This document shows, in pieces, positions 1-64,000 of a stretch of 64,000 nt of DNA. The stretch is taken from NCBI GenBank assembly GCA_902526005.1, contig CABZIW010000001.1, forward strand, positions 196,511 to 260,510. The letters are read 5' to 3'. Source of the DNA: an uncultured Pelagibacteraceae bacterium. GTDB taxonomy: Bacteria > Pseudomonadota > Alphaproteobacteria > Pelagibacterales > AG-422-B15. How positions within the stretch are numbered: the stretch's first letter is position 1; every line of letters starts with the position of its first letter. Made by a program: the position numbers and the translations under genes. The notes beneath the pieces were generated by a model. It was not told where the DNA came from. It ran no database searches and saw only the letters and a list, made by a program, of their open reading frames with translations.

Positions 1-428
1 GGATCAGTAATATCAAGCAAACCAAAGTAAGCTGTAAGGCCAGTCATTCCTAAAATACTCATGTAACAATCAAGAGGAAAACCAGTTCCTTGAGGAATTT
101 GCCTTACTCCTTTCCCATCACTTAAACAGTATTGCTGCCATCCACCCATACAGTTAACAATTTCACCTTTTTTAAATTTTTCATTTTTACTCTCTTCGAT
201 TATGCCTATTGTACCACCTCTCATGGTGTCTCCAGTTTGCATCGCATCAACATAAGATTTTTGTCCACTCATCCACCCGCGGTTTGCAGGATCTAAAGAG
301 AGATATATGTTTCTTATTAAAATTTGACTATCTAAAAGACTGGGAACTTCATTTTCCTCCAAAACTAAGTCCCCTTCGCTAATTTCACCAACTGGAAATT
401 TTTTTAAAATCCATTGTTTATTTTTCAT
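1..428 (-). CDS. NADP-dependent oxidoreductase, MDR/prostaglandin reductase (YncB/CurA-like), 3'-truncated by window edge
   Basis: Not in ORF track. Manual translation from ATG at 428 (GGAG SD upstream): MKNKQWILKKFPVG...YLSLDPANRGWM...GMTGLTAYFGLL, typical LTB4DH/PGR motifs. Confidence 0.88.
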   Translation of the reverse strand, partial: MKNKQWILKKFPVGEISEGDLVLEENEVPSLLDSQILIRNIYLSLDPANRGWMSGQKSYVDAMQTGDTMRGGTIGIIEESKNEKFKKGEIVNCMGGWQQYCLSDGKGVRQIPQGTGFPLDCYMSILGMTGLTAYFGLLDITD

Positions 429-879
429 TATTATCTCCAATCATTTTTTTAAAATTTACCTGAGGCATATCAACACTTACACAAGTTGATGTTGAGGTAA
501 CAATAGTCCTATTGTTTTGCTCCAATCTACCCTCCAAGAATACAATATTTTTTCCAGATTTCACCACTCGCCCATATCCAATAACTTTCCCCGGTTTAGT
601 TGGATACAAAAAATTTGTTTTCAATTCTATTGTTGGTGGTCTTTTTTTGAAATGATTTTGAAATATAAAAGCTAATGCAGTTGCATCATCTACCATTCCA
701 CTAACAATACCTCCTTGGACGTCACCTGCAGGATTGCAATATTTTTTATCAATATCAAACTCAACTTTGATATTGCCAGCTGTGGTATCAACTTCAAGAA
801 CAGTCATATTAAAAAGATCGAATAATTTATTCTTATTAAACAGCTTGATGAGTTCAGCATCTGAGATTTTTTCAGTCAT
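418..879 (-). CDS. PaaI-family hotdog thioesterase
   Basis: CNPAGDVQGGIVSGMVD and TIELKTNFLYP hotdog motifs. Confidence 0.85.
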   Translation of the reverse strand: MTEKISDAELIKLFNKNKLFDLFNMTVLEVDTTAGNIKVEFDIDKKYCNPAGDVQGGIVSGMVDDATALAFIFQNHFKKRPPTIELKTNFLYPTKPGKVIGYGRVVKSGKNIVFLEGRLEQNNRTIVTSTSTCVSVDMPQVNFKKMIGDNNEK

Positions 880-884
880 ATTGA

Positions 885-1274
885 TTATTCGTATTCAGGT
901 TTTTCAGGAAATACCATTGGTCCCAATGGTCTTCCTGCGAGTAAATGAAAGTGTAAGTGAGGTACTTCTTGATGTGCATCCTTACCAGCATTTGCGATGA
1001 GCCTGTATCCTCCTCCTCCAGCTTTTTCACTTATACCCAACATATCTGCTACGTTTGAAATAGCCCGGTTGAAACCAACTATTTCTTCGTCTGAAGCATT
1101 TGCACTAAAATCATTTATGTCTATGTATTCCCCTTTTGGAATTACTAAGGCATGTGAAGGTGCTTGCGGACGAATATCTTTGAATGACAGGACATATTCA
1201 TCCTCATAAATTTTATCACAAGGGATTTCACCTCTTAAAATCTTAGCAAAAATATTGTCCTTATCATATGACAT
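885..1274 (-). CDS. Histidine triad (HIT/HinT) nucleotide-binding protein
   Basis: NIFAKILRGEIP start, HLHFH triad; usual position after hisE in alphaproteobacteria. Confidence 0.93.
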   Translation of the reverse strand: MSYDKDNIFAKILRGEIPCDKIYEDEYVLSFKDIRPQAPSHALVIPKGEYIDINDFSANASDEEIVGFNRAISNVADMLGISEKAGGGGYRLIANAGKDAHQEVPHLHFHLLAGRPLGPMVFPEKPEYE

Positions 1275-1585
1275 TAATCTCTAAGTCCTGTTTTACCCTC
1301 TCTTTTTTCTAACTCTTCATAAACTTGATCAGGAGTAATATCAAATTTTTTCAACATGACTAACAAATGATAAATAAGATCTGCCGATTCATAAATTATT
1401 TGCTCTACATTATCTTCTTCAGCGGCCTCCACAGTTTCAAGTGACTCCTCTTTTAGCTTTTCTATACATTTACTTTTACCTTCTGATATAAGTTTTGCCG
1501 TATAAGATTTTGAAGGGTCTTCATTAGCATGTGAAATAATTGTATCAAAGAGCCGAGCTAATACATCAACTTTTTTACTGCTCAT
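1274..1585 (-). CDS. hisE: Phosphoribosyl-ATP pyrophosphohydrolase
   Basis: SYTAKL...KLKEESLE...ESADLIYHLLV. Confidence 0.93.
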   Translation of the reverse strand: MSSKKVDVLARLFDTIISHANEDPSKSYTAKLISEGKSKCIEKLKEESLETVEAAEEDNVEQIIYESADLIYHLLVMLKKFDITPDQVYEELEKREGKTGLRD

Positions 1586-1869
1586 TCCACTCCCTCAACA
1601 ATTGCAAAAATTCTATCCTTTTCGTCTCCCAAGATTTTTTTTGCATTTTGATATTCTTCTGAGTTATAAGCCTGTTTAGCTATTTCAATTGTCTCATACT
1701 CAACTATGACGTTTCTTTTAAACTCTTTACCTTCCATAGTTGTTTGCTCGCCACCCCGTACTAAAAATTTACCATTGTATTTTTTGACCACCTCAGTTGC
1801 ATATTCTGCATATAATTTTTGCTTATCCGGATGTAACACATTGACTTTTACTACCCAATAACCTTTCAT
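1582..1869 (-). CDS. DUF1330 family protein
   Basis: YNGKFLVRGG...EG...RNVIVEY...AYNSEEYQ pattern. Confidence 0.85.
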   Translation of the reverse strand: MKGYWVVKVNVLHPDKQKLYAEYATEVVKKYNGKFLVRGGEQTTMEGKEFKRNVIVEYETIEIAKQAYNSEEYQNAKKILGDEKDRIFAIVEGVE

Positions 1870-1871
1870 AA

Positions 1872-2630
1872 TTAAATCCTAACTGCTATATTTCGTTCAG
1901 CAAGATATGTTTTTACATCTTTAATACTATATTCTCCGAAATGAAAAATAGAGGCAGCTAATAGAGCACTAGCTCCCCCCTTTAATACTCCTTCAACAAA
2001 GTGCTCAAGGTTTCCAACGCCACCTGAAGCAATAACAGGAATATCAACAGCGGATGAGACAGTACTCAATAATTCAGTGTCAAATCCTATTTTTGTTCCA
2101 TCTCTATCCATTGAGGTTAATAATATCTCACCAGCTCCTAAATTAGCTACTTCAATGCAATATTCTAATGCATCAATATCTGTGGACTTTCTTCCACCAT
2201 GGGTAAATATATTCCAACTTTTATCTCCATTTTTTTTTGCATCTACTGCTATAACTATTGTTGAGGAACCATATTTCTTTGCCGCTTCTGCAACCATGTC
2301 AATGTTTTCAACTGCAGCTGTATTTATAGACACTTTATCTGCTCCATGGTGCAGCAAACGAGATATATCATCAATGGTCCTGACACCTCCACCTACAGTG
2401 AGTGGTATGAAACAATTTTCAGCAGTTTTTTTTACAACTTCAAAGAGGGTTTCTCTATCGTCACTTGATGCAGTTATATCTAGAAAGCATAGTTCATCAG
2501 CTCCCTCAGAATTATAGATTTTTGCTTGTTCAACAGGATCGCCAGCATCAATTAAGTCAACAAAATTGACACCTTTGACAACTCTCCCTTGATCAACATC
2601 TAAACAGGGTATGATTCTTTTTTTAAGCAT
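1872..2630 (-). CDS. hisF: Imidazole glycerol phosphate synthase, cyclase subunit
   Basis: [38 protein letters not shown]. Confidence 0.98.
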
Positions 2631-2631
2631 T

Positions 2632-3354
2632 CTATCTAACTATCTTTAATGCCTCAGCAATATCAATATTTTTGTCATAAATTGCTTTACCTACAATTAC
2701 ACCTTTTATTTGTGAGTAATTTTTTTTCTTTAGGTTAATAAGGTCCGAGATATTTGATACCCCACCTGATGCAACACAGTCAATTTTTGTTTGGAACATT
2801 ACATTTTCTAGCATTTCAAAGTTAATTCCTCGCTTCATACCATCCCTCATAACGTCAGTAATTATTATTGAGTTGATTTTAAGATCTTCTATACTTTTTA
2901 AGAAATCAGAAATTTGTAAATCTTTTACATCTTTCCAACCTTTTGTAGCAATTTGGTTCTGCTTAATGTCGAGAGCAATTGAAATTCTATTAGGATAATT
3001 GCAAACTGATTTCTCAAAAAAAGTTTTATTTTCAAACGCTGATGTTCCAATAATAACATTATTAATACCAATGTTAATGAGTCTTTCAACTCTTTCTATA
3101 TTTCTTACTCCGCCACCGAACTGAATCTTAAGATTTGTATTTTTTTTTATTTGCTCAATAGATTTAATATTTTCAAAATTGCCCTTAAGCGCACCATCTA
3201 AGTCAACGCAATGCAAATATTCCACTCCAGTGTCTTCAAAAATTTTAGCCTGTTCTAACGGTGACTCATTGTATGTTGTAGATTGTTTAAAATCACCTTG
3301 TATTAATCTTACACATTTACCGTCTTTTAAATCAATTGCTGGAAATAAAATCAT
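2632..3354 (-). CDS. hisA: ProFAR isomerase
   Basis: [33 protein letters not shown]; start at 3354 overlaps hisH stop (ATGA). Confidence 0.96.
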
Positions 3355-3989
3355 GAAGGTTCCCACTCGAGAAAGTTTGTAATTATTTGTTTTCCGTTAT
3401 TATGACTTTTTTCTGGATGAAATTGTGTACCAAAAATATTTTCCTTGAGTACTGCTGCAGTAATTGGATTTGGATATTTTGTAGTTGCAATACAATTTTC
3501 ATTTTTGTGAGTTCTAAAGTAGAAACTGTGCACAAAATAAAAATCAGAATTTTGTGAAATATTATTCAATAATTCATGATTGCGAAAAGTGACTTCATTC
3601 CATCCCATGTGTGGAATTTTATAATCAGCTGGAGTATCGATCTTGATTACTTCTCCGGGTATCCATCCAAAGCCCTCACATTCACCAAATTCTAAAGATT
3701 TTTCTGCTAGTAATTGCATTCCAACACAAATGCCCATAAAAGCTTTTTTTTCTCCAATTACCACTTGTTCAAGGCTTTCAAATAGACCGTCTATTTTGTG
3801 AATTGCGTTCTTACAATCTTGAAAAGCTCCAACTCCAGGAAGAACTAATTTATCGGCGTTTAATATTTCAGATGGTGTGTTTGTAACAATAATTTCATAT
3901 GGATTTTCTGAGTTATTGTTTACGGCTTCAAATGCCTTGTGTACTGAATGTAAATTTCCTGAGCCGTAGTTGATAATTACTAACTTCAT
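3351..3989 (-). CDS. hisH: Imidazole glycerol phosphate synthase, glutaminase subunit
   Basis: YGSGNLHSV, LPGVGAF, GICVGMQ, PHMGWN, QFHPEKS. Confidence 0.97.
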   Translation of the reverse strand: MKLVIINYGSGNLHSVHKAFEAVNNNSENPYEIIVTNTPSEILNADKLVLPGVGAFQDCKNAIHKIDGLFESLEQVVIGEKKAFMGICVGMQLLAEKSLEFGECEGFGWIPGEVIKIDTPADYKIPHMGWNEVTFRNHELLNNISQNSDFYFVHSFYFRTHKNENCIATTKYPNPITAAVLKENIFGTQFHPEKSHNNGKQIITNFLEWEPS

Positions 3990-4444
3990 TTATTCATTTG
4001 TTTAATAGTATCAATAACTTCCTCTACATGATTATTTACTTTCACTTTTCTCCAAACCTTTACGACCTTGCCATTCATAATAAGAAATGTAGATCTATCT
4101 ATACCCTTGTAAGTTCTGCCATACATACTTTTTTTAATCCATACACCAAATTTTTCACAGATTTTATCAGTCTCATCAGAAAGAAGATCAAATTTTAATT
4201 TGTATTTTTCAGCAAATTTATTTTGTTTTTGAACGGTATCTTTAGATATACCATAAACTCTTACCTTTAGATTGTTTAACTTTCGAAGATTGCTTTGGAA
4301 ATCACAAGACTCTTTTGTACAACCTGGAGTATCTGCTTTAGGATAAAAATAAATTACCGTGTCCTCTTTTGTAGGAAATTTAACTTCTTCATCTTTCTGA
4401 TTTTTAAGTTTGAATGAAGGTAGTTTTTGGCCTTCTTTAATCAT
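3986..4444 (-). CDS. bcp: Bcp/PrxQ peroxiredoxin
   Basis: YFYPKADTPGCTKESC, KKSMYGRTYKGIDRSTFLI. Confidence 0.93.
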   Translation of the reverse strand: MIKEGQKLPSFKLKNQKDEEVKFPTKEDTVIYFYPKADTPGCTKESCDFQSNLRKLNNLKVRVYGISKDTVQKQNKFAEKYKLKFDLLSDETDKICEKFGVWIKKSMYGRTYKGIDRSTFLIMNGKVVKVWRKVKVNNHVEEVIDTIKQMNK

Positions 4445-4446
4445 TG

Positions 4447-5046
4447 TTAAAGTTGTCCTTTGGTAGAAGGAATGTTCATTCCCTCTCGCTCGTTAATCGC
4501 AACAGCATTTCTTAAACTTCTTGCCAAAGCCTTAAAGCAAGATTCAATTATATGATGGTTGTTTTCTCCATAAATATTTTCCACATGTAATGTTGTTCCA
4601 CTTGCTTGTGCAAAAGCTTGGAACCATTCTTTAAATAATTCAGTATCAAAGTCACCTTGAGAAGATGTTATCTTTGGAGCACTAAATTTTACTTTCCAAA
4701 TTAAATAAGGTCTATTTGATAGATCAAGTGCAACTCTTGATAATGTTTCATCCATGGGAATATATGAGTGCGCATAACGTGTAATACCTTGTCGATTACC
4801 TAATGCTTTTGATAAACATTCGCCAATTGCAATGCCTGTATCCTCAGTTGTATGGTGATAATCAATGTGAGTATCTCCTGTTGCTTTTATCTTCATATCA
4901 ATCAGTGAGTGCTTTGACAATTGTTCAAGCATGTGATCAAGAAATCCTATGCCAGTCTTGATATCGTACTTACCTGTTCCGTCGATATTAATATCGACAG
5001 AGATAGAGGTTTCTTTCGTGTCTCTTTTATACTCTGCTGTTCTCAT
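4447..5046 (-). CDS. hisB: Imidazoleglycerol-phosphate dehydratase
   Basis: [35 protein letters not shown]. Confidence 0.98.
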
Positions 5047-5123
5047 AACAAAATCCAGTCGGTTTCTATCAATAAATCACTGAATTATCTATAAAAAATG
5101 TAATTTTTAGTGAAAAGTCAGGG

Positions 5124-5151
5124 CTTGAAGTTAATAAATAAATAGCCACAT
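5124..5151 (+). promoter_or_regulatory. Putative sigma-32 (RpoH) promoter of hslVU
   Basis: CTTGAA-N16-CCACAT, 10 nt upstream of hslV ATG; resembles RpoH consensus and precedes a heat-shock operon. Confidence 0.55.
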
Positions 5152-5161
5152 AACACTCAGC

Positions 5162-5713
5162 ATGGAAAATCAACAAAGTCAATCATGGCACGGCACAACT
5201 ATTATTAGTGTAAGAAAAGGCAATCAGGTTGTTGTCGCGGGAGACGGACAAGTTAGTCTTGGAAATACAGTTATAAAAGGCACTGCCCAAAAAGTTAGAA
5301 AAATAGGTGATGGTAGTGTTATCGTTGGCTTTGCCGGAGCAACTGCGGATGCATTTACTTTATTTGAGAGACTGGAAGCGAAACTAGAAAAGCATCCTAA
5401 ACAGCTTACCAGAGCATGTGTTGAACTGGCGAAAGATTGGCGTACCGACAAATATTTAAGGCGCCTAGAAGCACTTCTTACAGTTGCAGACTCTTCTACA
5501 TCACTTCTAATTACTGGAATGGGTGATGTGTTAGACCCTGAAGGGTCACTTATTGGAATTGGTAGCGGTGGTAATTATGCACTATCCGCTGCTAAAGCGC
5601 TGATTGATACTGATCTTACCGCTGAAGAAATTGCTTTAAAGTCACTAAAAATTGCTGGCGAAATTTGTGTTTTCACAAACAGCAATGTTACACTTGAAAA
5701 AATTGAGTATTAG
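5162..5713 (+). CDS. hslV: ATP-dependent protease subunit HslV
   Basis: HGTTI (catalytic Thr after short propeptide), [27 protein letters not shown]. Confidence 0.98.
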
Positions 5714-5716
5714 ATA

Positions 5717-7021
5717 ATGCAAGCATTTTCACCAAGGGAAATTGTTTCCGAACTTGATAGATATATTATTGGCCAAGATGATGCAAAAAAATCTGTAGCC
5801 ATAGCATTAAGGAATCGTTGGCGACGTCAGCAATTACCAGAGGATATGAGAGAAGAGGTTCTTCCAAAAAATATTTTAATGATTGGTCCTACTGGAATTG
5901 GTAAAACTGAAATTTCTAGAAGGCTCTCAAAATTAGCACAAGCACCGTTTATAAAAGTTGAAGCAACAAAGTTTACAGAAGTTGGGTATGTAGGTAGAGA
6001 TGTGGAATCTATTGTTCGTGATTTGATTGAAATAGCAATTACAATGGTTCGTGAAATAAAGAGAAAAGAAGTAAAGGCAAAAGCACAATTAGCTGCTGAA
6101 GAACGTGTGTTAGACGCTTTAGTTGGACCAGGTTCAGGGCCTGCTACAAGAGAAAGTTTCAGAAAAAAACTTAGAAATAATGAACTCAATGAAAAAGAAA
6201 TTGAAATAGCTGTTCAAGATACAGGATCATTTCCAACAATTGACCTTCAAGGTGGACAGGGTGCTGGTATAGGAATGATAAATCTAAACGACATGCTTGG
6301 TAAAGCTATGGGACCAAAAACTAAAAAGAAGAAAACAACAGTTGCCGACTCTTATGAGATTTTGGTTAATGAGGAGTCAGATAAATTAATTGATACTGAT
6401 CACATTGTGAATGAGGCAAAAAAAGCTGTCGAAGACAATGGCATTGTATTTATTGATGAAATAGACAAAGTTTGCGCAAGAAGTGAAAGGGTTGGTGGTG
6501 ATGTTTCAAGGGAAGGTGTTCAAAGAGATTTGTTACCTTTAATTGAGGGAACAACAGTTAATACTAAACACGGAACAATCAAAACTGATCACATACTTTT
6601 TATAGCTTCTGGAGCCTTTCAACTGTCAAAACCATCTGATCTATTGCCAGAATTACAGGGCAGATTGCCAATAAGGGTCAATCTCAAAGCACTTTCACAA
6701 GAGGACTTTAAACGTATCCTAACAGAACCCAAATATAGCTTGATAAAACAGTATGAGGCACTGATGGGTACTGAAGATGTAAAAATCAGTTTCAGCGAGG
6801 ACGGAATAGATGCAATTGCAACCTTAGCTGTGGATATAAACTCAACTATTGAAAATATTGGTGCTCGCCGTTTGCATACCATTCTTGAGAGAGTATTAGA
6901 AGATATTAGTTTCTCAGCGGCCGATAAAGGTGGAGAAAAAATTACAATTGATGCAAACTACGTTAAAGATAATGTGAATGAGTTATCTAAAGATACTGAT
7001 CTTTCTAAATTCATTCTCTAA
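5717..7021 (+). CDS. hslU: ATP-dependent protease ATPase HslU
   Basis: [39 protein letters not shown]. Confidence 0.98.
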
Positions 7022-7026
7022 TTTTT

Positions 7027-7455
7027 ATGTCACTAAAAACAAAAAAGACTCATTTAAATAAGATAAAGGTTCGTTACTCAGAAGTTGATTGTCAGAGAAT
7101 AGTTTATAATTCACATTATTTGACATATTTTGACATTTCTCTCAGTGAGATGCTCGAAGACTGTTTCGATCAGGATGAATATGTGAAACAGACTAATAAC
7201 GATTTTCACACAGTTGGTGTGCAAATGAATTTTAAAAGTCCTGCAAGATTAAATGATCATCTCGAAGTTTACACAGGGATAAAAAAACTTGGAAACTCGA
7301 GTATGACATTTACACAAGAAATTTATAGATCTGGATCTGATGAAATTATAAATGAAGCAGTTATTACTTGGGTTAACACAGACCAAAAAAGTATGAAGTC
7401 CTCTAAAATTCCAGATAATATAAAAGAAAAGTTAAAAAGGTATTTGATAGATTAA
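7027..7455 (+). CDS. Acyl-CoA thioesterase, 4HBT/YbgC-FadM family
   Basis: VRYSEVDCQRIVYNSHYLTYFD, F..PARL.D, LGNSS. Confidence 0.85.
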   Translation: MSLKTKKTHLNKIKVRYSEVDCQRIVYNSHYLTYFDISLSEMLEDCFDQDEYVKQTNNDFHTVGVQMNFKSPARLNDHLEVYTGIKKLGNSSMTFTQEIYRSGSDEIINEAVITWVNTDQKSMKSSKIPDNIKEKLKRYLID

Positions 7456-8066
7456 TCAGAGGTCGCCGTTAATAACCAATTAGAAGTTTTTTTATCTTTT
7501 ATTTTTTCAAAAGTCCAAACATCTGTAATTTTTTGCACCTGATTAAGACTGCCTGAAATTACTTCATCTTTACTGTTTTTAATACATGTAATCATTTCAG
7601 AAATAAATCTCACTGTTACTTCCATAGGATTTTTTTTCAGGTCTTTGTGAACAATTTCAGATTTTTCTATACCTATAAAATTAAATTCTACAGTTTCATT
7701 TTTACTATTTCGTTCATCTATTACTGACGTAAAGCTATTTAATACTTCATTAGATAGCAAAGGCTTAAGGGCATCTTTATTGCCATTTTCAAAATTTGTG
7801 ACGATCGTTTCATATGCATTTGATGCGCCGCGTAAAAAATCATCTTTATCAAACCAACCATCTTCTCTTGAACCTGAAGCAACTTTTGGTTCGATAGTTA
7901 CAATTTTTTCTTCTGAGGATTGTTGAGGAGTTTCATAGTTATATGAAGTTTTATCTGTTTTTTCATGGCCAGTACGCCTTCCAAGTACACTTCTAAGGCG
8001 CAAAAGAACTATTCCTGCTATTATTGCGAGGATTAGGATGTCAATATATTGAAAGGCTTCACTCAT
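7452..8066 (-). CDS. Tim44/TimA-like protein
   Basis: LRLRSVLGRRTGHE, FLRGA..AYE.IV, DVWTF...NWLL; divergent from fxsA as in alphaproteobacteria. Confidence 0.92.
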   Translation of the reverse strand: MSEAFQYIDILILAIIAGIVLLRLRSVLGRRTGHEKTDKTSYNYETPQQSSEEKIVTIEPKVASGSREDGWFDKDDFLRGASNAYETIVTNFENGNKDALKPLLSNEVLNSFTSVIDERNSKNETVEFNFIGIEKSEIVHKDLKKNPMEVTVRFISEMITCIKNSKDEVISGSLNQVQKITDVWTFEKIKDKKTSNWLLTATSD

Positions 8067-8133
8067 ATAGTTAAATATTATAGAGTCCTTATTTAGGTAT
8101 TTAAACTAAACTTTCAACAATTACTTACTTATT

Positions 8134-8562
8134 TTGTTTTTATTTATCGCACTTTTTATACTGATCCCAATCATTGAAATTAGTTTATTTATTGAAATTG
8201 GGAGCATTATTGGATCGTTCTACACCATAATGCTTATATTCATCACTGCAATTGTGGGTGTATTTTTTGTCCGTCAACAAGGGATAAGCACATTTCAAAA
8301 GTTAACATCTCAATTGCAAAATTTAGAAACACCTGTTCAAACGATGTTTGAGGGGCTAGTCATTCTTGTCTCTGGTATTCTTTTAATTACTCCTGGGTTT
8401 TTCACTGATGCTGTAGGTTTTCTGGGATTGATACCATTCTCGAGAATAATTTTCATAAAGTTGGTAGCAAGTTACATTCTTTCTAGATATGGTAAGCGAA
8501 ATAATCAAAATGAAAATACCATTGAAGGTGAATTCATTGATATTGATGAAGAGGAAAAATAA
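8134..8562 (+). CDS. fxsA: FxsA membrane protein
   Basis: PIIEI.LFI, LLITPGFFTD..G, IEGEF tail; TTG start. Confidence 0.9.
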   Translation: MFLFIALFILIPIIEISLFIEIGSIIGSFYTIMLIFITAIVGVFFVRQQGISTFQKLTSQLQNLETPVQTMFEGLVILVSGILLITPGFFTDAVGFLGLIPFSRIIFIKLVASYILSRYGKRNNQNENTIEGEFIDIDEEEK

Positions 8563-8564
8563 TA

Positions 8565-8987
8565 GTGGATGTAAAAACAAAAATTATCACACAATTTGTT
8601 AGAGACTTATCATTTGAAAATCCTAATGGACCAGGATCATTTCAACCAGGTAGCGATCGACCCAATATTAATGCAAATGTTGATGTCAAAGCACAAAATA
8701 GAAAAGATACCAATATTTATGAAGTCGAGCTGAACGTGAGTGTAAATGCTTCACGCGCGGATCAGAGTTTGTACATTGTAGACCTAAAGTACGTTGGAAT
8801 ATTTGAAATTGAAAATCTTACTGACGATGTTAAGGAAGCTTACTTACTAGTAGAATGTCCGCGACAACTTTTTCCATTTGCAAGAAGAATTATTTACGAC
8901 TTACATGCTGATGGAGCTCTACCACCACTTATGTTAGACCCTGTGAACTTTGCTGAACTTTATAAAAAGAAAACAAGTAATAATTAA
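8565..8987 (+). CDS. secB: Protein-export chaperone SecB
   Basis: QFVRDLSFENP, ECPRQLFPFARRII, PPLMLDPVNFAELY. Confidence 0.96.
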   Translation: MDVKTKIITQFVRDLSFENPNGPGSFQPGSDRPNINANVDVKAQNRKDTNIYEVELNVSVNASRADQSLYIVDLKYVGIFEIENLTDDVKEAYLLVECPRQLFPFARRIIYDLHADGALPPLMLDPVNFAELYKKKTSNN

Positions 8988-9796
8988 TAGCGTAACAATT
9001 TAGGTTCACCGTCCACAATTTCAAAAACTGGCTCAACATTAGGTATGTCATCTTTATCTTTGTTATTCATGTTGAGCAAAAGCTCGGATGTATCTGTGTA
9101 ACCACAAATCATTTCAAGATTTTTTATTGTTGGCATAATCATAGGAAAATTTCCAGATTTACTCTCTTGAAGGGCTTCTTCAGGATTAATCCATTTGCTT
9201 TCAACTCCCTCCACTCCATCGTGTACGGCTACCTGATCGGTTGTACGAGCTATAAAAAATCTAGTACTGTATCTTCTTTTCTCTATTTTTGGAGTAACCC
9301 AGTGTGAAATATAAGCAAGTTCATTTGTTGCTAATTCTAGATTTAAAGTATCTATCATTTCATAAAAAATATTTTCACCTTTTAGAATTTTGCTTTTGTA
9401 TTGATCTATTATTTTTAGATCATCCTTGTTGAGAACGGTATTTATTAAATTTACTCCCTTTTTATTTGCAAGAAGAATTCCACTTTCTTCAAAGCACTCC
9501 CTGATACATGCAGCCCAATATGAAAGGCCATTTTTTTTTAATCCAAGTCTTTCAGATGCCAAGGCATCATCAAGATGAGGGCTGTATTTTGAATAATTAT
9601 TTGAGATATCTTCATTATCAATTTTACCCCCTGGAAATACCCATACACCACCAAAATTTGTTTTCATCGATCTTTTAATCATAAACACTTCTACCCGCTG
9701 GTTGGTGTCTCGTATAAGCAGTACTGATGCGGCTGGCGTAGGCACTTTTTGATAATTGCCATTATCGCTAGGAGTATGATTAATTTTGTTATTCAC
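8984..9796 (-). CDS. Nudix hydrolase, NUDT19-like
   Basis: AASVLL.RD, VFPGGKID, split Nudix box ACIRECFEESGILL, HWVTP...RRYSTRFF. Confidence 0.85.
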   Translation of the reverse strand: MNNKINHTPSDNGNYQKVPTPAASVLLIRDTNQRVEVFMIKRSMKTNFGGVWVFPGGKIDNEDISNNYSKYSPHLDDALASERLGLKKNGLSYWAACIRECFEESGILLANKKGVNLINTVLNKDDLKIIDQYKSKILKGENIFYEMIDTLNLELATNELAYISHWVTPKIEKRRYSTRFFIARTTDQVAVHDGVEGVESKWINPEEALQESKSGNFPMIMPTIKNLEMICGYTDTSELLLNMNNKDKDDIPNVEPVFEIVDGEPKLLRY

Positions 9797-10499
9797 TTGT
9801 TTGATTATTTTTAGACTGATTAATTTTTTTCCAAATAGAGTGCTCGCCTAATGTTTGAATAAATTCTTCATGCAGTTTTTTTTCTTGATCAGAAATTCGG
9901 GGTGCTAAATTTCTATTCTTGATCTTTTCAGTGTCAAAAGATGAGGTAGAATTCGCTGTTACTGACTTGGTGCTTAGATCCAGGCTTAGCTCACGAGCAT
10001 CCATTAGTTCTATGTACACACGGGCTAAGAGCTCAGTATCAATTGTAGCTGAATGTTTTTCTCTCTGCTTGTTATCAATTGCAAATCTTTTACAAAGCGC
10101 ATCAAGTGAAACACTCTGGCCAGGAAATTTTTCTCTAGCAATCGAGACTGTGTCAATTTTATCATTTTTAAGAGACTCTTTACCACAGGTATTCAGCTCG
10201 TAATTTAAGAAACCAACATCGAAGTCCACATTGTGAGCAATAATTGGATCCGTGCCTAAAAATTCTAAGAACTCTGATACAATGTTCTCAAACAAAGGTT
10301 TGTCTTTTAAAAATTCGTAGCTCAATCCATGCACCTTAAATGATGAGTCAGGCACATCTCGCCGGGGGTTAATATATTGTTGGTATGTTTTACCAGTGGG
10401 AAGATAATCAATTATCTCTATCGCAGCAATTTCAATGACTCTGTGACCCTCTGAAGGCCTTAGTCCGGTGGTTTCTGTATCAAGTACGACTTGTCTCAT
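9789..10499 (-). CDS. dnaQ: DNA polymerase III epsilon subunit
   Basis: LDTETTGL (ExoI), AHNVDFD, HSATIDTELLA.VY. Confidence 0.97.
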   Translation of the reverse strand: MRQVVLDTETTGLRPSEGHRVIEIAAIEIIDYLPTGKTYQQYINPRRDVPDSSFKVHGLSYEFLKDKPLFENIVSEFLEFLGTDPIIAHNVDFDVGFLNYELNTCGKESLKNDKIDTVSIAREKFPGQSVSLDALCKRFAIDNKQREKHSATIDTELLARVYIELMDARELSLDLSTKSVTANSTSSFDTEKIKNRNLAPRISDQEKKLHEEFIQTLGEHSIWKKINQSKNNQTSE

Positions 10500-11119
10500 T
10501 GATTAAAGAAGGTATTCCACGCCTTTGGATTAATCAATTTAATTTTTGCAGCAACTTCTTTTACCTCTGATTTGGTATCTTCAATATTATTATCGGTTGA
10601 AATGATGTAATCCGCTTTTTTTAATTTGTCTCTGTCTGGCATTTGTTGATCTTTAATAGCATTAAAAATCTCTAATGGTACTTTTCTCTCCTGCACCACT
10701 CTGGATTGTTGTGTTGCTTCAGACGCTGTCACCACAACAGAAACATCCACATATTTTTCTCCTCCAGTTTCAAAAAGTAATGGGATGTCTAAAACACAAC
10801 CCATCTTTCCTTCATCGATTAATTTTTTTATGTAAATTATTTGGTACTTCCTTGTTACAGGATGAACAATTTGTTCTAGGTCTCTAAATTTATCAGGGTC
10901 TTTATTTAGAATATCTCTTAATGCTAATCGATTCACTACACCATCTTTCGTTGAGCCTGGAAACTGTCTCTCTACTTTTTCTATGACCTCTTCATCGTTT
11001 TCGTATATATAATGAACTGTATCGTCAGCATTATAAATGCCGTAACCGTGATCTTTAAACATTTGCGCAACAGTTGATTTTCCCATTCCAATAGATCCTG
11101 TTATACCAACCAACAACAT
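10496..11119 (-). CDS. coaE: Dephospho-CoA kinase
   Basis: GITGSIGMGKST, LEQIVHP, DIPLLFE. Confidence 0.96.
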   Translation of the reverse strand: MLLVGITGSIGMGKSTVAQMFKDHGYGIYNADDTVHYIYENDEEVIEKVERQFPGSTKDGVVNRLALRDILNKDPDKFRDLEQIVHPVTRKYQIIYIKKLIDEGKMGCVLDIPLLFETGGEKYVDVSVVVTASEATQQSRVVQERKVPLEIFNAIKDQQMPDRDKLKKADYIISTDNNIEDTKSEVKEVAAKIKLINPKAWNTFFNQ

Positions 11120-11122
11120 TAG

Positions 11123-11935
11123 TTAACCCCCCAATACACTCATTAATTCCTCATCAATTTCAGGCATTATATCGTGCCACACATTAAATGACTGGGCAGC
11201 TTGATGGATTAGCATCTCCAATCCATTTTGAACCGTACAGCCGCTTTCCTCGGCGTGTTTTAGAAAAGTTGTCTTGCTTGGGTTATATATAAGATCGTAA
11301 ACATGTGCAGATGAATTTAGGCTATCAAAGTCTATTAAATTGTTTTCTTCGCCTTCTTGTTGTCCCAAGCTTGTGGTGTTAACAACTAAATGTGAGGATT
11401 TAATAAACTCACTGATTGTTCTTTCTGTTAAAACTGTTGCCTCAACACCAAGATCACTGCAAAGCAACTCTGCGTTTTCTCTTGTTCTATTATAAATGCC
11501 AATCTCACACTTCATATGTGTTAACGCATACACAACCGCCCTTGCTGATCCGCCGGCTCCAAGCACCAAACACAACTTGTTATTTAGGCCTTTATTTGCA
11601 ATTGATTTTTCAAAACCAATCGGGTCGGTGTTATCCCCATAAATACCATCTTTATTTACTATGAGCGTGTTGACTGCTTTGAGGGTTCTTGCAACATCAG
11701 ATGTGTTATCACAATATTTATATGCGTCCTCCTTGAGGGGAACTGTAACGTTTAAGCCGTAGTAACCCTCTTCTATTAAACGATCAACATCCCTAATAAA
11801 GTTTTCTTTTTTTACATTTATTTTTTGGTAAGCGCCCACATCAATTTTCTTGCTTTCAATCCAGTGATTATGGATTTTAGGTGAAAGACTATGATCTATT
11901 GGGTCTCCAATAACTGCTGTTTTTTTACGTGCCAT
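11123..11935 (-). CDS. aroE: Shikimate dehydrogenase
   Basis: HSLSP, NVTVPLKE, AVNT, NTD, GAGGSARA, NRT, YDLIYNP; ATG at 11935 preferred. Confidence 0.96.
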   Translation of the reverse strand: MARKKTAVIGDPIDHSLSPKIHNHWIESKKIDVGAYQKINVKKENFIRDVDRLIEEGYYGLNVTVPLKEDAYKYCDNTSDVARTLKAVNTLIVNKDGIYGDNTDPIGFEKSIANKGLNNKLCLVLGAGGSARAVVYALTHMKCEIGIYNRTRENAELLCSDLGVEATVLTERTISEFIKSSHLVVNTTSLGQQEGEENNLIDFDSLNSSAHVYDLIYNPSKTTFLKHAEESGCTVQNGLEMLIHQAAQSFNVWHDIMPEIDEELMSVLGG

Positions 11936-12530
11936 TGTTTTCAAATAGAAGATTGTTGTCCCAAAGGAACTGGGTTAATTGAATTAATGATATGCCTTGT
12001 ATTGAAAAAAGGTCACTCCCAACATTTTCAAAAAGTTTAATTCCTTCTTCCTCAATTGCATAGACACCTACAAGACCAAGAATATTGTCATCGACATTAT
12101 TTAAATATTCTTTTATCAGGTCCTCACTCAGCTTTCGCATATGCATTTTAGATCTTTCTACATGCTTCCAAATAATATTGTTGTCTTGAGCGACTGTTGT
12201 GGCAGTTATGAGTGTGTGGATACATCCGCTCATTTTCAACAATTGGTCTTTTGCTTCGTTTCTATCCCTAGCCTTATTAACTAATTCACCTTTCAGATCT
12301 AGCCCTTGGTCTGATCCAATAACAAAGGCATTTTTATTAGACATTGAGGGTTTCAAGGCTTTCATCTCTGCAAGTTTAACTACGACCTCTTCGGGTGTAT
12401 TTTTACTCATCGACAACTTTACCTCGTCCTCATCTACTCCATGAGAAACAGGCTCAAAGTTAATACCCGCATTGCGTAACAATTTAATTCTTGTTTCACT
12501 TTTAGAAGCCAAAATTATGTCCCTGTTCAT
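11925..12530 (-). CDS. maf: Maf-family nucleoside triphosphate pyrophosphatase
   Basis: IILASKSETR..LL, VIGSDQ, GVYAIE; maf-aroE-coaE-dnaQ synteny. Confidence 0.9.
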   Translation of the reverse strand: MNRDIILASKSETRIKLLRNAGINFEPVSHGVDEDEVKLSMSKNTPEEVVVKLAEMKALKPSMSNKNAFVIGSDQGLDLKGELVNKARDRNEAKDQLLKMSGCIHTLITATTVAQDNNIIWKHVERSKMHMRKLSEDLIKEYLNNVDDNILGLVGVYAIEEEGIKLFENVGSDLFSIQGISLIQLTQFLWDNNLLFENNGT

Positions 12531-12804
12531 AAACCTGTATAACCCCCCCTAAGACCTGTGAGTACTTTTACTATCTTTTCCCATTATTAATTTTTAACTT
12601 ATTTTTCTATCTTTATTGAGAATTTTTGCAAACTTTGTTCACTTGTTAGAGATATTGCAGTTTTCTTCCACGTCGGTGTATAAGGTTAAAAAGCATATAA
12701 TTCAAAGCGATTGTTCTGTGTATCGAATTGTGGGCAAAAAGCGACTTTTTATATATACACAATTCCACAGGAACATAAACAACTACAATTATATATATAA
12801 TATA
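12524..12804. other. Candidate chromosomal replication origin (oriC)
   Basis: About 275-bp divergent intergenic region upstream of hemE. DnaA-box-like 9-mers TGTTCATAA (12524), GGTGTATAA (12675), TGTGTATCG (12717), TGTGGGCAA (12729), ATATACACA (12753), AATTCCACA (12761); AT-rich tracts; Caulobacter/Rickettsia origins lie next to hemE. Confidence 0.7.
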
Positions 12805-13791
12805 ATGAGTATATTTATAGATACACTTAAAGGTCAAAAAACAAAACCATCACCAGTTTGGTTAATGAGACAAGCAGGAAGACATTTGCCTGAATACATA
12901 AGTATCAGAAAACAATTTGCAAACCTTATGGATATGTTTCTTGATCCTTTGACAATATCTGAAGTTTCTCTGCAGCCTGTAAACAGATATGGTATGGATG
13001 CCTGTATTGTGTTTTCAGACATTTTAATAACCCCTTTTGCTGCGGGCTCAAGCGTTAGTTTTGTTGATGGGCAAGGCCCTGTAATAAAGTTCAATGAGAA
13101 CATGAGCTATAATCTTGAAAAAACCTTACCTCTTGCAAAAGGAATAAAAAAAATTAAAGAAAATACAAGTGTCCCCTTAATAGGATTTGCTGGCGGAGCA
13201 TGGACGACACTGTTTTATTGTTTATATGATAAGAATGAACGTCAAAATCTAAAATTCGAAGACGTTGTTAAAAAGACTTCACAAATAGACAATTTAATCG
13301 AGCAAATGACACTTGCGATTATTAAACACGCAGAAATGCAAATTGATTGTGGAATTGATGCCTTTCAAATATTTGAATCAGCGGCAGGACACTTAAATAA
13401 TGAACAGTTTAATAAATGGTGTGTTCAACCTACAAAAAAAATTATTGAGAGTATAAAAAAAATAAAAGACATTCCTATTATTGGCTTTCCTAGAAACACT
13501 AATCTTGCATGTTATAAAAAATATTCAAATATAGATAAGCTTGACTGTATTACCTTAGACTATAATTTTCCTTTAGATAAAATTAATGAACTAAACGATA
13601 AAATTGTTTTTCAAGGAAACTTGGATCCTAAACACCTATTAAAAGACTCTCAAAATCTTAGTCAGAAAATTGAAGAAATATTGTTTGCTTTTAGAGAAAG
13701 ACCACATATTTTTAATTTAGGACATGGAGTTTTACCCGAGACATCAATTGAGAAGGTTGAGCAAATGCTCTTACAGATAAGGTCAACATGA
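12805..13791 (+). CDS. hemE: Uroporphyrinogen decarboxylase
   Basis: PVWLMRQAGRHLPEY, FSDIL, QGNLDP, HIFNLGHG; real start ATG 12805 (the ORF-track extension runs through the origin region). Confidence 0.93.
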   Translation: MSIFIDTLKGQKTKPSPVWLMRQAGRHLPEYISIRKQFANLMDMFLDPLTISEVSLQPVNRYGMDACIVFSDILITPFAAGSSVSFVDGQGPVIKFNENMSYNLEKTLPLAKGIKKIKENTSVPLIGFAGGAWTTLFYCLYDKNERQNLKFEDVVKKTSQIDNLIEQMTLAIIKHAEMQIDCGIDAFQIFESAAGHLNNEQFNKWCVQPTKKIIESIKKIKDIPIIGFPRNTNLACYKKYSNIDKLDCITLDYNFPLDKINELNDKIVFQGNLDPKHLLKDSQNLSQKIEEILFAFRERPHIFNLGHGVLPETSIEKVEQMLLQIRST

Positions 13792-14807
13792 AAACAGCGG
13801 TCGTTTTATTTAACTTGGGAGGACCAGATAAACAAGAAAGCGTAAAACCTTTTTTATTTAATCTATTTAATGATCCCAACATATTTAGACTTCCAAATCC
13901 CTTCAGGTATTTATTGGCAAGATTTATATCTTCCCGTCGTACCAAAGAGGCCACTGAAATTTATGCCGAAATAGGCGGTAAATCTCCTATTCTTGAAATT
14001 ACAAACTCCCAAGCGGAGGCTCTTCAGAAAGAATTAAAAAACAAAGGCATCGAGAACAAGGTATTTGTTTGCATGAGATATTGGCATCCAATGACAGCTG
14101 AGGTAGTTTCAAAAGTCAAAGACTATAAACCAGATAAAATATTTTTACTGCCCCTGTATCCACAGTACTCCACTACAACAACAAAATCTTCTCTGGATGC
14201 ATGGTTCAACGAAGCACAAAACCAGGAATTAAATACAAAAACAAAATATACCTGTTGTTATCCATATGACGCAAAACTAATTAAAGCCCATCAGAAACTG
14301 ATCCAAAATAAAATAAACCACGTCAAAGATAAAAAAGTAAGAGTTCTATTTTCCGCCCACAGTTTACCTGTATCAATAATTAAAAAAGGTGATCCATATC
14401 AGTGGCAAGTGGAGCAAACAGTAAAGGCGGTCATACAAGGCATTCATGGTTATGAAGATCATGTTTTGGCTTATCAAAGTAAAGTTACCCCAGTTAAATG
14501 GCTTGAACCAACAACACCAAGTGAAATTGAAAATGCAATTAGCGAAGATAGGGCGCTTGTTATTGTCCCAATTGCGTTTGTTTCAGATCACTCTGAAACA
14601 CTTGTTGAATTAGATATCGAGTACCAAGAACTAGCAAGTGAACTGGGTTGTAAGCATTATTATAGATCTGAGTCATTAAATATTGATCAAACATTTATAG
14701 AAAGCTTATCTGAAATAGTTAGTGAGTCTGAGAAAATTGAGAGTGGTAATATCAGGCAAAAAATATGTCCAGCAACGTTTAAACAATGTGATCAAGAATT
14801 AAGATGA
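13788..14807 (+). CDS. hemH: Ferrochelatase
   Basis: NLGGP, GGKSP, MRYWHP, LYPQYS, FSAHSLP, FVSDHSETL.ELD. Confidence 0.97.
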   Translation: MKTAVVLFNLGGPDKQESVKPFLFNLFNDPNIFRLPNPFRYLLARFISSRRTKEATEIYAEIGGKSPILEITNSQAEALQKELKNKGIENKVFVCMRYWHPMTAEVVSKVKDYKPDKIFLLPLYPQYSTTTTKSSLDAWFNEAQNQELNTKTKYTCCYPYDAKLIKAHQKLIQNKINHVKDKKVRVLFSAHSLPVSIIKKGDPYQWQVEQTVKAVIQGIHGYEDHVLAYQSKVTPVKWLEPTTPSEIENAISEDRALVIVPIAFVSDHSETLVELDIEYQELASELGCKHYYRSESLNIDQTFIESLSEIVSESEKIESGNIRQKICPATFKQCDQELR

Positions 14808-15247
14808 GTTCAATTTTTTTATATAATTTATTTCTTAGTTTACACATCATCAGTGTTATAGCTTGGATGGCCGGCTTATTATATTTGCCAAGATTATTTG
14901 TTTATCATTGGAGTAAAGAGGTAGGGTCTGATTCTTCAGAGACTTTTAAATTAATGGAATTACGTTTACTTAAAATTATTATGAATCCAGCAATGATATT
15001 TTCATGGTTGTTTGGTTTAGCGTTGATATCAAATTTAGGTTTTGATGCGCTGTTTCAATTATGGCTTCAATTAAAAATCATTTTTGTGATTCTCATGTCT
15101 GGAGTTCATGGGTATTTCTCAAAATTAACAAGAGAGTTTCAAGAGGATAAAAGGCCAAAATCAGAGCGCTTTTTTAGAATTATCAATGAATTTCCAACGG
15201 TTTTGATGATAATTGTCGTATTTCTGGTTATTTTTAAACCAATATAA
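14804..15247 (+). CDS. hemJ: Protoporphyrinogen oxidase HemJ
   Basis: HIISVIAWMAGLLYLPRLFVYH, NEFPT, KP. Confidence 0.96.
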   Translation: MSSIFLYNLFLSLHIISVIAWMAGLLYLPRLFVYHWSKEVGSDSSETFKLMELRLLKIIMNPAMIFSWLFGLALISNLGFDALFQLWLQLKIIFVILMSGVHGYFSKLTREFQEDKRPKSERFFRIINEFPTVLMIIVVFLVIFKPI

Positions 15248-15324
15248 AACTTGCTATATTTAACGATTACGGTTAGAAAGCAGCTTCCGAACTATTTTCC
15301 ACATTATCATCATCATCAATAAAA

Positions 15325-16590
15325 ATGGCTAAAAACTTAAAATTAAGAGACCTTAAGAAAAAAACTCCACAAGAACTTCTTGTTTATGCGGAGGAACTTG
15401 GCGTTGAAAATGCCAGTTCAATGCGTACACAAGATATGCTGTTTGAAATACTGAAAACTCTTGCGAGTGACAGTAAAGATATTGACGGTGAAGGTGTTTT
15501 AGAAGTTTTACAGGATGGGTTTGGTTTTTTAAGATCAATGGAGGCCAACTATCTTCCAGGTCCTGATGATATTTATGTAAGCCCAAGTCAAATTAAAAGA
15601 TTTGGATTAAGATCAGGAGACACTGTTGAAGGTCCAATTAGAGCACCAAAGGACGGTGAACGTTATTTTGCATTATTAAAAATTGATACAATCAACTACG
15701 AAGCAACCGAAAAAAGTAAAAACAAGATTAACTTTGATAACCTGACACCTCTTTACCCTGATGAACAAATCAGATTAGAAACCGAAAAACCAGCAAGCGA
15801 TCAAAGTTCAAGAGTAATTGATTTGGTTGCACCAATTGGTAAGGGTCAAAGGGCACTTATTGTTTCACCACCAAGAACAGGTAAAACGGTTTTACTGCAA
15901 AATATTGCACATTCAATTACTGATAATCATCCAGAATGTTACTTGATGGTTTTATTAATTGATGAGAGACCAGAGGAAGTTACTGATATGCAACGTTCTG
16001 TAAAAGGTGAGGTTGTGAGTTCAACTTTTGATGAGCCCGCATCACGTCACGTACAGGTTGCTGAAATGGTTATCAATAAAGCAAAAAGATTAGTAGAGCA
16101 TAAAAAAGATGTCGTTATTCTTTTAGACTCCATTACAAGATTGGGTCGTGCTTACAACACGGTTGTTCCAAGTTCAGGAAAAGTATTAACAGGTGGTGTT
16201 GATGCAAACGCACTACAAAGACCAAAGAGATTTTTTGGTGCAGCCAGAAATATTGAAGATGGCGGATCGCTGACCATTATTTCAACTGCTCTGATTGATA
16301 CAGGAAGTAGAATGGATGAGGTAATTTTTGAGGAATTTAAAGGAACTGGTAACTCAGAAATTATATTGGACAGAAAAGTTGCTGATAAAAGAATATATCC
16401 TGCAATTGATATTACGAAGTCTGGCACTCGAAAAGAAGAGATACTCCTTGATAAAGACGAGCTTCAGAAAATGTATGTCCTCAGACGCATTCTCAACCCA
16501 ATGGGAACAATGGACTCTATCGAGTTTTTATTAGGTAAACTTAAAGAAACGAAGGATAACGCAGATTTCTTTCAATCAATGAATAAATAA
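15325..16590 (+). CDS. rho: Transcription termination factor Rho
   Basis: [43 protein letters not shown]. Confidence 0.99.
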
Positions 16591-16630
16591 TATTAAAATT
16601 TAGTATTAAAAATTTAGTATTAAAAATTTT
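16591..16630. repeat. Three near-identical tandem 13-14 bp repeats TATTAAAA(A)TTTAG
   Basis: tattaaaatttag/tattaaaaatttag/tattaaaaatttt immediately after the rho stop. Confidence 0.8.
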
Positions 16631-16657
16631 TCAATCCATAATTATTCTGCATAACGA

Positions 16658-17551
16658 ATGAGACGCGTCCTATTCATTATCATACTCTTTTGTTCATCCA
16701 TTGCTTTTGGAAGCGAGGTTACAAATACACTTTTGAAAAAAGTGGCTAAAACGGCTGAGGAAAAAGCTGAATTAGCAGTGAATGATATTTTTAAAAATGT
16801 TGATGTTGACCTCTCAGGCTTTTACAAAGGTAAGCCGTCATTCGGTATAAGTACCATTCTTCCTTTATATGAAAAAAATAATATCAATAATTTCTTTCAA
16901 GGTCATTTATCGACGCAAGCGGATATAGAAATATTGAACCTTGGTTTTGTTCAAAGAAGAAGTCTATTAGAAAATAAACTGATTGTTGGTTATAATTTTT
17001 TTTATGATCTTGATTTAGATAATTCTCATGAAAGATTTGGTATTGGAGCAGATATGCTAACCAGTCTTGGAGATGTACATTTAAATTATTATGACGCAAT
17101 AACTGACTATGTAGTTGTGAATGGCTTAAAGGAGTATACGCTAGATGGATATGATGCACAGATTGCATTTCCCCTTCCGTATTTACCCTACTCAAAAATT
17201 TATGCTGAAGTATTTTCATGGAATGGCATTAACAGTTCAAGAGATCTTGAAGGCGAAACATTTAGTATAAAAAATAAACTTCCTTTCGGAATGAGTTTAG
17301 AATTTGGAAAAACGAGTTTTGATCAATTGTCTCGTGACGAGGAGTTTGTGATTTTAAATATTAATCTTTTTGAATTTAAAAAAACTAAACAACCATTATC
17401 AAGTGAATTGAGAAAAATGTACTCAACCGTACCATATGAATTGTACAATTTTACTGATGTGAGTGACCGTAAGTATGAAAAGGTCAGAAGAGAAAATAAA
17501 ATAAAAAAACAAACAAACCGAACTGGAACAGTTAGAATTGTAGGATATTAA
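16658..17551 (+). CDS. Inverse autotransporter (intimin/invasin-type) beta-barrel domain protein without passenger
   Basis: Signal peptide; LNLGFVQR...GYNFFYD...HERFGIG...NYY...DGYD and linker R.YEKVRRENKI, then stop. Confidence 0.8.
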   Translation: MRRVLFIIILFCSSIAFGSEVTNTLLKKVAKTAEEKAELAVNDIFKNVDVDLSGFYKGKPSFGISTILPLYEKNNINNFFQGHLSTQADIEILNLGFVQRRSLLENKLIVGYNFFYDLDLDNSHERFGIGADMLTSLGDVHLNYYDAITDYVVVNGLKEYTLDGYDAQIAFPLPYLPYSKIYAEVFSWNGINSSRDLEGETFSIKNKLPFGMSLEFGKTSFDQLSRDEEFVILNINLFEFKKTKQPLSSELRKMYSTVPYELYNFTDVSDRKYEKVRRENKIKKQTNRTGTVRIVGY

Positions 17552-17552
17552 A

Positions 17553-18488
17553 ATGCAGAAAAAATTATTTTTCATAATATCCTTGTTAATTTTTTCAGGA
17601 ATGTTTAACGGCAAACTCTTCGCTATAAATGGATATGAAAACTGCCCTATGGTAGATGGAAAAATTGATGTATCAGAACTTGTAAATATCGTTCCTTTTT
17701 CTGGCAATTTAAGGACCTGCGATGCGCCGGTCACAAATTACATTTTAAATTTCAACAAACTTGCTGTGTGTACTTCCGATCCTAATGATTATATTTTAGG
17801 CAATTCAACAGCTGACCCGTGCTATTATCTCTGGAATACAGCTGAGGGGAATGAAGCCATTTCTGTTGGCATAGACAAACTAGGTAATGAATTTAGCTTT
17901 CCTGCCACTCTTCCACCATCAGGAACATATACTTCGGGTTATGCTGAAATTTCAGCCACAATTCCAATTTATGTGGAACTTGAATTTGACGAAGAATTGA
18001 TGTTTGGTGGCAATAGCGCAGGAACAGGCTGGAGTATACCTTCTCCATCAAAATTTATTGGTGGAGGTGATCGCAACATGTCTATGCAGGATGGTATTAA
18101 TGGAAATTTGTTTGGTTTTACAGAGGCATTTTCAGAATCACAGCCGTCATTTAATGATTATAGTTTTACATACAACTCTTTATCAACAACTGAATTTCTT
18201 AATACACGTATTAGTTACACTGCCCTATCTCATAACGGTAATTATCGTTCAGTTTTCTTACTTAATGACAGTGGTAGACTTGCAAGCACATATAGTGATG
18301 TCTCGTCATTAATTATTAAAGATGAATTTTCCACACCTATAACGATTACTGACCGAACAAGCACAGTTACCTATAAATATTCAACTGATTATGCGGCAAG
18401 AATTACAGTTGTGCCTTCAGGATCGGGCGGATGGTTTGTTACATCGATTTTATTTGGTGATACGCAATTTAGGATGGAATTTGAATAA
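17553..18488 (+). CDS. Hypothetical secreted protein
   Basis: 311 aa, signal peptide (..KLFA), 4 Cys in N-terminal third, S/T/G/aromatic-rich; 1 bp after previous gene. Confidence 0.75.
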   Translation: MQKKLFFIISLLIFSGMFNGKLFAINGYENCPMVDGKIDVSELVNIVPFSGNLRTCDAPVTNYILNFNKLAVCTSDPNDYILGNSTADPCYYLWNTAEGNEAISVGIDKLGNEFSFPATLPPSGTYTSGYAEISATIPIYVELEFDEELMFGGNSAGTGWSIPSPSKFIGGGDRNMSMQDGINGNLFGFTEAFSESQPSFNDYSFTYNSLSTTEFLNTRISYTALSHNGNYRSVFLLNDSGRLASTYSDVSSLIIKDEFSTPITITDRTSTVTYKYSTDYAARITVVPSGSGGWFVTSILFGDTQFRMEFE

Positions 18489-19028
18489 TTATCCCTTAGC
18501 CTCTACAATTGAAGTAAGTTTATAATTCTTTCCTATTTTCTTTGACCCTCCAATATTTTTTAGATCAATTATAAAATAAAACTCAATCGATTTAGCTTTA
18601 CACTTCCTAACTAATTGTGCTGATGCGAGTGCAGTACCTCCTGTTGCAATCAGATCATCAATTATCAGCACTCTATCTTGTTCATTGATAGAGTTTTTAT
18701 GAATTTGTATTTCATCTATGCCGTACTCTAGTTTATATTTTTGTTTCAAAATTTTTCCAGGAAGTTTATCTTTTTTTCTGATGGGAACAAATGGGATCTC
18801 TGTTTTAAAAGAAACTGCAGAACCAAAAATAAATCCACGCGCTTCAACTGCAGCAATTTTCGTAAACTTGTTTTTCTTAACATATTTGGAAATCTCAAGA
18901 ACAACTTCTTTGAAAAGTTTCTTATTATCTGTAATAGATGTTATATCCTGAAACAGAATTCCCTTTTTTGGAAAATCAGGAATTACCCTAATTTTCTTCT
19001 TGAGTTTATTTTTTAGTTTTTTGTTCAA
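18489..19028 (-). CDS. apt: Adenine phosphoribosyltransferase
   Basis: PDFPKKGILFQDI, EARGFIFG, LEYG, IDDLIATGGT. Confidence 0.97.
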   Translation of the reverse strand: MNKKLKNKLKKKIRVIPDFPKKGILFQDITSITDNKKLFKEVVLEISKYVKKNKFTKIAAVEARGFIFGSAVSFKTEIPFVPIRKKDKLPGKILKQKYKLEYGIDEIQIHKNSINEQDRVLIIDDLIATGGTALASAQLVRKCKAKSIEFYFIIDLKNIGGSKKIGKNYKLTSIVEAKG

Positions 19029-19461
19029 TGTTCAGTAAATTTCTTTTGGTACTTAACCCGCCCACTGATGTAAATCCAGTGAGTTTGCCATCACTGCCCA
19101 CGACCCTATGACATGGAACTGTCATCATCAGATTGTTTCTTCCCAATGCGCCCCCAACAGCTCGAGGCGAAGTTCTTAATTTCCTTGCAATGTCTCCATA
19201 AGTTGTTGTTCTACCATAAGGTATTCTTTGTAAATAATTCCAAACACGGTTTTGAAATTTTGTGCCCATTTGTCTAGTTGGAAAATTAAGGGATCGTCTT
19301 TTGCGCGCAAGATACATTTTAATTTGAAGCGCAGATCTTTTTAGAAGCTTATTTTCTGTCTTGTTAGGCTTTTTCCTTGTTCTATGAACTGCAATTATTC
19401 TATTTTTGCTTGAGACAAGCTCAATATTGCCAATGATTGATTTGAAAACGTAGCTGCTCAT
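19006..19461 (-). CDS. ogt: Methylated-DNA--protein-cysteine methyltransferase
   Basis: GTKFQ..VW, IPYG.T.TYG, RAVG, PCHRV active site. Confidence 0.93.
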   Translation of the reverse strand: MSSYVFKSIIGNIELVSSKNRIIAVHRTRKKPNKTENKLLKRSALQIKMYLARKRRSLNFPTRQMGTKFQNRVWNYLQRIPYGRTTTYGDIARKLRTSPRAVGGALGRNNLMMTVPCHRVVGSDGKLTGFTSVGGLSTKRNLLNIEQKTKK

Positions 19462-19491
19462 ATATATAAGATATTATAATTTTTTGACCTT

Positions 19492-19812
19492 ATGACTAAC
19501 AAATTTTTTGAAAGACACGTATTTTTTTGTACAAACCAAAGACCTGAAGGTCACCCAAAAGGTTGTTGTGCTTCTAAAAATTCAACAGTGCTTCGAGCCT
19601 ATATGAAGAAAAAAACAAAAGAATTAGTCTCCGATAAGAAAATAAGAATAAATGCATCAGGCTGTTTAGATCATTGTGAATTTGGTCCCACACTTGTTGT
19701 TTATCCAGATAATGTTTGGTACTCGTGTAAAACAGAAGGAGAGGTGGACCAAGTAATCAATGAACATCTTATTAATGACCGTATCGCTGAAAACCTCCAA
19801 ATAAAAAAATGA
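19492..19812 (+). CDS. Thioredoxin-like [2Fe-2S] ferredoxin
   Basis: HVFFCTNQR...GCC...SGCLDHCEFGP..VVYP..VWY. Confidence 0.92.
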   Translation: MTNKFFERHVFFCTNQRPEGHPKGCCASKNSTVLRAYMKKKTKELVSDKKIRINASGCLDHCEFGPTLVVYPDNVWYSCKTEGEVDQVINEHLINDRIAENLQIKK

Positions 19813-21104
19813 CAATTTTTGCACTATCGACTGCCAGTGGTGTTGCGGGGTTAGCGGTTGTAAGAGTCTCTGGACATCTAGCGCTCACAGCTCTTAAAAC
19901 CATTTCTAGAAAGAGTCACTTCGATCCAAACGTCTTAACAAAATCAGAATTTTATGATCCAGAAAGCGGTAACTTAATTGACAAAGGTCTTGCTGTGTTT
20001 TTCTCAAAACCAAAAAGTTTCACAGGTGAAGATGTTGTTGAGTTTCATGTTCATGGCGGCCATACAACTGTTCAGCTTTTACTTAAATCGCTTTCTAATA
20101 TTGATCAGTTGAGACTTGCTCAACCCGGTGAATTTTCAAAAAGAGCATTTGTGAATAACAAAATGGATCTTACAGCAATTGAAGCTATGGGTGATCTAAT
20201 TAATGCGCAAACTGAAATCCAACATAATCAAGCACTGTCTCAGATGAATGGCTCACTGAATAAATTATATTTGTCATGGAGAAAGTCTCTAATAGAGTTA
20301 GTAGCTTATCTTGAAGCGGATATAGATTTTGCAGATGAAGACATTCCTGAAAATGTTCTTAACAACATCAATTCGAAAATTGAAAAAGTTTTAGACGAAA
20401 TGAATGAGCACTTAAAACAAAGTAATCAAGGAGAAATATTAAGAGACGGTTATAAAGTCGCCATCATTGGATCTCCAAATGTTGGCAAATCAAGTTTGAT
20501 AAATTCACTTGCCAATCGTGATGTTGCAATTGTGTCTGATAGGGAGGGCACGACCAGAGACGCGATTGAAGCAAGGCTAAATATTGCAGGATTTCCAGTC
20601 ATTTTAACAGACACTGCAGGTTTAAGAGACACTGAAGATGAGATCGAAAAAAAAGGAATTGAAATAACTCAAAGTAAAATAAAAGAAGCAAATTTAGTTT
20701 TGGAATTATTTGACGATCCAAATGATGTTGAGTTACATCAGGATCGACTTACAGTTCTAAATAAATGTGACTTGCATAATAATTATAAAAAAGAAGGCTG
20801 TATCAATATTTCAGTTTCAAATGGAAGTGGTATTGATAATTTAATCAATAAAATTGCTAAGCACGTATCAAGCAAATTCATAAGTTACACCGATACAATA
20901 CCAACAAAAACTCGATACATTCTAGGTGTTCAAAATTCAATACAAAGTTTACTCAGTGCAAAAAGTATAGATTTAAAAGTTAATTCTGAACTTATGGTTG
21001 AAGAGTTAAGATTAGCCATTCAAGAAATCGGAAAAATAACTGGTCATGTTGATGTTGAAGAATATTTAGAAGTTATTTTTAAAGATTTTTGCATCGGTAA
21101 ATAA
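19809..21104 (+). CDS. mnmE: tRNA modification GTPase MnmE
   Basis: TIFALST, SFTGEDVVEFHVHGG, GSPNVGKSS, GTTRD, DTAG, FCIGK. Confidence 0.98.
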   Translation: MTIFALSTASGVAGLAVVRVSGHLALTALKTISRKSHFDPNVLTKSEFYDPESGNLIDKGLAVFFSKPKSFTGEDVVEFHVHGGHTTVQLLLKSLSNIDQLRLAQPGEFSKRAFVNNKMDLTAIEAMGDLINAQTEIQHNQALSQMNGSLNKLYLSWRKSLIELVAYLEADIDFADEDIPENVLNNINSKIEKVLDEMNEHLKQSNQGEILRDGYKVAIIGSPNVGKSSLINSLANRDVAIVSDREGTTRDAIEARLNIAGFPVILTDTAGLRDTEDEIEKKGIEITQSKIKEANLVLELFDDPNDVELHQDRLTVLNKCDLHNNYKKEGCINISVSNGSGIDNLINKIAKHVSSKFISYTDTIPTKTRYILGVQNSIQSLLSAKSIDLKVNSELMVEELRLAIQEIGKITGHVDVEEYLEVIFKDFCIGK

Positions 21105-21152
21105 AAAAATAATTGATTGCAATTAGTCTAAGTTAATTTAATTAACTTAATC

Positions 21153-23021
21153 ATGACTAGTTATGATGTTGTTGTAGTTGGAGGAGGGCATGCTGGCTGT
21201 GAAGCTGCGACTACTTCTGCACGTGTTGGTGCAAAAACCCTCTTAATCAGCCATAAATTCGATACCATTGGTGAGATGTCCTGTAACCCTGCAATCGGTG
21301 GTCTTGGTAAGGGCCATTTAGTAAGGGAAATCGATGCTCTGGATGGAATAATGGGGCGTATAGCTGACTTATCAAGTATTCAATATAGATTACTCAATAG
21401 AACAAAAGGCCCTGCAGTAAGAGGACCAAGAGCTCAATCGGATAGAAAGCTCTATAAAAAACACATGCAGGAGAAGATTGAAAATACACAAAATTTAGAA
21501 CTTTTGTTTGACCCTGTAGAAGATTTAATTTTTGATAATAATAAACAAATTGCTGGTGTGATTTGCGCAAGTGGTAAAAAAATATCTACCAAAAAAGTTA
21601 TCATTACAACTGGTACATTTTTGAATGGCTTAATCCACTTAGGTGACAAAACCATTCCGGCTGGAAGACATGGCGATTCTGCCTCAATAGGACTTGCTAA
21701 CTCACTCTATAAAACTGGCTTTAATATCGGACGTTTAAAAACTGGGACACCTGCGAGACTGGATAAAAATACAATAGACTTTTCTAAGCTTGAAAAACAG
21801 GAAGCTGACGATGAGCACTCTTACTTTTCATTTTTAACTACAAAAACTTATAATGAACAATTACCGTGCCACATGACGTATACAAATGAGGCCGTTCACA
21901 ATATAATTCAAAAAAATATAACAAAATCAGCTATTTACTCAGGTCAAATCAGCGGTACAGGGCCAAGATATTGCCCTTCTGTAGAAGATAAAGTTGTAAA
22001 ATTTGCAGATAAATTGAGGCATCAAATTTTCTTAGAACCAGAAGGACTTGATAGTGATTTAATATATCCAAATGGCATCTCAACTTCACTCCCGCCAGAT
22101 GTACAGGACGAATTCATAAGTAAAATCAATGGTTTAGAGAGTGCTAAAATAGTAAGGCACGGTTATGCAATTGAATATGATTTTATTGATCCACAAGAAC
22201 TTTACCAAACATTGGAAACAAAAAAAATAAAAGGTCTTTATCTTGCTGGCCAAATAAACGGCACAACAGGTTATGAGGAAGCTGCTGCGCAAGGGCTTGT
22301 AGCAGGTTTGAATGCTGCTATCTCCCTAAGTAATAAAGAACATGTTTTTTCAAGAAACGACTCATACATTGGTGTAATGATTGACGACTTAACTCTAAAA
22401 GGGGTTACTGAGCCCTACAGAATGTTCACTTCTAGGGCAGAATACAGATTGTTATTAAGAGCAGATAATGCAGATTTAAGACTAACAAAGATTGGGTACA
22501 ATTTAGGGTTAGTTGAAGCTGGCAGATATGAAAAGTATTCAGCTAAAAAAATTGAACTAGAAAAAGTCAATAAAATTGTTAAAAATCAATATGTTACACC
22601 TAATGCACTTTCAAAGATTGGGGTTCAAATTAATCAAGATGGCAAAAAAAGATCAGCTTTTGACTTATTAGCTTATCCTAATATCGATATTGATAAAATA
22701 GATGAGATCTTTGACTTAAATCTAAAGCAATATAGTAATGAAATTCTTGATCAAATAACAACAGAGGCTCATTACAAAGGCTATCTTAAAAAGCAAGAAA
22801 GTGAGATCATTTCACTTACTAAAGAAGAAAAAGTTGAAATTCCACCTAATCTTAAATACGAATTAATTCCCAGTTTATCAACAGAAATCATTGAAAAACT
22901 AACAAAAATTAAGCCTAAAAACTTATCTCAAGCATCAAGAATTGATGGTGTAACACCTGCAGCCCTCAGTGTTATTTTATCATATATAAAAACCAAAGCT
23001 AAATCACAAAAATTAGCTTAA
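21153..23021 (+). CDS. mnmG: tRNA uridine 5-carboxymethylaminomethyl modification enzyme MnmG/GidA
   Basis: GGGHAGCEAA, MSCNPAIGG, GPRYCPS.EDK, AGQINGTTGYEEAAAQG. Confidence 0.99.
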   Translation: MTSYDVVVVGGGHAGCEAATTSARVGAKTLLISHKFDTIGEMSCNPAIGGLGKGHLVREIDALDGIMGRIADLSSIQYRLLNRTKGPAVRGPRAQSDRKLYKKHMQEKIENTQNLELLFDPVEDLIFDNNKQIAGVICASGKKISTKKVIITTGTFLNGLIHLGDKTIPAGRHGDSASIGLANSLYKTGFNIGRLKTGTPARLDKNTIDFSKLEKQEADDEHSYFSFLTTKTYNEQLPCHMTYTNEAVHNIIQKNITKSAIYSGQISGTGPRYCPSVEDKVVKFADKLRHQIFLEPEGLDSDLIYPNGISTSLPPDVQDEFISKINGLESAKIVRHGYAIEYDFIDPQELYQTLETKKIKGLYLAGQINGTTGYEEAAAQGLVAGLNAAISLSNKEHVFSRNDSYIGVMIDDLTLKGVTEPYRMFTSRAEYRLLLRADNADLRLTKIGYNLGLVEAGRYEKYSAKKIELEKVNKIVKNQYVTPNALSKIGVQINQDGKKRSAFDLLAYPNIDIDKIDEIFDLNLKQYSNEILDQITTEAHYKGYLKKQESEIISLTKEEKVEIPPNLKYELIPSLSTEIIEKLTKIKPKNLSQASRIDGVTPAALSVILSYIKTKAKSQKLA

Positions 23022-23031
23022 TATCAAAATA

Positions 23032-23655
23032 ATGATTGATTCGCCTGATGCTCTAAAGGAGCTCTTGCCAAATGTTTCACGTGAAACAATTGAAAAATTG
23101 GCTGAATTCAGGGAAATGATTTTGGCAGAAGACCAAAACTTAATTTCAAAGAATGATAAAAACTTTATCTGGATAAGACATTTCTATGATTCTTTAAGAT
23201 TAGTGCAGTTTATAAATAGCAATGGAAATGATATCATTGATATTGGTAGCGGTGCTGGCCTTCCAGGTATACCAGTTTCGATAATATTTGGCTCGAAAAA
23301 TAAGGTTTTTTTGTGTGAAAATAGACCTAAAAGAGTATCGTTTCTTAATAAATGTATTGTTAACTTAGATCTTAAAAATACTGAAGTGATTCCCATTAAA
23401 GCAGAAAAAATTGAAAATAAAAAATTTGATATCATTTTAGCAAGAGCTGTTAGTCAATTAAATCATTTATTATCAATAAGTTATAATATATGCAAAAAAA
23501 ACACTACATTGCTTCTGCATAAAGGTGTACATATAGATGAAGAGATCGTGCAAGCTACTAAATATTGGGATTTTACTCATGTATTGTATGAAAATGAAAG
23601 AAAAAAGGGTTCTTTTATTTTGGAATTAAAAAATATAATAAAATCAATAACTTAA
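23032..23655 (+). CDS. rsmG: 16S rRNA m7G527 methyltransferase RsmG/GidB
   Basis: RHFYDS, DIGSGAGLPGI, ARAV, KG. Confidence 0.95.
   Translation: MIDSPDALKELLPNVSRETIEKLAEFREMILAEDQNLISKNDKNFIWIRHFYDSLRLVQFINSNGNDIIDIGSGAGLPGIPVSIIFGSKNKVFLCENRPKRVSFLNKCIVNLDLKNTEVIPIKAEKIENKKFDIILARAVSQLNHLLSISYNICKKNTTLLLHKGVHIDEEIVQATKYWDFTHVLYENERKKGSFILELKNIIKSIT
23073..23088. promoter_or_regulatory. parS centromere site
   Basis: Perfect 16-bp palindrome TGTTTCACGTGAAACA, the canonical parS consensus, about 0.6 kb upstream of parA. Confidence 0.92.
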
Positions 23656-24443
23656 TGAAAAATAAAATAATAGCTATCTCAAATCAGAAAGGTGGAGTGG
23701 GAAAAACTACAACAGCAATAAACTTATCCACAGCCTTAGCTGCTATTGGGGAAAAAGTTTTAATTATTGATCTCGACCCTCAAGGAAATGCTAGTACGGG
23801 TTTAGGTATAGATTATCAAAACAGAAATAATTCAATTTATGAAGTTCTTGCATCTCAATGCAATTTATTTGATGCAATTCAAAATACTGTAATAGAAAAT
23901 TTAAAAATCATTCCATCTACTGTGGATCTATCAGGTATTGAACCTGAACTTGCTGAAGTAAATGATAGAGCTTTTACACTTAAAAAAATTTTAACAGACC
24001 AAAACTCATTAAATGATTTTAGTTTTGTTTTTATTGATTGCCCACCAGCTTTAAGCCTTCTCACTGTCATGGCAATGACCGCAGCTGACTCCGTTATAGT
24101 CCCACTTCAATGTGAATTTTTTGCTTTAGAAGGTCTTAGTCAATTAATAAAAACAATTGATAGGGTTAAACAAAATCTAAATCAAAATCTAACAATCGAT
24201 GGAATAGTTTTAACAATGTTTGATGGAAGAAATAAACTTTCTTCACAAGTTGCTGACGATGTTAAAAAACATTTAAGTCAACAAGTATATGAAACCATCA
24301 TACCCCGTAACGTAAGAGTTTCAGAAGCTCCTTCATTTGGTATGCCTGCATTAATTTATGATCAAAAGGCTGCTGGTAGCCAGGCATATTTAAGATTAGC
24401 GGATGAGATCATAAGACAAAACAAAGAACAGGAGGCAGCATAA
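23655..24443 (+). CDS. parA: Chromosome partitioning ATPase ParA
   Basis: NQKGGVGKTTT, DLDPQGNAS, IDCPP, CEFFALEGL, PRNVRVSEAPSFG. Confidence 0.98.
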   Translation: MKNKIIAISNQKGGVGKTTTAINLSTALAAIGEKVLIIDLDPQGNASTGLGIDYQNRNNSIYEVLASQCNLFDAIQNTVIENLKIIPSTVDLSGIEPELAEVNDRAFTLKKILTDQNSLNDFSFVFIDCPPALSLLTVMAMTAADSVIVPLQCEFFALEGLSQLIKTIDRVKQNLNQNLTIDGIVLTMFDGRNKLSSQVADDVKKHLSQQVYETIIPRNVRVSEAPSFGMPALIYDQKAAGSQAYLRLADEIIRQNKEQEAA

Positions 24444-25303
24444 TGAGTTCATCAATTTCAAAAAAAGGTTTAGGTCGCGGACTTTCATCGCTTATGGGTG
24501 ATACTAAAGATGACTCAATTCAAAATGAAACTTCAAATCAAGAAACAAAAATTTCAATTTCAAATTTAAAACCAAGCCCGTCACAGCCTCGAAGATTATT
24601 TGATAAAAATAGTATTAATGAATTAGCTGAATCCATAAAATCAAAAGGGCTTGTTCAACCAATATTAGTTAGACCCTCACAAACAGAGTCTGGAACATAT
24701 GAAATTATTGCAGGTGAGAGAAGATGGCGAGCAGCCCAAATTGCACAACTTCATGAAGTTCCTGCAGTTATTAGAAAACTAGATGATCAAGAAGCATTGG
24801 AAATAGCAATTATAGAAAATGTACAACGTTCTGATCTATCTCCAATCGAAGAAGCTGCGGGATATAAAAGATTAATTGAAAACTACGGACATACCCAAGA
24901 AGCACTTGCAGAAATTGTTGGTAAAAGCAGAAGTCATATTGCAAACATAATTAGATTACTTGGTTTACCTCAGTCTATTCAAGATATGATTTCAGAGGGA
25001 AAGATTTCATCAGGTCATGCCCGAGCTATCATGAATAGTGCTTTTCCAGAACAACTAGCAGAAAAAATTGTAAGCGAAAATTTAAGCGTAAGAGCCGCAG
25101 AAGACCTCGCTAAACAGAGAAAGCCAGGCGTCAAGAAAGTTAAATTAAAAGATCCTGATACTATTGATTTAGAAAATAACTTAACAGCAAGGCTCGGATT
25201 AAGTGTATCGATTGATCACAAAGGAAAAAAGGGCGGTTCAATAAAAATAGAATATAAATCTCTTGATCAGTTAGAATTAGTGACTGCTAAATTAAAAAAT
25301 TAA
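24443..25303 (+). CDS. parB: Chromosome partitioning protein ParB
   Basis: LGRGLSSL, QPRR.F, IAGERRWRAA, ENVQR.DL, HTH GKSRSHIAN. Confidence 0.98.
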   Translation: MSSSISKKGLGRGLSSLMGDTKDDSIQNETSNQETKISISNLKPSPSQPRRLFDKNSINELAESIKSKGLVQPILVRPSQTESGTYEIIAGERRWRAAQIAQLHEVPAVIRKLDDQEALEIAIIENVQRSDLSPIEEAAGYKRLIENYGHTQEALAEIVGKSRSHIANIIRLLGLPQSIQDMISEGKISSGHARAIMNSAFPEQLAEKIVSENLSVRAAEDLAKQRKPGVKKVKLKDPDTIDLENNLTARLGLSVSIDHKGKKGGSIKIEYKSLDQLELVTAKLKN

Positions 25304-26325
25304 TTTTTAAAATATTGCCTTCCATTATTTGCAATTAATAATATTGATTTTTCACAATTTATATTTGCTAATTTACTGTTCAATTTGCATGTAACCTCAG
25401 TTTCCAGTAGTCTGTTAAGACTTGCCTCAATGCTTCGTAAGGGCCATTTGAAACAATGTTTTTGAAAGTTGTCTTTATCTTTCCAGAAAACAGGTGGTTT
25501 CAGTATCTTTATTGAACTATCAAAGTTATTGCCTTTTTTCATTTCAATTTTAGTTTGTTGAACTCTTAATAAGTAGTTTATTAGACTTCTTACGAGGCTA
25601 ATTGGACTTGTTCCCTCAGATAAAAGTTTATTTATTACTTTGGAACTCTTAGATGTATTTCCAAACATGACATGTTCGTTCATTTTATTTAAGTTTTGAG
25701 AGCTTGAGTCATTGAGTAAAATCTTAATTTCTTCAAGCTTAATTTTTGAATTAGAGTTCTTATAAAATATTTCAATTTTTTCAAGTTCACGCTTGCTTAT
25801 CATGCGGTCATTACTTAGTGATTGTAATAGATAATTTTTTATATCGTGGTTTAATTCAAATTTATTTTTTCTGGTAAATTCCTCAATATTTTTCATTATT
25901 GAACGGCTATCATCTTCATAACATGGAAGCGATAAACAAGTTTTGTGTTCTTCAAAAAATTTTCTAATTTTTGAAGATTTACTTAAATTACCCTCTCTTA
26001 TAATTAGAGCTCCTTGTCTCGGTGCCTTTAAAACAATTTCTTCAATTATGCTTAAGTGTTTATCTTTTATTCCATCAGCAATAACAATTTTATTTTTGAA
26101 GAACATGGAAACCGACCGAATAATTGCTTCTAGAGAGCCTGGGTCGTCATCTAAATCTTTTCCATTAAAACTAACTTCTTCATATTCACCTTGCGAAAAA
26201 TAATTTTTTGTTATTTTTATTATTTGGTCTTTTACAAGACCCTCATTTGGACCATATATTAAAATATTTAAAAACTGTGTATTGTCTTTAATGATTTTTT
26301 CTAACTGATATTCCTTAATGACCAT
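25300..26325 (-). CDS. holA: DNA polymerase III delta subunit
   Basis: LIYGPNEGLV, LSKSSKIRKFFE, PCYED, PPVFWKDK; leuS-lptE-holA synteny. Confidence 0.9.
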   Translation of the reverse strand: MVIKEYQLEKIIKDNTQFLNILIYGPNEGLVKDQIIKITKNYFSQGEYEEVSFNGKDLDDDPGSLEAIIRSVSMFFKNKIVIADGIKDKHLSIIEEIVLKAPRQGALIIREGNLSKSSKIRKFFEEHKTCLSLPCYEDDSRSIMKNIEEFTRKNKFELNHDIKNYLLQSLSNDRMISKRELEKIEIFYKNSNSKIKLEEIKILLNDSSSQNLNKMNEHVMFGNTSKSSKVINKLLSEGTSPISLVRSLINYLLRVQQTKIEMKKGNNFDSSIKILKPPVFWKDKDNFQKHCFKWPLRSIEASLNRLLETEVTCKLNSKLANINCEKSILLIANNGRQYFKN

Positions 26326-26793
26326 TTATCTTGAAATACTACTTTGGATTCTAGACGTCATTAACTGAATAGCATTTTTTGTAGCAATTTTGGTCATACT
26401 TTGTCTTGTATCTTCATTGACTATTTCTGAACCAGTAACATCATATTGAGCAAAACCCCGCGTGGTTCCAGTGGAAATGACTTCACCGCTATCTATTTGT
26501 AAAAGTTCATACTTTATTTCTATTTCGATTCTATATTTTGCAACTGTTCCATTAGTATTTACGATTAATGGAGTTAAATCCTCATGTATAGTAAGGAGTG
26601 CCTTATACCTTTGATCTTCACTTTGAACGATAGTGCTATTAACTTCTTCAATAATCTCTCTTGCAACTTGGTTAGTAACCTCGACAGAATAACCGTCTAT
26701 GCTTGCATCATCACTTGTCATTTTATAAATAGGTTTAAAACCACACCCTAAAAATATAAAAAAAACTGCTAAAGTGGCTAAAAACTTACTCAC
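26326..26793 (-). CDS. lptE: LPS-assembly lipoprotein LptE-like
   Basis: Lipobox-like FLGCGFKPIY; position between leuS and holA; GTG start. Confidence 0.75.
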   Translation of the reverse strand: MSKFLATLAVFFIFLGCGFKPIYKMTSDDASIDGYSVEVTNQVAREIIEEVNSTIVQSEDQRYKALLTIHEDLTPLIVNTNGTVAKYRIEIEIKYELLQIDSGEVISTGTTRGFAQYDVTGSEIVNEDTRQSMTKIATKNAIQLMTSRIQSSISR

Positions 26794-28496
26794 GATTTAA
26801 ATTCCGATAACATTTCAGATAAATAGTCTTCATACTTTTTCCAAGCCCCAATAGATTTATTGTTAATTGGATTTCTCACTTGTTCAATACTTGCAGTTCT
26901 AACTTGCCTTTTGTTCTTATGAAATTCTAGGCATTGTTCTTCCCAATCTAGCTCACAATGTTCAATTAATTTTTTTGATACAGTCTCTTGGTTATGAACT
27001 AATTCCTCGTTGTCTAAAATAAAAATATCATCTGCATGCTTTTTAAGCCAAAATTTCATAAGGTCTTGATGCAGTTTATAGTATTGGACTAACATTTTTT
27101 GATTGTATGAATATTGATGTGAAACTTCCACAAATTTGTGTGAATATAATGAAAAACAGTTATCTATAGGATCCCTTTTACAGTAGATTATTTTTGCTTC
27201 GGGCAAAATCAGTTTAATTAATCCAATAAATATAAAATTATGAGGCATTTTGTCACAAATATAAATGGAGTCACCTTTATCTCGTTTGGATAATTTATCG
27301 AGATACTGCTCTCTGGCAGTCTTTAAACTGTTTTGTTTTTTAATAAAAGATTCAAGATTATTTATTTGATTTTTGGTTGGTTGAATTAGACGAAAATCAA
27401 GGACCTCTGCTAGATAATCTAATTCTCCCGCACCAGTAATTTTTGAATGAGAAGAAAGTATTTGTTCACATAGAGTCGTTCCCGATCTTGGCATCCCACA
27501 TACAAAGATAGGTATCTGTTTATTAATTTTGCCTTCAAATTCAAAATCAATATTTTTTGAAAAAATCGTTTGCAATTTATTGAAAAATTTTTTTTCACTT
27601 TCTAAATTAAAATCTTTCAGGGCATATTGTGCGTTATTGCCTTTTATGAGATATGATCCTGCTTTTTTATAGTCGCTTTGATTTTTATAATATTCAAAAA
27701 AAGAATGGCAAATCAGTGTTTTATCTTCAGATTTAAGTTCTTTTTCTGCCAGAAGTTGATCATAATAATTAATATGTTCTTCTTTTAGCTTGTTTTTTTT
27801 ATCTTTAGTGAAGCCTAATAAATAAGCAATGTTTTTATAATCACTTTTGAAACCCTCAGAAGATATTTTGTTAGCCTTTCTGAACTCTCCTATTTCTCTG
27901 TAAGCTGTTGACAAGTTGTGTTTAAAATTGTCATTGTTAGGAAAATTTTTATTTAATTTCTCAAGTACCTCAATAGCTTCTTCAGGCCGATTATTAATAA
28001 TTAAGGCTTTAGCGTATTGGTCCAAAGCTATCGGGTTACCTGGCTGTATCTTTATTGATAATTGTGAATAGTGAATAGCATTTTTAGGATCATTAATTTT
28101 ATGATAATAACCTGCTAAATTATTTATTGTTGGTACATAATTAGAATTAATTTTAAATGACTGGCTTAAGCATTTATGTGCTAGCTCATAATTCTTATTT
28201 TCCATGTGTATTGTTGCTAAATTACTAAGGGCTTGAAATCCCTTTGGATTGACTTTTAATGCCTGGAGAAAATAATTATAAGCCTTTTCGTATTGTTCTA
28301 AATCTTGATAGAGAATACCTAAGTGCCTTATAGCTTCATAATTTTTAGGCTCACTTGATAAAACTTTATTATATAAAGCTTCAGCTTTAACGTAATTCTT
28401 GTTTGTGTGAAGCCTTATGCCCTCAAGTAAATCTTGGTTGACTGTCTGATTGAGTTTATTATTTTTTTTCTGTCTTCTTCGTTCGTGTCTGTTCAT
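26790..28496 (-). CDS. TPR-repeat sulfotransferase family protein
   Basis: N-terminal TPRs; [21 protein letters not shown] (5'-PSB), [16 protein letters not shown] (3'-PB), VRTAS.EQVR. Confidence 0.92.
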
Positions 28497-31063
28497 TTTT
28501 CAACAACAATGTTAAGTATTTTATTTGGAACATAGATTGATTTTAATATATTTTTTCCCGATAAGGCGTCTTTAATGTTTTTTATATTTAGAATTTCTTT
28601 TTCAACTTCTTTTCCTGATGTATCTTTTGAAACAACAACTTCTCCACGCCGTTTACCATTTATCTGAATGACAACTGTAACCTCTTTATTTTCTAAATAC
28701 TTAGTATTTATTTTTGGCCAAGGCTCATCCATAATCGATCCACTTTTTCCAACTAATGACCAACATTCTTCAGCCAAATGAGGAACCATCGGCTCGATTA
28801 CTCTAATTAGGATGTGTAGTGCTTCATTGATTGCCTCCTTGCCTTCCTCATCTTCTATTTGAAATTTAGAAATTGTGTTAACTATCTCAAAAACTTTTGC
28901 AATTGAGACATTCATTTGAAATTTCTCAATGCTCTGAGTTATTGCATGAAGGTTTTGATGAATAATTCTTATAAAATCTAGAGATTTTCCTTGATATGTT
29001 TTGTCATTACAGTTTGTTGTTTGTTTTAGGTTTTCACTATTATTTTGAACAATCGTCCAAATTTTCTGACATATCTTCCACGCTCCATTGATACCCGAGT
29101 CTGTCCAATTAATGTCTTTTTCAGGAGGACTGTCAGACAACATAAACCATCTTGCTGAGTCGGCTCCGTATGTACTTATTATTGACTCAGGATCAATTAC
29201 GTTTTTCTTTGATTTAGACATCGACTCAATTTCACCCATAGTAACCGGTTCACCAGTGGATATTTGAAAAAACTTCGAGTCTTTCTTCTCCACATCGTCA
29301 GGATAAACCCAGGCATTAGATTCATTTTGAAATGTGTGATGACAAACCATGCCTTGTGTAAATAGGCTATCAAAAGGCTCATCCATTTCTTTGATGTTGA
29401 GAGCTTTAGTAAAAAATCTAGAATACAATAAATGCAGGATGGCATGCTCGACACCACCAACGTATTGATCAACTGGCATCCAATAATTTATTTCATCCAA
29501 GTTATAAGGTTCTTTTGTCTCGTGCGGTGAACAAAATCTCAAAAAATACCATGCTGAGTCGACGAAAGTATCTAGTGTGTCTGTTTCTCTTATAGCATTC
29601 ATTCCTGTTTCAGGACACTTTGTAAATTTCCACTCAGGATGATTGTCAAGAGGATTTCCGGGTATGCTTAAGTCAATATCATCTGGTAATTCCAATGGCA
29701 GTTGGTCCTCAGGGACTTCAATTACTTTACCGTCTTCCCTATACATAATAGGAATTGGACATCCCCAATATCTTTGTCGAGAGACACCCCAATCGCGAAG
29801 TCTAAAGTTAGTAGTCTTCTTTCCTATATGGAGTTCTTCTACTCTTTTGATAATTTCTTGCTTAGCTTCTTCAATAGAAAGATCATTTAAAAATTGAGAA
29901 TTAATAAGTTTGCCACTCCCAGTGTAAGCTGTTTTTTTATCAAGTTCGATATTATCGGATGGATTTATAACTGGGATTATTTCTAAATTATATTTATTTG
30001 CGAAATCAAGGTCTCTTTGGTCATGCGCAGGACAACCATAAATAGCTCCAGATCCATAATCCATTAAGATGAAGTTTGCTATAAAGACTGGAAGCAGTTT
30101 ATTCTCAATAAAAGGATGTTTGATAAACAACTCTGTCTGAATTCCTACTTTTTCATTTTTGGCTATCGATTCCTCGCTAATTTTTTGGGATCTCAATTCA
30201 TTGACTTGACTATATAGGGTTTCATTCTGCTTTATTAATCTATCCACAAAGGGGTGAAAGGGAGATAATGCGCAAAAAGTTGCTCCAAAAATTGTATCCG
30301 GGCGAGTTGTAAAAATTCTTAATCTTTCATCATTAAACTCTTCTAATTTTGAAGAAATTACAAATTCAATTTCACAACCAAAGGATTTTCCAATCCAATT
30401 TTTTTGCATTGTACGAACTTTTTCTGGCCATCCGGACATGTCGTCTAGAACTTTAAGAAGGCTTTCTGCATAGTCAGTAATTTTGAAAAACCATTGTGAC
30501 AGCTTCTTCTGTTCTACCTCAGCCCCTGATCGCCAACCTTTACCGTCTATCACTTGTTCATTTGCAAGTACTGTATTCTCTACTGGATCCCAATTCACGA
30601 GAGACTCTTTTTTGTAAATTAAATTTTTTCTATAAAATTTTAGAAAGAGTTTTTGTTGGTTTTGATAATAAAGCTTATCACACGTTGCAATTTCTCTAGA
30701 CCAATCAATTGAAAGACCCATTTGCTTTAATTGATTTTTCATTGTCTCTATATTTTCGTAAGTCCAAGTTTTAGGTGAAGTTTTATTTTCAATTGCTGCA
30801 TTTTCAGCTGGCAGTCCGAATGCGTCCCATCCCATTGGATGCATCACATTAAATCCTTGAGCCCTTTTATATCTTGCAATTACATCCCCTAATGTATAAT
30901 TACGAACATGCCCCATATGAATTTTTCCTGACGGGTACGGAAACATCTCAAGGATGTAATACTTTTTTTTATCTGATACTATTTTGCTTTCAAATAATTG
31001 ATGTTCACTCCAATAAGATTGCCACTTCTTTTCAACTACTTTAGGATTATATTTTTCTGACAT
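28493..31063 (-). CDS. leuS: Leucine--tRNA ligase
   Basis: [46 protein letters not shown]. Confidence 0.99.
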
Positions 31064-31081
31064 CAATCAATGGTTAAGGAC

Positions 31082-31618
31082 TTACAGTTCTGAAGCAATT
31101 GCTAATGATCTTGCTGAAGTTAAAATACTTTGTTTTATTTTTAAGCTTTGTTCAGAATTAATACCTTGGTCTATCCACCTATCACCATCTAAAGACTGTG
31201 TAAACAATGATACTGTTACACTCTCATCTGTCATTTCTTGATCAATAACTCTTACATTTATTTTAATTCTACTTTTGCCATCATCAAGACTGTACCAGTC
31301 TGTAACAATAATACCTGATGCTGAGTCAACTGAGATTAAAGGCATAAATCCAACTTTATCTAACGCCACACTAAATGTTATGGAGGCAACTTCAAAATTT
31401 GTTCCTGATCCAAGTCCCAACGATCCAAGAATACCCTGACCAGAGTTCTCTATTATTGTGCTTCCACTGGGTAAATTAAGATCTCTATCCTTAGCTTTTT
31501 CCGTTAATACTTTTTGTTCTTGAGAATCATAAACTTCAGGTGCATCCTGCAAACCTTGAATTTGAGCGCAAGAAATGAGAAACAGTAGTAAAATTGACGA
31601 AATTATTGGTTTTTTCAT
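31082..31618 (-). CDS. DUF3576-like lipoprotein
   Basis: Lipobox LISC; FMPLISVDSASGIIVTDWY; usual leuS neighbour. Confidence 0.85.
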   Translation of the reverse strand: MKKPIISSILLLFLISCAQIQGLQDAPEVYDSQEQKVLTEKAKDRDLNLPSGSTIIENSGQGILGSLGLGSGTNFEVASITFSVALDKVGFMPLISVDSASGIIVTDWYSLDDGKSRIKINVRVIDQEMTDESVTVSLFTQSLDGDRWIDQGINSEQSLKIKQSILTSARSLAIASEL

Positions 31619-31850
31619 AATTTTTAATTGAAATTGAGTGTTTCGTTCAATAATTATATATTTAAACTATAAAGTTGATTTAATACATTTTTCTTATTTT
31701 TTAAACAAAATTTGATAGTGGCATAAATGTCACATATGAACATAAAAATGTGATATTTAAGAAATTACCTTTAATAAACCTCACTATTTTTGATAAAAGA
31801 TATTCCAGTTAAATTTAACTATGATCAATTATCATATGAAAGGAAATTTT

Positions 31851-32864
31851 ATGAATAGATCAAAAATAATCGGAGCAACCGCTTTAGCTTCAGTTATGGC
31901 TGCTGGTGCAGCTCATTCTGAAATGGCTATTAACGGTTATTTCGCTGGTACGTTGACAGATAACGACGGTGGTGGATTAGCATCAACGTTTTCTACGAAC
32001 TCTATCTACGTATCTTACAGCGACTCTATGGATAACGGTATGGGCGTTGGCTTAACAATGTCTGTTACTGCTGCTGGCATCAAAACTGATGTCAACTTCG
32101 ACACAGGTATGGGTACTATCGGTTTAGGTATCGGTCAAGACTCTGCTGTGGACAGCATGGACTCAAACCCAGCATGTTTCTCACTAGTAAATTGCTGGAA
32201 CGTTGCATTTAGTGGTAAAGGCGGCGGAGCTGGAGTTTATGACGATGGTGACGCACCGTCTGGTAACTCAATTGCTTACTCAAACTCAGTAGGCGGAATA
32301 TCTTTTAAAGTTACTAGAGGTATGGAAACTGACTCTGTTGCTGGTACTGCTGGTACAGCGATTAATACAGACGATTCAACTGATCTCGTTAACTTAGCAG
32401 CTGGTGACGATCCTGCAGAGGGATATACTAGATTATCTGGTACTTCCGCTACAGAGGGCTATGACGCTGTAATGTCATTTGCTGCTAAAGGATCAATCAT
32501 GGGCGCAACAATTGCTGCCGGTGTATCACAAATTGATTACAAAGGTACTACTACTGATAAGGATCCAAACTTCTTAACTGTTGGTTATTCAATAGCTGGC
32601 CTTAACTTAGGTTATGCTGTTTATGACTCTGATGACGGTTCAGAAGAAACTCACATGGGTGTAGGAACATCTGTAGCTGGAATGGACGTTGGTGTTCAAT
32701 TCGCTGACAGAGATTTCACTACTGATACTGATTACATGAGAGTATCTGTTAACAAAGGAATGGGTGCCGCTTCTTTCGGTATTGATTATCTTGAAACAGA
32801 TGTTGCTGGTGGATCAGCTAGTGACACTGATAAGTGGGTCTTTAACTACGTAGTTGGATTCTAA
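31851..32864 (+). CDS. Outer-membrane porin
   Basis: Signal peptide (AAHS), amphipathic beta strands, MDNGM..G motif, C-terminal Phe, SD AGGA, highly biased codons. Confidence 0.88.
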   Translation: MNRSKIIGATALASVMAAGAAHSEMAINGYFAGTLTDNDGGGLASTFSTNSIYVSYSDSMDNGMGVGLTMSVTAAGIKTDVNFDTGMGTIGLGIGQDSAVDSMDSNPACFSLVNCWNVAFSGKGGGAGVYDDGDAPSGNSIAYSNSVGGISFKVTRGMETDSVAGTAGTAINTDDSTDLVNLAAGDDPAEGYTRLSGTSATEGYDAVMSFAAKGSIMGATIAAGVSQIDYKGTTTDKDPNFLTVGYSIAGLNLGYAVYDSDDGSEETHMGVGTSVAGMDVGVQFADRDFTTDTDYMRVSVNKGMGAASFGIDYLETDVAGGSASDTDKWVFNYVVGF

Positions 32865-32889
32865 TCATCTAATTATTAGTTTATGACTT

Positions 32890-32925
32890 AAAATGCCCTA
32901 CATTAATTTGTAGGGCATTTTTTTT
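32890..32925 (+). terminator. Rho-independent terminator after porin
   Basis: AAAATGCCCTACA-TTAATT-TGTAGGGCATTTT followed by T run. Confidence 0.92.
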
Positions 32926-33579
32926 ATGAGTAATTACAAAAATTTTTTAAGCAGTCTAGAAGCATCTCTAAGAAGTGCCAATAGAAACCCTCAAGATATT
33001 GAATTGATAGCAGTCAGTAAAAAAAAGTCTGCTAAAGATATACAAAAAGTAATCAATGAGGGCCATCTATCATTTGGTGAAAATCAAATACAGGAAATCG
33101 AGAGTAAGTGGCCTGATCTAAAAAAACTTAATCCAAGTATCAAGCTGCATTTTATTGGCAGTATTCAAAGTAGAAAAGTTGAGCAAATTCATAAACATTG
33201 CGAAGTTATTCACTCTATTGATCGAAAAAAAATAGTGCAGAAATTTGCTGAGCTTGAAACATCAGATAAAATCAAGCGAAAATATTTTATACAAATTAAT
33301 ACAGGGAATGAGTTACAAAAATCAGGGGTTTTATTTAATGAGGCAGATGAATTTATTTTAGATTGTAAATCCAACTATAATTTAAATATCATTGGACTAA
33401 TGTGTCTACCTCCGATTGACGAAGATCCTAGAAATCATTTTTCAAAGTTGGCAGATCTAGCAAAAAAATTTAATTTAAATTGTTTAAGTATGGGCATGTC
33501 AGGAGATTATCAAGTTGCCCTAGAGTGCGGTGCCACTCATATAAGAATTGGCACCCGTATTTTTGGTGAGCGAAGTTAA
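32926..33579 (+). CDS. yggS: PLP homeostasis protein YggS/PROSC
   Basis: LIAVSK, FGENQIQE, HFIGSIQ, GLMCLPP, LSMGMSGDY, RIGT.IFG. Confidence 0.96.
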   Translation: MSNYKNFLSSLEASLRSANRNPQDIELIAVSKKKSAKDIQKVINEGHLSFGENQIQEIESKWPDLKKLNPSIKLHFIGSIQSRKVEQIHKHCEVIHSIDRKKIVQKFAELETSDKIKRKYFIQINTGNELQKSGVLFNEADEFILDCKSNYNLNIIGLMCLPPIDEDPRNHFSKLADLAKKFNLNCLSMGMSGDYQVALECGATHIRIGTRIFGERS

Positions 33580-34070
33580 TCTTTTATAATCAACTTTGTT
33601 GTTACATCTATCTTTTTTGCTAATTCAATAATATTTTCTTTTTTTATCGCTACGCACCCTTCCGTTCCCTCAAAATTTGGTTTGCTAATATGTAAAAAAA
33701 TTGCACTTCCTTTTCCTGGTACAATGGGGTCAGTGTTATGATTGATTACACATAGCAAATCATAAAGATCATCATCTCTGAATAATTTCTCAGCACTTGC
33801 ATCAAAAGGAAATTTGATATGTTGATTGTATAGTTTATTTTTTGGATCATCACACCAACCATCATTTTTTTCAATTACCGCAAAAGGGATCTTGAAGGAA
33901 AATTCTCCCAATTTATCTTTTCTATAATAAATTTTTTGAAACATAAATTCTCCAACAGGGGTCTTATGATCACCCTCAATTTTATTTGTTGTTAGACCCG
34001 CGCGGCCTATTGCACAAGCAAATCGACCTAGATCAGAATGAAGATAATTATTTTGTACTAATAAATTCAC
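33576..34070 (-). CDS. L,D-transpeptidase (YkuD-like) family protein
   Basis: KIEGDHKTPVG, GWCDDP, GSAIFLH...TEGCVA. Confidence 0.9.
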   Translation of the reverse strand: MNLLVQNNYLHSDLGRFACAIGRAGLTTNKIEGDHKTPVGEFMFQKIYYRKDKLGEFSFKIPFAVIEKNDGWCDDPKNKLYNQHIKFPFDASAEKLFRDDDLYDLLCVINHNTDPIVPGKGSAIFLHISKPNFEGTEGCVAIKKENIIELAKKIDVTTKLIIKD

Positions 34071-34095
34071 AATCTATATTATAATCATATGGAAA

Positions 34096-34755
34096 ATGGA
34101 AAAAAGAATAATCCCAATCATATTTGGAAATGATAAATTAAGGCTCATTTTTTCTGAAATAATTGATACCAACAATATTTTTGGCAATTTAGAATTTCAA
34201 CTTATCAACAAAAATGATTTAGAAAAAAATTTTGGAAGTATTTTAATTACAGATAATGAATTCGCATTAAAAGAACTATCCCATGCAATTAAATTTGACA
34301 CGGTTTTTATAATTAATTGCAATAGTGATACGTTAGAAATGGATAAACTAAATAGTGAGATCGTTCTGTTAAGCATACCACTGCAAATCAGAGAACTATA
34401 TCATAGAGTTTCTAATAGCTTGGATCAAATCAATTCACAAACTGCACGAAAATTAATTTTTAATAAGTACACTTATGACCCAAATATGAGAACTCTCTCT
34501 AAAGACAATCTTTATTTAAGATTCACAGAAAAAGAATCTCAAATTTTTAATAGTCTCTTAGACAATAGTAATACTCATATTTCCAAAAAAAATCTGTTAA
34601 AAAAAGTATGGAGTTATAATGAAGATATAGATACGCATACTCTCGAAACTCACATATATTCCTTGAGAAAAAAAATTGAAAAAAACCTTTTACTTAAAGA
34701 TCTGATTATCTTTGAAGATAATAAAGGTTACTTTTTAAATAAAAAGATATTGTAA
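34096..34755 (+). CDS. OmpR-type winged-helix regulator, CenR-like, with degenerate receiver domain
   Basis: C-terminal TEKE...LLKKVWSY....THTLETHIYSLRKKIE; synteny with L,D-transpeptidase/yggS. Confidence 0.8.
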   Translation: MEKRIIPIIFGNDKLRLIFSEIIDTNNIFGNLEFQLINKNDLEKNFGSILITDNEFALKELSHAIKFDTVFIINCNSDTLEMDKLNSEIVLLSIPLQIRELYHRVSNSLDQINSQTARKLIFNKYTYDPNMRTLSKDNLYLRFTEKESQIFNSLLDNSNTHISKKNLLKKVWSYNEDIDTHTLETHIYSLRKKIEKNLLLKDLIIFEDNKGYFLNKKIL

Positions 34756-34756
34756 A

Positions 34757-36115
34757 TTAAACATTGAGTAATAAGTGCTCTCGCTCCCATGCACTGATAA
34801 CATTTTGATAAGCGTCGTGTTCTGTTTGCTTAATTTCTGTAAAAAGAGTTACAAATTCTTTACCCAAAGTTTCAGATAACTCATTACTTACTTTTAATCT
34901 TTTTAACGCATCAGGCAGATATTTGGGAATATTATGCCGTCTTTCAAACGCGTCTCCTGCAGTAGGTTTTTCTGGTTCTAATTTTTCCTTTAATCCTAAA
35001 TATCCACACGCGAGCGATGCAGCAAGAGCAAGATATGGATTTGTATCAGCACCAGGTATTCTGTTTTCAATTCTTCTTGAGTCTGGTGATGATGTTGGAA
35101 CCCTAAAGGCAACGGTTCTATTTTCGATGCCCCAGTGGGTATTAATTGGAGCTGAGGCATCAATGACAAATCGCCTGTATGAATTCACATATGGTGCAAA
35201 TAAGAGCATTGCATCAGGTAAATATGTCTGCAGACCTCCTATATAATTTAAAAATTCTTTTGAATTATTTCCTTCTTGATCACTAAACAGATTTTTATTT
35301 GTTTTAGTTGATACCAGATTTTGGTGTATGTGCATTGAACTTCCAGGCTGACCTTGATAGGGCTTAGCCATAAACGTTGCATGTATGCCATGTTTTAATG
35401 CGACTTGCCTTACTGCTCTTTTAAACATGAACGCTTGGTCTGCAAGCGCAAGAGGATCACCATGATTTAGATTTATTTCTATTTGAGATGGACCAGACTC
35501 ATGCACAAGTGTGTCTACTCCAATCTCCATTAGTTCACAATAATCGTAAATATCATCTGTTAATGCGTCAAACTCATTAACGGCATCTATTCCGAAGACA
35601 CGGCTGCCAGTTTCTCTTCGACCAGATTTTCCAACTGGTGTTTTTAGAGGTAAATCAGGATCAAGATTTTGCTCACATAGATAAAATTCTAATTCAGGTG
35701 CAACAATTGCTTTTAAATTTTCTTCTTTTAATAATTCAATAATATTTATTAAAACCTGGCGCGGTGCTATTTCTGATGCTTCACCGGTGCCATATTTAAG
35801 ATCGCAAATAATTTGCGCTGTTGGTTCTTTGTTCCAAGGTATTTTTCTCAAAGTTGAAAGGTCAGGAGACATAAATAAATCTTCCTCGACATAATCAATC
35901 ACTTCGCTCTCATAGACCCATTTACCAGAAACTGTTTGACCAAAAACCGAATCAGCGAGCTTGAGACTCTGGTCTTCTATGGATTTTAAAAATCTTTGAA
36001 CAGGAAGAATTTTCCCCTTTGATGATCCTGCCATATCAGGAAAAATACATTCTACTTCAGATATTCTATTTGACTCAAGCCATTGCTTGAGCTCACTGTT
36101 TGAACTAACCGTCAT
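34757..36115 (-). CDS. Glutamine synthetase-like gamma-glutamyl(poly)amine ligase (PuuA/SpuI type)
   Basis: APELEFYL, HESGPSQIEIN, TFMAKP...PGSSMHIHQ, ENRTVAFRVP, RIENRIPGADTNPY, WEREHLLLNV. Confidence 0.88.
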   Translation of the reverse strand: MTVSSNSELKQWLESNRISEVECIFPDMAGSSKGKILPVQRFLKSIEDQSLKLADSVFGQTVSGKWVYESEVIDYVEEDLFMSPDLSTLRKIPWNKEPTAQIICDLKYGTGEASEIAPRQVLINIIELLKEENLKAIVAPELEFYLCEQNLDPDLPLKTPVGKSGRRETGSRVFGIDAVNEFDALTDDIYDYCELMEIGVDTLVHESGPSQIEINLNHGDPLALADQAFMFKRAVRQVALKHGIHATFMAKPYQGQPGSSMHIHQNLVSTKTNKNLFSDQEGNNSKEFLNYIGGLQTYLPDAMLLFAPYVNSYRRFVIDASAPINTHWGIENRTVAFRVPTSSPDSRRIENRIPGADTNPYLALAASLACGYLGLKEKLEPEKPTAGDAFERRHNIPKYLPDALKRLKVSNELSETLGKEFVTLFTEIKQTEHDAYQNVISAWEREHLLLNV

Positions 36116-36150
36116 TGCTGTTGAAATATTTTATAAAACCTGCCTGTGGC

Positions 36151-36720
36151 TTAATTATATTTAACCACGAATAAATTCTGGCTTATAAATATATTTTTTT
36201 TTATTTTTGTAAACTTAAAAACAGTTTTATTACTAAATTCATCATAAATTTCCCATTTTTTGAGATCTAAAGACTGTCGATCAAATACAAATTTGATTTG
36301 ATTATCAGAATTGTCATCTTTAACTTTAAGCAATAGATGATAAAAATTATTTTCATCTGTCAGAGATATGATATCGAATTCGTTCTCTATTAGGATATTT
36401 TCCGATAAAAGTTTTTTCAAAATACTATTGCCGATAGGAAAACTATCAATTTGATAACCCTCCTTATCCACCACAACCATCAAACTTTTATTCGTGATGA
36501 TGTCTTCTTCTCTACCATCATACACGAACTTTGATTTAAAAGGTTTTAAAAAAAAAAATTGTCCGTTAAAAATATTTCCTTCTTGATCAATTTGTTCAAA
36601 TTGACCCGACATTGATTGTGTTTCATTCCAATTAGCTTCTATGCCTGTAATAATTTGATTAGATGAAGAATTATTGACAACAAAAAAAAATAGGAAGATG
36701 GTTAAAATAAATGACTTCAT
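36151..36720 (-). CDS. lolA: Outer-membrane lipoprotein carrier LolA
   Basis: Signal peptide, MSGQFEQ, KP.K.KFVY; directly after ftsK. Confidence 0.8.
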   Translation of the reverse strand: MKSFILTIFLFFFVVNNSSSNQIITGIEANWNETQSMSGQFEQIDQEGNIFNGQFFFLKPFKSKFVYDGREEDIITNKSLMVVVDKEGYQIDSFPIGNSILKKLLSENILIENEFDIISLTDENNFYHLLLKVKDDNSDNQIKFVFDRQSLDLKKWEIYDEFSNKTVFKFTKIKKNIFISQNLFVVKYN

Positions 36721-38996
36721 CAGGAATTAAATTTATCAAAATTAATTTCCCTCTTACCTACATGATTTGCGGCACTAATATATCCACTTTCTTCAAGTTG
36801 ATCCATTATTCTTGCTGCACGATTATATCCAATTTGTAGTTTTCTTTGTAAAAGGCTTGTAGATGCTTTACCTTCTTTTTTTATAATATCCAAAGAGTCC
36901 TGAAGTAGATTATCGTGATCACCTTCAGAGACTATTCCAAGATCATTTTCAATCTCTTCTTCTTTTAATATTTCTTCGTCATATTCAGGATTGCCTTGTT
37001 TTTGAAGTGCACGAACAATATTCTCTATTTCGTGATCTGATATAAAAGGACCGTGTATTCTTGATGTAATTCCGCCAGCAGTCATCATTAACATATCGCC
37101 TTTGCCTAACAGTCTTTCAGCTCCCTCATCACCGAGAATGGTGCGACTATCAAACTTTGAACTTACTTGAAAACTAATTCTGCTTGGGAAATTAGCCTTA
37201 ATAGTTCCTGTAATCACATCAACACTTGGTCTTTGAGTGGCCATAATTAAATGAATACCCGCGGCTCTTGCCATTTGTGACAGTCTTTGAATTGCGTGTT
37301 CAATTTCCTTTCCTGCAACCATCATCAAGTCGGCCATTTCATCAACAACAACAACAATGAAAGGCATTTTTTTATTTTCGATTTCAATTTGTGTAGTTGT
37401 TGGTTGTCCAGTTTCCGGGTTTATTCCAGATGGGACTGATCTCACTATCTTTTCCGACTTTTTGATAGCTTCAGCTATTCTCTGATTATAGTTTTCAATA
37501 TTTCTAACACCTAATAAGGACATTTTTTTGTATCGAGACTCCATTTCTCTAACGACCCATTTAAGTGCAACAATTGCTTTTTTTGGATCAGTCACAACTG
37601 GAGTGATTAGATGAGGAACACCTTCATATACTGATAATTCAAGCATCTTTGGATCAATTAATATGAATTTGCAGTCCTCAGGAGAATGTTTGTAAAGGAT
37701 TGAAGTAATCATTACATTTATTCCTACAGATTTTCCAGAACCTGTTGTCCCAGCAATAAGAAGGTGAGGCATATTTTCTAAATTAGCAAACTTAGCATTG
37801 CCACTTATATCTTTACCGAGAGCTAAAATTAAATTTTTTTCATTATTTACAAATTGTTCATTTTTAAAAAGCTCACTCAGATAAACAGGATTCTTAATGG
37901 TATTTGGTATTTCGATCCCAATGACATTTTTGCCTGGAATGATTGCAACACGAGCTGACATCGCACTCATATTTCTTGCTATATCATCCGATAATGAAAT
38001 TATTTTTGAGGCCTTAATTCCTGGTGCAGGTTGCAGTTCATACATGGTGACTATTGGGCCAGGTGAAACTGCAATAATTTCTCCGTCAATCTTAAAATCA
38101 GTCAAAACATTTTTTAGCTTTTCAGCATTTATTTTAAGCTCATCATGATTAACGGCATTATCTTTATTTATTTCGGGTTTAGATAAAAAATTTATATCTG
38201 GCGCTTTATATGACTCTACATCAAAGACTATTTCGTCTTGTTGACTCACTATTTCTTTATTGGTTACTTCATTACCATAAGTTGAAACTGGTTCATTTTT
38301 TAGCGACTCAAAATCAATTTTAGGTTCAAGGCTTTTACTGCTGAGAGTGCTCTCGGATGAAATTTTTTGAACCGGCTTATTAAAAAGATTTGCATAAACT
38401 AGGCTCACTGTTTTTTTAAAATAAGAAACAAAGACTTTTATAACTTGTAATACAGCTTTTAAAATCTTACTCCATTCATCTAAATTTAAGCCCATTGTAA
38501 AGTAAAATGACGCAAGAAAAAAAATAAATATGACTGTGACGAATAAATAATTTAGATATACGTTAGTCAGCAAGTTAAGTTCATTGATAAAAACGAATGA
38601 TTGGGTCGCAATAAATCCATTTGATATCGGTATGTTTACTGCTTCAAAAAAAAGAGCAAGTAAATAGACTGTGATTGGTAACAATAAAAAATTAAGTGCA
38701 AACAATTCTAAGTTTTTAGAAAAAAAAAGTTTGTACGCCCAGCTGGTTAGAACAATGCAAATGAGAAAGCTGCCATATCCAAAAAATTGAATTAGTATTT
38801 CAGATATATTTGCTCCAACATATCCTCCAACATTTTTTATTTCGTAGTTGTTTAAATTTAGAATACTTGGGTCAAAACTTGAATAACTTACTATTGATAT
38901 GAGTATAAATGCACTTAATAAAATTGACGCAACACCACTTATCTCAAGTAATCGATTGAACAAAAAAAGTTTAATAGAGTCAGGTAAAAGCTTCAT
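36720..38996 (-). CDS. ftsK: DNA translocase FtsK
   Basis: N-terminal TM domain, PHLLIAGTTGSGKS, IDPKMLELS, ATQRPSVDVITG, gamma domain LQRKLQIGYNRAAR. Confidence 0.98.
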   Translation of the reverse strand: MKLLPDSIKLFLFNRLLEISGVASILLSAFILISIVSYSSFDPSILNLNNYEIKNVGGYVGANISEILIQFFGYGSFLICIVLTSWAYKLFFSKNLELFALNFLLLPITVYLLALFFEAVNIPISNGFIATQSFVFINELNLLTNVYLNYLFVTVIFIFFLASFYFTMGLNLDEWSKILKAVLQVIKVFVSYFKKTVSLVYANLFNKPVQKISSESTLSSKSLEPKIDFESLKNEPVSTYGNEVTNKEIVSQQDEIVFDVESYKAPDINFLSKPEINKDNAVNHDELKINAEKLKNVLTDFKIDGEIIAVSPGPIVTMYELQPAPGIKASKIISLSDDIARNMSAMSARVAIIPGKNVIGIEIPNTIKNPVYLSELFKNEQFVNNEKNLILALGKDISGNAKFANLENMPHLLIAGTTGSGKSVGINVMITSILYKHSPEDCKFILIDPKMLELSVYEGVPHLITPVVTDPKKAIVALKWVVREMESRYKKMSLLGVRNIENYNQRIAEAIKKSEKIVRSVPSGINPETGQPTTTQIEIENKKMPFIVVVVDEMADLMMVAGKEIEHAIQRLSQMARAAGIHLIMATQRPSVDVITGTIKANFPSRISFQVSSKFDSRTILGDEGAERLLGKGDMLMMTAGGITSRIHGPFISDHEIENIVRALQKQGNPEYDEEILKEEEIENDLGIVSEGDHDNLLQDSLDIIKKEGKASTSLLQRKLQIGYNRAARIMDQLEESGYISAANHVGKREINFDKFNS

Positions 38997-39102
38997 TATT
39001 TAACAAATAAAATAAAAATGTTTAGATTCTATTAGTATTTGATTCATCTTGTTATTATATAGTTTCTTAAACAATTAACTGACTAAATTATTTAAATAAT
39101 AA

Positions 39103-40275
39103 ATGAAACATGAATTTGCTATATTTGGGTTCGGTATTTCAGCTAAAATAACATCATGCCTTTTAGCCAGAAATGGATTTTCAGTCTGTCTAATTTCAGA
39201 TAAAGATCAAAAGCAAGAAATATCTAATACTAACCTTGTCACATTTTTATCTAGAGGTTCGCTTAATTATCTCTCTTCCATGCTCCCAAACATAATGCTA
39301 TTTGAAGAACACCCTGAAATTGACTCTATACACTGTGAATTAAACAGCCTGAGAGGAAATAAGCCTCAGTCCATAAAGTTTAATGATGGAGAAAAGCAAA
39401 ATCTTGGAAAAATTGTAAAAAACACAGACTTAGAAAAATACTTGGATCAAGAGATAGGCCAGTTAAGCAATATAAATATTATTCATGGAAGCTATCCTTC
39501 TATGGTCGAAAATAAAAAAGATGGAATTAAACTTAAACTTAATAACGGAGAAGAAATAGACACTGATTTATTTATATTATCATCAACAAAAAATAATATT
39601 ACTGATCATATAAATGTTGATTTTATTAAAAAAGACTTAGAAAAGGATGCCTTATCCATAAGTGTTGAAGGTGATATTAAAAATGCAAATTGTGCATTTC
39701 AAAAATTTACCTCCGATGGACCTTTAGCTCTGTTACCTTATTCAAAGAATGAAGCTTCTATTGTTTGGTCATTAAAAAGAGATTCAAAATTATTACACAA
39801 AAATGATGAAGAGCTTTTGCAAATTATCACTAAGCACCTGAGTGAACAGGTTTCTTCAATTAAAATGATAAGCAATGAAAAACATCAGCTCCAATTTGTC
39901 TATGCCAAAAATCTTGTATACAAAAATACAGTATTGCTAGGCAATATTGCTCATAATATACATCCTATTGCTGGCCAAGGACTTAATTTAAGCGTTAAAG
40001 ATATAGCTGTGTTTGTAAACCAGATTAAAAAATATAAATCGTTAGGCTATAAGCTTAATGATCAAATGGCTTTGGACGAGTTTGAAACGAAAAGAAAAAT
40101 GGATAACACAGCCTATTCATTTGGTACATTTTTACTTGATGACATACTTTCCAGTAATAACGACTTTGTAAATTATACTGCCCGAACAGGCCTGGGTTTA
40201 GTTGAAAAGATAAAAAATTTCAAACAGTTTTTTATTAGAAGTGCTACAGGTGAAGATTTTTATAAAGCTCTTTAA
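39103..40275 (+). CDS. UbiH/UbiL-family FAD-dependent hydroxylase (divergent)
   Basis: AFQKF..DGPLALLP, SIVWS, GNIAHNIHPIAGQGLNL..KD. Confidence 0.8.
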   Translation: MKHEFAIFGFGISAKITSCLLARNGFSVCLISDKDQKQEISNTNLVTFLSRGSLNYLSSMLPNIMLFEEHPEIDSIHCELNSLRGNKPQSIKFNDGEKQNLGKIVKNTDLEKYLDQEIGQLSNINIIHGSYPSMVENKKDGIKLKLNNGEEIDTDLFILSSTKNNITDHINVDFIKKDLEKDALSISVEGDIKNANCAFQKFTSDGPLALLPYSKNEASIVWSLKRDSKLLHKNDEELLQIITKHLSEQVSSIKMISNEKHQLQFVYAKNLVYKNTVLLGNIAHNIHPIAGQGLNLSVKDIAVFVNQIKKYKSLGYKLNDQMALDEFETKRKMDNTAYSFGTFLLDDILSSNNDFVNYTARTGLGLVEKIKNFKQFFIRSATGEDFYKAL

Positions 40276-40928
40276 TGTAGCTGATCGCTTTTTTCTCCAG
40301 AAAGATCGAAGATATAAGATTGATAGAGCGCCTCAAGTGCGTGACCTCTTGTAATCAATGTTTTTGCTTCAAGAAGAAGTTGTTTTTCTTCGGGAGTGAA
40401 AGGAACCAATATTCCTGAATAATTTATCAATTGCTCAGTTGGAGTTTGTTTAATTATCTCCCAGTCAGCTAATATTTTTCTGTGTTCTAGATATCGTTTA
40501 ACCAAAGCCAGAAGTTTTGACCGGTCAATGCTGTCACTATTTTGACTCTCGGTATCAGTCTTAAAATTATCGTAGTTAGCGAGAACCTGCCTGTAAGGGG
40601 TTGTTACATCCAATTCCTCATCAACTTCGAATCTTACAACGCCAGATAATGTAATTAAGTATCTACTGTCCTCTGCCTCGTTAAATGAGGAGATACGACC
40701 GACACATCCAACTTTTTTTAAAGATTTGTTTCCGGCCTCTTGATTTTGTGATGCAGGCTGTATCATGCCTAAGAGTCTTCCTGGGCTAGCAAGAGCATCA
40801 TCTATCATTTGAACATAGCGTGGCTCAAAAATGTTTAAGGGTAATTGTGTTCCAGGAAAAAGAACTGCTCCAGTTAACGGAAATATGGGGATTTTTCTGG
40901 ATAGATCCTGAATATTGATGTTTTTCAT
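40272..40928 (-). CDS. LON peptidase substrate-binding (N) domain protein
   Basis: IPIFPL.GAVLFPG..LPLNIFEPRY..M, VGCVGRI; ATG at 40928 preferred. Confidence 0.9.
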   Translation of the reverse strand: MKNINIQDLSRKIPIFPLTGAVLFPGTQLPLNIFEPRYVQMIDDALASPGRLLGMIQPASQNQEAGNKSLKKVGCVGRISSFNEAEDSRYLITLSGVVRFEVDEELDVTTPYRQVLANYDNFKTDTESQNSDSIDRSKLLALVKRYLEHRKILADWEIIKQTPTEQLINYSGILVPFTPEEKQLLLEAKTLITRGHALEALYQSYIFDLSGEKSDQLH

Positions 40929-41019
40929 GTTATTAAAAATAATACAATAGTTGTTATAAAAATGAAATAATCCGCTTATCTTGAAAAACAAGGCTTTTTC
41001 TATTAGAAGAAACAATATT

Positions 41020-41094
41020 GCGAGTGTAGCTCAGTGGTAGAGCGAAACGTTGCCAACGTTTAGGTCGAGGGTTCGACTCCCTTCACTCGCTCCA
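41020..41094 (+). tRNA. tRNA-Gly(GCC)
   Basis: Cloverleaf: acceptor GCGAGTG/CACTCGC, D arm GCTC/GAGC, anticodon stem AAACG/CGTTT with loop TTGCCAA, TTCGA T loop, encoded CCA. Confidence 0.97.
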
Positions 41095-41138
41095 AAATAA
41101 AAGAACACAATAAAAGATAGTTTGTATAAACTCATCTT

Positions 41139-42488
41139 ATGAGAGCTTCAAAACTAGGTAGATATTCATGGACAATGTTTGATTGGGCAAATCAGCCTTT
41201 TTACACATTGATTATGACGTTTGTATTTTCTGTTTACTTTACAGATGTCTTTATTGCTGGTGCAGACGGAGCTCAAAAACTAACCCTCACACAAACAATC
41301 TCAGGCTTAGCTATTGCTCTTTTAAGCCCAGTTCTTGGATCTATTACGGACATAAAAGGAAACCGAAAACTATTAATGGGAATTACGTCTGCATTGTTTG
41401 TACTTGGTATGGCGTTGCTTTGGTATTCACCTCCAGGCGCACCTGACGGTATTTGGCTCGTGATGTTTGGATTGATACTTGCTTCAGCAATGGTTGGGTT
41501 TTCAGAAGTCTTTAACAATTCAGTTTTAGCAACCATTGAAACTCCTGAGAACTCTGGTTGGTTAAGTGGTATGGGTTATGGGGTTGGTTACATCGCAGGT
41601 CTTATCGCATTAATTTTATTTTTAATAATATTTGTTTGGCCTGGAGGTGAAGCCGAAAATCTGTACGGTTTGAATACAAATGAATATGAACATATAAGAA
41701 TTGTAGGACCGCTATGCGCAATATGGTATGCGGTATTTATTGTTCCTTTATTTTTATTTACTCCAGATCTAAAAAAAAATGATGTTACTGTTTTCAATTC
41801 GGTAAAGATTGGACTTACAAATTTTATCAATACTTTTAAAGATGCTAGAAAGTATAAAAACATATTTACGTTCTTAATAACAAGAATGTTTTATCAAGAC
41901 GCCCTTAACGCTTTGTTTGTAGTTGGTGGTGTTTATGCAAGTCTCGTCGTTGGGATGTCACTCACTCAAGTCTTAATACTTGGAATTATTTTAAATATCT
42001 TGTCAGGACCAAGTTCAATTTATGGAGGCTATTTAAATGATCTAATTGGTTCTAAAAATGTAATAAATCTATCACTTTGGGGTTTATTAGTTTCAGGACT
42101 TTTAGGGTTATCAATTGATAAGGATACAATATTTTATTTTTTTACTGTCAATGAATATTCAGCTGGTGTTGAGGAATTTACATTTGGAATATTTAATTCT
42201 GTAAGTCAAGTTACATATATTTGTGTTGTCATTGGCATTTCAATTTTTTATGGCCCTGCTCAAACAGCATCACGAGCATTAATGGTTAAGCTTTCACCTC
42301 AAGAAAAGATGACAGAATTTTTTGGCCTTTACGCCTTTGCCGGAAAGTCAACAGCTTGGCTTGTCCCAGGACTCATGTCACTAATACTCGCTTTCACTGA
42401 TAGTCTTCAATATGCAATGATTTCTATAGTTCTATTTAATTTAATTGGTATTATAGGAATGTATTTTGTTTCAGAAAATGATCAGTAA
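41139..42488 (+). CDS. MFS transporter, UMF1/Atg22-like
   Basis: SWTMFDWANQPF, SPVLGSITD, SG.GYG.GY, SRALM, EFFGLYA..GK; about 12 TM segments. Confidence 0.88.
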   Translation: MRASKLGRYSWTMFDWANQPFYTLIMTFVFSVYFTDVFIAGADGAQKLTLTQTISGLAIALLSPVLGSITDIKGNRKLLMGITSALFVLGMALLWYSPPGAPDGIWLVMFGLILASAMVGFSEVFNNSVLATIETPENSGWLSGMGYGVGYIAGLIALILFLIIFVWPGGEAENLYGLNTNEYEHIRIVGPLCAIWYAVFIVPLFLFTPDLKKNDVTVFNSVKIGLTNFINTFKDARKYKNIFTFLITRMFYQDALNALFVVGGVYASLVVGMSLTQVLILGIILNILSGPSSIYGGYLNDLIGSKNVINLSLWGLLVSGLLGLSIDKDTIFYFFTVNEYSAGVEEFTFGIFNSVSQVTYICVVIGISIFYGPAQTASRALMVKLSPQEKMTEFFGLYAFAGKSTAWLVPGLMSLILAFTDSLQYAMISIVLFNLIGIIGMYFVSENDQ

Positions 42489-42972
42489 GTATCTTCAATT
42501 AGTTTCTTCAACTAAATCCCAAATTACAATTTTCATACTACTTAATATATGTGGACTTATATTTTTTCTTCTTCCACATAATATCTTTTCAAACATGCTC
42601 GATCTTGAACTTTTTTACAATAAAGAAAATGCTATTGAAAATTTCAGCACAATGGGTCCTGATGGTCGAAGTATTTACGTCTTATCTTCACTTCTCCTAG
42701 ATACTGTGTATCCAATTTTATACTTATCGTTATTTCTCGGTGCTTACTCTAAGTTATTTAGAAGTTCTAAAGCTATTCTGCTGGTTCCAATTACAGCCTT
42801 TAGTTTTGATATTTTAGAGAATCTACAAATTACAAGATTGAATTTAAATTTTCCAAACATTGACGAAACTCATGTCTATTTATCTAGCATGACCACATCA
42901 TTAAAGTGGATTGCTATTGCAATTACTGTTTCAGTTTTAATGTATGGAATTATTAAGAGGCGTAAAAAATAA
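42478..42972 (+). CDS. Hypothetical membrane protein
   Basis: About 4 TM segments; LDTVYP..Y and FDILEN..I motifs; overlaps MFS stop. Confidence 0.75.
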   Translation: MISKYLQLVSSTKSQITIFILLNICGLIFFLLPHNIFSNMLDLELFYNKENAIENFSTMGPDGRSIYVLSSLLLDTVYPILYLSLFLGAYSKLFRSSKAILLVPITAFSFDILENLQITRLNLNFPNIDETHVYLSSMTTSLKWIAIAITVSVLMYGIIKRRKK

Positions 42973-42977
42973 ATTTA

Positions 42978-44543
42978 TCAGTGTCTAAAATGTCTCTTGC
43001 CCGTGAAAACCATCGATATACCAGCTTCATTTGCAGCAGTGATTACTTCGTCATCTTTTACTGACCCACCGGGTTGAATTACCGCCTTGGCTCCAGAAGA
43101 AATTGTAACTAGCAGGCCATCTGCGAATGGAAAGAATGCATCAGATGCGACCACTGAATTTTCGAGAGAGTTTTCATCAGATTTTTCCATTTCACTATTT
43201 TTTTGTGAGGCAATTTTAGCACTATCTACTCTACTCATTTGTCCTGCACCGATACCAATTGTTTTTTTATTTTTGACATAAATGATTGCATTTGATTTTA
43301 CATGTTTGCAAACTTTAAATGCGAACAACATATCATCAATTTCATCATCACTTGGTTTTTTTGCTGTAACTACTTTCAGATCTGATTTTGTCGTATTAGC
43401 TTCATCATTTGACTGAACCAGGATCCCTCCTTCAATACTTTTGTAGTTATGCGTATTATTTTTTTTCTTCAAAGACGACACAGTTAAAACTCGCAAATTA
43501 TTTTTTGATTTAAATATTTCTATTGCTTCATCACTAATATCTGGTGCTATAATTACCTCAGTAAATATTTTTATAATTTCAGAGGCTGTCTCTTTATCGA
43601 TTGTTTGGTTAAGTGCAATGATACCCCCAAATGCACTGGTCGTATCACATGAAAATGCTTTCATATACGCTTCACAAAGTGAAGTTCCACTAGCAACACC
43701 ACAAGGATTTGCATGTTTAATAATTGCAACACTGGGAGTGTCTTTATCAAATTCTTTTATTAATTGTAATGCTGCGTCAGCATCATTAATATTGTTATAA
43801 CTCAATTCTTTGCCTTGAAGTAATTTTGCATGTGGTATCCCTGATTGCTGCATGGATGACTTATAGAGACTTGCTGACTGATGAGGGTTTTCACCGTAGC
43901 GAAGTGTAGAAGATAATTCTGCAGCTGTTGAAAACTTATTAATAGGTTCGTTTGAATTTCTGTAAAACCAATTGCTGATTAAAGAATCGTAGTAAGCAGT
44001 GGTTGAAAATGTTTTTGCAGCAAGTGCCTTTCTGAATTCCAAAGTTGTTGAACCATAGTTTTGATTGATCTCATTAATTAGCTCATCGTAATCTTTAATA
44101 TCAGTAACTACTGTTACAAATTGATGGTTTTTAGCGGCTGATCGCAACATTGCCGGACCACCAATATCAATATTTTCGATGCAAATTTCTTCATTTTCCT
44201 CTGATTTTATCGTTTCTTCAAAGGGGTAAAGATTTACAATTATTAAGTCAATATCTTCTATGCCATGTTCCTCTTGAGACTGCACATGGTTTTTGTCATC
44301 TCTTTTTGAGAGCAAACCCCCGTGTACATTTGGATGTAAAGTTTTAACTCGTCCGTCCATCATTTCTGGAAAATTGGTTAAAGATGATACATCCGTCACA
44401 TCAACATCCATTTCTGCAATTGCTTTTGCGGTACCACCCGTTGAAACTATTTTAACCTTATGTTCTTTGAGCGATTGAACTACTTTTTCTAATCCTGATT
44501 TATCTGAAACAGATATCAGCGCGGTTTTAATTTTTATATCCAA
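42978..44543 (-). CDS. purH: Bifunctional AICAR transformylase/IMP cyclohydrolase
   Basis: ALISVSDK, GRVKTLHP, IDIGGP, LRYGENPHQ, KHANPCG, RHFRH. Confidence 0.99.
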   Translation of the reverse strand: MDIKIKTALISVSDKSGLEKVVQSLKEHKVKIVSTGGTAKAIAEMDVDVTDVSSLTNFPEMMDGRVKTLHPNVHGGLLSKRDDKNHVQSQEEHGIEDIDLIIVNLYPFEETIKSEENEEICIENIDIGGPAMLRSAAKNHQFVTVVTDIKDYDELINEINQNYGSTTLEFRKALAAKTFSTTAYYDSLISNWFYRNSNEPINKFSTAAELSSTLRYGENPHQSASLYKSSMQQSGIPHAKLLQGKELSYNNINDADAALQLIKEFDKDTPSVAIIKHANPCGVASGTSLCEAYMKAFSCDTTSAFGGIIALNQTIDKETASEIIKIFTEVIIAPDISDEAIEIFKSKNNLRVLTVSSLKKKNNTHNYKSIEGGILVQSNDEANTTKSDLKVVTAKKPSDDEIDDMLFAFKVCKHVKSNAIIYVKNKKTIGIGAGQMSRVDSAKIASQKNSEMEKSDENSLENSVVASDAFFPFADGLLVTISSGAKAVIQPGGSVKDDEVITAANEAGISMVFTGKRHFRH

Positions 44544-44544
44544 C

Positions 44545-45201
44545 TTAATGGCCCCTTAGTTTTTCAATGTTATTTGCATATTCACTTGGGCCACCTTTAA
44601 AGGTTGTGGTGCCTGCAACAATCATATCGGCTCCAGCATCAATTACTGATTGAACATTTTCAAAATTAATTCCCCCATCAACTTCTAAATGAATTTCTCT
44701 ACCAGACCTATTAATTTCTTCTCTAAGGTTTGATAATTTATCAAGAGCCGTTGGAATAAATTTCTGACCACCAAAACCTGGGTGAACGCTCATTACTAAA
44801 ATGAGATCAAGTTTATCCATAAAGGGTTTCACCGCTTCCCATTCAGTATCTGGGTTGATTGCAAGTCCAGCCTTTGCATTTAACGATTTAATTTTATTCA
44901 AACATGCCTCTGTGTCATCATTTGCCTCGGGATGAACTGAAACAATATCAGCTCCAGCTTCAACAAACTTCTCAATATAAGGCTGTACAGGATCGATCAT
45001 CAAATGAACATCAAATGGTAATGAAGATTTATCTCTTATTGATTTAACCACATCTGGTCCTATTGTGAGATTGGGAACAAAGTGTCCATCCATTACATCT
45101 ACGTGTATGTAGTCTGCTCCGGCTTGAGTGATATTAACGACCTCATCCCCTAATGATGAAAAGTCTGATGCTAGTATAGAAGGTGATATTTTAACCGACA
45201 T
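44545..45201 (-). CDS. rpe: Ribulose-phosphate 3-epimerase
   Basis: SPSILASDF, HVDVMDGHFVPN, DVHLM, MSVHPGFGGQ, VDGG. Confidence 0.98.
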   Translation of the reverse strand: MSVKISPSILASDFSSLGDEVVNITQAGADYIHVDVMDGHFVPNLTIGPDVVKSIRDKSSLPFDVHLMIDPVQPYIEKFVEAGADIVSVHPEANDDTEACLNKIKSLNAKAGLAINPDTEWEAVKPFMDKLDLILVMSVHPGFGGQKFIPTALDKLSNLREEINRSGREIHLEVDGGINFENVQSVIDAGADMIVAGTTTFKGGPSEYANNIEKLRGH

Positions 45202-45298
45202 TATTGTGAAGCATTATTTCTCTGTATAACAGAAAGGTTTGTTGTTTCCCACTGTTTTCATACTTTGATTAGCGACAAATAGAGATTACATTATATAT

Positions 45299-45454
45299 AT
45301 GAACGATAAAAAAACAGAGGCTGTCGAGAACAAAGAAGACAAGAAAACTGACACCAAATTACCTAAAAAGAAAAAAGAAATAGGTGGCGCAGATGGTCCA
45401 GAACCAACCCGTTTTGGAGACTGGGAAAAAAAAGGAATTACCTCAGATTTTTAG
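45299..45454 (+). CDS. DUF1674 / SDHAF4-like small protein (51 aa)
   Basis: Not in ORF track. Manual translation MNDKKTEAVENKEDKKTDTKLPKKKKEIGGADGPEPTRFGDWEKKGITSDF has the E.GG..GPEPTR.GDWE.KG..SDF signature. Confidence 0.92.
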   Translation: MNDKKTEAVENKEDKKTDTKLPKKKKEIGGADGPEPTRFGDWEKKGITSDF

Positions 45455-45532
45455 CTTTAATTGACTTTTATGATAGTAGGATCCCACTTATATTAATATT
45501 GCAAAATAAATTAGTTATTTTATGGATTAACT

Positions 45533-45751
45533 ATGGAAAATTCTGAAGTTATAAAAATAATTGAAAATCTTAAAGGACGAAGGCCTTATGAAGAAAAGAG
45601 AGCAGCAAAATTAGGATTTGCTTCTCTTCATGAATATATCGAAGATAAGATTCACAAAAAACAATTAGCTGAAAAAAAACTTGAAGAAACCCAATGTGAA
45701 ACTTTAAAAGTTGACAGTCAATCTAAGAACAAAAGTTGTGGTTGCTGTTAA
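45533..45751 (+). CDS. Hypothetical small protein with C-terminal CGCC
   Basis: 72 aa, charged helical body, ends KSCGCC; GGA SD-like sequence upstream. Confidence 0.7.
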   Translation: MENSEVIKIIENLKGRRPYEEKRAAKLGFASLHEYIEDKIHKKQLAEKKLEETQCETLKVDSQSKNKSCGCC

Positions 45752-45773
45752 ATCGATACCTATTGATTTGTAA

Positions 45774-46190
45774 TCAAAGTTCATGATCAAATTTAGATGG
45801 CTTCCAATCTTTTGGTGCCAGTTCTAAATCTTCAAACTCAAAAGCGGGTGCGACCGTGCATCCAATTAAGCTATACGCTCCAGTAGATTTTAAAGCAAAC
45901 CAAGTTTCTTTTTCTACAGTGTACATAAAATTATTATTAGATCCTATCTGATCAATTTGAAATTCAACACCATCTTTTGAAGTGTATATGTTTAAAGGAC
46001 TGCCTGAATAAAAATGTAACGTTTCAGTTTTTGTTATTCTGTGCCAGTGGGAATTCTCATGTTCTTCAAGTAAGAAATATATATGAGTGACATCCTTATT
46101 CCTAAAAATCTCAACGTAATGACCTCCCTCAGGATGTGGGGTCATTTTGTGATCTTCGATTAAAGCTTTAACGGTACTTTTATCACTCAC
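45774..46190 (-). CDS. Cupin, DUF985 family
   Basis: PHPEGGHY.E, IYFLL, SHWHR, HFYSGSPL, GCTVAPAFEF. Confidence 0.9.
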   Translation of the reverse strand: MSDKSTVKALIEDHKMTPHPEGGHYVEIFRNKDVTHIYFLLEEHENSHWHRITKTETLHFYSGSPLNIYTSKDGVEFQIDQIGSNNNFMYTVEKETWFALKSTGAYSLIGCTVAPAFEFEDLELAPKDWKPSKFDHEL

Positions 46191-46196
46191 AAGAAA

Positions 46197-48137
46197 CTAC
46201 TTGTTCATTCGATTTTCAACAAGATCATTAACCACAGCCGGTTCTGCTAATGTAGATGTATCACCTAAATTACTGTAATCGTTTTCAGCAATCTTTCTTA
46301 AAATTCTTCTCATAATTTTTCCTGATCGAGTTTTTGGAAGACCTGGTGCCCATTGAATTAAATCTGGTGATGCGATCGGACCAATTTCTTTACGAACCCA
46401 TGCAACAAGTTCTTTATATAATTCGTCTGATGTTTCTTCACCTGCATTGAGCGTAACGTATGCATAGATACCTTGGCCTTTTATATCGTGCGGGTAACCA
46501 ACAACTGCTGCCTCACTAACTTTTGGATGAGCAACGAGAGCTGACTCAACCTCTGCTGTTCCCATTCTGTGACCGGATACATTTATTACATCATCCACTC
46601 TTCCAGTGATCCAGTAATAACCGTCTTCATCTCTCCTGCAGCCATCGCCCGTAAAATATTTTCCATCAAATTGAGAAAAATAGGTTTCAATAAATCTTTT
46701 ATGATCTCCGTAAACTGTTCTCATTTGTCCTGGCCAAGAGTCTGCTAAACAAAGAGAACCCTCGCAAGCACCTTCAAGAATTTTTCCTTCAGCGTCTAAA
46801 ATTTCAGGTTTGACTCCAAAGAAAGGTTTTGTTGCTGAACCTGGTTTTTGAGCAATCGCGCCAGGCAGAGGTGTAATTAAAATTCCTCCTGTTTCTGTTT
46901 GCCACCACGTATCGACGATCGGACACTTTTTGTCCCCAACGACATTATAATACCACATCCATGCTTCTGGATTAATCGGCTCTCCAACAGTACCAAGTAA
47001 TTTAAGTGATGACCTACTTGTTTTTTTAACAGGATCTTCACCTTCCCGCATTAATGCCCTTATTGCAGTTGGCGCAGTATAAAAAATGTTAATTTTGTGT
47101 TTATCGACCACTTCCCAAAATCTAGAGGCACTAGGATAGTTTGGGACACCTTCAAACATGACAGTGACGGCACCATTTGCTAACGGGCCATATACAATGT
47201 AACTGTGCCCTGTGACCCAACCAACATCTGCGGTGCACCAATAAACGTCACCATCTTTATAATCAAAGACATATTGATGTGTCATCGAGGCGTAAACCAT
47301 ATAACCACCAGTGGTGTGCATAACTCCTTTTGGTTTGCCAGTTGATCCAGATGTATACAATATAAAGAGAGGATCTTCTGCTGACATTTCTTCTGGCGGA
47401 CAATCACCAGATTCTTTTTCGGTTAATTCTTGATACCACACATCTCTATCATCAACCCAACCAATATCACCGCCAGTTCTTTTAACTACAATACAATGTC
47501 GTACGCCACCTGAAATTGAAATGGCTTCATCTGTATTTTTCTTTAATGGAATTGCCTTGCCACCTCTTACGCCTTCATCCGCAGTGATCACAATATCAGA
47601 TTTACAATCACTTATTCTTCCAGCTAAAGAGTCTGGAGAAAAGCCTCCAAATACGACAGAGTGAATTGCGCCAATCCTTGTACAAGCAAGCATCGCATAA
47701 GCCGCTTCAGGAATCATTGGCATATAAATAGTTACACGGTCACCTTTTTTAACACCAAGAGATTTCATGCCGTTAGCAAGTTTTGATACTTCACTGTGTA
47801 ACTCTTTATAAGTAATGTGTTTTGAATCTGCTGGATCATCGCCTTCCCAGATGATTGCAGTTTGATCTGCTTTATCTTTTAAATGTCTATCAATACAGTT
47901 GCTTGATGCGTTAAGTGTGCCGTCGTAATACCACTTGATTGAAAAATTATCTTTATTGTAAGAAACGTCTTTTACATTTGTATATGGTTTAATCCAATCA
48001 ATTCTTTTACCGTGTTCACTCCAAAACTCTTCATTGTTATTGAGAGAATTATCATACCATTTATTATATTTGTCGTTATTAATTTGAGCTTCTGTAGACC
48101 ATTCACTGCTTACTTCAAACTTTTCATTTTCACTCAT
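46197..48137 (-). CDS. acs: Acetyl-CoA synthetase
   Basis: [44 protein letters not shown]. Confidence 0.98.
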
Positions 48138-48149
48138 AAGGAAATTATC

Positions 48150-48566
48150 TTATTTGATACCACCGAGATTGCAAATAATTGTCCATGACTTTTTATCGAT
48201 TGGCATTACCGAGAGACGCGACTGTTTGACCAAGGCTAGGTGATTGAGTTTTGGATGATCCTTTATCTGAGCGAGGTTAACTTTAATTTTAAGGGTTTTT
48301 ACAGCCGCTACAGATACCATTCCAAAGCGTTTAGTTTTATCTGTAGGATCAGGATGATATTTCTTAACGACTTTTACTATACCAACAATATCTCTTTCTT
48401 TGACCGAGTGATAAAAAAAACAAAGATCTCCTTTTTCCATTTTTTTCATATTGTTGGATGCTTGGTAGTTTCTTACGCCATCCCAACCTTCACCTTTGCT
48501 TCCAGCTTTTACTTGCTGTTCCCAAGACCATGTTTCAGGTTCTGATTTCATTAACCAGTAGTTCAT
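48150..48566 (-). CDS. EVE domain protein
   Basis: YWLMKSEP, WDGVRNYQA.N, FFYHS, RLSVMP. Confidence 0.94.
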   Translation of the reverse strand: MNYWLMKSEPETWSWEQQVKAGSKGEGWDGVRNYQASNNMKKMEKGDLCFFYHSVKERDIVGIVKVVKKYHPDPTDKTKRFGMVSVAAVKTLKIKVNLAQIKDHPKLNHLALVKQSRLSVMPIDKKSWTIICNLGGIK

Positions 48567-48567
48567 G

Positions 48568-49569
48568 TTACTCCTTTGTTATAGGTCTATTTAAAAGTTC
48601 TTGAATTGTAATATCAATATTTTTCTTTCGGTATAAAACTTTATAAATTGCATCATTGAGAGGTAAATCTAATTTTTTCTCAATTGATAGTTTCTTGAGT
48701 GCCCTGACAGTAAATACTCCCTCAGCGACTGAGAATTTTTTTTCAATAATTTGATTTAGTGTTTTCCCTTTTGCAAGATCAATTCCTAAAGAAAAATTTC
48801 TAGACTCTTTAGATGAACAAGTAAGAAATAAATCCCCCATACCAGAGAGTCCGGCAAGCGTACTTTTTTTTGCATTCATAGATTGGGCAACAATCTTAAT
48901 TTCAGCAAAACTTCTCGATATAATTGAAGCAACTGCATTTTCTCCATATTTTTTTCCAAACACTATCCCACTCGCAATAGCATAAATATTTTTCAGAGCT
49001 CCTGCTATTTGTGATCCTATAATGTCATCAGATAAGTAAGGTCTTAGTGTTGGTGACTTAATGAGTTGAGCAATTCTATTTGCTACTTGTTCATTTTTTG
49101 AGGCAACAACAGTGGCAGCTGGCAGACCTTTAGCTATCTCGGCTGCGAAATTTGGTCCTGAAATAATTGCAATTTTACTTTTTGGAAATACAGAGGTTAC
49201 AATTTCACTCGGCAATTTTAAGCTATTCATTTCAATACCTTTAGAACAGCAAACAAATATTGTTTTTGTTTCAATATTTTTTTTAAGTTTTAGTAGGTTA
49301 GTCGATAAGTATTGAACAGGTGAAACCAGGAATAAAATTTCACACTCTGCTACATCAAGAATTGACGTCGTACACTTTATTTTTTTACTTAATTTAATCT
49401 TTGGTAGATAGCGTTTGTTTTCAGATAACTTATTGATGTTATCACAAACACTTTTTTCTTTTGCCCACAAAATAACTTTCTCTTTTTTTGCGACAATATT
49501 TGCTAATGCAGTCCCCCACGCACCTCCACCAATTACACCAATTTTATATATTGTTTTATCCTTCGACAA
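48568..49569 (-). CDS. gpsA: NAD(P)H-dependent glycerol-3-phosphate dehydrogenase
   Basis: GGGAWGTALA, SKGIE, SGPNFA.E, GALKN, GLSGMGDL.LTC...SRN. Confidence 0.96.
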   Translation of the reverse strand: MSKDKTIYKIGVIGGGAWGTALANIVAKKEKVILWAKEKSVCDNINKLSENKRYLPKIKLSKKIKCTTSILDVAECEILFLVSPVQYLSTNLLKLKKNIETKTIFVCCSKGIEMNSLKLPSEIVTSVFPKSKIAIISGPNFAAEIAKGLPAATVVASKNEQVANRIAQLIKSPTLRPYLSDDIIGSQIAGALKNIYAIASGIVFGKKYGENAVASIISRSFAEIKIVAQSMNAKKSTLAGLSGMGDLFLTCSSKESRNFSLGIDLAKGKTLNQIIEKKFSVAEGVFTVRALKKLSIEKKLDLPLNDAIYKVLYRKKNIDITIQELLNRPITKE

Positions 49570-50635
49570 CTCTTTTACCTTTCATGAATAAGGCATTTTT
49601 ATCAAGCGGCCATCTTGGTCGAGGTTTAAAATTTAACTTATTGAATTTATTTCTTTCAAATCGTTCAATTCCCGCTAGAGCAATCATTGCACCGTTATCC
49701 GTACAATACTTGATTGATGGAAATAAAAATTCACAATCTTCAATTTCTCCAAGCTCTTTAAGTGATTGACGAATACTTTTGTTGGCAGCGACACCACCCG
49801 CCACAACAACTTTCAAATCTTTTTTTGATTTAACTAATTTTCTAAACTCGTTTACTGCGTTCTGCGTTTTTTTAAAAATTATTCGATTAACAGTTTCTTG
49901 AAACGATGCCGCCATATCTCTTTTGAATTTTTCAGTACAGCGATGTTCAGCAACAATATTTGCAACAGAAGATTTTAATCCTGCAAAAGAAAAATGAGAG
50001 TTCTTTTCTTTGATCAATGGCATTGGTAGTTTGAATCGATTTTTATCACCAGAGGCTGCGTATTTCTCTATCTCAGGTCCTCCTGGATAACCTAAATTTA
50101 AAATTCGAGCAGTTTTATCAAATGCTTCACCAAGCGCATCATCTATTGTTGTGCCAATCCGCTTGTAAGAATTGAAACTTTTAATAATTGTAAATTCAGT
50201 ATGACCTCCTGAGACCAATAATAATAAATATGGAAAATTGATATCTCTTTCCAGTTTAATTGATAACGCATGACCTTCTAGATGGTTAATTGCAATAAAA
50301 GGTTTGTTTGAATAATGAGCAAGGGTTTTACCCGCAACAACACCAACCAGCAGTCCTCCAAGCAGTCCTGGTCCAGCTGTCGCTGCGATGGCATCTATTT
50401 TTTTAAGATTAAGGCCAGATTGATCAATAGCTAATTTTATTAACTTATCAATTATATCCGAATGCGCACGTGCCGCCAATTCTGGAACAACACCGCCATA
50501 ATACTTATGAATATCAATTTGAGATTTAACAATATTTGAAAGAACATTTATTTTGTTATCTCTTTTTTCAACAATCGAAACTGACGTTTCGTCACAACTT
50601 GATTCAATTCCCATCACTCTTATTGGTTTATTCAT
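49556..50635 (-). CDS. tsaD: tRNA t6A synthase subunit TsaD
   Basis: GIESSCDET, GGVVPELAARAH, HLEGH, VSGGHT, GEAFDK, TDNGAMIA. Confidence 0.98.
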   Translation of the reverse strand: MNKPIRVMGIESSCDETSVSIVEKRDNKINVLSNIVKSQIDIHKYYGGVVPELAARAHSDIIDKLIKLAIDQSGLNLKKIDAIAATAGPGLLGGLLVGVVAGKTLAHYSNKPFIAINHLEGHALSIKLERDINFPYLLLLVSGGHTEFTIIKSFNSYKRIGTTIDDALGEAFDKTARILNLGYPGGPEIEKYAASGDKNRFKLPMPLIKEKNSHFSFAGLKSSVANIVAEHRCTEKFKRDMAASFQETVNRIIFKKTQNAVNEFRKLVKSKKDLKVVVAGGVAANKSIRQSLKELGEIEDCEFLFPSIKYCTDNGAMIALAGIERFERNKFNKLNFKPRPRWPLDKNALFMKGKRVVEG

Positions 50636-50734
50636 TTTTTTTTGATACGTAATCTATTCTAAAATGCGGCAATTTCCTTGACTTATATATATAATATTCA
50701 AATGTATCATATTACAGTTTAAGAATAAGAATTT

Positions 50735-51700
50735 ATGTCAAATAAAAGAAAAATACTTGTAGGCATTAGAGATAGCAAGCTATCCAAAGCACAAACAGGT
50801 ATCTTTATAGATGAAGCTGACAAAATAGATGAAATAAGAACTCATTATAATTTTGAGATTAAAACAATAAAAACAACAGGAGATATCCATAATACTAGTC
50901 GTCTGGACCGCATGGGCGGCAAAGGCCTTTTTATTAAGGAAATTGAAAAGCAAATTATTGATCAAAAAATTGACATTGGCGTGCATTCAATGAAAGACGT
51001 GCCTGCACAAGAAATTCACAAGGATTTACAAATCGTTTGTTGGATGCAAAGACATTTTAACGATGATGCATTGTTATCAAATTCAGGAAATAAGTTTCTT
51101 GATCTACCGTCCGGATCAAAGATAGGCACAAGTTCAATACGCAGGCGTGCACAAATATTAAGGTTACGAAAAGATTTATCCGTACGGCTTTTAAGAGGCA
51201 ATGTTGATACAAGAATTAATCAGTTACGTGCTAAAAAGTATGATGCAATTATTTTAAGCCTGGCAGGACTCCAAAAATTAAATTTGGAGAATAATGTAAC
51301 AGAAGTTTTAAGTCAGGATGATTTCTCACCCGCAGCATGCCAAGGTGTAGTAGGAATACAGGCTCATAAAGAAAATATTTTTGCAAATTTGTTTAAAAAA
51401 ATAAACGATTTAAAAACTCAAACCGAATGTAAAGCAGAGAGGAGAGTATTGAAAATAATTAATGCAAATTGCAACAGTCCAATTTCTGTGGTCTCAAAAA
51501 TAATAAATGATCAAATACAAATTAAAGTACAATTGCTAAATCATACTGGTGAAACTATTTTTTTTAAAACCTATAATGATTCTGTAAATAAATATGAGCA
51601 TCTTACAGATGCAATAGGTAATGAAATTATGAGTGAAGTTGGTGAAAAACAAATTGAACAATTAAATGAATTAGAACATGATTTTGATTATACGCCATAG
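50735..51700 (+). CDS. hemC: Hydroxymethylbilane synthase
   Basis: R.S.L, GGKGLFIKE, HSMKDVP, GTSSIRR, RGNVDTR, cofactor Cys in NCNSPI. Confidence 0.95.
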   Translation: MSNKRKILVGIRDSKLSKAQTGIFIDEADKIDEIRTHYNFEIKTIKTTGDIHNTSRLDRMGGKGLFIKEIEKQIIDQKIDIGVHSMKDVPAQEIHKDLQIVCWMQRHFNDDALLSNSGNKFLDLPSGSKIGTSSIRRRAQILRLRKDLSVRLLRGNVDTRINQLRAKKYDAIILSLAGLQKLNLENNVTEVLSQDDFSPAACQGVVGIQAHKENIFANLFKKINDLKTQTECKAERRVLKIINANCNSPISVVSKIINDQIQIKVQLLNHTGETIFFKTYNDSVNKYEHLTDAIGNEIMSEVGEKQIEQLNELEHDFDYTP

Positions 51701-52412
51701 GAATTTAGATATAGAGTTTAAATCAAAGCTAGATAAAAATAATTATAATTATTCATATCAACCTGTTCTTCATTTTAACTATGTTAAAAATAAGATAATT
51801 AATTCTGAGAACAAAATATTTATCATTGCATCGATACAAGCTGTAAAATCAATACGCTTACAAAGAAATGAATATTTTAGTTTGATTAAAGATGCTCAAT
51901 TATTTGTTATTGGAAAAAAAGTAAAAGAAGCATTGGTGAAGTTGGGTGTCAACAATATTATTAAGACATTTGACACAACAACATCACTATTAAAATTCAT
52001 TCAAAAAAATAATTTTTATAAAAAAATCAAATTTGAATATTTGTGCGGCTCAGTTGTAAATGATGAATTTATTAATCAGATGAAAATGAAAAAATTCACA
52101 CTCAGGAAAAAGATTGTTTATGAGGTTATACCGGCGGCCCAACTCTTAGAAAGAACTAAAGCCGTCATTAGAAATGGTAATATAAAAGTAATTGTATTTT
52201 ACTCAGTTTATTCAGCTAAGATTTTTTTGAAACTTCTAAGAAAATATGGTCTTTTGTCATCAATAAGCAGGGATGTTAGAATTCTGTGTTTTAGCAAGAG
52301 AATCTTAAATCACTTATCCAGTGGCAAATTCCTGCCCAACAAAAAAATTCATGCAATAAAAAAGCCTAAATCTGAGTTATTATTTCAATATATAAAAAAA
52401 ACTCTAAATTAA
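51678..52412 (+). CDS. hemD: Uroporphyrinogen-III synthase (divergent)
   Basis: MILIIR start, S..AV, FVIG, IVYE, FYS..SA, CFSKRI; follows hemC. Confidence 0.75.
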   Translation: MILIIRHRNLDIEFKSKLDKNNYNYSYQPVLHFNYVKNKIINSENKIFIIASIQAVKSIRLQRNEYFSLIKDAQLFVIGKKVKEALVKLGVNNIIKTFDTTTSLLKFIQKNNFYKKIKFEYLCGSVVNDEFINQMKMKKFTLRKKIVYEVIPAAQLLERTKAVIRNGNIKVIVFYSVYSAKIFLKLLRKYGLLSSISRDVRILCFSKRILNHLSSGKFLPNKKIHAIKKPKSELLFQYIKKTLN

Positions 52413-52651
52413 TGATGACCTGTTGTAAAAAAGGTTGAAATTAGGATGTTTTTTATCAAATCAGACTTGTTGCATAAATGTACCATTTTATATCTAAAGG
52501 TAGAAAATAACTCTTTTAAACATTTGACTAATTTTAAATATTTCAGTTAAATACAAGCATTCTGTAATGTTGCAACTGTGACATTATTATATTTAAGAAT
52601 TAATAATAGAGTGATCGTGCTCAATTATGAATTTGAAACAGGGGAGAAGAT

Positions 52652-55600
52652 ATGAGTTTTAAATTTCTAAAATATGTTGCCGCAAGTTTATTCTTGATGG
52701 CAGGTTTCTCAGTTAGCACTCATGCTGCTGAAATTAATCAAGGTGCTTTCTCAGGAAACATTAACACAACGGTGTCATCTGGTTTTTCAATGCGTGTTCA
52801 AGAGCGTGATTGTATGATGATTGATGGTACAAAATATTCAGAAGCTGAAACGACTGATGCTGCAGTAATAGCTGGAATTATTTCAGGTAGAGGTGCTTCT
52901 TCAAATCTTAATCAGGTTGTATCAGGTTCAGGTGGTGGATGCGGTGGAGTCAGAACTGATGATTTTGGAAATACAACATCTAAGTATTTAGATGTATATG
53001 GTAACCAAGTAAACAATGGAAATTTAAACTATGATAGCGGTGATATCTTTAGTGCGACTCAAAAAATTTATAGTGAAATTGATGGAAGAATAAATGGTAC
53101 AACTGGTCTAAGATTATCGTTTACTGGATCATACAACCCAGCGTTGGATATAAGCTCCCCTATATTCCAGCAATTAAATTCTGAAGCAACAGATGCTTTT
53201 GAAAGCGATTTCACTCTTCTCGATGCATATATAACTGAGTCATTTGAAGTTGGTAACACCTTCGTTGATGTTCAAATTGGACGTTTCGTTACAAGTTGGG
53301 GTGAAGCTACTTTCTTGCCAATTGGTATGAATGGTTTGGTTACAAACTCTCTTGATTTATCAAAATTAAGATCACCAGGATCAGGTGTGAAAGAAGCTCT
53401 TATGCCAACCGAAACAATTTCAGTTGCTTTAGGGCTTGAAGATGGTTCTGGTTTAGAGATTTATTATCAACATGGATCTGATCGTGTTGGTTTAGATGCA
53501 AGTGGAACATATTTTGGCAGTGAAACTTTTGGTGCTGGAGCCAGAGGATTGCTTGCAACTGGTCCGAATTATAGAGAAAGAATGTCACCTGAAGCTTGTC
53601 CACACATGATGGTTGGATCGGTAGCATCTGCTGCTGCTGGTTACGCCCCTGGTGCAGGTCTTGCTTGTACTCAGGCAAATGCAGAAGCTCAATCACAACA
53701 TACAACAAACTACGCAAGATATTTTACTAATGATCTGGTTATTCGTGGTTTCAAGGATATGGATGTGCAAGGATGGACTTTAGCTCGTTTAGCTGCTGCT
53801 GGTCATGAATTTACAGCAAACCAAGATGCTCTTACAGCCCCTGGTTTTAACGGTTTGACTGATGCGGGCAGTGCGAATCACGTAGCGTCAGGATCGTCAG
53901 CTGCTGCAGTTGAAGCGGCTATGAATGATCTTGAGGACGCAAGATATAATATGGCGGGTACTGTTGATTTGTTTGCAAGCTCTGCTGGGCTTTATAAAGA
54001 TCCATCTGACAGTGGCCAATGGGGTATCAGATACAATAAGTATGTAGATACTATTGGTTCTGGTGTTGATTTTGGTCTTTACTTTGCAAATTACCATTCA
54101 AAGCTTCCATACATTCAATTTAGTATGCCAGGAAACATTTTTGCTGGTGATGCTTTAGGCGCCTATCTTTTAGCAATAGCTGATATTAGCGGAAATGATG
54201 CTATGGGTTTAAAGGGTGCAACATACAATCTAGCCGGTACGCAACTAGTTCACCAAGCTCTATCGAATGCTGCCATGACAAGTGCATTGTGTAGCGCAGT
54301 TTTGAAATCGAGTTTAAGAGGTGTTGTTCAAACATCAGGTGGAGCTAACTACGCAACTGGTAATGCAAGGCAATCAGAAAGAGACAACTTGATGATCCAA
54401 GCTTTCTTCACAGATGAGTTTGCAAATGGTGACCGTGCTCATGATGCATCTGAGTGTTTCGCAATGGTTGGAACTCTTGCTGCCGCAGCAGGAGCTGCTG
54501 CTGAATTAGAGACTCCTGGAACAGGTGCAGCGACGGAGGCTGCAACTGCAGCGACTCTGCATGGGGCTTTATTAGGGACTGGTGCAAGATTGTTTGCAGC
54601 AGTGACGCCAATTAACATGATTACTTATCAAGGTATCTTCCCAGAAGATAATAAAATCTTCTCTGGAAGTTTCAGTACGAATGTTGGTTCAACAACTGTA
54701 CAAGGTGAACTTGCATTTAGACCGGACTTCCCACTTGCAACAGACGCAGGTGATCAGATTGCTCAGTTAAATGACAAAAACGGTGCACACGATGCACTTA
54801 ACTTTGTTGCGATAGCTGGCGCTGATGCTGCTGCTGCTACAGAACTCCTTGGTTCAGTAGGAACGGGTGACTTCTTAGCATTTACTGCTACTACAGCTCA
54901 AACAACGGCTGGTTTAGATGCAGATGCGTATTATACACTTGTTGCTAATTATGAGAGATCTACATTAGGTTCTGTATGGGACGCAAATGGCAACCCAACA
55001 ACAGACCTAACGAGCAGGTACTATTCAAAAGCATTTATTGAGTATGATACTTGGAGTGGATCACTTGGAACGACAACATCATTCCAAGCATCACACCCTA
55101 TTACTCAAGGTCTTGGTGCTGATAGTGCCGCATTCCTGACTGAGATTGGATTTGTTGCCGTACCTGACATGGACAATACCGCTAATGGTTATGTTGCAAG
55201 AGGTGGTGCTAATGAAAATCCATCTAATGGTGCTGCCAAATGTTTAGGTGCAGTTGGAACAAGCTATGAAGGCTTGTCTGCAGCTAGTGCGGGAATCACT
55301 AATCTTGGTGCTGGTATTGTTGATGCATTATTTGGTAATGGTGGTTACTGTGAAGCTGAACCTGGTGCTGATGATATGGCAATGACTTACAGACTCATTG
55401 GAACGGCAACATACAGTAATTTCATGAATTCACCTTGGACACTTTCTCCAAATTTTGCGTGGTCGCATGACTTTAGAGGAAACGCTCCATCTTCATTAGG
55501 TGGTTTCGTTGAAGATAGAATGACACTTTCTTTAGGTGCTTCATTATCAAGAGGTGGTACCTCAGTATCTGGATCATACATTAACTATATAGATGATCTT

Positions 55601-55660
55601 GAGGTTCACTCATCTGGAGATAAAGACTATCTATCTCTATCAATCTCACACTCATTTTAA
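52652..55660 (+). CDS. DUF1302-family outer-membrane protein, unusually long (1002 aa)
   Basis: Signal peptide; NGNLNYD.GD, LLDAY, GR...SWGE, NSLDLSKLRSPG..VKE.L.P, DSGQWG, YFANYHSKLP, FPED, GELAFRP, C-terminal DKDYLSLSISHSF; strong SD GGGGAG. Confidence 0.85.
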   Translation: MSFKFLKYVAASLFLMAGFSVSTHAAEINQGAFSGNINTTVSSGFSMRVQERDCMMIDGTKYSEAETTDAAVIAGIISGRGASSNLNQVVSGSGGGCGGVRTDDFGNTTSKYLDVYGNQVNNGNLNYDSGDIFSATQKIYSEIDGRINGTTGLRLSFTGSYNPALDISSPIFQQLNSEATDAFESDFTLLDAYITESFEVGNTFVDVQIGRFVTSWGEATFLPIGMNGLVTNSLDLSKLRSPGSGVKEALMPTETISVALGLEDGSGLEIYYQHGSDRVGLDASGTYFGSETFGAGARGLLATGPNYRERMSPEACPHMMVGSVASAAAGYAPGAGLACTQANAEAQSQHTTNYARYFTNDLVIRGFKDMDVQGWTLARLAAAGHEFTANQDALTAPGFNGLTDAGSANHVASGSSAAAVEAAMNDLEDARYNMAGTVDLFASSAGLYKDPSDSGQWGIRYNKYVDTIGSGVDFGLYFANYHSKLPYIQFSMPGNIFAGDALGAYLLAIADISGNDAMGLKGATYNLAGTQLVHQALSNAAMTSALCSAVLKSSLRGVVQTSGGANYATGNARQSERDNLMIQAFFTDEFANGDRAHDASECFAMVGTLAAAAGAAAELETPGTGAATEAATAATLHGALLGTGARLFAAVTPINMITYQGIFPEDNKIFSGSFSTNVGSTTVQGELAFRPDFPLATDAGDQIAQLNDKNGAHDALNFVAIAGADAAAATELLGSVGTGDFLAFTATTAQTTAGLDADAYYTLVANYERSTLGSVWDANGNPTTDLTSRYYSKAFIEYDTWSGSLGTTTSFQASHPITQGLGADSAAFLTEIGFVAVPDMDNTANGYVARGGANENPSNGAAKCLGAVGTSYEGLSAASAGITNLGAGIVDALFGNGGYCEAEPGADDMAMTYRLIGTATYSNFMNSPWTLSPNFAWSHDFRGNAPSSLGGFVEDRMTLSLGASLSRGGTSVSGSYINYIDDLEVHSSGDKDYLSLSISHSF

Positions 55661-55678
55661 TTTAGGGAGAGGAAACAA

Positions 55679-56896
55679 ATGAATAAAATGAATATAAAAA
55701 ACCTAATTATATCTGTTGTTTTAGCTTTAGGCTTTACAGTGACAACTTCTGTTGCTGATGGACATAAGTATACAGTGGATAGTTCAAACTATACTGAATA
55801 TACGGATATGTTGTCACCTGGTCAGATTACTATGTTTTCTGCCTATCCTGATACATACAAAATTCATGTATACGATAACAGCGGTGCATGTCAGATACCG
55901 CCTGAGATTAAAGCTATATCTCAAACAAATGGTACACTGATAAATGATAACGAAGGTTTTGAAGTTGCTAATATGGGTCAAGTTCCTTTCCCAAACCCTA
56001 CAGAAGCTCAACACTTTATTTGGAACATGAGATTGAATTCAAGTTTAGTATCATCAGTTTTCCGTGTTGCTACATCAACTAATGTACAAGCTGATGGATC
56101 AATTATCATTGGTCAACAAGAAACTAACATTGTGTTCCCAAGAAACCCGAATACAGTTTCTCAATATGCGGACAAAAACATTTACGCTATGTTTATGCAG
56201 AAAAACCTTGGACCACCAAGATCCGCAGGAACAACTACTCTTGTGCATGACTTTATTGACAGTTACGTGCAACCTCGTAAAGCTTGGCAGTATAACCCCG
56301 CAACTAGACGTGTAAGAAGAGCACCTGACATTACTTATGACACGGTCCTTCTAGCTGGTGGCGGTATTGTTGTTGTTGACCAGTATGGTGGATTTAATGG
56401 AGCTCAAGACAAGTACGATTGGACTTATGAAGGCGTTAAGAAAATGATCGTGCCTGCAGCTAACGAAGCACTTGCTGAAAATGCAATTGAAACAACTCAT
56501 TCTCAGTTTCACTTAAATCCTGATTACGTTAGGTATGAGGAAAGAGATGTTCACGTTGTTCACGCTCAGTTAAAACCTGGCCAAAGACATCTTTATGCTT
56601 CTAGAACTTTCTATGTAATGGATGACGATTTCTACAATCTATCTATTATGGATGCCTATGATGATAATCAAGAACTCATGAGACACCAAATTGGAACAAT
56701 GGTTAGAGGTATTGAAGGTACAGAGGCTGATGAGTGTAACATTCAAGGCGAATTTACTTTCGACTTTGCAACAAGAACTTATACTGGTAATAACCAGTTA
56801 GGTTCTGGTTTCAGTACAGTACCAACTATCTATAATGGTGAAGAAAAGCCAGCGAGCTTCTTTACTCCTGATGGTCTAAGACGATACGCAAGGTAA
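55679..56896 (+). CDS. DUF1329-family periplasmic protein
   Basis: Signal peptide; VPFPNP, RKAWQYNPATRRVRRAP, FNGA.DKYDW, RYE.R.V.VV...LKPG.RH.Y..R..Y, FTP..LR. Confidence 0.9.
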   Translation: MNKMNIKNLIISVVLALGFTVTTSVADGHKYTVDSSNYTEYTDMLSPGQITMFSAYPDTYKIHVYDNSGACQIPPEIKAISQTNGTLINDNEGFEVANMGQVPFPNPTEAQHFIWNMRLNSSLVSSVFRVATSTNVQADGSIIIGQQETNIVFPRNPNTVSQYADKNIYAMFMQKNLGPPRSAGTTTLVHDFIDSYVQPRKAWQYNPATRRVRRAPDITYDTVLLAGGGIVVVDQYGGFNGAQDKYDWTYEGVKKMIVPAANEALAENAIETTHSQFHLNPDYVRYEERDVHVVHAQLKPGQRHLYASRTFYVMDDDFYNLSIMDAYDDNQELMRHQIGTMVRGIEGTEADECNIQGEFTFDFATRTYTGNNQLGSGFSTVPTIYNGEEKPASFFTPDGLRRYAR

Positions 56897-56925
56897 TAAT
56901 CTAAATTTATTTAACCTTTCTTATT

Positions 56926-56965
56926 TAAAACCCGGCTTGAAATCTTTAAGTCGGGTTTTATTTTT
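56926..56965 (+). terminator. Intrinsic terminator/attenuator between DUF1329 and YCF48 genes
   Basis: TAAAACCCGGCTTGAA-ATC-TTTAAGTCGGGTTTTA followed by TTTTT. Confidence 0.85.
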
Positions 56966-56972
56966 AGTAACT

Positions 56973-58103
56973 ATGAAACTTAGAATTTTTATAACACTAT
57001 TTTGTTGCTTATTTTTATTTAAAAATGCTTTGGCTATCCAATTTAATTATGGTACCGAGTTTGCAGCTCAATCCCCCAACGCGCACAAAGCTTTAATTAA
57101 TGCACTTGAAAAATCTGGTGATAGAATTTTTGGTGTAGGAGTGCATGGGATCATTGTTTATTCAGATGATGAGGGCGAAACATGGACACAAGCTGAAACA
57201 GTGCCATTTACAAAAACATTAACCGATATTAGTTGTCCAAGCCAGAATAAGTGCTGGGCTGTAGGTCATGATGCTACAATTTTACATTCTTTCAACGGTG
57301 GTAAATCTTGGGAAATCCAATACCAAGATGTAGATTTCGATGCACCTTTTTTGTCTATTCATATGTATGATGATTATGAAGGTGTCGCTATTGGTGCATT
57401 TGCCTTATCCCTTAGAACAGCAAATGGTGGCATAAGTTGGGATTATTTGTTTATTGATGATGACGAATTTCAACCGCACTTAAACTACACATATGGCGAC
57501 AACCAAGGATGGAGAAAGTCCGCTAAAGATGAAGGTTACGCTGTAGGTGAACTAGGCAAGTATTATGTCACTGACGATCGTGGACTAAACTGGCTTTCAA
57601 TTGAAACGGGTTATATTGGATCTTATTGGTCTGGTATAAAAGTTGATGAAGGACAGTCTCTTTTACTTGGAATGTCAGGGAATATCACTCTAGCCACATT
57701 ATATGACCTTAACGATACTATACCACCTGGCAAAGAAACTGCAGTTGCATGTTATGAATCTGGATATTACCGCGGTGATTGTAAAGTTTATGCTTTTGAC
57801 AATCTCTTTATTGGTACAAAAAATAGTCTTACAAATGCAAACTTACTGGATGATGGGAGAATAGTTCTAAGTGGCAATGGCGGTGTTATTTCAATTATTG
57901 ATATGATTAGAGAAAAAAATATTAAAACCTGTGTTCGTTCTGATCGCTTGAGCAACACTTCTGTAATTCCTATAGGCAGTGACGAGTTTCTTATCGCGGG
58001 GGAAAATGGAATGCGAAAGCATAGTATGAAGGAATGTTATCAAAACTTTGTTTCTGAGACCTCAACCTCACAAGATGCATTCTATGAAATTAGTATAAAT
58101 TAA
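56973..58103 (+). CDS. YCF48-like/BNR-repeat beta-propeller protein
   Basis: Signal peptide; VG.HG.I.YSDDEGETW, WAVGHDATILHS.NGGKSW, RT.NGG.SW, TDDRGLNW Asp-boxes; ATG 56973 preferred. Confidence 0.88.
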   Translation: MKLRIFITLFCCLFLFKNALAIQFNYGTEFAAQSPNAHKALINALEKSGDRIFGVGVHGIIVYSDDEGETWTQAETVPFTKTLTDISCPSQNKCWAVGHDATILHSFNGGKSWEIQYQDVDFDAPFLSIHMYDDYEGVAIGAFALSLRTANGGISWDYLFIDDDEFQPHLNYTYGDNQGWRKSAKDEGYAVGELGKYYVTDDRGLNWLSIETGYIGSYWSGIKVDEGQSLLLGMSGNITLATLYDLNDTIPPGKETAVACYESGYYRGDCKVYAFDNLFIGTKNSLTNANLLDDGRIVLSGNGGVISIIDMIREKNIKTCVRSDRLSNTSVIPIGSDEFLIAGENGMRKHSMKECYQNFVSETSTSQDAFYEISIN

Positions 58104-58873
58104 TGTCTCGCGTTGAAGGTAAGGTTGCGATAATAACTGGAGCAGCCTCTGGACTTGGCTATGCTGCTGCAATTAAGTTAATGAGTGAAGGCGCTAAAGT
58201 CATGCTCTCAGACATCAATGAGGAGATGCTGAGCACAATGCCTGAGAGACTCAAGGATTTCAGCGAGACTCAATTTGGCACATTCGTTCATGATGTTACA
58301 AACGAGCAGGCTTGGATCGATTTAATAGAAAAAACAGAAAATGAATTTGGTAAAATCAATATTCTTATTAACAGTGCTGGGATTTCACTCGGCGCTGATA
58401 TTGTTTCAACTGAATTTGATGTATGGAAAAAAGTTCATCAGGTAAACTTAGATAGTGTCTTTTTGGGATGTAAATATGCTATTCCAGTAATGAGTAAATC
58501 TGGACAAGGTTCAATTATAAACATTTCATCTATTTCTGGAATTGTTGCCGGTTGGAATACAGCTGCTTATAATTCCTCAAAAGCAGGTGTTCGCTTATTG
58601 AGTAAATCAGTAGCATTGTATTGCGCTAAAAAAGGATACGATGTTCGCTGCAATTCAGTTCATCCGGCATTTGTAAATACACCAATTCTCGATCCAATAA
58701 AGCAAGCATTTGGTGCTGAAGAAGCAGTAGCGAAGCTGTCTCGTCAAATACCAATGAACAAAATTGGTGATACTGATGATGTTTCTTACGCAATTTTATA
58801 CTTAGCCTCAGATGAATCGAAATTTATGACAGGGACAGAAATTGTTCTTGATGGCGGTCTCAGCGCAATGTAA
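58103..58873 (+). CDS. Short-chain dehydrogenase/reductase (cyclopentanol/hydroxysteroid dehydrogenase-like)
   Basis: TGAASGLG, DVT.E..W, NSAG, SS, YNSSK, RCNSVHP. Confidence 0.9.
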   Translation: MSRVEGKVAIITGAASGLGYAAAIKLMSEGAKVMLSDINEEMLSTMPERLKDFSETQFGTFVHDVTNEQAWIDLIEKTENEFGKINILINSAGISLGADIVSTEFDVWKKVHQVNLDSVFLGCKYAIPVMSKSGQGSIINISSISGIVAGWNTAAYNSSKAGVRLLSKSVALYCAKKGYDVRCNSVHPAFVNTPILDPIKQAFGAEEAVAKLSRQIPMNKIGDTDDVSYAILYLASDESKFMTGTEIVLDGGLSAM

Positions 58874-58889
58874 CTTCGTTCCTGTAACG

Positions 58890-59585
58890 ATGAAGTCAAA
58901 AAAAGCATTAATGATTGTCCACCAGCCTCGATCGAGCACAGGTGACGTAGGATTAAAATTACGTGACAGAGGTTATGAATTGGATGTTCGCCGTCCAGTC
59001 ATTGGTGAAAAACTACCCGACTCAATGAACGACCATGATGTTGCAGTCATTTATGGCGGGCCACCAAGTGCCAATGATAATTTAGATTATATCAAACTTG
59101 AAATCGATTGGATCACAGTTGCTTTAGAGTCAAAAAAACCTCTGCTTGGTATATGTCTTGGAGCTCAGATGCTTGCAAAAAACTTAGGTGGGACCGTCCA
59201 GCGTGCCAAGGATCAACAATTTGAAATTGGATTTTATGACTTACAGCCAACTGGAGACGGTCATAAAATATTTCAAAATCAAAAAACATTTTTTCAATGG
59301 CATAAAGAGGGGTTTAAGGTACCAAAAGACTGTGATGTTCTTGCTTATGGTGAAACTTTTCCACAGCAGGCATTTAAGTATGAGAATGCAGTGGGCATTC
59401 AATTCCACCCTGAAGTAAATCTTAAAATGCATTTGCGATGGCTGTATTATGCGGGTTATATGCTAAGAGAAAAAGGAGCTCAAAAACGTCAATATCAAAT
59501 GGATCAAAGACTTAGTCATGGTAAAAAAATCAATATGTGGTTAGACTCTTTTTTAGATAATTATTTTCTTATAGATAAATCATGA
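58890..59585 (+). CDS. Class I glutamine amidotransferase-like protein
   Basis: GGPPSAND, GICLGAQML, QWH.EGF, QFHPE (Cys-His-Glu triad); ATG 58890 preferred. Confidence 0.88.
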   Translation: MKSKKALMIVHQPRSSTGDVGLKLRDRGYELDVRRPVIGEKLPDSMNDHDVAVIYGGPPSANDNLDYIKLEIDWITVALESKKPLLGICLGAQMLAKNLGGTVQRAKDQQFEIGFYDLQPTGDGHKIFQNQKTFFQWHKEGFKVPKDCDVLAYGETFPQQAFKYENAVGIQFHPEVNLKMHLRWLYYAGYMLREKGAQKRQYQMDQRLSHGKKINMWLDSFLDNYFLIDKS

Positions 59586-59875
59586 ACTCACTAATAATCT
59601 TATTTGACCAAATTATTAACCTCTATACATGGGTGTTAATTATTAATGTTATATTCAGTTGGTTAATTGCGATGGGTATATTTAATACTCAGAATAGAAT
59701 TATCATTGCTATCTATTTTGGAACAAAGCGGTTAACAGATCCACTTCTTAACCCAATAAGAAATTTTCTTCCAAATCTAGGTGGGATTGATATATCGCCG
59801 GTAGTCCTAATTCTGATACTTTACTTTATAAGAAACTTACTTTACGAGTATTTCTATCTGGGAATTCCAATTTAA
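59582..59875 (+). CDS. yggT: YggT family membrane protein
   Basis: [24 protein letters not shown]; precedes folD. Confidence 0.92.
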
Positions 59876-59877
59876 TA

Positions 59878-60762
59878 ATGTCTGACTCAAAAATTATTGA
59901 TGGAAAAGTAATTGCAGCTGATCTTAGGGCTGAAACAGCTATTAAAGTTGAAGATTTTAAAAATAAATTTAATAAAACCCCGACCCTTGCTGTTGTACTT
60001 GTAGGTGAGGATCCAGCTAGCCAAGTTTATGTTAATACAAAGTCTAAAATGGCTAAAGAAATAGGAATGGATGTCGAGGATCACTTTCTCGATGCCACCG
60101 TATCTGAAGAAAAGCTTTTAGAATTGATTGATAAACTAAATAATGATCAAAAAGTAAATGGAATTCTTGTTCAATTACCACTTCCATCACACATTGACTC
60201 TAGGGCTATTATTGATGCTATTGATCCAGTAAAAGATGCTGACGGTTTTCATGCAATAAATGTTGGTAGAAATTCAATTGGAGGCGACTTGTTGGCCAAA
60301 ACCTTTACTCCCTGCACACCACTTGGATGTTATTTGATGCTTAAGAAAATTATTCCTGACTTGAAAGGAATGCATGCTGTAATCATTGGACGATCTAATA
60401 TTGTTGGCAAACCAATGGCTCAACTACTACTTGAAGAGTCATGTACGGTAACAATAGTACATTCTAAAACCAGAAATATTGAAGAAATTACTAAACAGGC
60501 TGATATTGTTGTTGCTGCAGTTGGACGTCCGTTAATGGTTAAAAAAGATTGGATTAAAGAAGGAGCTGTCGTGATTGATGTTGGTATTAATCGAGTAGAT
60601 CACCCAGATAAACCTGACAAAACAAAACTTGTTGGAGATGTTGATTACGACGATGTATTCAGTCTTGTGTCAGCAATTACACCCGTCCCAGGTGGTGTAG
60701 GTCCGATGACCATTGCATGTTTATTAAAAAATACGGTAGATGCTGCTTTTAGACAGCAGTAG
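59878..60762 (+). CDS. folD: Methylenetetrahydrofolate dehydrogenase/cyclohydrolase
   Basis: [44 protein letters not shown]. Confidence 0.98.
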
Positions 60763-60763
60763 C

Positions 60764-61957
60764 TTAATTTTTTTCTCTTAATCTTAGAGCGTTTAATTTT
60801 ATAAAGCCTTCAGCATCTTTTTGAGAATATACTTGATCGGACTCAAATGTTGCAAGATTTGGATTGTATAGGCTGAAAGATGACTCCCTTCCTGTAATCA
60901 TTGTATTACCTTTAAAGAGTTTAAGTCTTACTTTACCCTCCACTTTTTCTTGTGATTTATCAATCATTGACTGCATCATCTCTCGCTCAGGAGAGAACCA
61001 ATAGCCGTTATAGACCAGCTCGGCATATTTGGGTGCTAACTCATCTTTCATGTGTGCAGCTTCTTTATCGAGTGTAATGCTTTCAACAGCTCTGTGAGCG
61101 TGATAAAGAATAGTTCCACCAGGAGTTTCATAAATTCCTCTTGATTTCATGCCAATGTATCTATTCTCAACAAGATCAACTCGTCCAATTCCATGTTTTC
61201 CTCCAAGCTCATTAAGAGATTTTAATATTTCAAATGGTGTTAAAGCCTTTCCGTTGAGAGCGCAGGCATCTCCTCTCTTAAATTCAATTGTTATTTCTTC
61301 TGCTTTATCTGGTGCTTGTTCAGGTGAAACAGTTCTGGTGTAAACATAATCAGGAGCTTCGACCCATGGATCTTCAAGAACTTTTCCTTCTGCTGAAGAG
61401 TGCAAAATATTTTCATCAATGCTGAATGGTTGTTCCCCTCTTTTATCTTTTGCTATTTCAATCCCGTACTTATCAGCGTATTCAACAAGTGATGTTCTTG
61501 ATGATAAATCCCATTCTCTCCAAGGGCTGATTATTTTTATGTCAGGCTTATGATAATAGTAGCCTAGCTCAAATCTAATTTGATCATTTCCTTTTCCTGT
61601 TGCACCGTGGGATACCGCATCGGCTTTAATCTGATTTGCAATTTCTATCTGTTTTTTTGCAATTAGAGGTCTTGCGATAGAAGTACCGAGTAAGTAGTAG
61701 CCCTCATAAAGTGGATTAGCTCTAAACATTGGGAAGACATAATCACTCACAAACTCATCCTTAAGGTCTTCGATAAATATTTCTTCTGTTCCTTGCTTTT
61801 CAGCCTTTGCTTTTACTAAATCATAGTCTTCATCCTGACCTAGATTTGCTGTAAAAGTTGCCACTTCACATTGATAGGTTTCTTTTAGCCACCTCAAAAT
61901 GACTGACGTATCTAAACCGCCTGAGTATGCAAGAACAACTTTATTTATTTTATCCAT
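60764..61957 (-). CDS. argG: Argininosuccinate synthase
   Basis: [41 protein letters not shown]; ATG 61957 preferred. Confidence 0.98.
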
Positions 61958-63047
61958 TTGCTCTGAGTTCACTTTTTCTAATTTTTATGCTGGAAGACTT
62001 TAATTGACCACACGCAGCCATAATATCTTGCCCCCTGGTTTTTCTAACTGGGCTTGCATAACCTGCATTTTTAATTATGTCACTAAATTTCTTGATTTCT
62101 TCCTTACTAGAGCATTGATAAGGTGAATTAGGCCAAGGATTGAAAGGTATGAGATTTATTTTTGCAGGAATTCCAGAAATTAGCTTAACAAGTTTACGGG
62201 CATCTTGCGTAGTATCATTTACTCCCTTTAACATAACATATTCAAAAGTTATTCGTTTAGAATTTTTTGATCTAGGATATTCTCTACACGCTTTTATAAG
62301 CTCTTTAAGAGGAAATTTCTTATTTATAGGAACAATATCATTTCTCAACTCATCATTTGTTGCGTGCAAAGAAATTGCCAATCTTGAGTCAACTTCATTG
62401 CCCCATTTAATAATTTCAGGAACAATGCCTGAAGTGCTTAGGGTAATTCTCTTAGTCGACAATTGTATACCCTCTTTGTCTCCCATAATTTCAGCAGCAG
62501 TTTTAACATTTTCATAATTATAGAGAGGCTCTCCCATACCCATAAATACAATATTTGAAATTTTACGATCTTTTCCATTTGGCCAATCTAAAAGATTATC
62601 TTTTGCCAAAAGAAGTTGTGAAATAATTTCACTTGAAGTTAAATTTCGAACCAGTTTTTGAGTTCCAGTAAAACAAAACTTACAGTTAAGTGTGCAACCA
62701 ACTTGTGATGAAACGCATAATGTTCCTCGATTTTCTTCAGGAATAAAAACCGTTTCAATAAGGTTGTTATCATTTAATTCCAAAAGCCATTTTTGTGTTC
62801 CGTCTTTTGATATTTGATGTGATTTTACTTTTGGTCTTCTAATAACAAAATTGTTTTTTAGTTTTTTTCTAAGGTCTTTTGAAACAGTCGTCATTTTGTC
62901 AAAATCAGTTTCACCTCTAAAATAAAGCCAATGCCAAAGTTGTTTGGATCTGAATTTCTCCTTAGCCTGTATTAAATCTTTATTAATTAGAGTTTCAGAT
63001 ATTTCATTAAGACTTAAACCAATTAAGTCGAGTTTATCATCTGTCAT
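61950..63047 (-). CDS. rlmN: 23S rRNA/tRNA m2A methyltransferase RlmN
   Basis: CVSSQVGC...C.FC.TG, MGMGEP, FEYVML, NLIPFN, AACGQL. Confidence 0.98.
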
Positions 63048-63053
63048 TGTATT

Positions 63054-63572
63054 TTATGAGCAGGCTTTATCGATTGCCGCTAATGCTTTTGTGAATCCGA
63101 TTAGAGAATATGTATCTGTAATTTTAGTTCCACGGCTTGAGATACTTTTAACTTTCACGCGCGCTCCATTTTTCATATCCTTGATCAGCTGCTTGCCATT
63201 CTCTCCATCCGCCAACCAAGCCCTTGATTCAACTGTAAAAAATTTATACTTACTACTACCAATGCTCACCTCAACCATACTCTTGGGTTTAAATGTGAAG
63301 CCGGTATCCACACTCGGCTCATGAAAAGTCTTATCATCTTTAAAATTTGTGATCATCAGAGCATGCTCGCCACGATTAAGATCTGAGGGATTAGTGGCTA
63401 TAGGCTCTGATATGATATAACAAATCTTTGCTGCACCGTCTTTAAATTCTTTGGCTTGCCATGCACCACTTTTCCCAAACGAGCCCAGATGCACGACATC
63501 AATCACTGCAAAAGCACTTATTGAACTCAACAGTAAAATTGATAGAATAAGCTTGAAATTTATTAATTTCAT
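63054..63572 (-). CDS. Invasion-associated locus B (IalB)-like periplasmic protein
   Basis: Signal peptide; W......KICY..S.P, AW, MK.G, S.RGT...DTYSL.GFT.A...C; usual rlmN neighbour. Confidence 0.85.
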   Translation of the reverse strand: MKLINFKLILSILLLSSISAFAVIDVVHLGSFGKSGAWQAKEFKDGAAKICYIISEPIATNPSDLNRGEHALMITNFKDDKTFHEPSVDTGFTFKPKSMVEVSIGSSKYKFFTVESRAWLADGENGKQLIKDMKNGARVKVKSISSRGTKITDTYSLIGFTKALAAIDKACS

Positions 63573-63602
63573 AATCGCTAATTTATATCGAGATTCACAA
63601 TT

Positions 63603-64000
63603 ATGAAAGCAATTGTTTGTAAAGAATTTGGCCCCCCTAGCTCACTTGTTTATGAGGATGTTGAATTACCTGAACTTAAAAAGAGTCAAATACTGATAGA
63701 TGTTCACTCTGCTGGTGTTAATTTTCCAGATACTCTAATCATTCAAGATAAGTATCAAGTTAAGCCTCCGCTACCTTTTTCGCCGGGTGGTGAGATTTCA
63801 GGTGTCATCAGCGCAGTCGGTGAAAGTGTTACTGATTGGAAAGTTGGTGACGAAGTTGTTGCTATGATCGGTTTCGGTGGTTTTAGGGAACAAGTAATTA
63901 CAAGTCCATCAAATATATTTCGAAAACCAAGTAGTATGGATTTTACCACAGCTTCTTGTTTTACATTGACTTACGGTACATCACACTACGCTCTAAAAAA
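63603..64000 (+). CDS. NADPH:quinone oxidoreductase (zeta-crystallin/MDR), 3'-truncated by window edge
   Basis: Not in ORF track. Manual translation MKAIVCKEFGPP...AGVNFPDTLIIQDKYQVKPPLPFSPGGEISG. Confidence 0.9.
   Translation, partial: MKAIVCKEFGPPSSLVYEDVELPELKKSQILIDVHSAGVNFPDTLIIQDKYQVKPPLPFSPGGEISGVISAVGESVTDWKVGDEVVAMIGFGGFREQVITSPSNIFRKPSSMDFTTASCFTLTYGTSHYALK

What the first reader, a model, noticed from the sequence alone, without database searches (positions are those of the whole stretch)
16658..18488. Candidate split (two-partner) inverse-autotransporter system: passenger-less intimin-type barrel plus separately secreted partner
Seen: gene 1 has a signal peptide, intimin/invasin beta-domain motifs and the pore-traversing linker (RKYEKVRRENKIKKQ). 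It then stops after one short beta-strand-like tail (TGTVRIVGY), exactly where the Ig-like passenger would start. Gene 2 starts 1 bp later, has its own signal peptide, 4 Cys (two possible disulfides) and a beta-rich S/T/G/aromatic composition ending in an alternating strand (TQFRMEFE). The pair interrupts the conserved rho-mnmE origin block. Established: type Ve proteins normally carry barrel and passenger in one chain. Inference: the barrel exports or anchors the partner in trans, possibly by strand complementation, giving an exchangeable surface adhesin or phage-receptor module. This is the best candidate here for an undescribed system.
Basis: partly seen in the sequence, partly recalled or inferred. 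Interest (0 to 1): 0.75.

Follow-up and report, generated by a model that had tools for sequence, protein, structure and literature searches.

The report
Barrel-only inverse autotransporter with docked partner
A SAR11-type marine bacterium carries a tightly coupled gene pair, a minimal intimin-like outer-membrane barrel with no adhesin attached and a separately exported, fast-evolving protein that is predicted to clip onto the barrel's short tail, which looks like a stripped-down and swappable way to show a protein on the cell surface.

Summary
Window 16658-17551 encodes a 297-aa protein with a signal peptide, a Pfam IAT_beta barrel (E 8e-23) and an intimin-like linker. It ends 14 residues after the linker. 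One base later, 17553-18488 encodes a 311-aa signal-peptide protein with four conserved Cys and no known family or fold.

The pair is a conserved module, not a broken gene. All 82 fetched loci with a short barrel have a partner-family gene directly downstream on the same strand. These loci come from Pelagibacteraceae, Porticoccus, Cellvibrionales and Methylophilaceae. This genome holds a second, paralogous pair.

A complex prediction passed its controls (ipSAE 0.82, best control 0.00). The only barrel residues at the interface are 287-297, the tail, lying against partner strands 111-122 and 270-278.

Partners evolve faster than barrels and are swapped as cassettes. In two metagenome contigs the partner also carries Ig/cadherin repeats. 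Close relatives lack this pair between rho and apt.

The two-partner idea is already published (ZirT/ZirS; Tsai 2010; Heinz 2016). I therefore call this a new variant of a known kind, with an unnamed partner family and a proposed new docking mode. Surface exposure and the export route remain untested.

The parts
16591..16629 (+). Tandem repeat (period 14, 2.9 copies) in the 67-nt spacer between rho and gene 1. It may be a promoter or regulatory region, but its role is unknown.
   Evidence: TRF score 71. The promoter scan was no better than shuffles.
16658..17551 (+). Gene 1: passenger-less inverse-autotransporter barrel, 297 aa.
   Evidence: ORF. (PF11924, E 8e-23). (AF2 pLDDT 72.7, pTM 0.65). 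(Foldseek: invasin 4e1t E 1.6e-12, TM 0.75 on the target; intimin 4e1s and 5g26).
16658..16711 (+). Signal peptide of gene 1 (aa 1-18). Cleavage after AFG is inferred.
   Evidence: Inspection of the translation. No signal-peptide predictor was run.
16712..16798 (+). Amphipathic helix of the mature N-terminus (aa 19-47), presumably periplasmic.
   Evidence: helix 2-47 in the model, at low to middling pLDDT.
16799..17365 (+). Beta-barrel strands (aa 48-236).
   Evidence: strands between residues 48 and 236..
17366..17506 (+). Short helices and the pore-traversing linker (aa 237-283). It holds R271, V276, R278 and E279, which are invariant in the 29-sequence alignment. In the 54-sequence alignment only V276 and R278 remain invariant.
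   Evidence: conservation. (aligns with the intimin linker). (role of intimin R434 and the linker, from PMC13078405).
17507..17548 (+). C-terminal tail (aa 284-297). Residues 287-297 are the predicted donor strand that inserts into the partner.
   Evidence: the only barrel residues at the interface. (pLDDT below 50 when the barrel is folded alone). (a turn plus a 6-8-residue strand in every short barrel aligned).
17553..18488 (+). Gene 2: Sec-exported partner, 311 aa, of an unnamed family.
   Evidence: (357 representative clusters at E <= 0.001). (no PDB sequence relative at E <= 1).
17553..17624 (+). Signal peptide of gene 2 (aa 1-24, inferred). It is not a lipobox.
   Evidence: Inspection.
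17625..17966 (+). Conserved N-terminal part of the partner. It holds the four Cys (31, 56, 73, 90) and the PPxGxYT motif. Residues 111-122 (17883-17918) contact the barrel tail in the model.
17967..18191 (+). Variable middle region (aa 139-213).
   Evidence: pLDDT below 50 in the AF2 monomer. (high entropy and low occupancy).
18192..18485 (+). C-terminal beta part of the partner. Residues 270-278 (18360-18386) form the second strand that contacts the barrel tail.

Best explanation
The two genes encode the two halves of a split type Ve (inverse autotransporter) surface-display unit.

Gene 1 is exported by Sec and folds, with BamA, into a 12-strand intimin-type barrel. Its linker runs through the pore. 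It ends in a short tail, a turn plus one beta-strand, at the outer mouth. Gene 2 is exported separately by Sec. The barrel's tail strand (residues 287-297) inserts between two strands of the partner's beta-sandwich (about 111-122 and 270-278). This completes the partner's fold and tethers it non-covalently, by donor-strand complementation.

The barrel is therefore a conserved socket. The partner is a fast-evolving, swappable and probably surface-exposed head, which in some relatives carries Ig/cadherin repeats. Its likely role is contact with the outside: adhesion, particle or nutrient binding, or a target or decoy for phages.

Shown by computation: the barrel family, the split, the strict pairing, the partner's hypervariability and the predicted tail-partner interface. 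Inferred: the outside location (from homology of the linker with intimin), the route of the partner across the outer membrane, and the function.
For: **Barrel identity.** PF11924 at E 8e-23. The model matches invasin and intimin barrels (4e1t E 1.6e-12). The linker aligns with intimin's. In the 54-barrel alignment V276 and R278 are invariant and N280 is at least 90% conserved.

**Not a broken gene.** Full-length barrel homologues are 291-311 aa (62 hits). Across 151 genomes of the order, 67 have IAT_beta. Of the 97 matches listed, 96 lie in open frames of 201-361 aa and one in a frame of 513 aa.

**Pairing.** In 82 of 82 fetched loci with a short barrel, the next same-strand ORF lies -11 to +58 nt away and matches a partner profile, A1/A5 or A3/A4. 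Eighty of these barrels are complete and two are cut by contig ends. Some loci are the same place fetched twice, leaving 69 distinct pairs. Named records include Pelagibacteraceae, Porticoccus, Cellvibrionales and Methylophilaceae. The own genome has a second, paralogous pair. The three partner sub-families are related: A3 against A4 gives probability 99.5%, while A1 against A3 or A4 gives 48-56% at E about 1e-4.

**Binding.** Complex prediction gave a score of 0.82 (runs 0.81, 0.83, 0.82) with the best of 3 controls at 0.00. That mark was reached by 116 of 157 solved complexes and 2 of 215 mismatched pairs; these counts hold only roughly because my own alignments were used. The runs agree in at least 85% of contacts and the partner's pLDDT is at least 84. 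The confident barrel contacts are residues 287-297 only. The tightest pairs are barrel 291-295 with partner 114-118 and 271-276. No solved relative of the partner exists by sequence and none was found by fold, so the pass is unlikely to come from memory of a like complex.

**Outside-facing character.** The partner is less conserved than the barrel in 87% of 2346 pairwise comparisons. L019 and L021 are 93-100% identical in DNA across the barrel gene, about 50% across the partner gene only, and 80-90% again in the next gene. In contigs L085 and L086 a passenger-less barrel is followed after 9-12 nt by a protein made of a signal peptide, five Big_9/cadherin domains and a C-terminal partner module.

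**Accessory status.** This pair is absent between rho and apt in close relatives G001 and G023.

**No type II secretion route in some carriers.** G023 (99% complete) and G041 (100% complete) each have two IAT_beta matches and no secretin match.

**RNA libraries.** Contigs from four marine or aquatic metatranscriptome runs (three studies) cover parts of both genes. One 381-nt contig bridges the junction, at 17435-17814.
Against: - No experiment bears on this. The interface is a model's own confidence, not a measurement.
- The model shows no confident contact between the partner and the barrel loops. It therefore does not say on which side of the membrane the complex sits.
- A 12-strand barrel whose pore holds its own linker leaves no obvious path for a 287-residue partner with two disulfide loops. 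The export route is unexplained.
- A periplasmic tail is conceivable. 'Backsliding' of the hairpin is discussed for intimin in PMC13078405.
- The AF2 monomer of the partner was only middling (pLDDT 62) and has no fold match.
- RNA contigs cannot prove transcription, and a contig across two genes does not show a single transcript.
- Linked genes diverge together in any case, so the correlation of identities (r = 0.86) does not show physical co-evolution.
- Signal peptides were judged by eye and by a crude hydrophobic-run rule.
Confidence: 0.6

Rival explanations
1. Periplasmic complex. The barrel is only an outer-membrane anchor. Its linker and tail stay on, or slide back to, the periplasmic side, and the partner is tethered under the outer membrane, for example as an envelope or binding protein.
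For: The complex model gives no confident partner contacts with the extracellular loops. There is no evident path through an occupied 12-strand pore. Heinz et al. 2016 proposed a periplasm-facing resting topology for ZirT-like proteins. Backsliding of the intimin hairpin is discussed in PMC13078405. Cys pairs fit folding in the periplasm.
Against: The linker residues that line the pore in intimin are conserved across the 54 barrels aligned. That would be needless if the linker were not in the pore. Cassette-like hypervariability of the partner, presence/absence among near-identical strains and the Big_9/cadherin-bearing partner variants are typical of exposed surface proteins.
Confidence: 0.17
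2. True two-partner secretion with release. The barrel is a reusable translocator and the partner is an exoprotein shed into seawater, as ZirS is by ZirT.
For: ZirS secretion into the medium depends strictly on ZirT, also in E. coli K-12 (PMC2270342, abstract and section 10). The gene order is the same and both proteins have Sec signals.
Against: The predicted interface is a strand inserted into the partner's sandwich. In the pilus systems I recall, such insertion gives very stable, non-transient binding. Shedding a 31-kDa protein is costly for a free-living ultra-oligotroph with a 1.2-Mb genome (inference). The tight coupling (1-nt spacer, overlaps of -4 and -11 nt in relatives) fits a 1:1 complex.
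Confidence: 0.12
3. No functional link, or an artefact. The genes are one frameshifted gene, or two unrelated neighbours.
For: One metatranscriptome contig (X4) carries an extra A behind 17377, in a run of seven A within gene 1. This shows that indels can occur or be mis-called at that site.
Against: The stop after the tail and the second signal peptide are conserved in 82 of 82 loci from three proteobacterial classes. Barrel length is conserved. The complex score is 0.82 against 0.00 for the controls.
Confidence: 0.03

Closest known systems
ZirT/ZirS(/ZirU) of Salmonella and the 'two-partner inverse autotransporters' of Heinz et al. 2016 (SinH/SinI, Yfr4 with Rat-like proteins)
   Same: An IAT_beta barrel protein is followed in the operon by a separately Sec-exported partner whose fate depends on the barrel. 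ZirS secretion is strictly ZirT-dependent (PMC2270342, abstract and section 10 read). The two-partner sub-family was proposed in PMC4943183 (passages read).
   Different: According to the passages read in PMC4943183, ZirT, SinH and Yfr4 keep their own IgSF passenger domains and their partners resemble those domains. Here the barrel has only a 14-residue tail. The partner belongs to an unnamed, non-Ig-annotated family. The hosts are free-living marine oligotrophs, not enteric pathogens. The predicted coupling is strand insertion, not transit past a displaced plug. NCBIfam SinH scored 33 bits against a cut-off of 999.
Intimin and invasin (classical type Ve inverse autotransporters)
   Same: The same barrel fold and linker. 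The small beta element at the end of the linker, which PMC13078405 shows to be critical for intimin, is present.
   Different: There is no covalent passenger and no LysM domain was detected. The chain stops about where the first Ig-like domain (D00) of intimin would begin. The split therefore seems to lie after the first strand of what would be the first passenger domain (inference).
Barrel-only Int/Inv proteins of alpha-proteobacteria, cyanobacteria and chlorobi (Tsai et al. 2010, PMC3008723)
   Same: This is the same class of object. The paper states that these have only the barrel. It speculates that they transport or anchor 'non-covalent passenger domains' (abstract and sections 8 and 15 read).
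   Different: That paper reports that genome context of the remaining short members gave nothing indicative of function. Here a dedicated partner family, its universal synteny and a docking model are given.
Donor-strand complementation in chaperone-usher pili (recalled from general knowledge, not from a call)
   Same: A beta-sandwich that lacks one strand is completed by a strand donated from another chain.
   Different: Here the donor is the C-terminal tail of an outer-membrane barrel, not a chaperone or a neighbouring pilin. No usher, chaperone or polymer is involved. This is an analogy of mechanism only, not homology.
Type Vb two-partner secretion (FhaC/FHA)
   Same: Two genes, with an outer-membrane barrel and a Sec-exported partner.
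   Different: The barrel here is IAT_beta, not Omp85 with POTRA domains. The partner has no Pfam match at all, so no TPS-domain family was detected.

Membership tests
Inverse autotransporter, type Ve (Pfam IAT_beta PF11924; intimin/invasin) | N-terminal Sec signal peptide | tested here: inconclusive
   The N-terminus has two Arg, a hydrophobic run and AFG before the mature part. This was judged by eye; no signal-peptide predictor was available.
Inverse autotransporter, type Ve (Pfam IAT_beta PF11924; intimin/invasin) | IAT_beta 12-strand barrel | tested here: met
   PF11924 at E 8e-23, 81.8 bits against a cut-off of 22.3. The AF2 model matches 4e1t, 5g26 and 4e1s at E 1.6e-12 to 1.7e-10, with TM 0.74-0.75 on the target.
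Inverse autotransporter, type Ve (Pfam IAT_beta PF11924; intimin/invasin) | Linker through the pore with the conserved Arg (intimin R434) and the beta-strand at its outer end | tested here: met
   This holds at the sequence level only. The profile aligns the window's linker to the intimin linker. V276 and R278 are invariant in 54 barrels. R271 is invariant only in the 29-sequence alignment and is replaced by Q or K in some barrels. The model has a strand at 284-286.
Inverse autotransporter, type Ve (Pfam IAT_beta PF11924; intimin/invasin) | C-terminal passenger of Ig-like domains in the same chain (a diagnostic feature in Heinz 2016) | tested here: not met
   The protein ends 14 residues after the linker. 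The same holds in all short barrels aligned.
Two-partner inverse autotransporter (ZirT/ZirS type) | Barrel gene followed by a gene for a Sec-exported partner | tested here: met
   82 of 82 loci.
Two-partner inverse autotransporter (ZirT/ZirS type) | Barrel protein keeps its own IgSF domains, and the partner resembles them | tested here: not met
   There is no passenger on the barrel. The partner has no Pfam family and no significant fold match.
Two-partner inverse autotransporter (ZirT/ZirS type) | Partner export depends on the barrel | not testable with these tools
   This needs a secretion or surface-exposure assay with and without the barrel.
Type Vb two-partner secretion | Omp85-type TpsB with POTRA domains, and a TPS domain on the partner | tested here: not met
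   The Pfam scan of both proteins gave only IAT_beta for gene 1 and nothing for gene 2.
Named E. coli/Salmonella short or classical inverse autotransporters (YchO/YchP, SinH, intimin; NCBIfam equivalogs) | Score above the NCBIfam cut-off | tested here: not met
   YchO/YchP scored 38.6 bits against 508, SinH 33.2 against 999, and intimin 15.8 against 1400.

The most novel reading that the evidence does not exclude
This may be a minimal, possibly ancestral, form of type V secretion. Only the first beta-strand of the passenger remains on the barrel. The rest of the passenger is supplied in trans. The partner stays incompletely folded in the periplasm, crosses the outer membrane while the barrel is assembled at BamA, and folds on the barrel's donor strand at the surface. 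A conserved socket can then carry interchangeable heads. In SAR11 and other abundant marine bacterioplankton these heads would form a hypervariable surface layer shaped by phages or grazers.
Probability: 0.35. Interest if true: 0.85.

Novelty: new variant of a known kind. Interest (0 to 1): 0.68.

Why it matters
SAR11 is among the most abundant bacterial groups in the sea, and little is known about what its cell surface carries.

This conserved socket-and-head module shows three features expected of a surface determinant that matters for phage adsorption, grazing or particle contact:
- one to three copies per genome;
- partners that are swapped as cassettes;
- presence or absence that differs between near-identical strains.

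For secretion biology it offers a very small, two-gene test case of how a type V barrel handles a non-covalent passenger. The published ZirT model left that question open. It also gives a concrete, testable docking mechanism: tail-strand insertion.

If the tail peptide alone completes the partner's fold, the pair could serve as a compact surface-display scaffold.

Tried and rejected
**Fold of the partner: not assigned.**
- The AF2 monomer with a 26-sequence alignment gave pLDDT 62.
- Foldseek against the PDB gave 0 matches at E <= 0.001.
- VIA-align over 48,161 chains gave a best Z of 4.9 (rmsd 4.0, 99 residues aligned, 9c39_K), tied with unrelated rows.
- The ESM Atlas returned only 'hypothetical protein' clusters.

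**No family name for partners.**
- Pfam scans of nine further downstream secreted proteins from the loci found no family above cut-off. One sub-threshold VERL hit was ignored.
- NCBIfam found nothing.

**Fused forms: none found.**
- The 'longer' search with A5 found nothing, which is weak evidence.
- I scanned eight of the 150 listed representative hits, the four of 647-4669 aa and four of 330-358 aa. None has IAT_beta. Three carry Big_9/cadherin or BNR domains. One, of 4669 aa, is made of SpaA repeats and is probably a spurious hit.

**Regulatory signals.** The promoter and terminator scan was no better than shuffles.

**Base composition.** It shows no island signature.

**Failed query.** The search for related loci with the broad barrel alignment A6 failed because no stretch was conserved enough. 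I repeated it with A2.

**My earlier idea, rejected.** I had thought the partner's conserved C-terminal strand is the docking element. The complex model does not support this: its contacts are at 111-122 and 270-278.

**RNA data.** Parts of the stretch have no contig cover, and depth cannot rank expression.

**Own-genome searches.** Secretin, Omp85 and TamB gave no match in this 92%-complete assembly. Omp85 is found in 29 of 31 relatives, so absence here reflects incompleteness and is not a finding.

**Earlier notes of this scan.** Nothing lay near this place or resembled this sequence.
Full report
**What is there.**
One search lists two abutting ORFs on the + strand: 16658-17551 (297 aa) and 17553-18488 (311 aa). 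Gene 1 ends with TAA at 17549-17551, one base follows, and gene 2 starts at 17553. An AGGA lies at 17542-17545, inside the last codons of gene 1.

The flanks, by my own reading of the translations (no scan was run on them), are:
- upstream: hemE-, hemH- and hemJ-like genes, then rho;
- downstream: a convergent apt-like gene and a methyltransferase-like gene, then a small ferredoxin-like gene, mnmE and mnmG.

Base composition across the pair (GC 0.29-0.38) does not differ from the flanks.

**Gene 1 is a barrel-only inverse autotransporter.**
- Pfam IAT_beta scores E 8e-23, 81.8 bits against a cut-off of 22.3.
- NCBIfam equivalogs for YchO/YchP, SinH and intimin are hit only far below their cut-offs. 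It is therefore a member of the superfamily, not of any named protein family.
- A profile of 29 relatives finds the invasin and intimin barrel chains in the PDB at 1.4e-9 and 1.6e-8. It aligns the window's linker with intimin's.
- The AF2 model has pLDDT 72.7 and pTM 0.65. It is a run of strands from 48 to 236, then short helices, the linker and a small strand at 284-286. Residues 288-297 have pLDDT below 50 when the barrel is folded alone.
- Foldseek places the model on 4e1t (E 1.6e-12, TM 0.75 on the target), 5g26 and 4e1s.
- By the alignment, the chain ends 14 residues after the point that matches the end of the intimin crystal construct. That is about where the D00 domain of intimin begins, according to PMC13078405 (passages read).

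**The truncation is the conserved state.**
- Of 62 database homologues, the full-length ones are 291-311 aa and carry PF11924.
- In a draw of 151 genomes of the same order, 67 have IAT_beta: 42 of 59 in the window's family and 24 of 91 in the sister family, G000 aside. Of the 97 matches listed, 96 lie in open frames of 201-361 aa and one in a frame of 513 aa.
- All 35 short barrels from the window and loci printed end in the same way: a [K/P]V[RK]R.N linker motif, a short strand, a Gly/Ser/Thr-rich turn and a last strand of 6-8 residues.

**Gene 2 is an unnamed exported protein.**
- It matches no Pfam or NCBIfam family.
- It has no PDB sequence relative at E <= 1, even with a 113-sequence profile.
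- The ESM Atlas offers only hypothetical-protein clusters.
- It has 32 close homologues of 275-315 aa.
- A profile search of 1.84 billion representatives gives 357 clusters at E <= 0.001 and 101 at E <= 1e-10. Most of the full-length hits are 260-330 aa.
- C31, C56, C73, C90, P121 and G124 are at least 90% conserved, and Y126 is invariant, in 113 sequences.
- The middle of the protein (139-213) is variable.
- Its N-terminus looks like a type I signal peptide, not a lipobox. This is by inspection.

**The pairing is strict.**
I collected loci with the genome search and the search for related loci. I then scanned their ORFs with HMMs built from my alignments.
- All 82 loci that hold a short barrel have a partner-profile ORF as the next ORF on the same strand, at -11 to +58 nt. 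Eighty of these barrels are complete and two are cut by a contig end.
- Several loci are the same place fetched twice, leaving 69 distinct pairs.
- One partner (L049) is only 133 aa.
- The two remaining loci, L083 and L084 (Rhizobiaceae and an alphaproteobacterial MAG), are ordinary long inverse autotransporters of 1217 and 1110 aa.
- Named records place the closest pairs in uncultured Pelagibacteraceae. More distant pairs (31-33% barrel identity) are in Porticoccus, a Cellvibrionales MAG, a Methylophilaceae genome and one 3.8-kb contig binned as Saprospiraceae.
- Partners fall into sub-families that are related. A3 against A4 gives probability 99.5% at E 3e-22. A1 against A3 or A4 gives only 48-56% at E about 1e-4, over the N-terminal part.

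This genome has a second, paralogous pair on another contig: a 295-aa barrel and a 290-aa partner, with 26-28% partner identity. It lies next to a proteorhodopsin-like gene.

**The predicted complex.**
The job used the mature barrel (19-297, 54-row alignment) and the mature partner (25-311, 113-row alignment).
- The score was 0.82 (runs 0.81, 0.83, 0.82), with the best of 3 controls at 0.00.
- The mark was reached by 116 of 157 solved complexes and 2 of 215 mismatched pairs. These counts hold only roughly because my own alignments were used.
- The runs agree in at least 85% of contacts, and the partner's pLDDT is at least 84.
- The barrel residues in confident contact are 287-297 and nothing else.
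- On the partner the contacts are 65, 67, 70, 93-94, 103, 105, 107-109, 111-122 and 270-278.
- The tightest pairs join barrel 291-295 to partner 114-118 and 271-276.

The simplest reading is that the tail strand lies between two partner strands and completes a sheet. The partner has no solved relative, so the pass is unlikely to be recall of a known complex. It remains a model. It does not say on which side of the membrane the complex sits.

**Signs that the partner faces outward.**
- Partners diverge faster than barrels. Partner identity is lower in 87% of 2346 comparisons among 69 pairs.
- L019 and L021 come from two genomes of one genus. They are 93-100% identical in DNA through the barrel gene, about 50% through the partner gene alone, and 80-90% again in the next gene. 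That is a cassette swap or intense diversification with sharp borders.
- In marine metagenome contigs L085 and L086, a passenger-less barrel of 516 or 508 aa (PF11924 E 5e-30 and 6e-33) is followed after 9-12 nt by a 743- or 760-aa protein. That protein has a signal peptide, five Big_9/cadherin-like domains and a complete partner module at its C-terminus. The partner module therefore appears to be the docking piece, and adhesin-type repeats can be hung on it.
- Pair 1 is accessory. In G001, whose rho is nearly identical to the window's, and in G023, rho is followed directly by apt. In L006 an extra gene sits between the partner and apt.
- G023 (99% complete) and G041 (100% complete) have two IAT_beta matches each but no secretin. 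Relatives have a single Omp85 (29 of 31). A type II secretion route is thus unavailable in those genomes, and BamA is the only Omp85-family insertase found in them.

**Expression.**
Contigs from four marine or aquatic metatranscriptome runs, from three studies, match parts of both genes. Six of the seven are at least 99% alike. One 381-nt contig spans 17435-17814, across the junction. Contigs from RNA libraries do not prove transcription or a single transcript.

**Mechanism, and what is inferred.**
I propose that the barrel inserts through BamA, with its linker in the pore and its tail at the outer mouth. This location is inferred from homology with intimin. The tail strand then completes and tethers the partner, as modelled.

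How the partner crosses the outer membrane is not explained by any result here. One possibility is passage during barrel assembly, with folding on the donor strand supplying direction. That is speculation.

The rivals are a periplasm-facing complex, a released exoprotein as with ZirS, and no functional link.

**Comparison with what is known.**
- Tsai et al. 2010 stated that alpha-proteobacterial Int/Inv proteins have only the barrel and might carry non-covalent passengers. They found no informative context for the remaining short members (PMC3008723; abstract and sections 8 and 15 read).
- Gal-Mor et al. 2008 showed ZirT-dependent secretion of ZirS (PMC2270342; abstract and section 10 read).
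- Heinz et al. [quoted passage not shown]
- Full-text searches were run. They found no paper that treats such pairs in SAR11 or Pelagibacter. The only two papers holding both 'inverse autotransporter' and 'strand complementation' are broad reviews, seen in the listing only.
- Two earlier notes of this scan describe the same kind of pair in other genomes and read it the same way. They are not independent evidence.

**Verdict.**
This is a new variant of a known kind. It combines a barrel-only type Ve socket, a dedicated and hypervariable partner family, and a predicted donor-strand attachment.

Noticed in passing
L001:574-2337 (= G000 contig C2, about 95858-97621, minus strand): There is a second, paralogous barrel-plus-partner pair in the same genome (295 aa and 290 aa). 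It lies between a proteorhodopsin-like gene and an NAD-kinase-like gene. This type sits at the same place in many genomes of the genus.
   Followed up: partly
window 16591-16629: A 14-nt unit (TATTAAAAATTTAG) is repeated 2.9 times in tandem in the short spacer between rho and gene 1. Its function is unknown.
   Followed up: no
window 17371-17377: One metatranscriptome contig (run X4) has an extra A behind 17377, in a run of seven A inside gene 1, which would shift the frame before the linker. It could be a strain variant, polymerase slippage or an assembly error.
   Followed up: no
L038:2414-3223 (minus strand); also a 149-aa ORF in L015: A 270-aa ORF joins the N-terminal half of an inverse-autotransporter barrel to a partner-like C-terminal half. 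It looks like a deletion remnant of a pair and lies beside an intact pair. L015 has a 149-aa ORF that hits the barrel profile, 286 nt upstream of an intact barrel gene on the same strand.
   Followed up: partly
L085:2408-6202 and L086:2423-6241: In these marine metagenome contigs the barrel has an extra N-terminal region of about 225 aa with no Pfam match. The partner carries five Big_9/cadherin-like domains ahead of the partner module.
   Followed up: partly
L006:2425-3543 (minus strand): In one relative, an extra gene lies between the partner and apt. By my reading of the translation it is agmatine-deiminase-like; it was not scanned. The rho-apt junction thus appears to be a small variable islet.
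   Followed up: no
L019:3047-3769 and L021:1-684: In the sister family, a third signal-peptide gene of about 240 aa follows the partner on the same strand. It has no Pfam match.
   Followed up: no
G000, whole genome: There is no Omp85, TamB or secretin match in this 92%-complete assembly. Of 31 genomes searched (30 relatives plus G000), 29 have exactly one Omp85 match. BamA was therefore probably not assembled here, and no second Omp85 such as TamA was seen in those genomes.
   Followed up: partly
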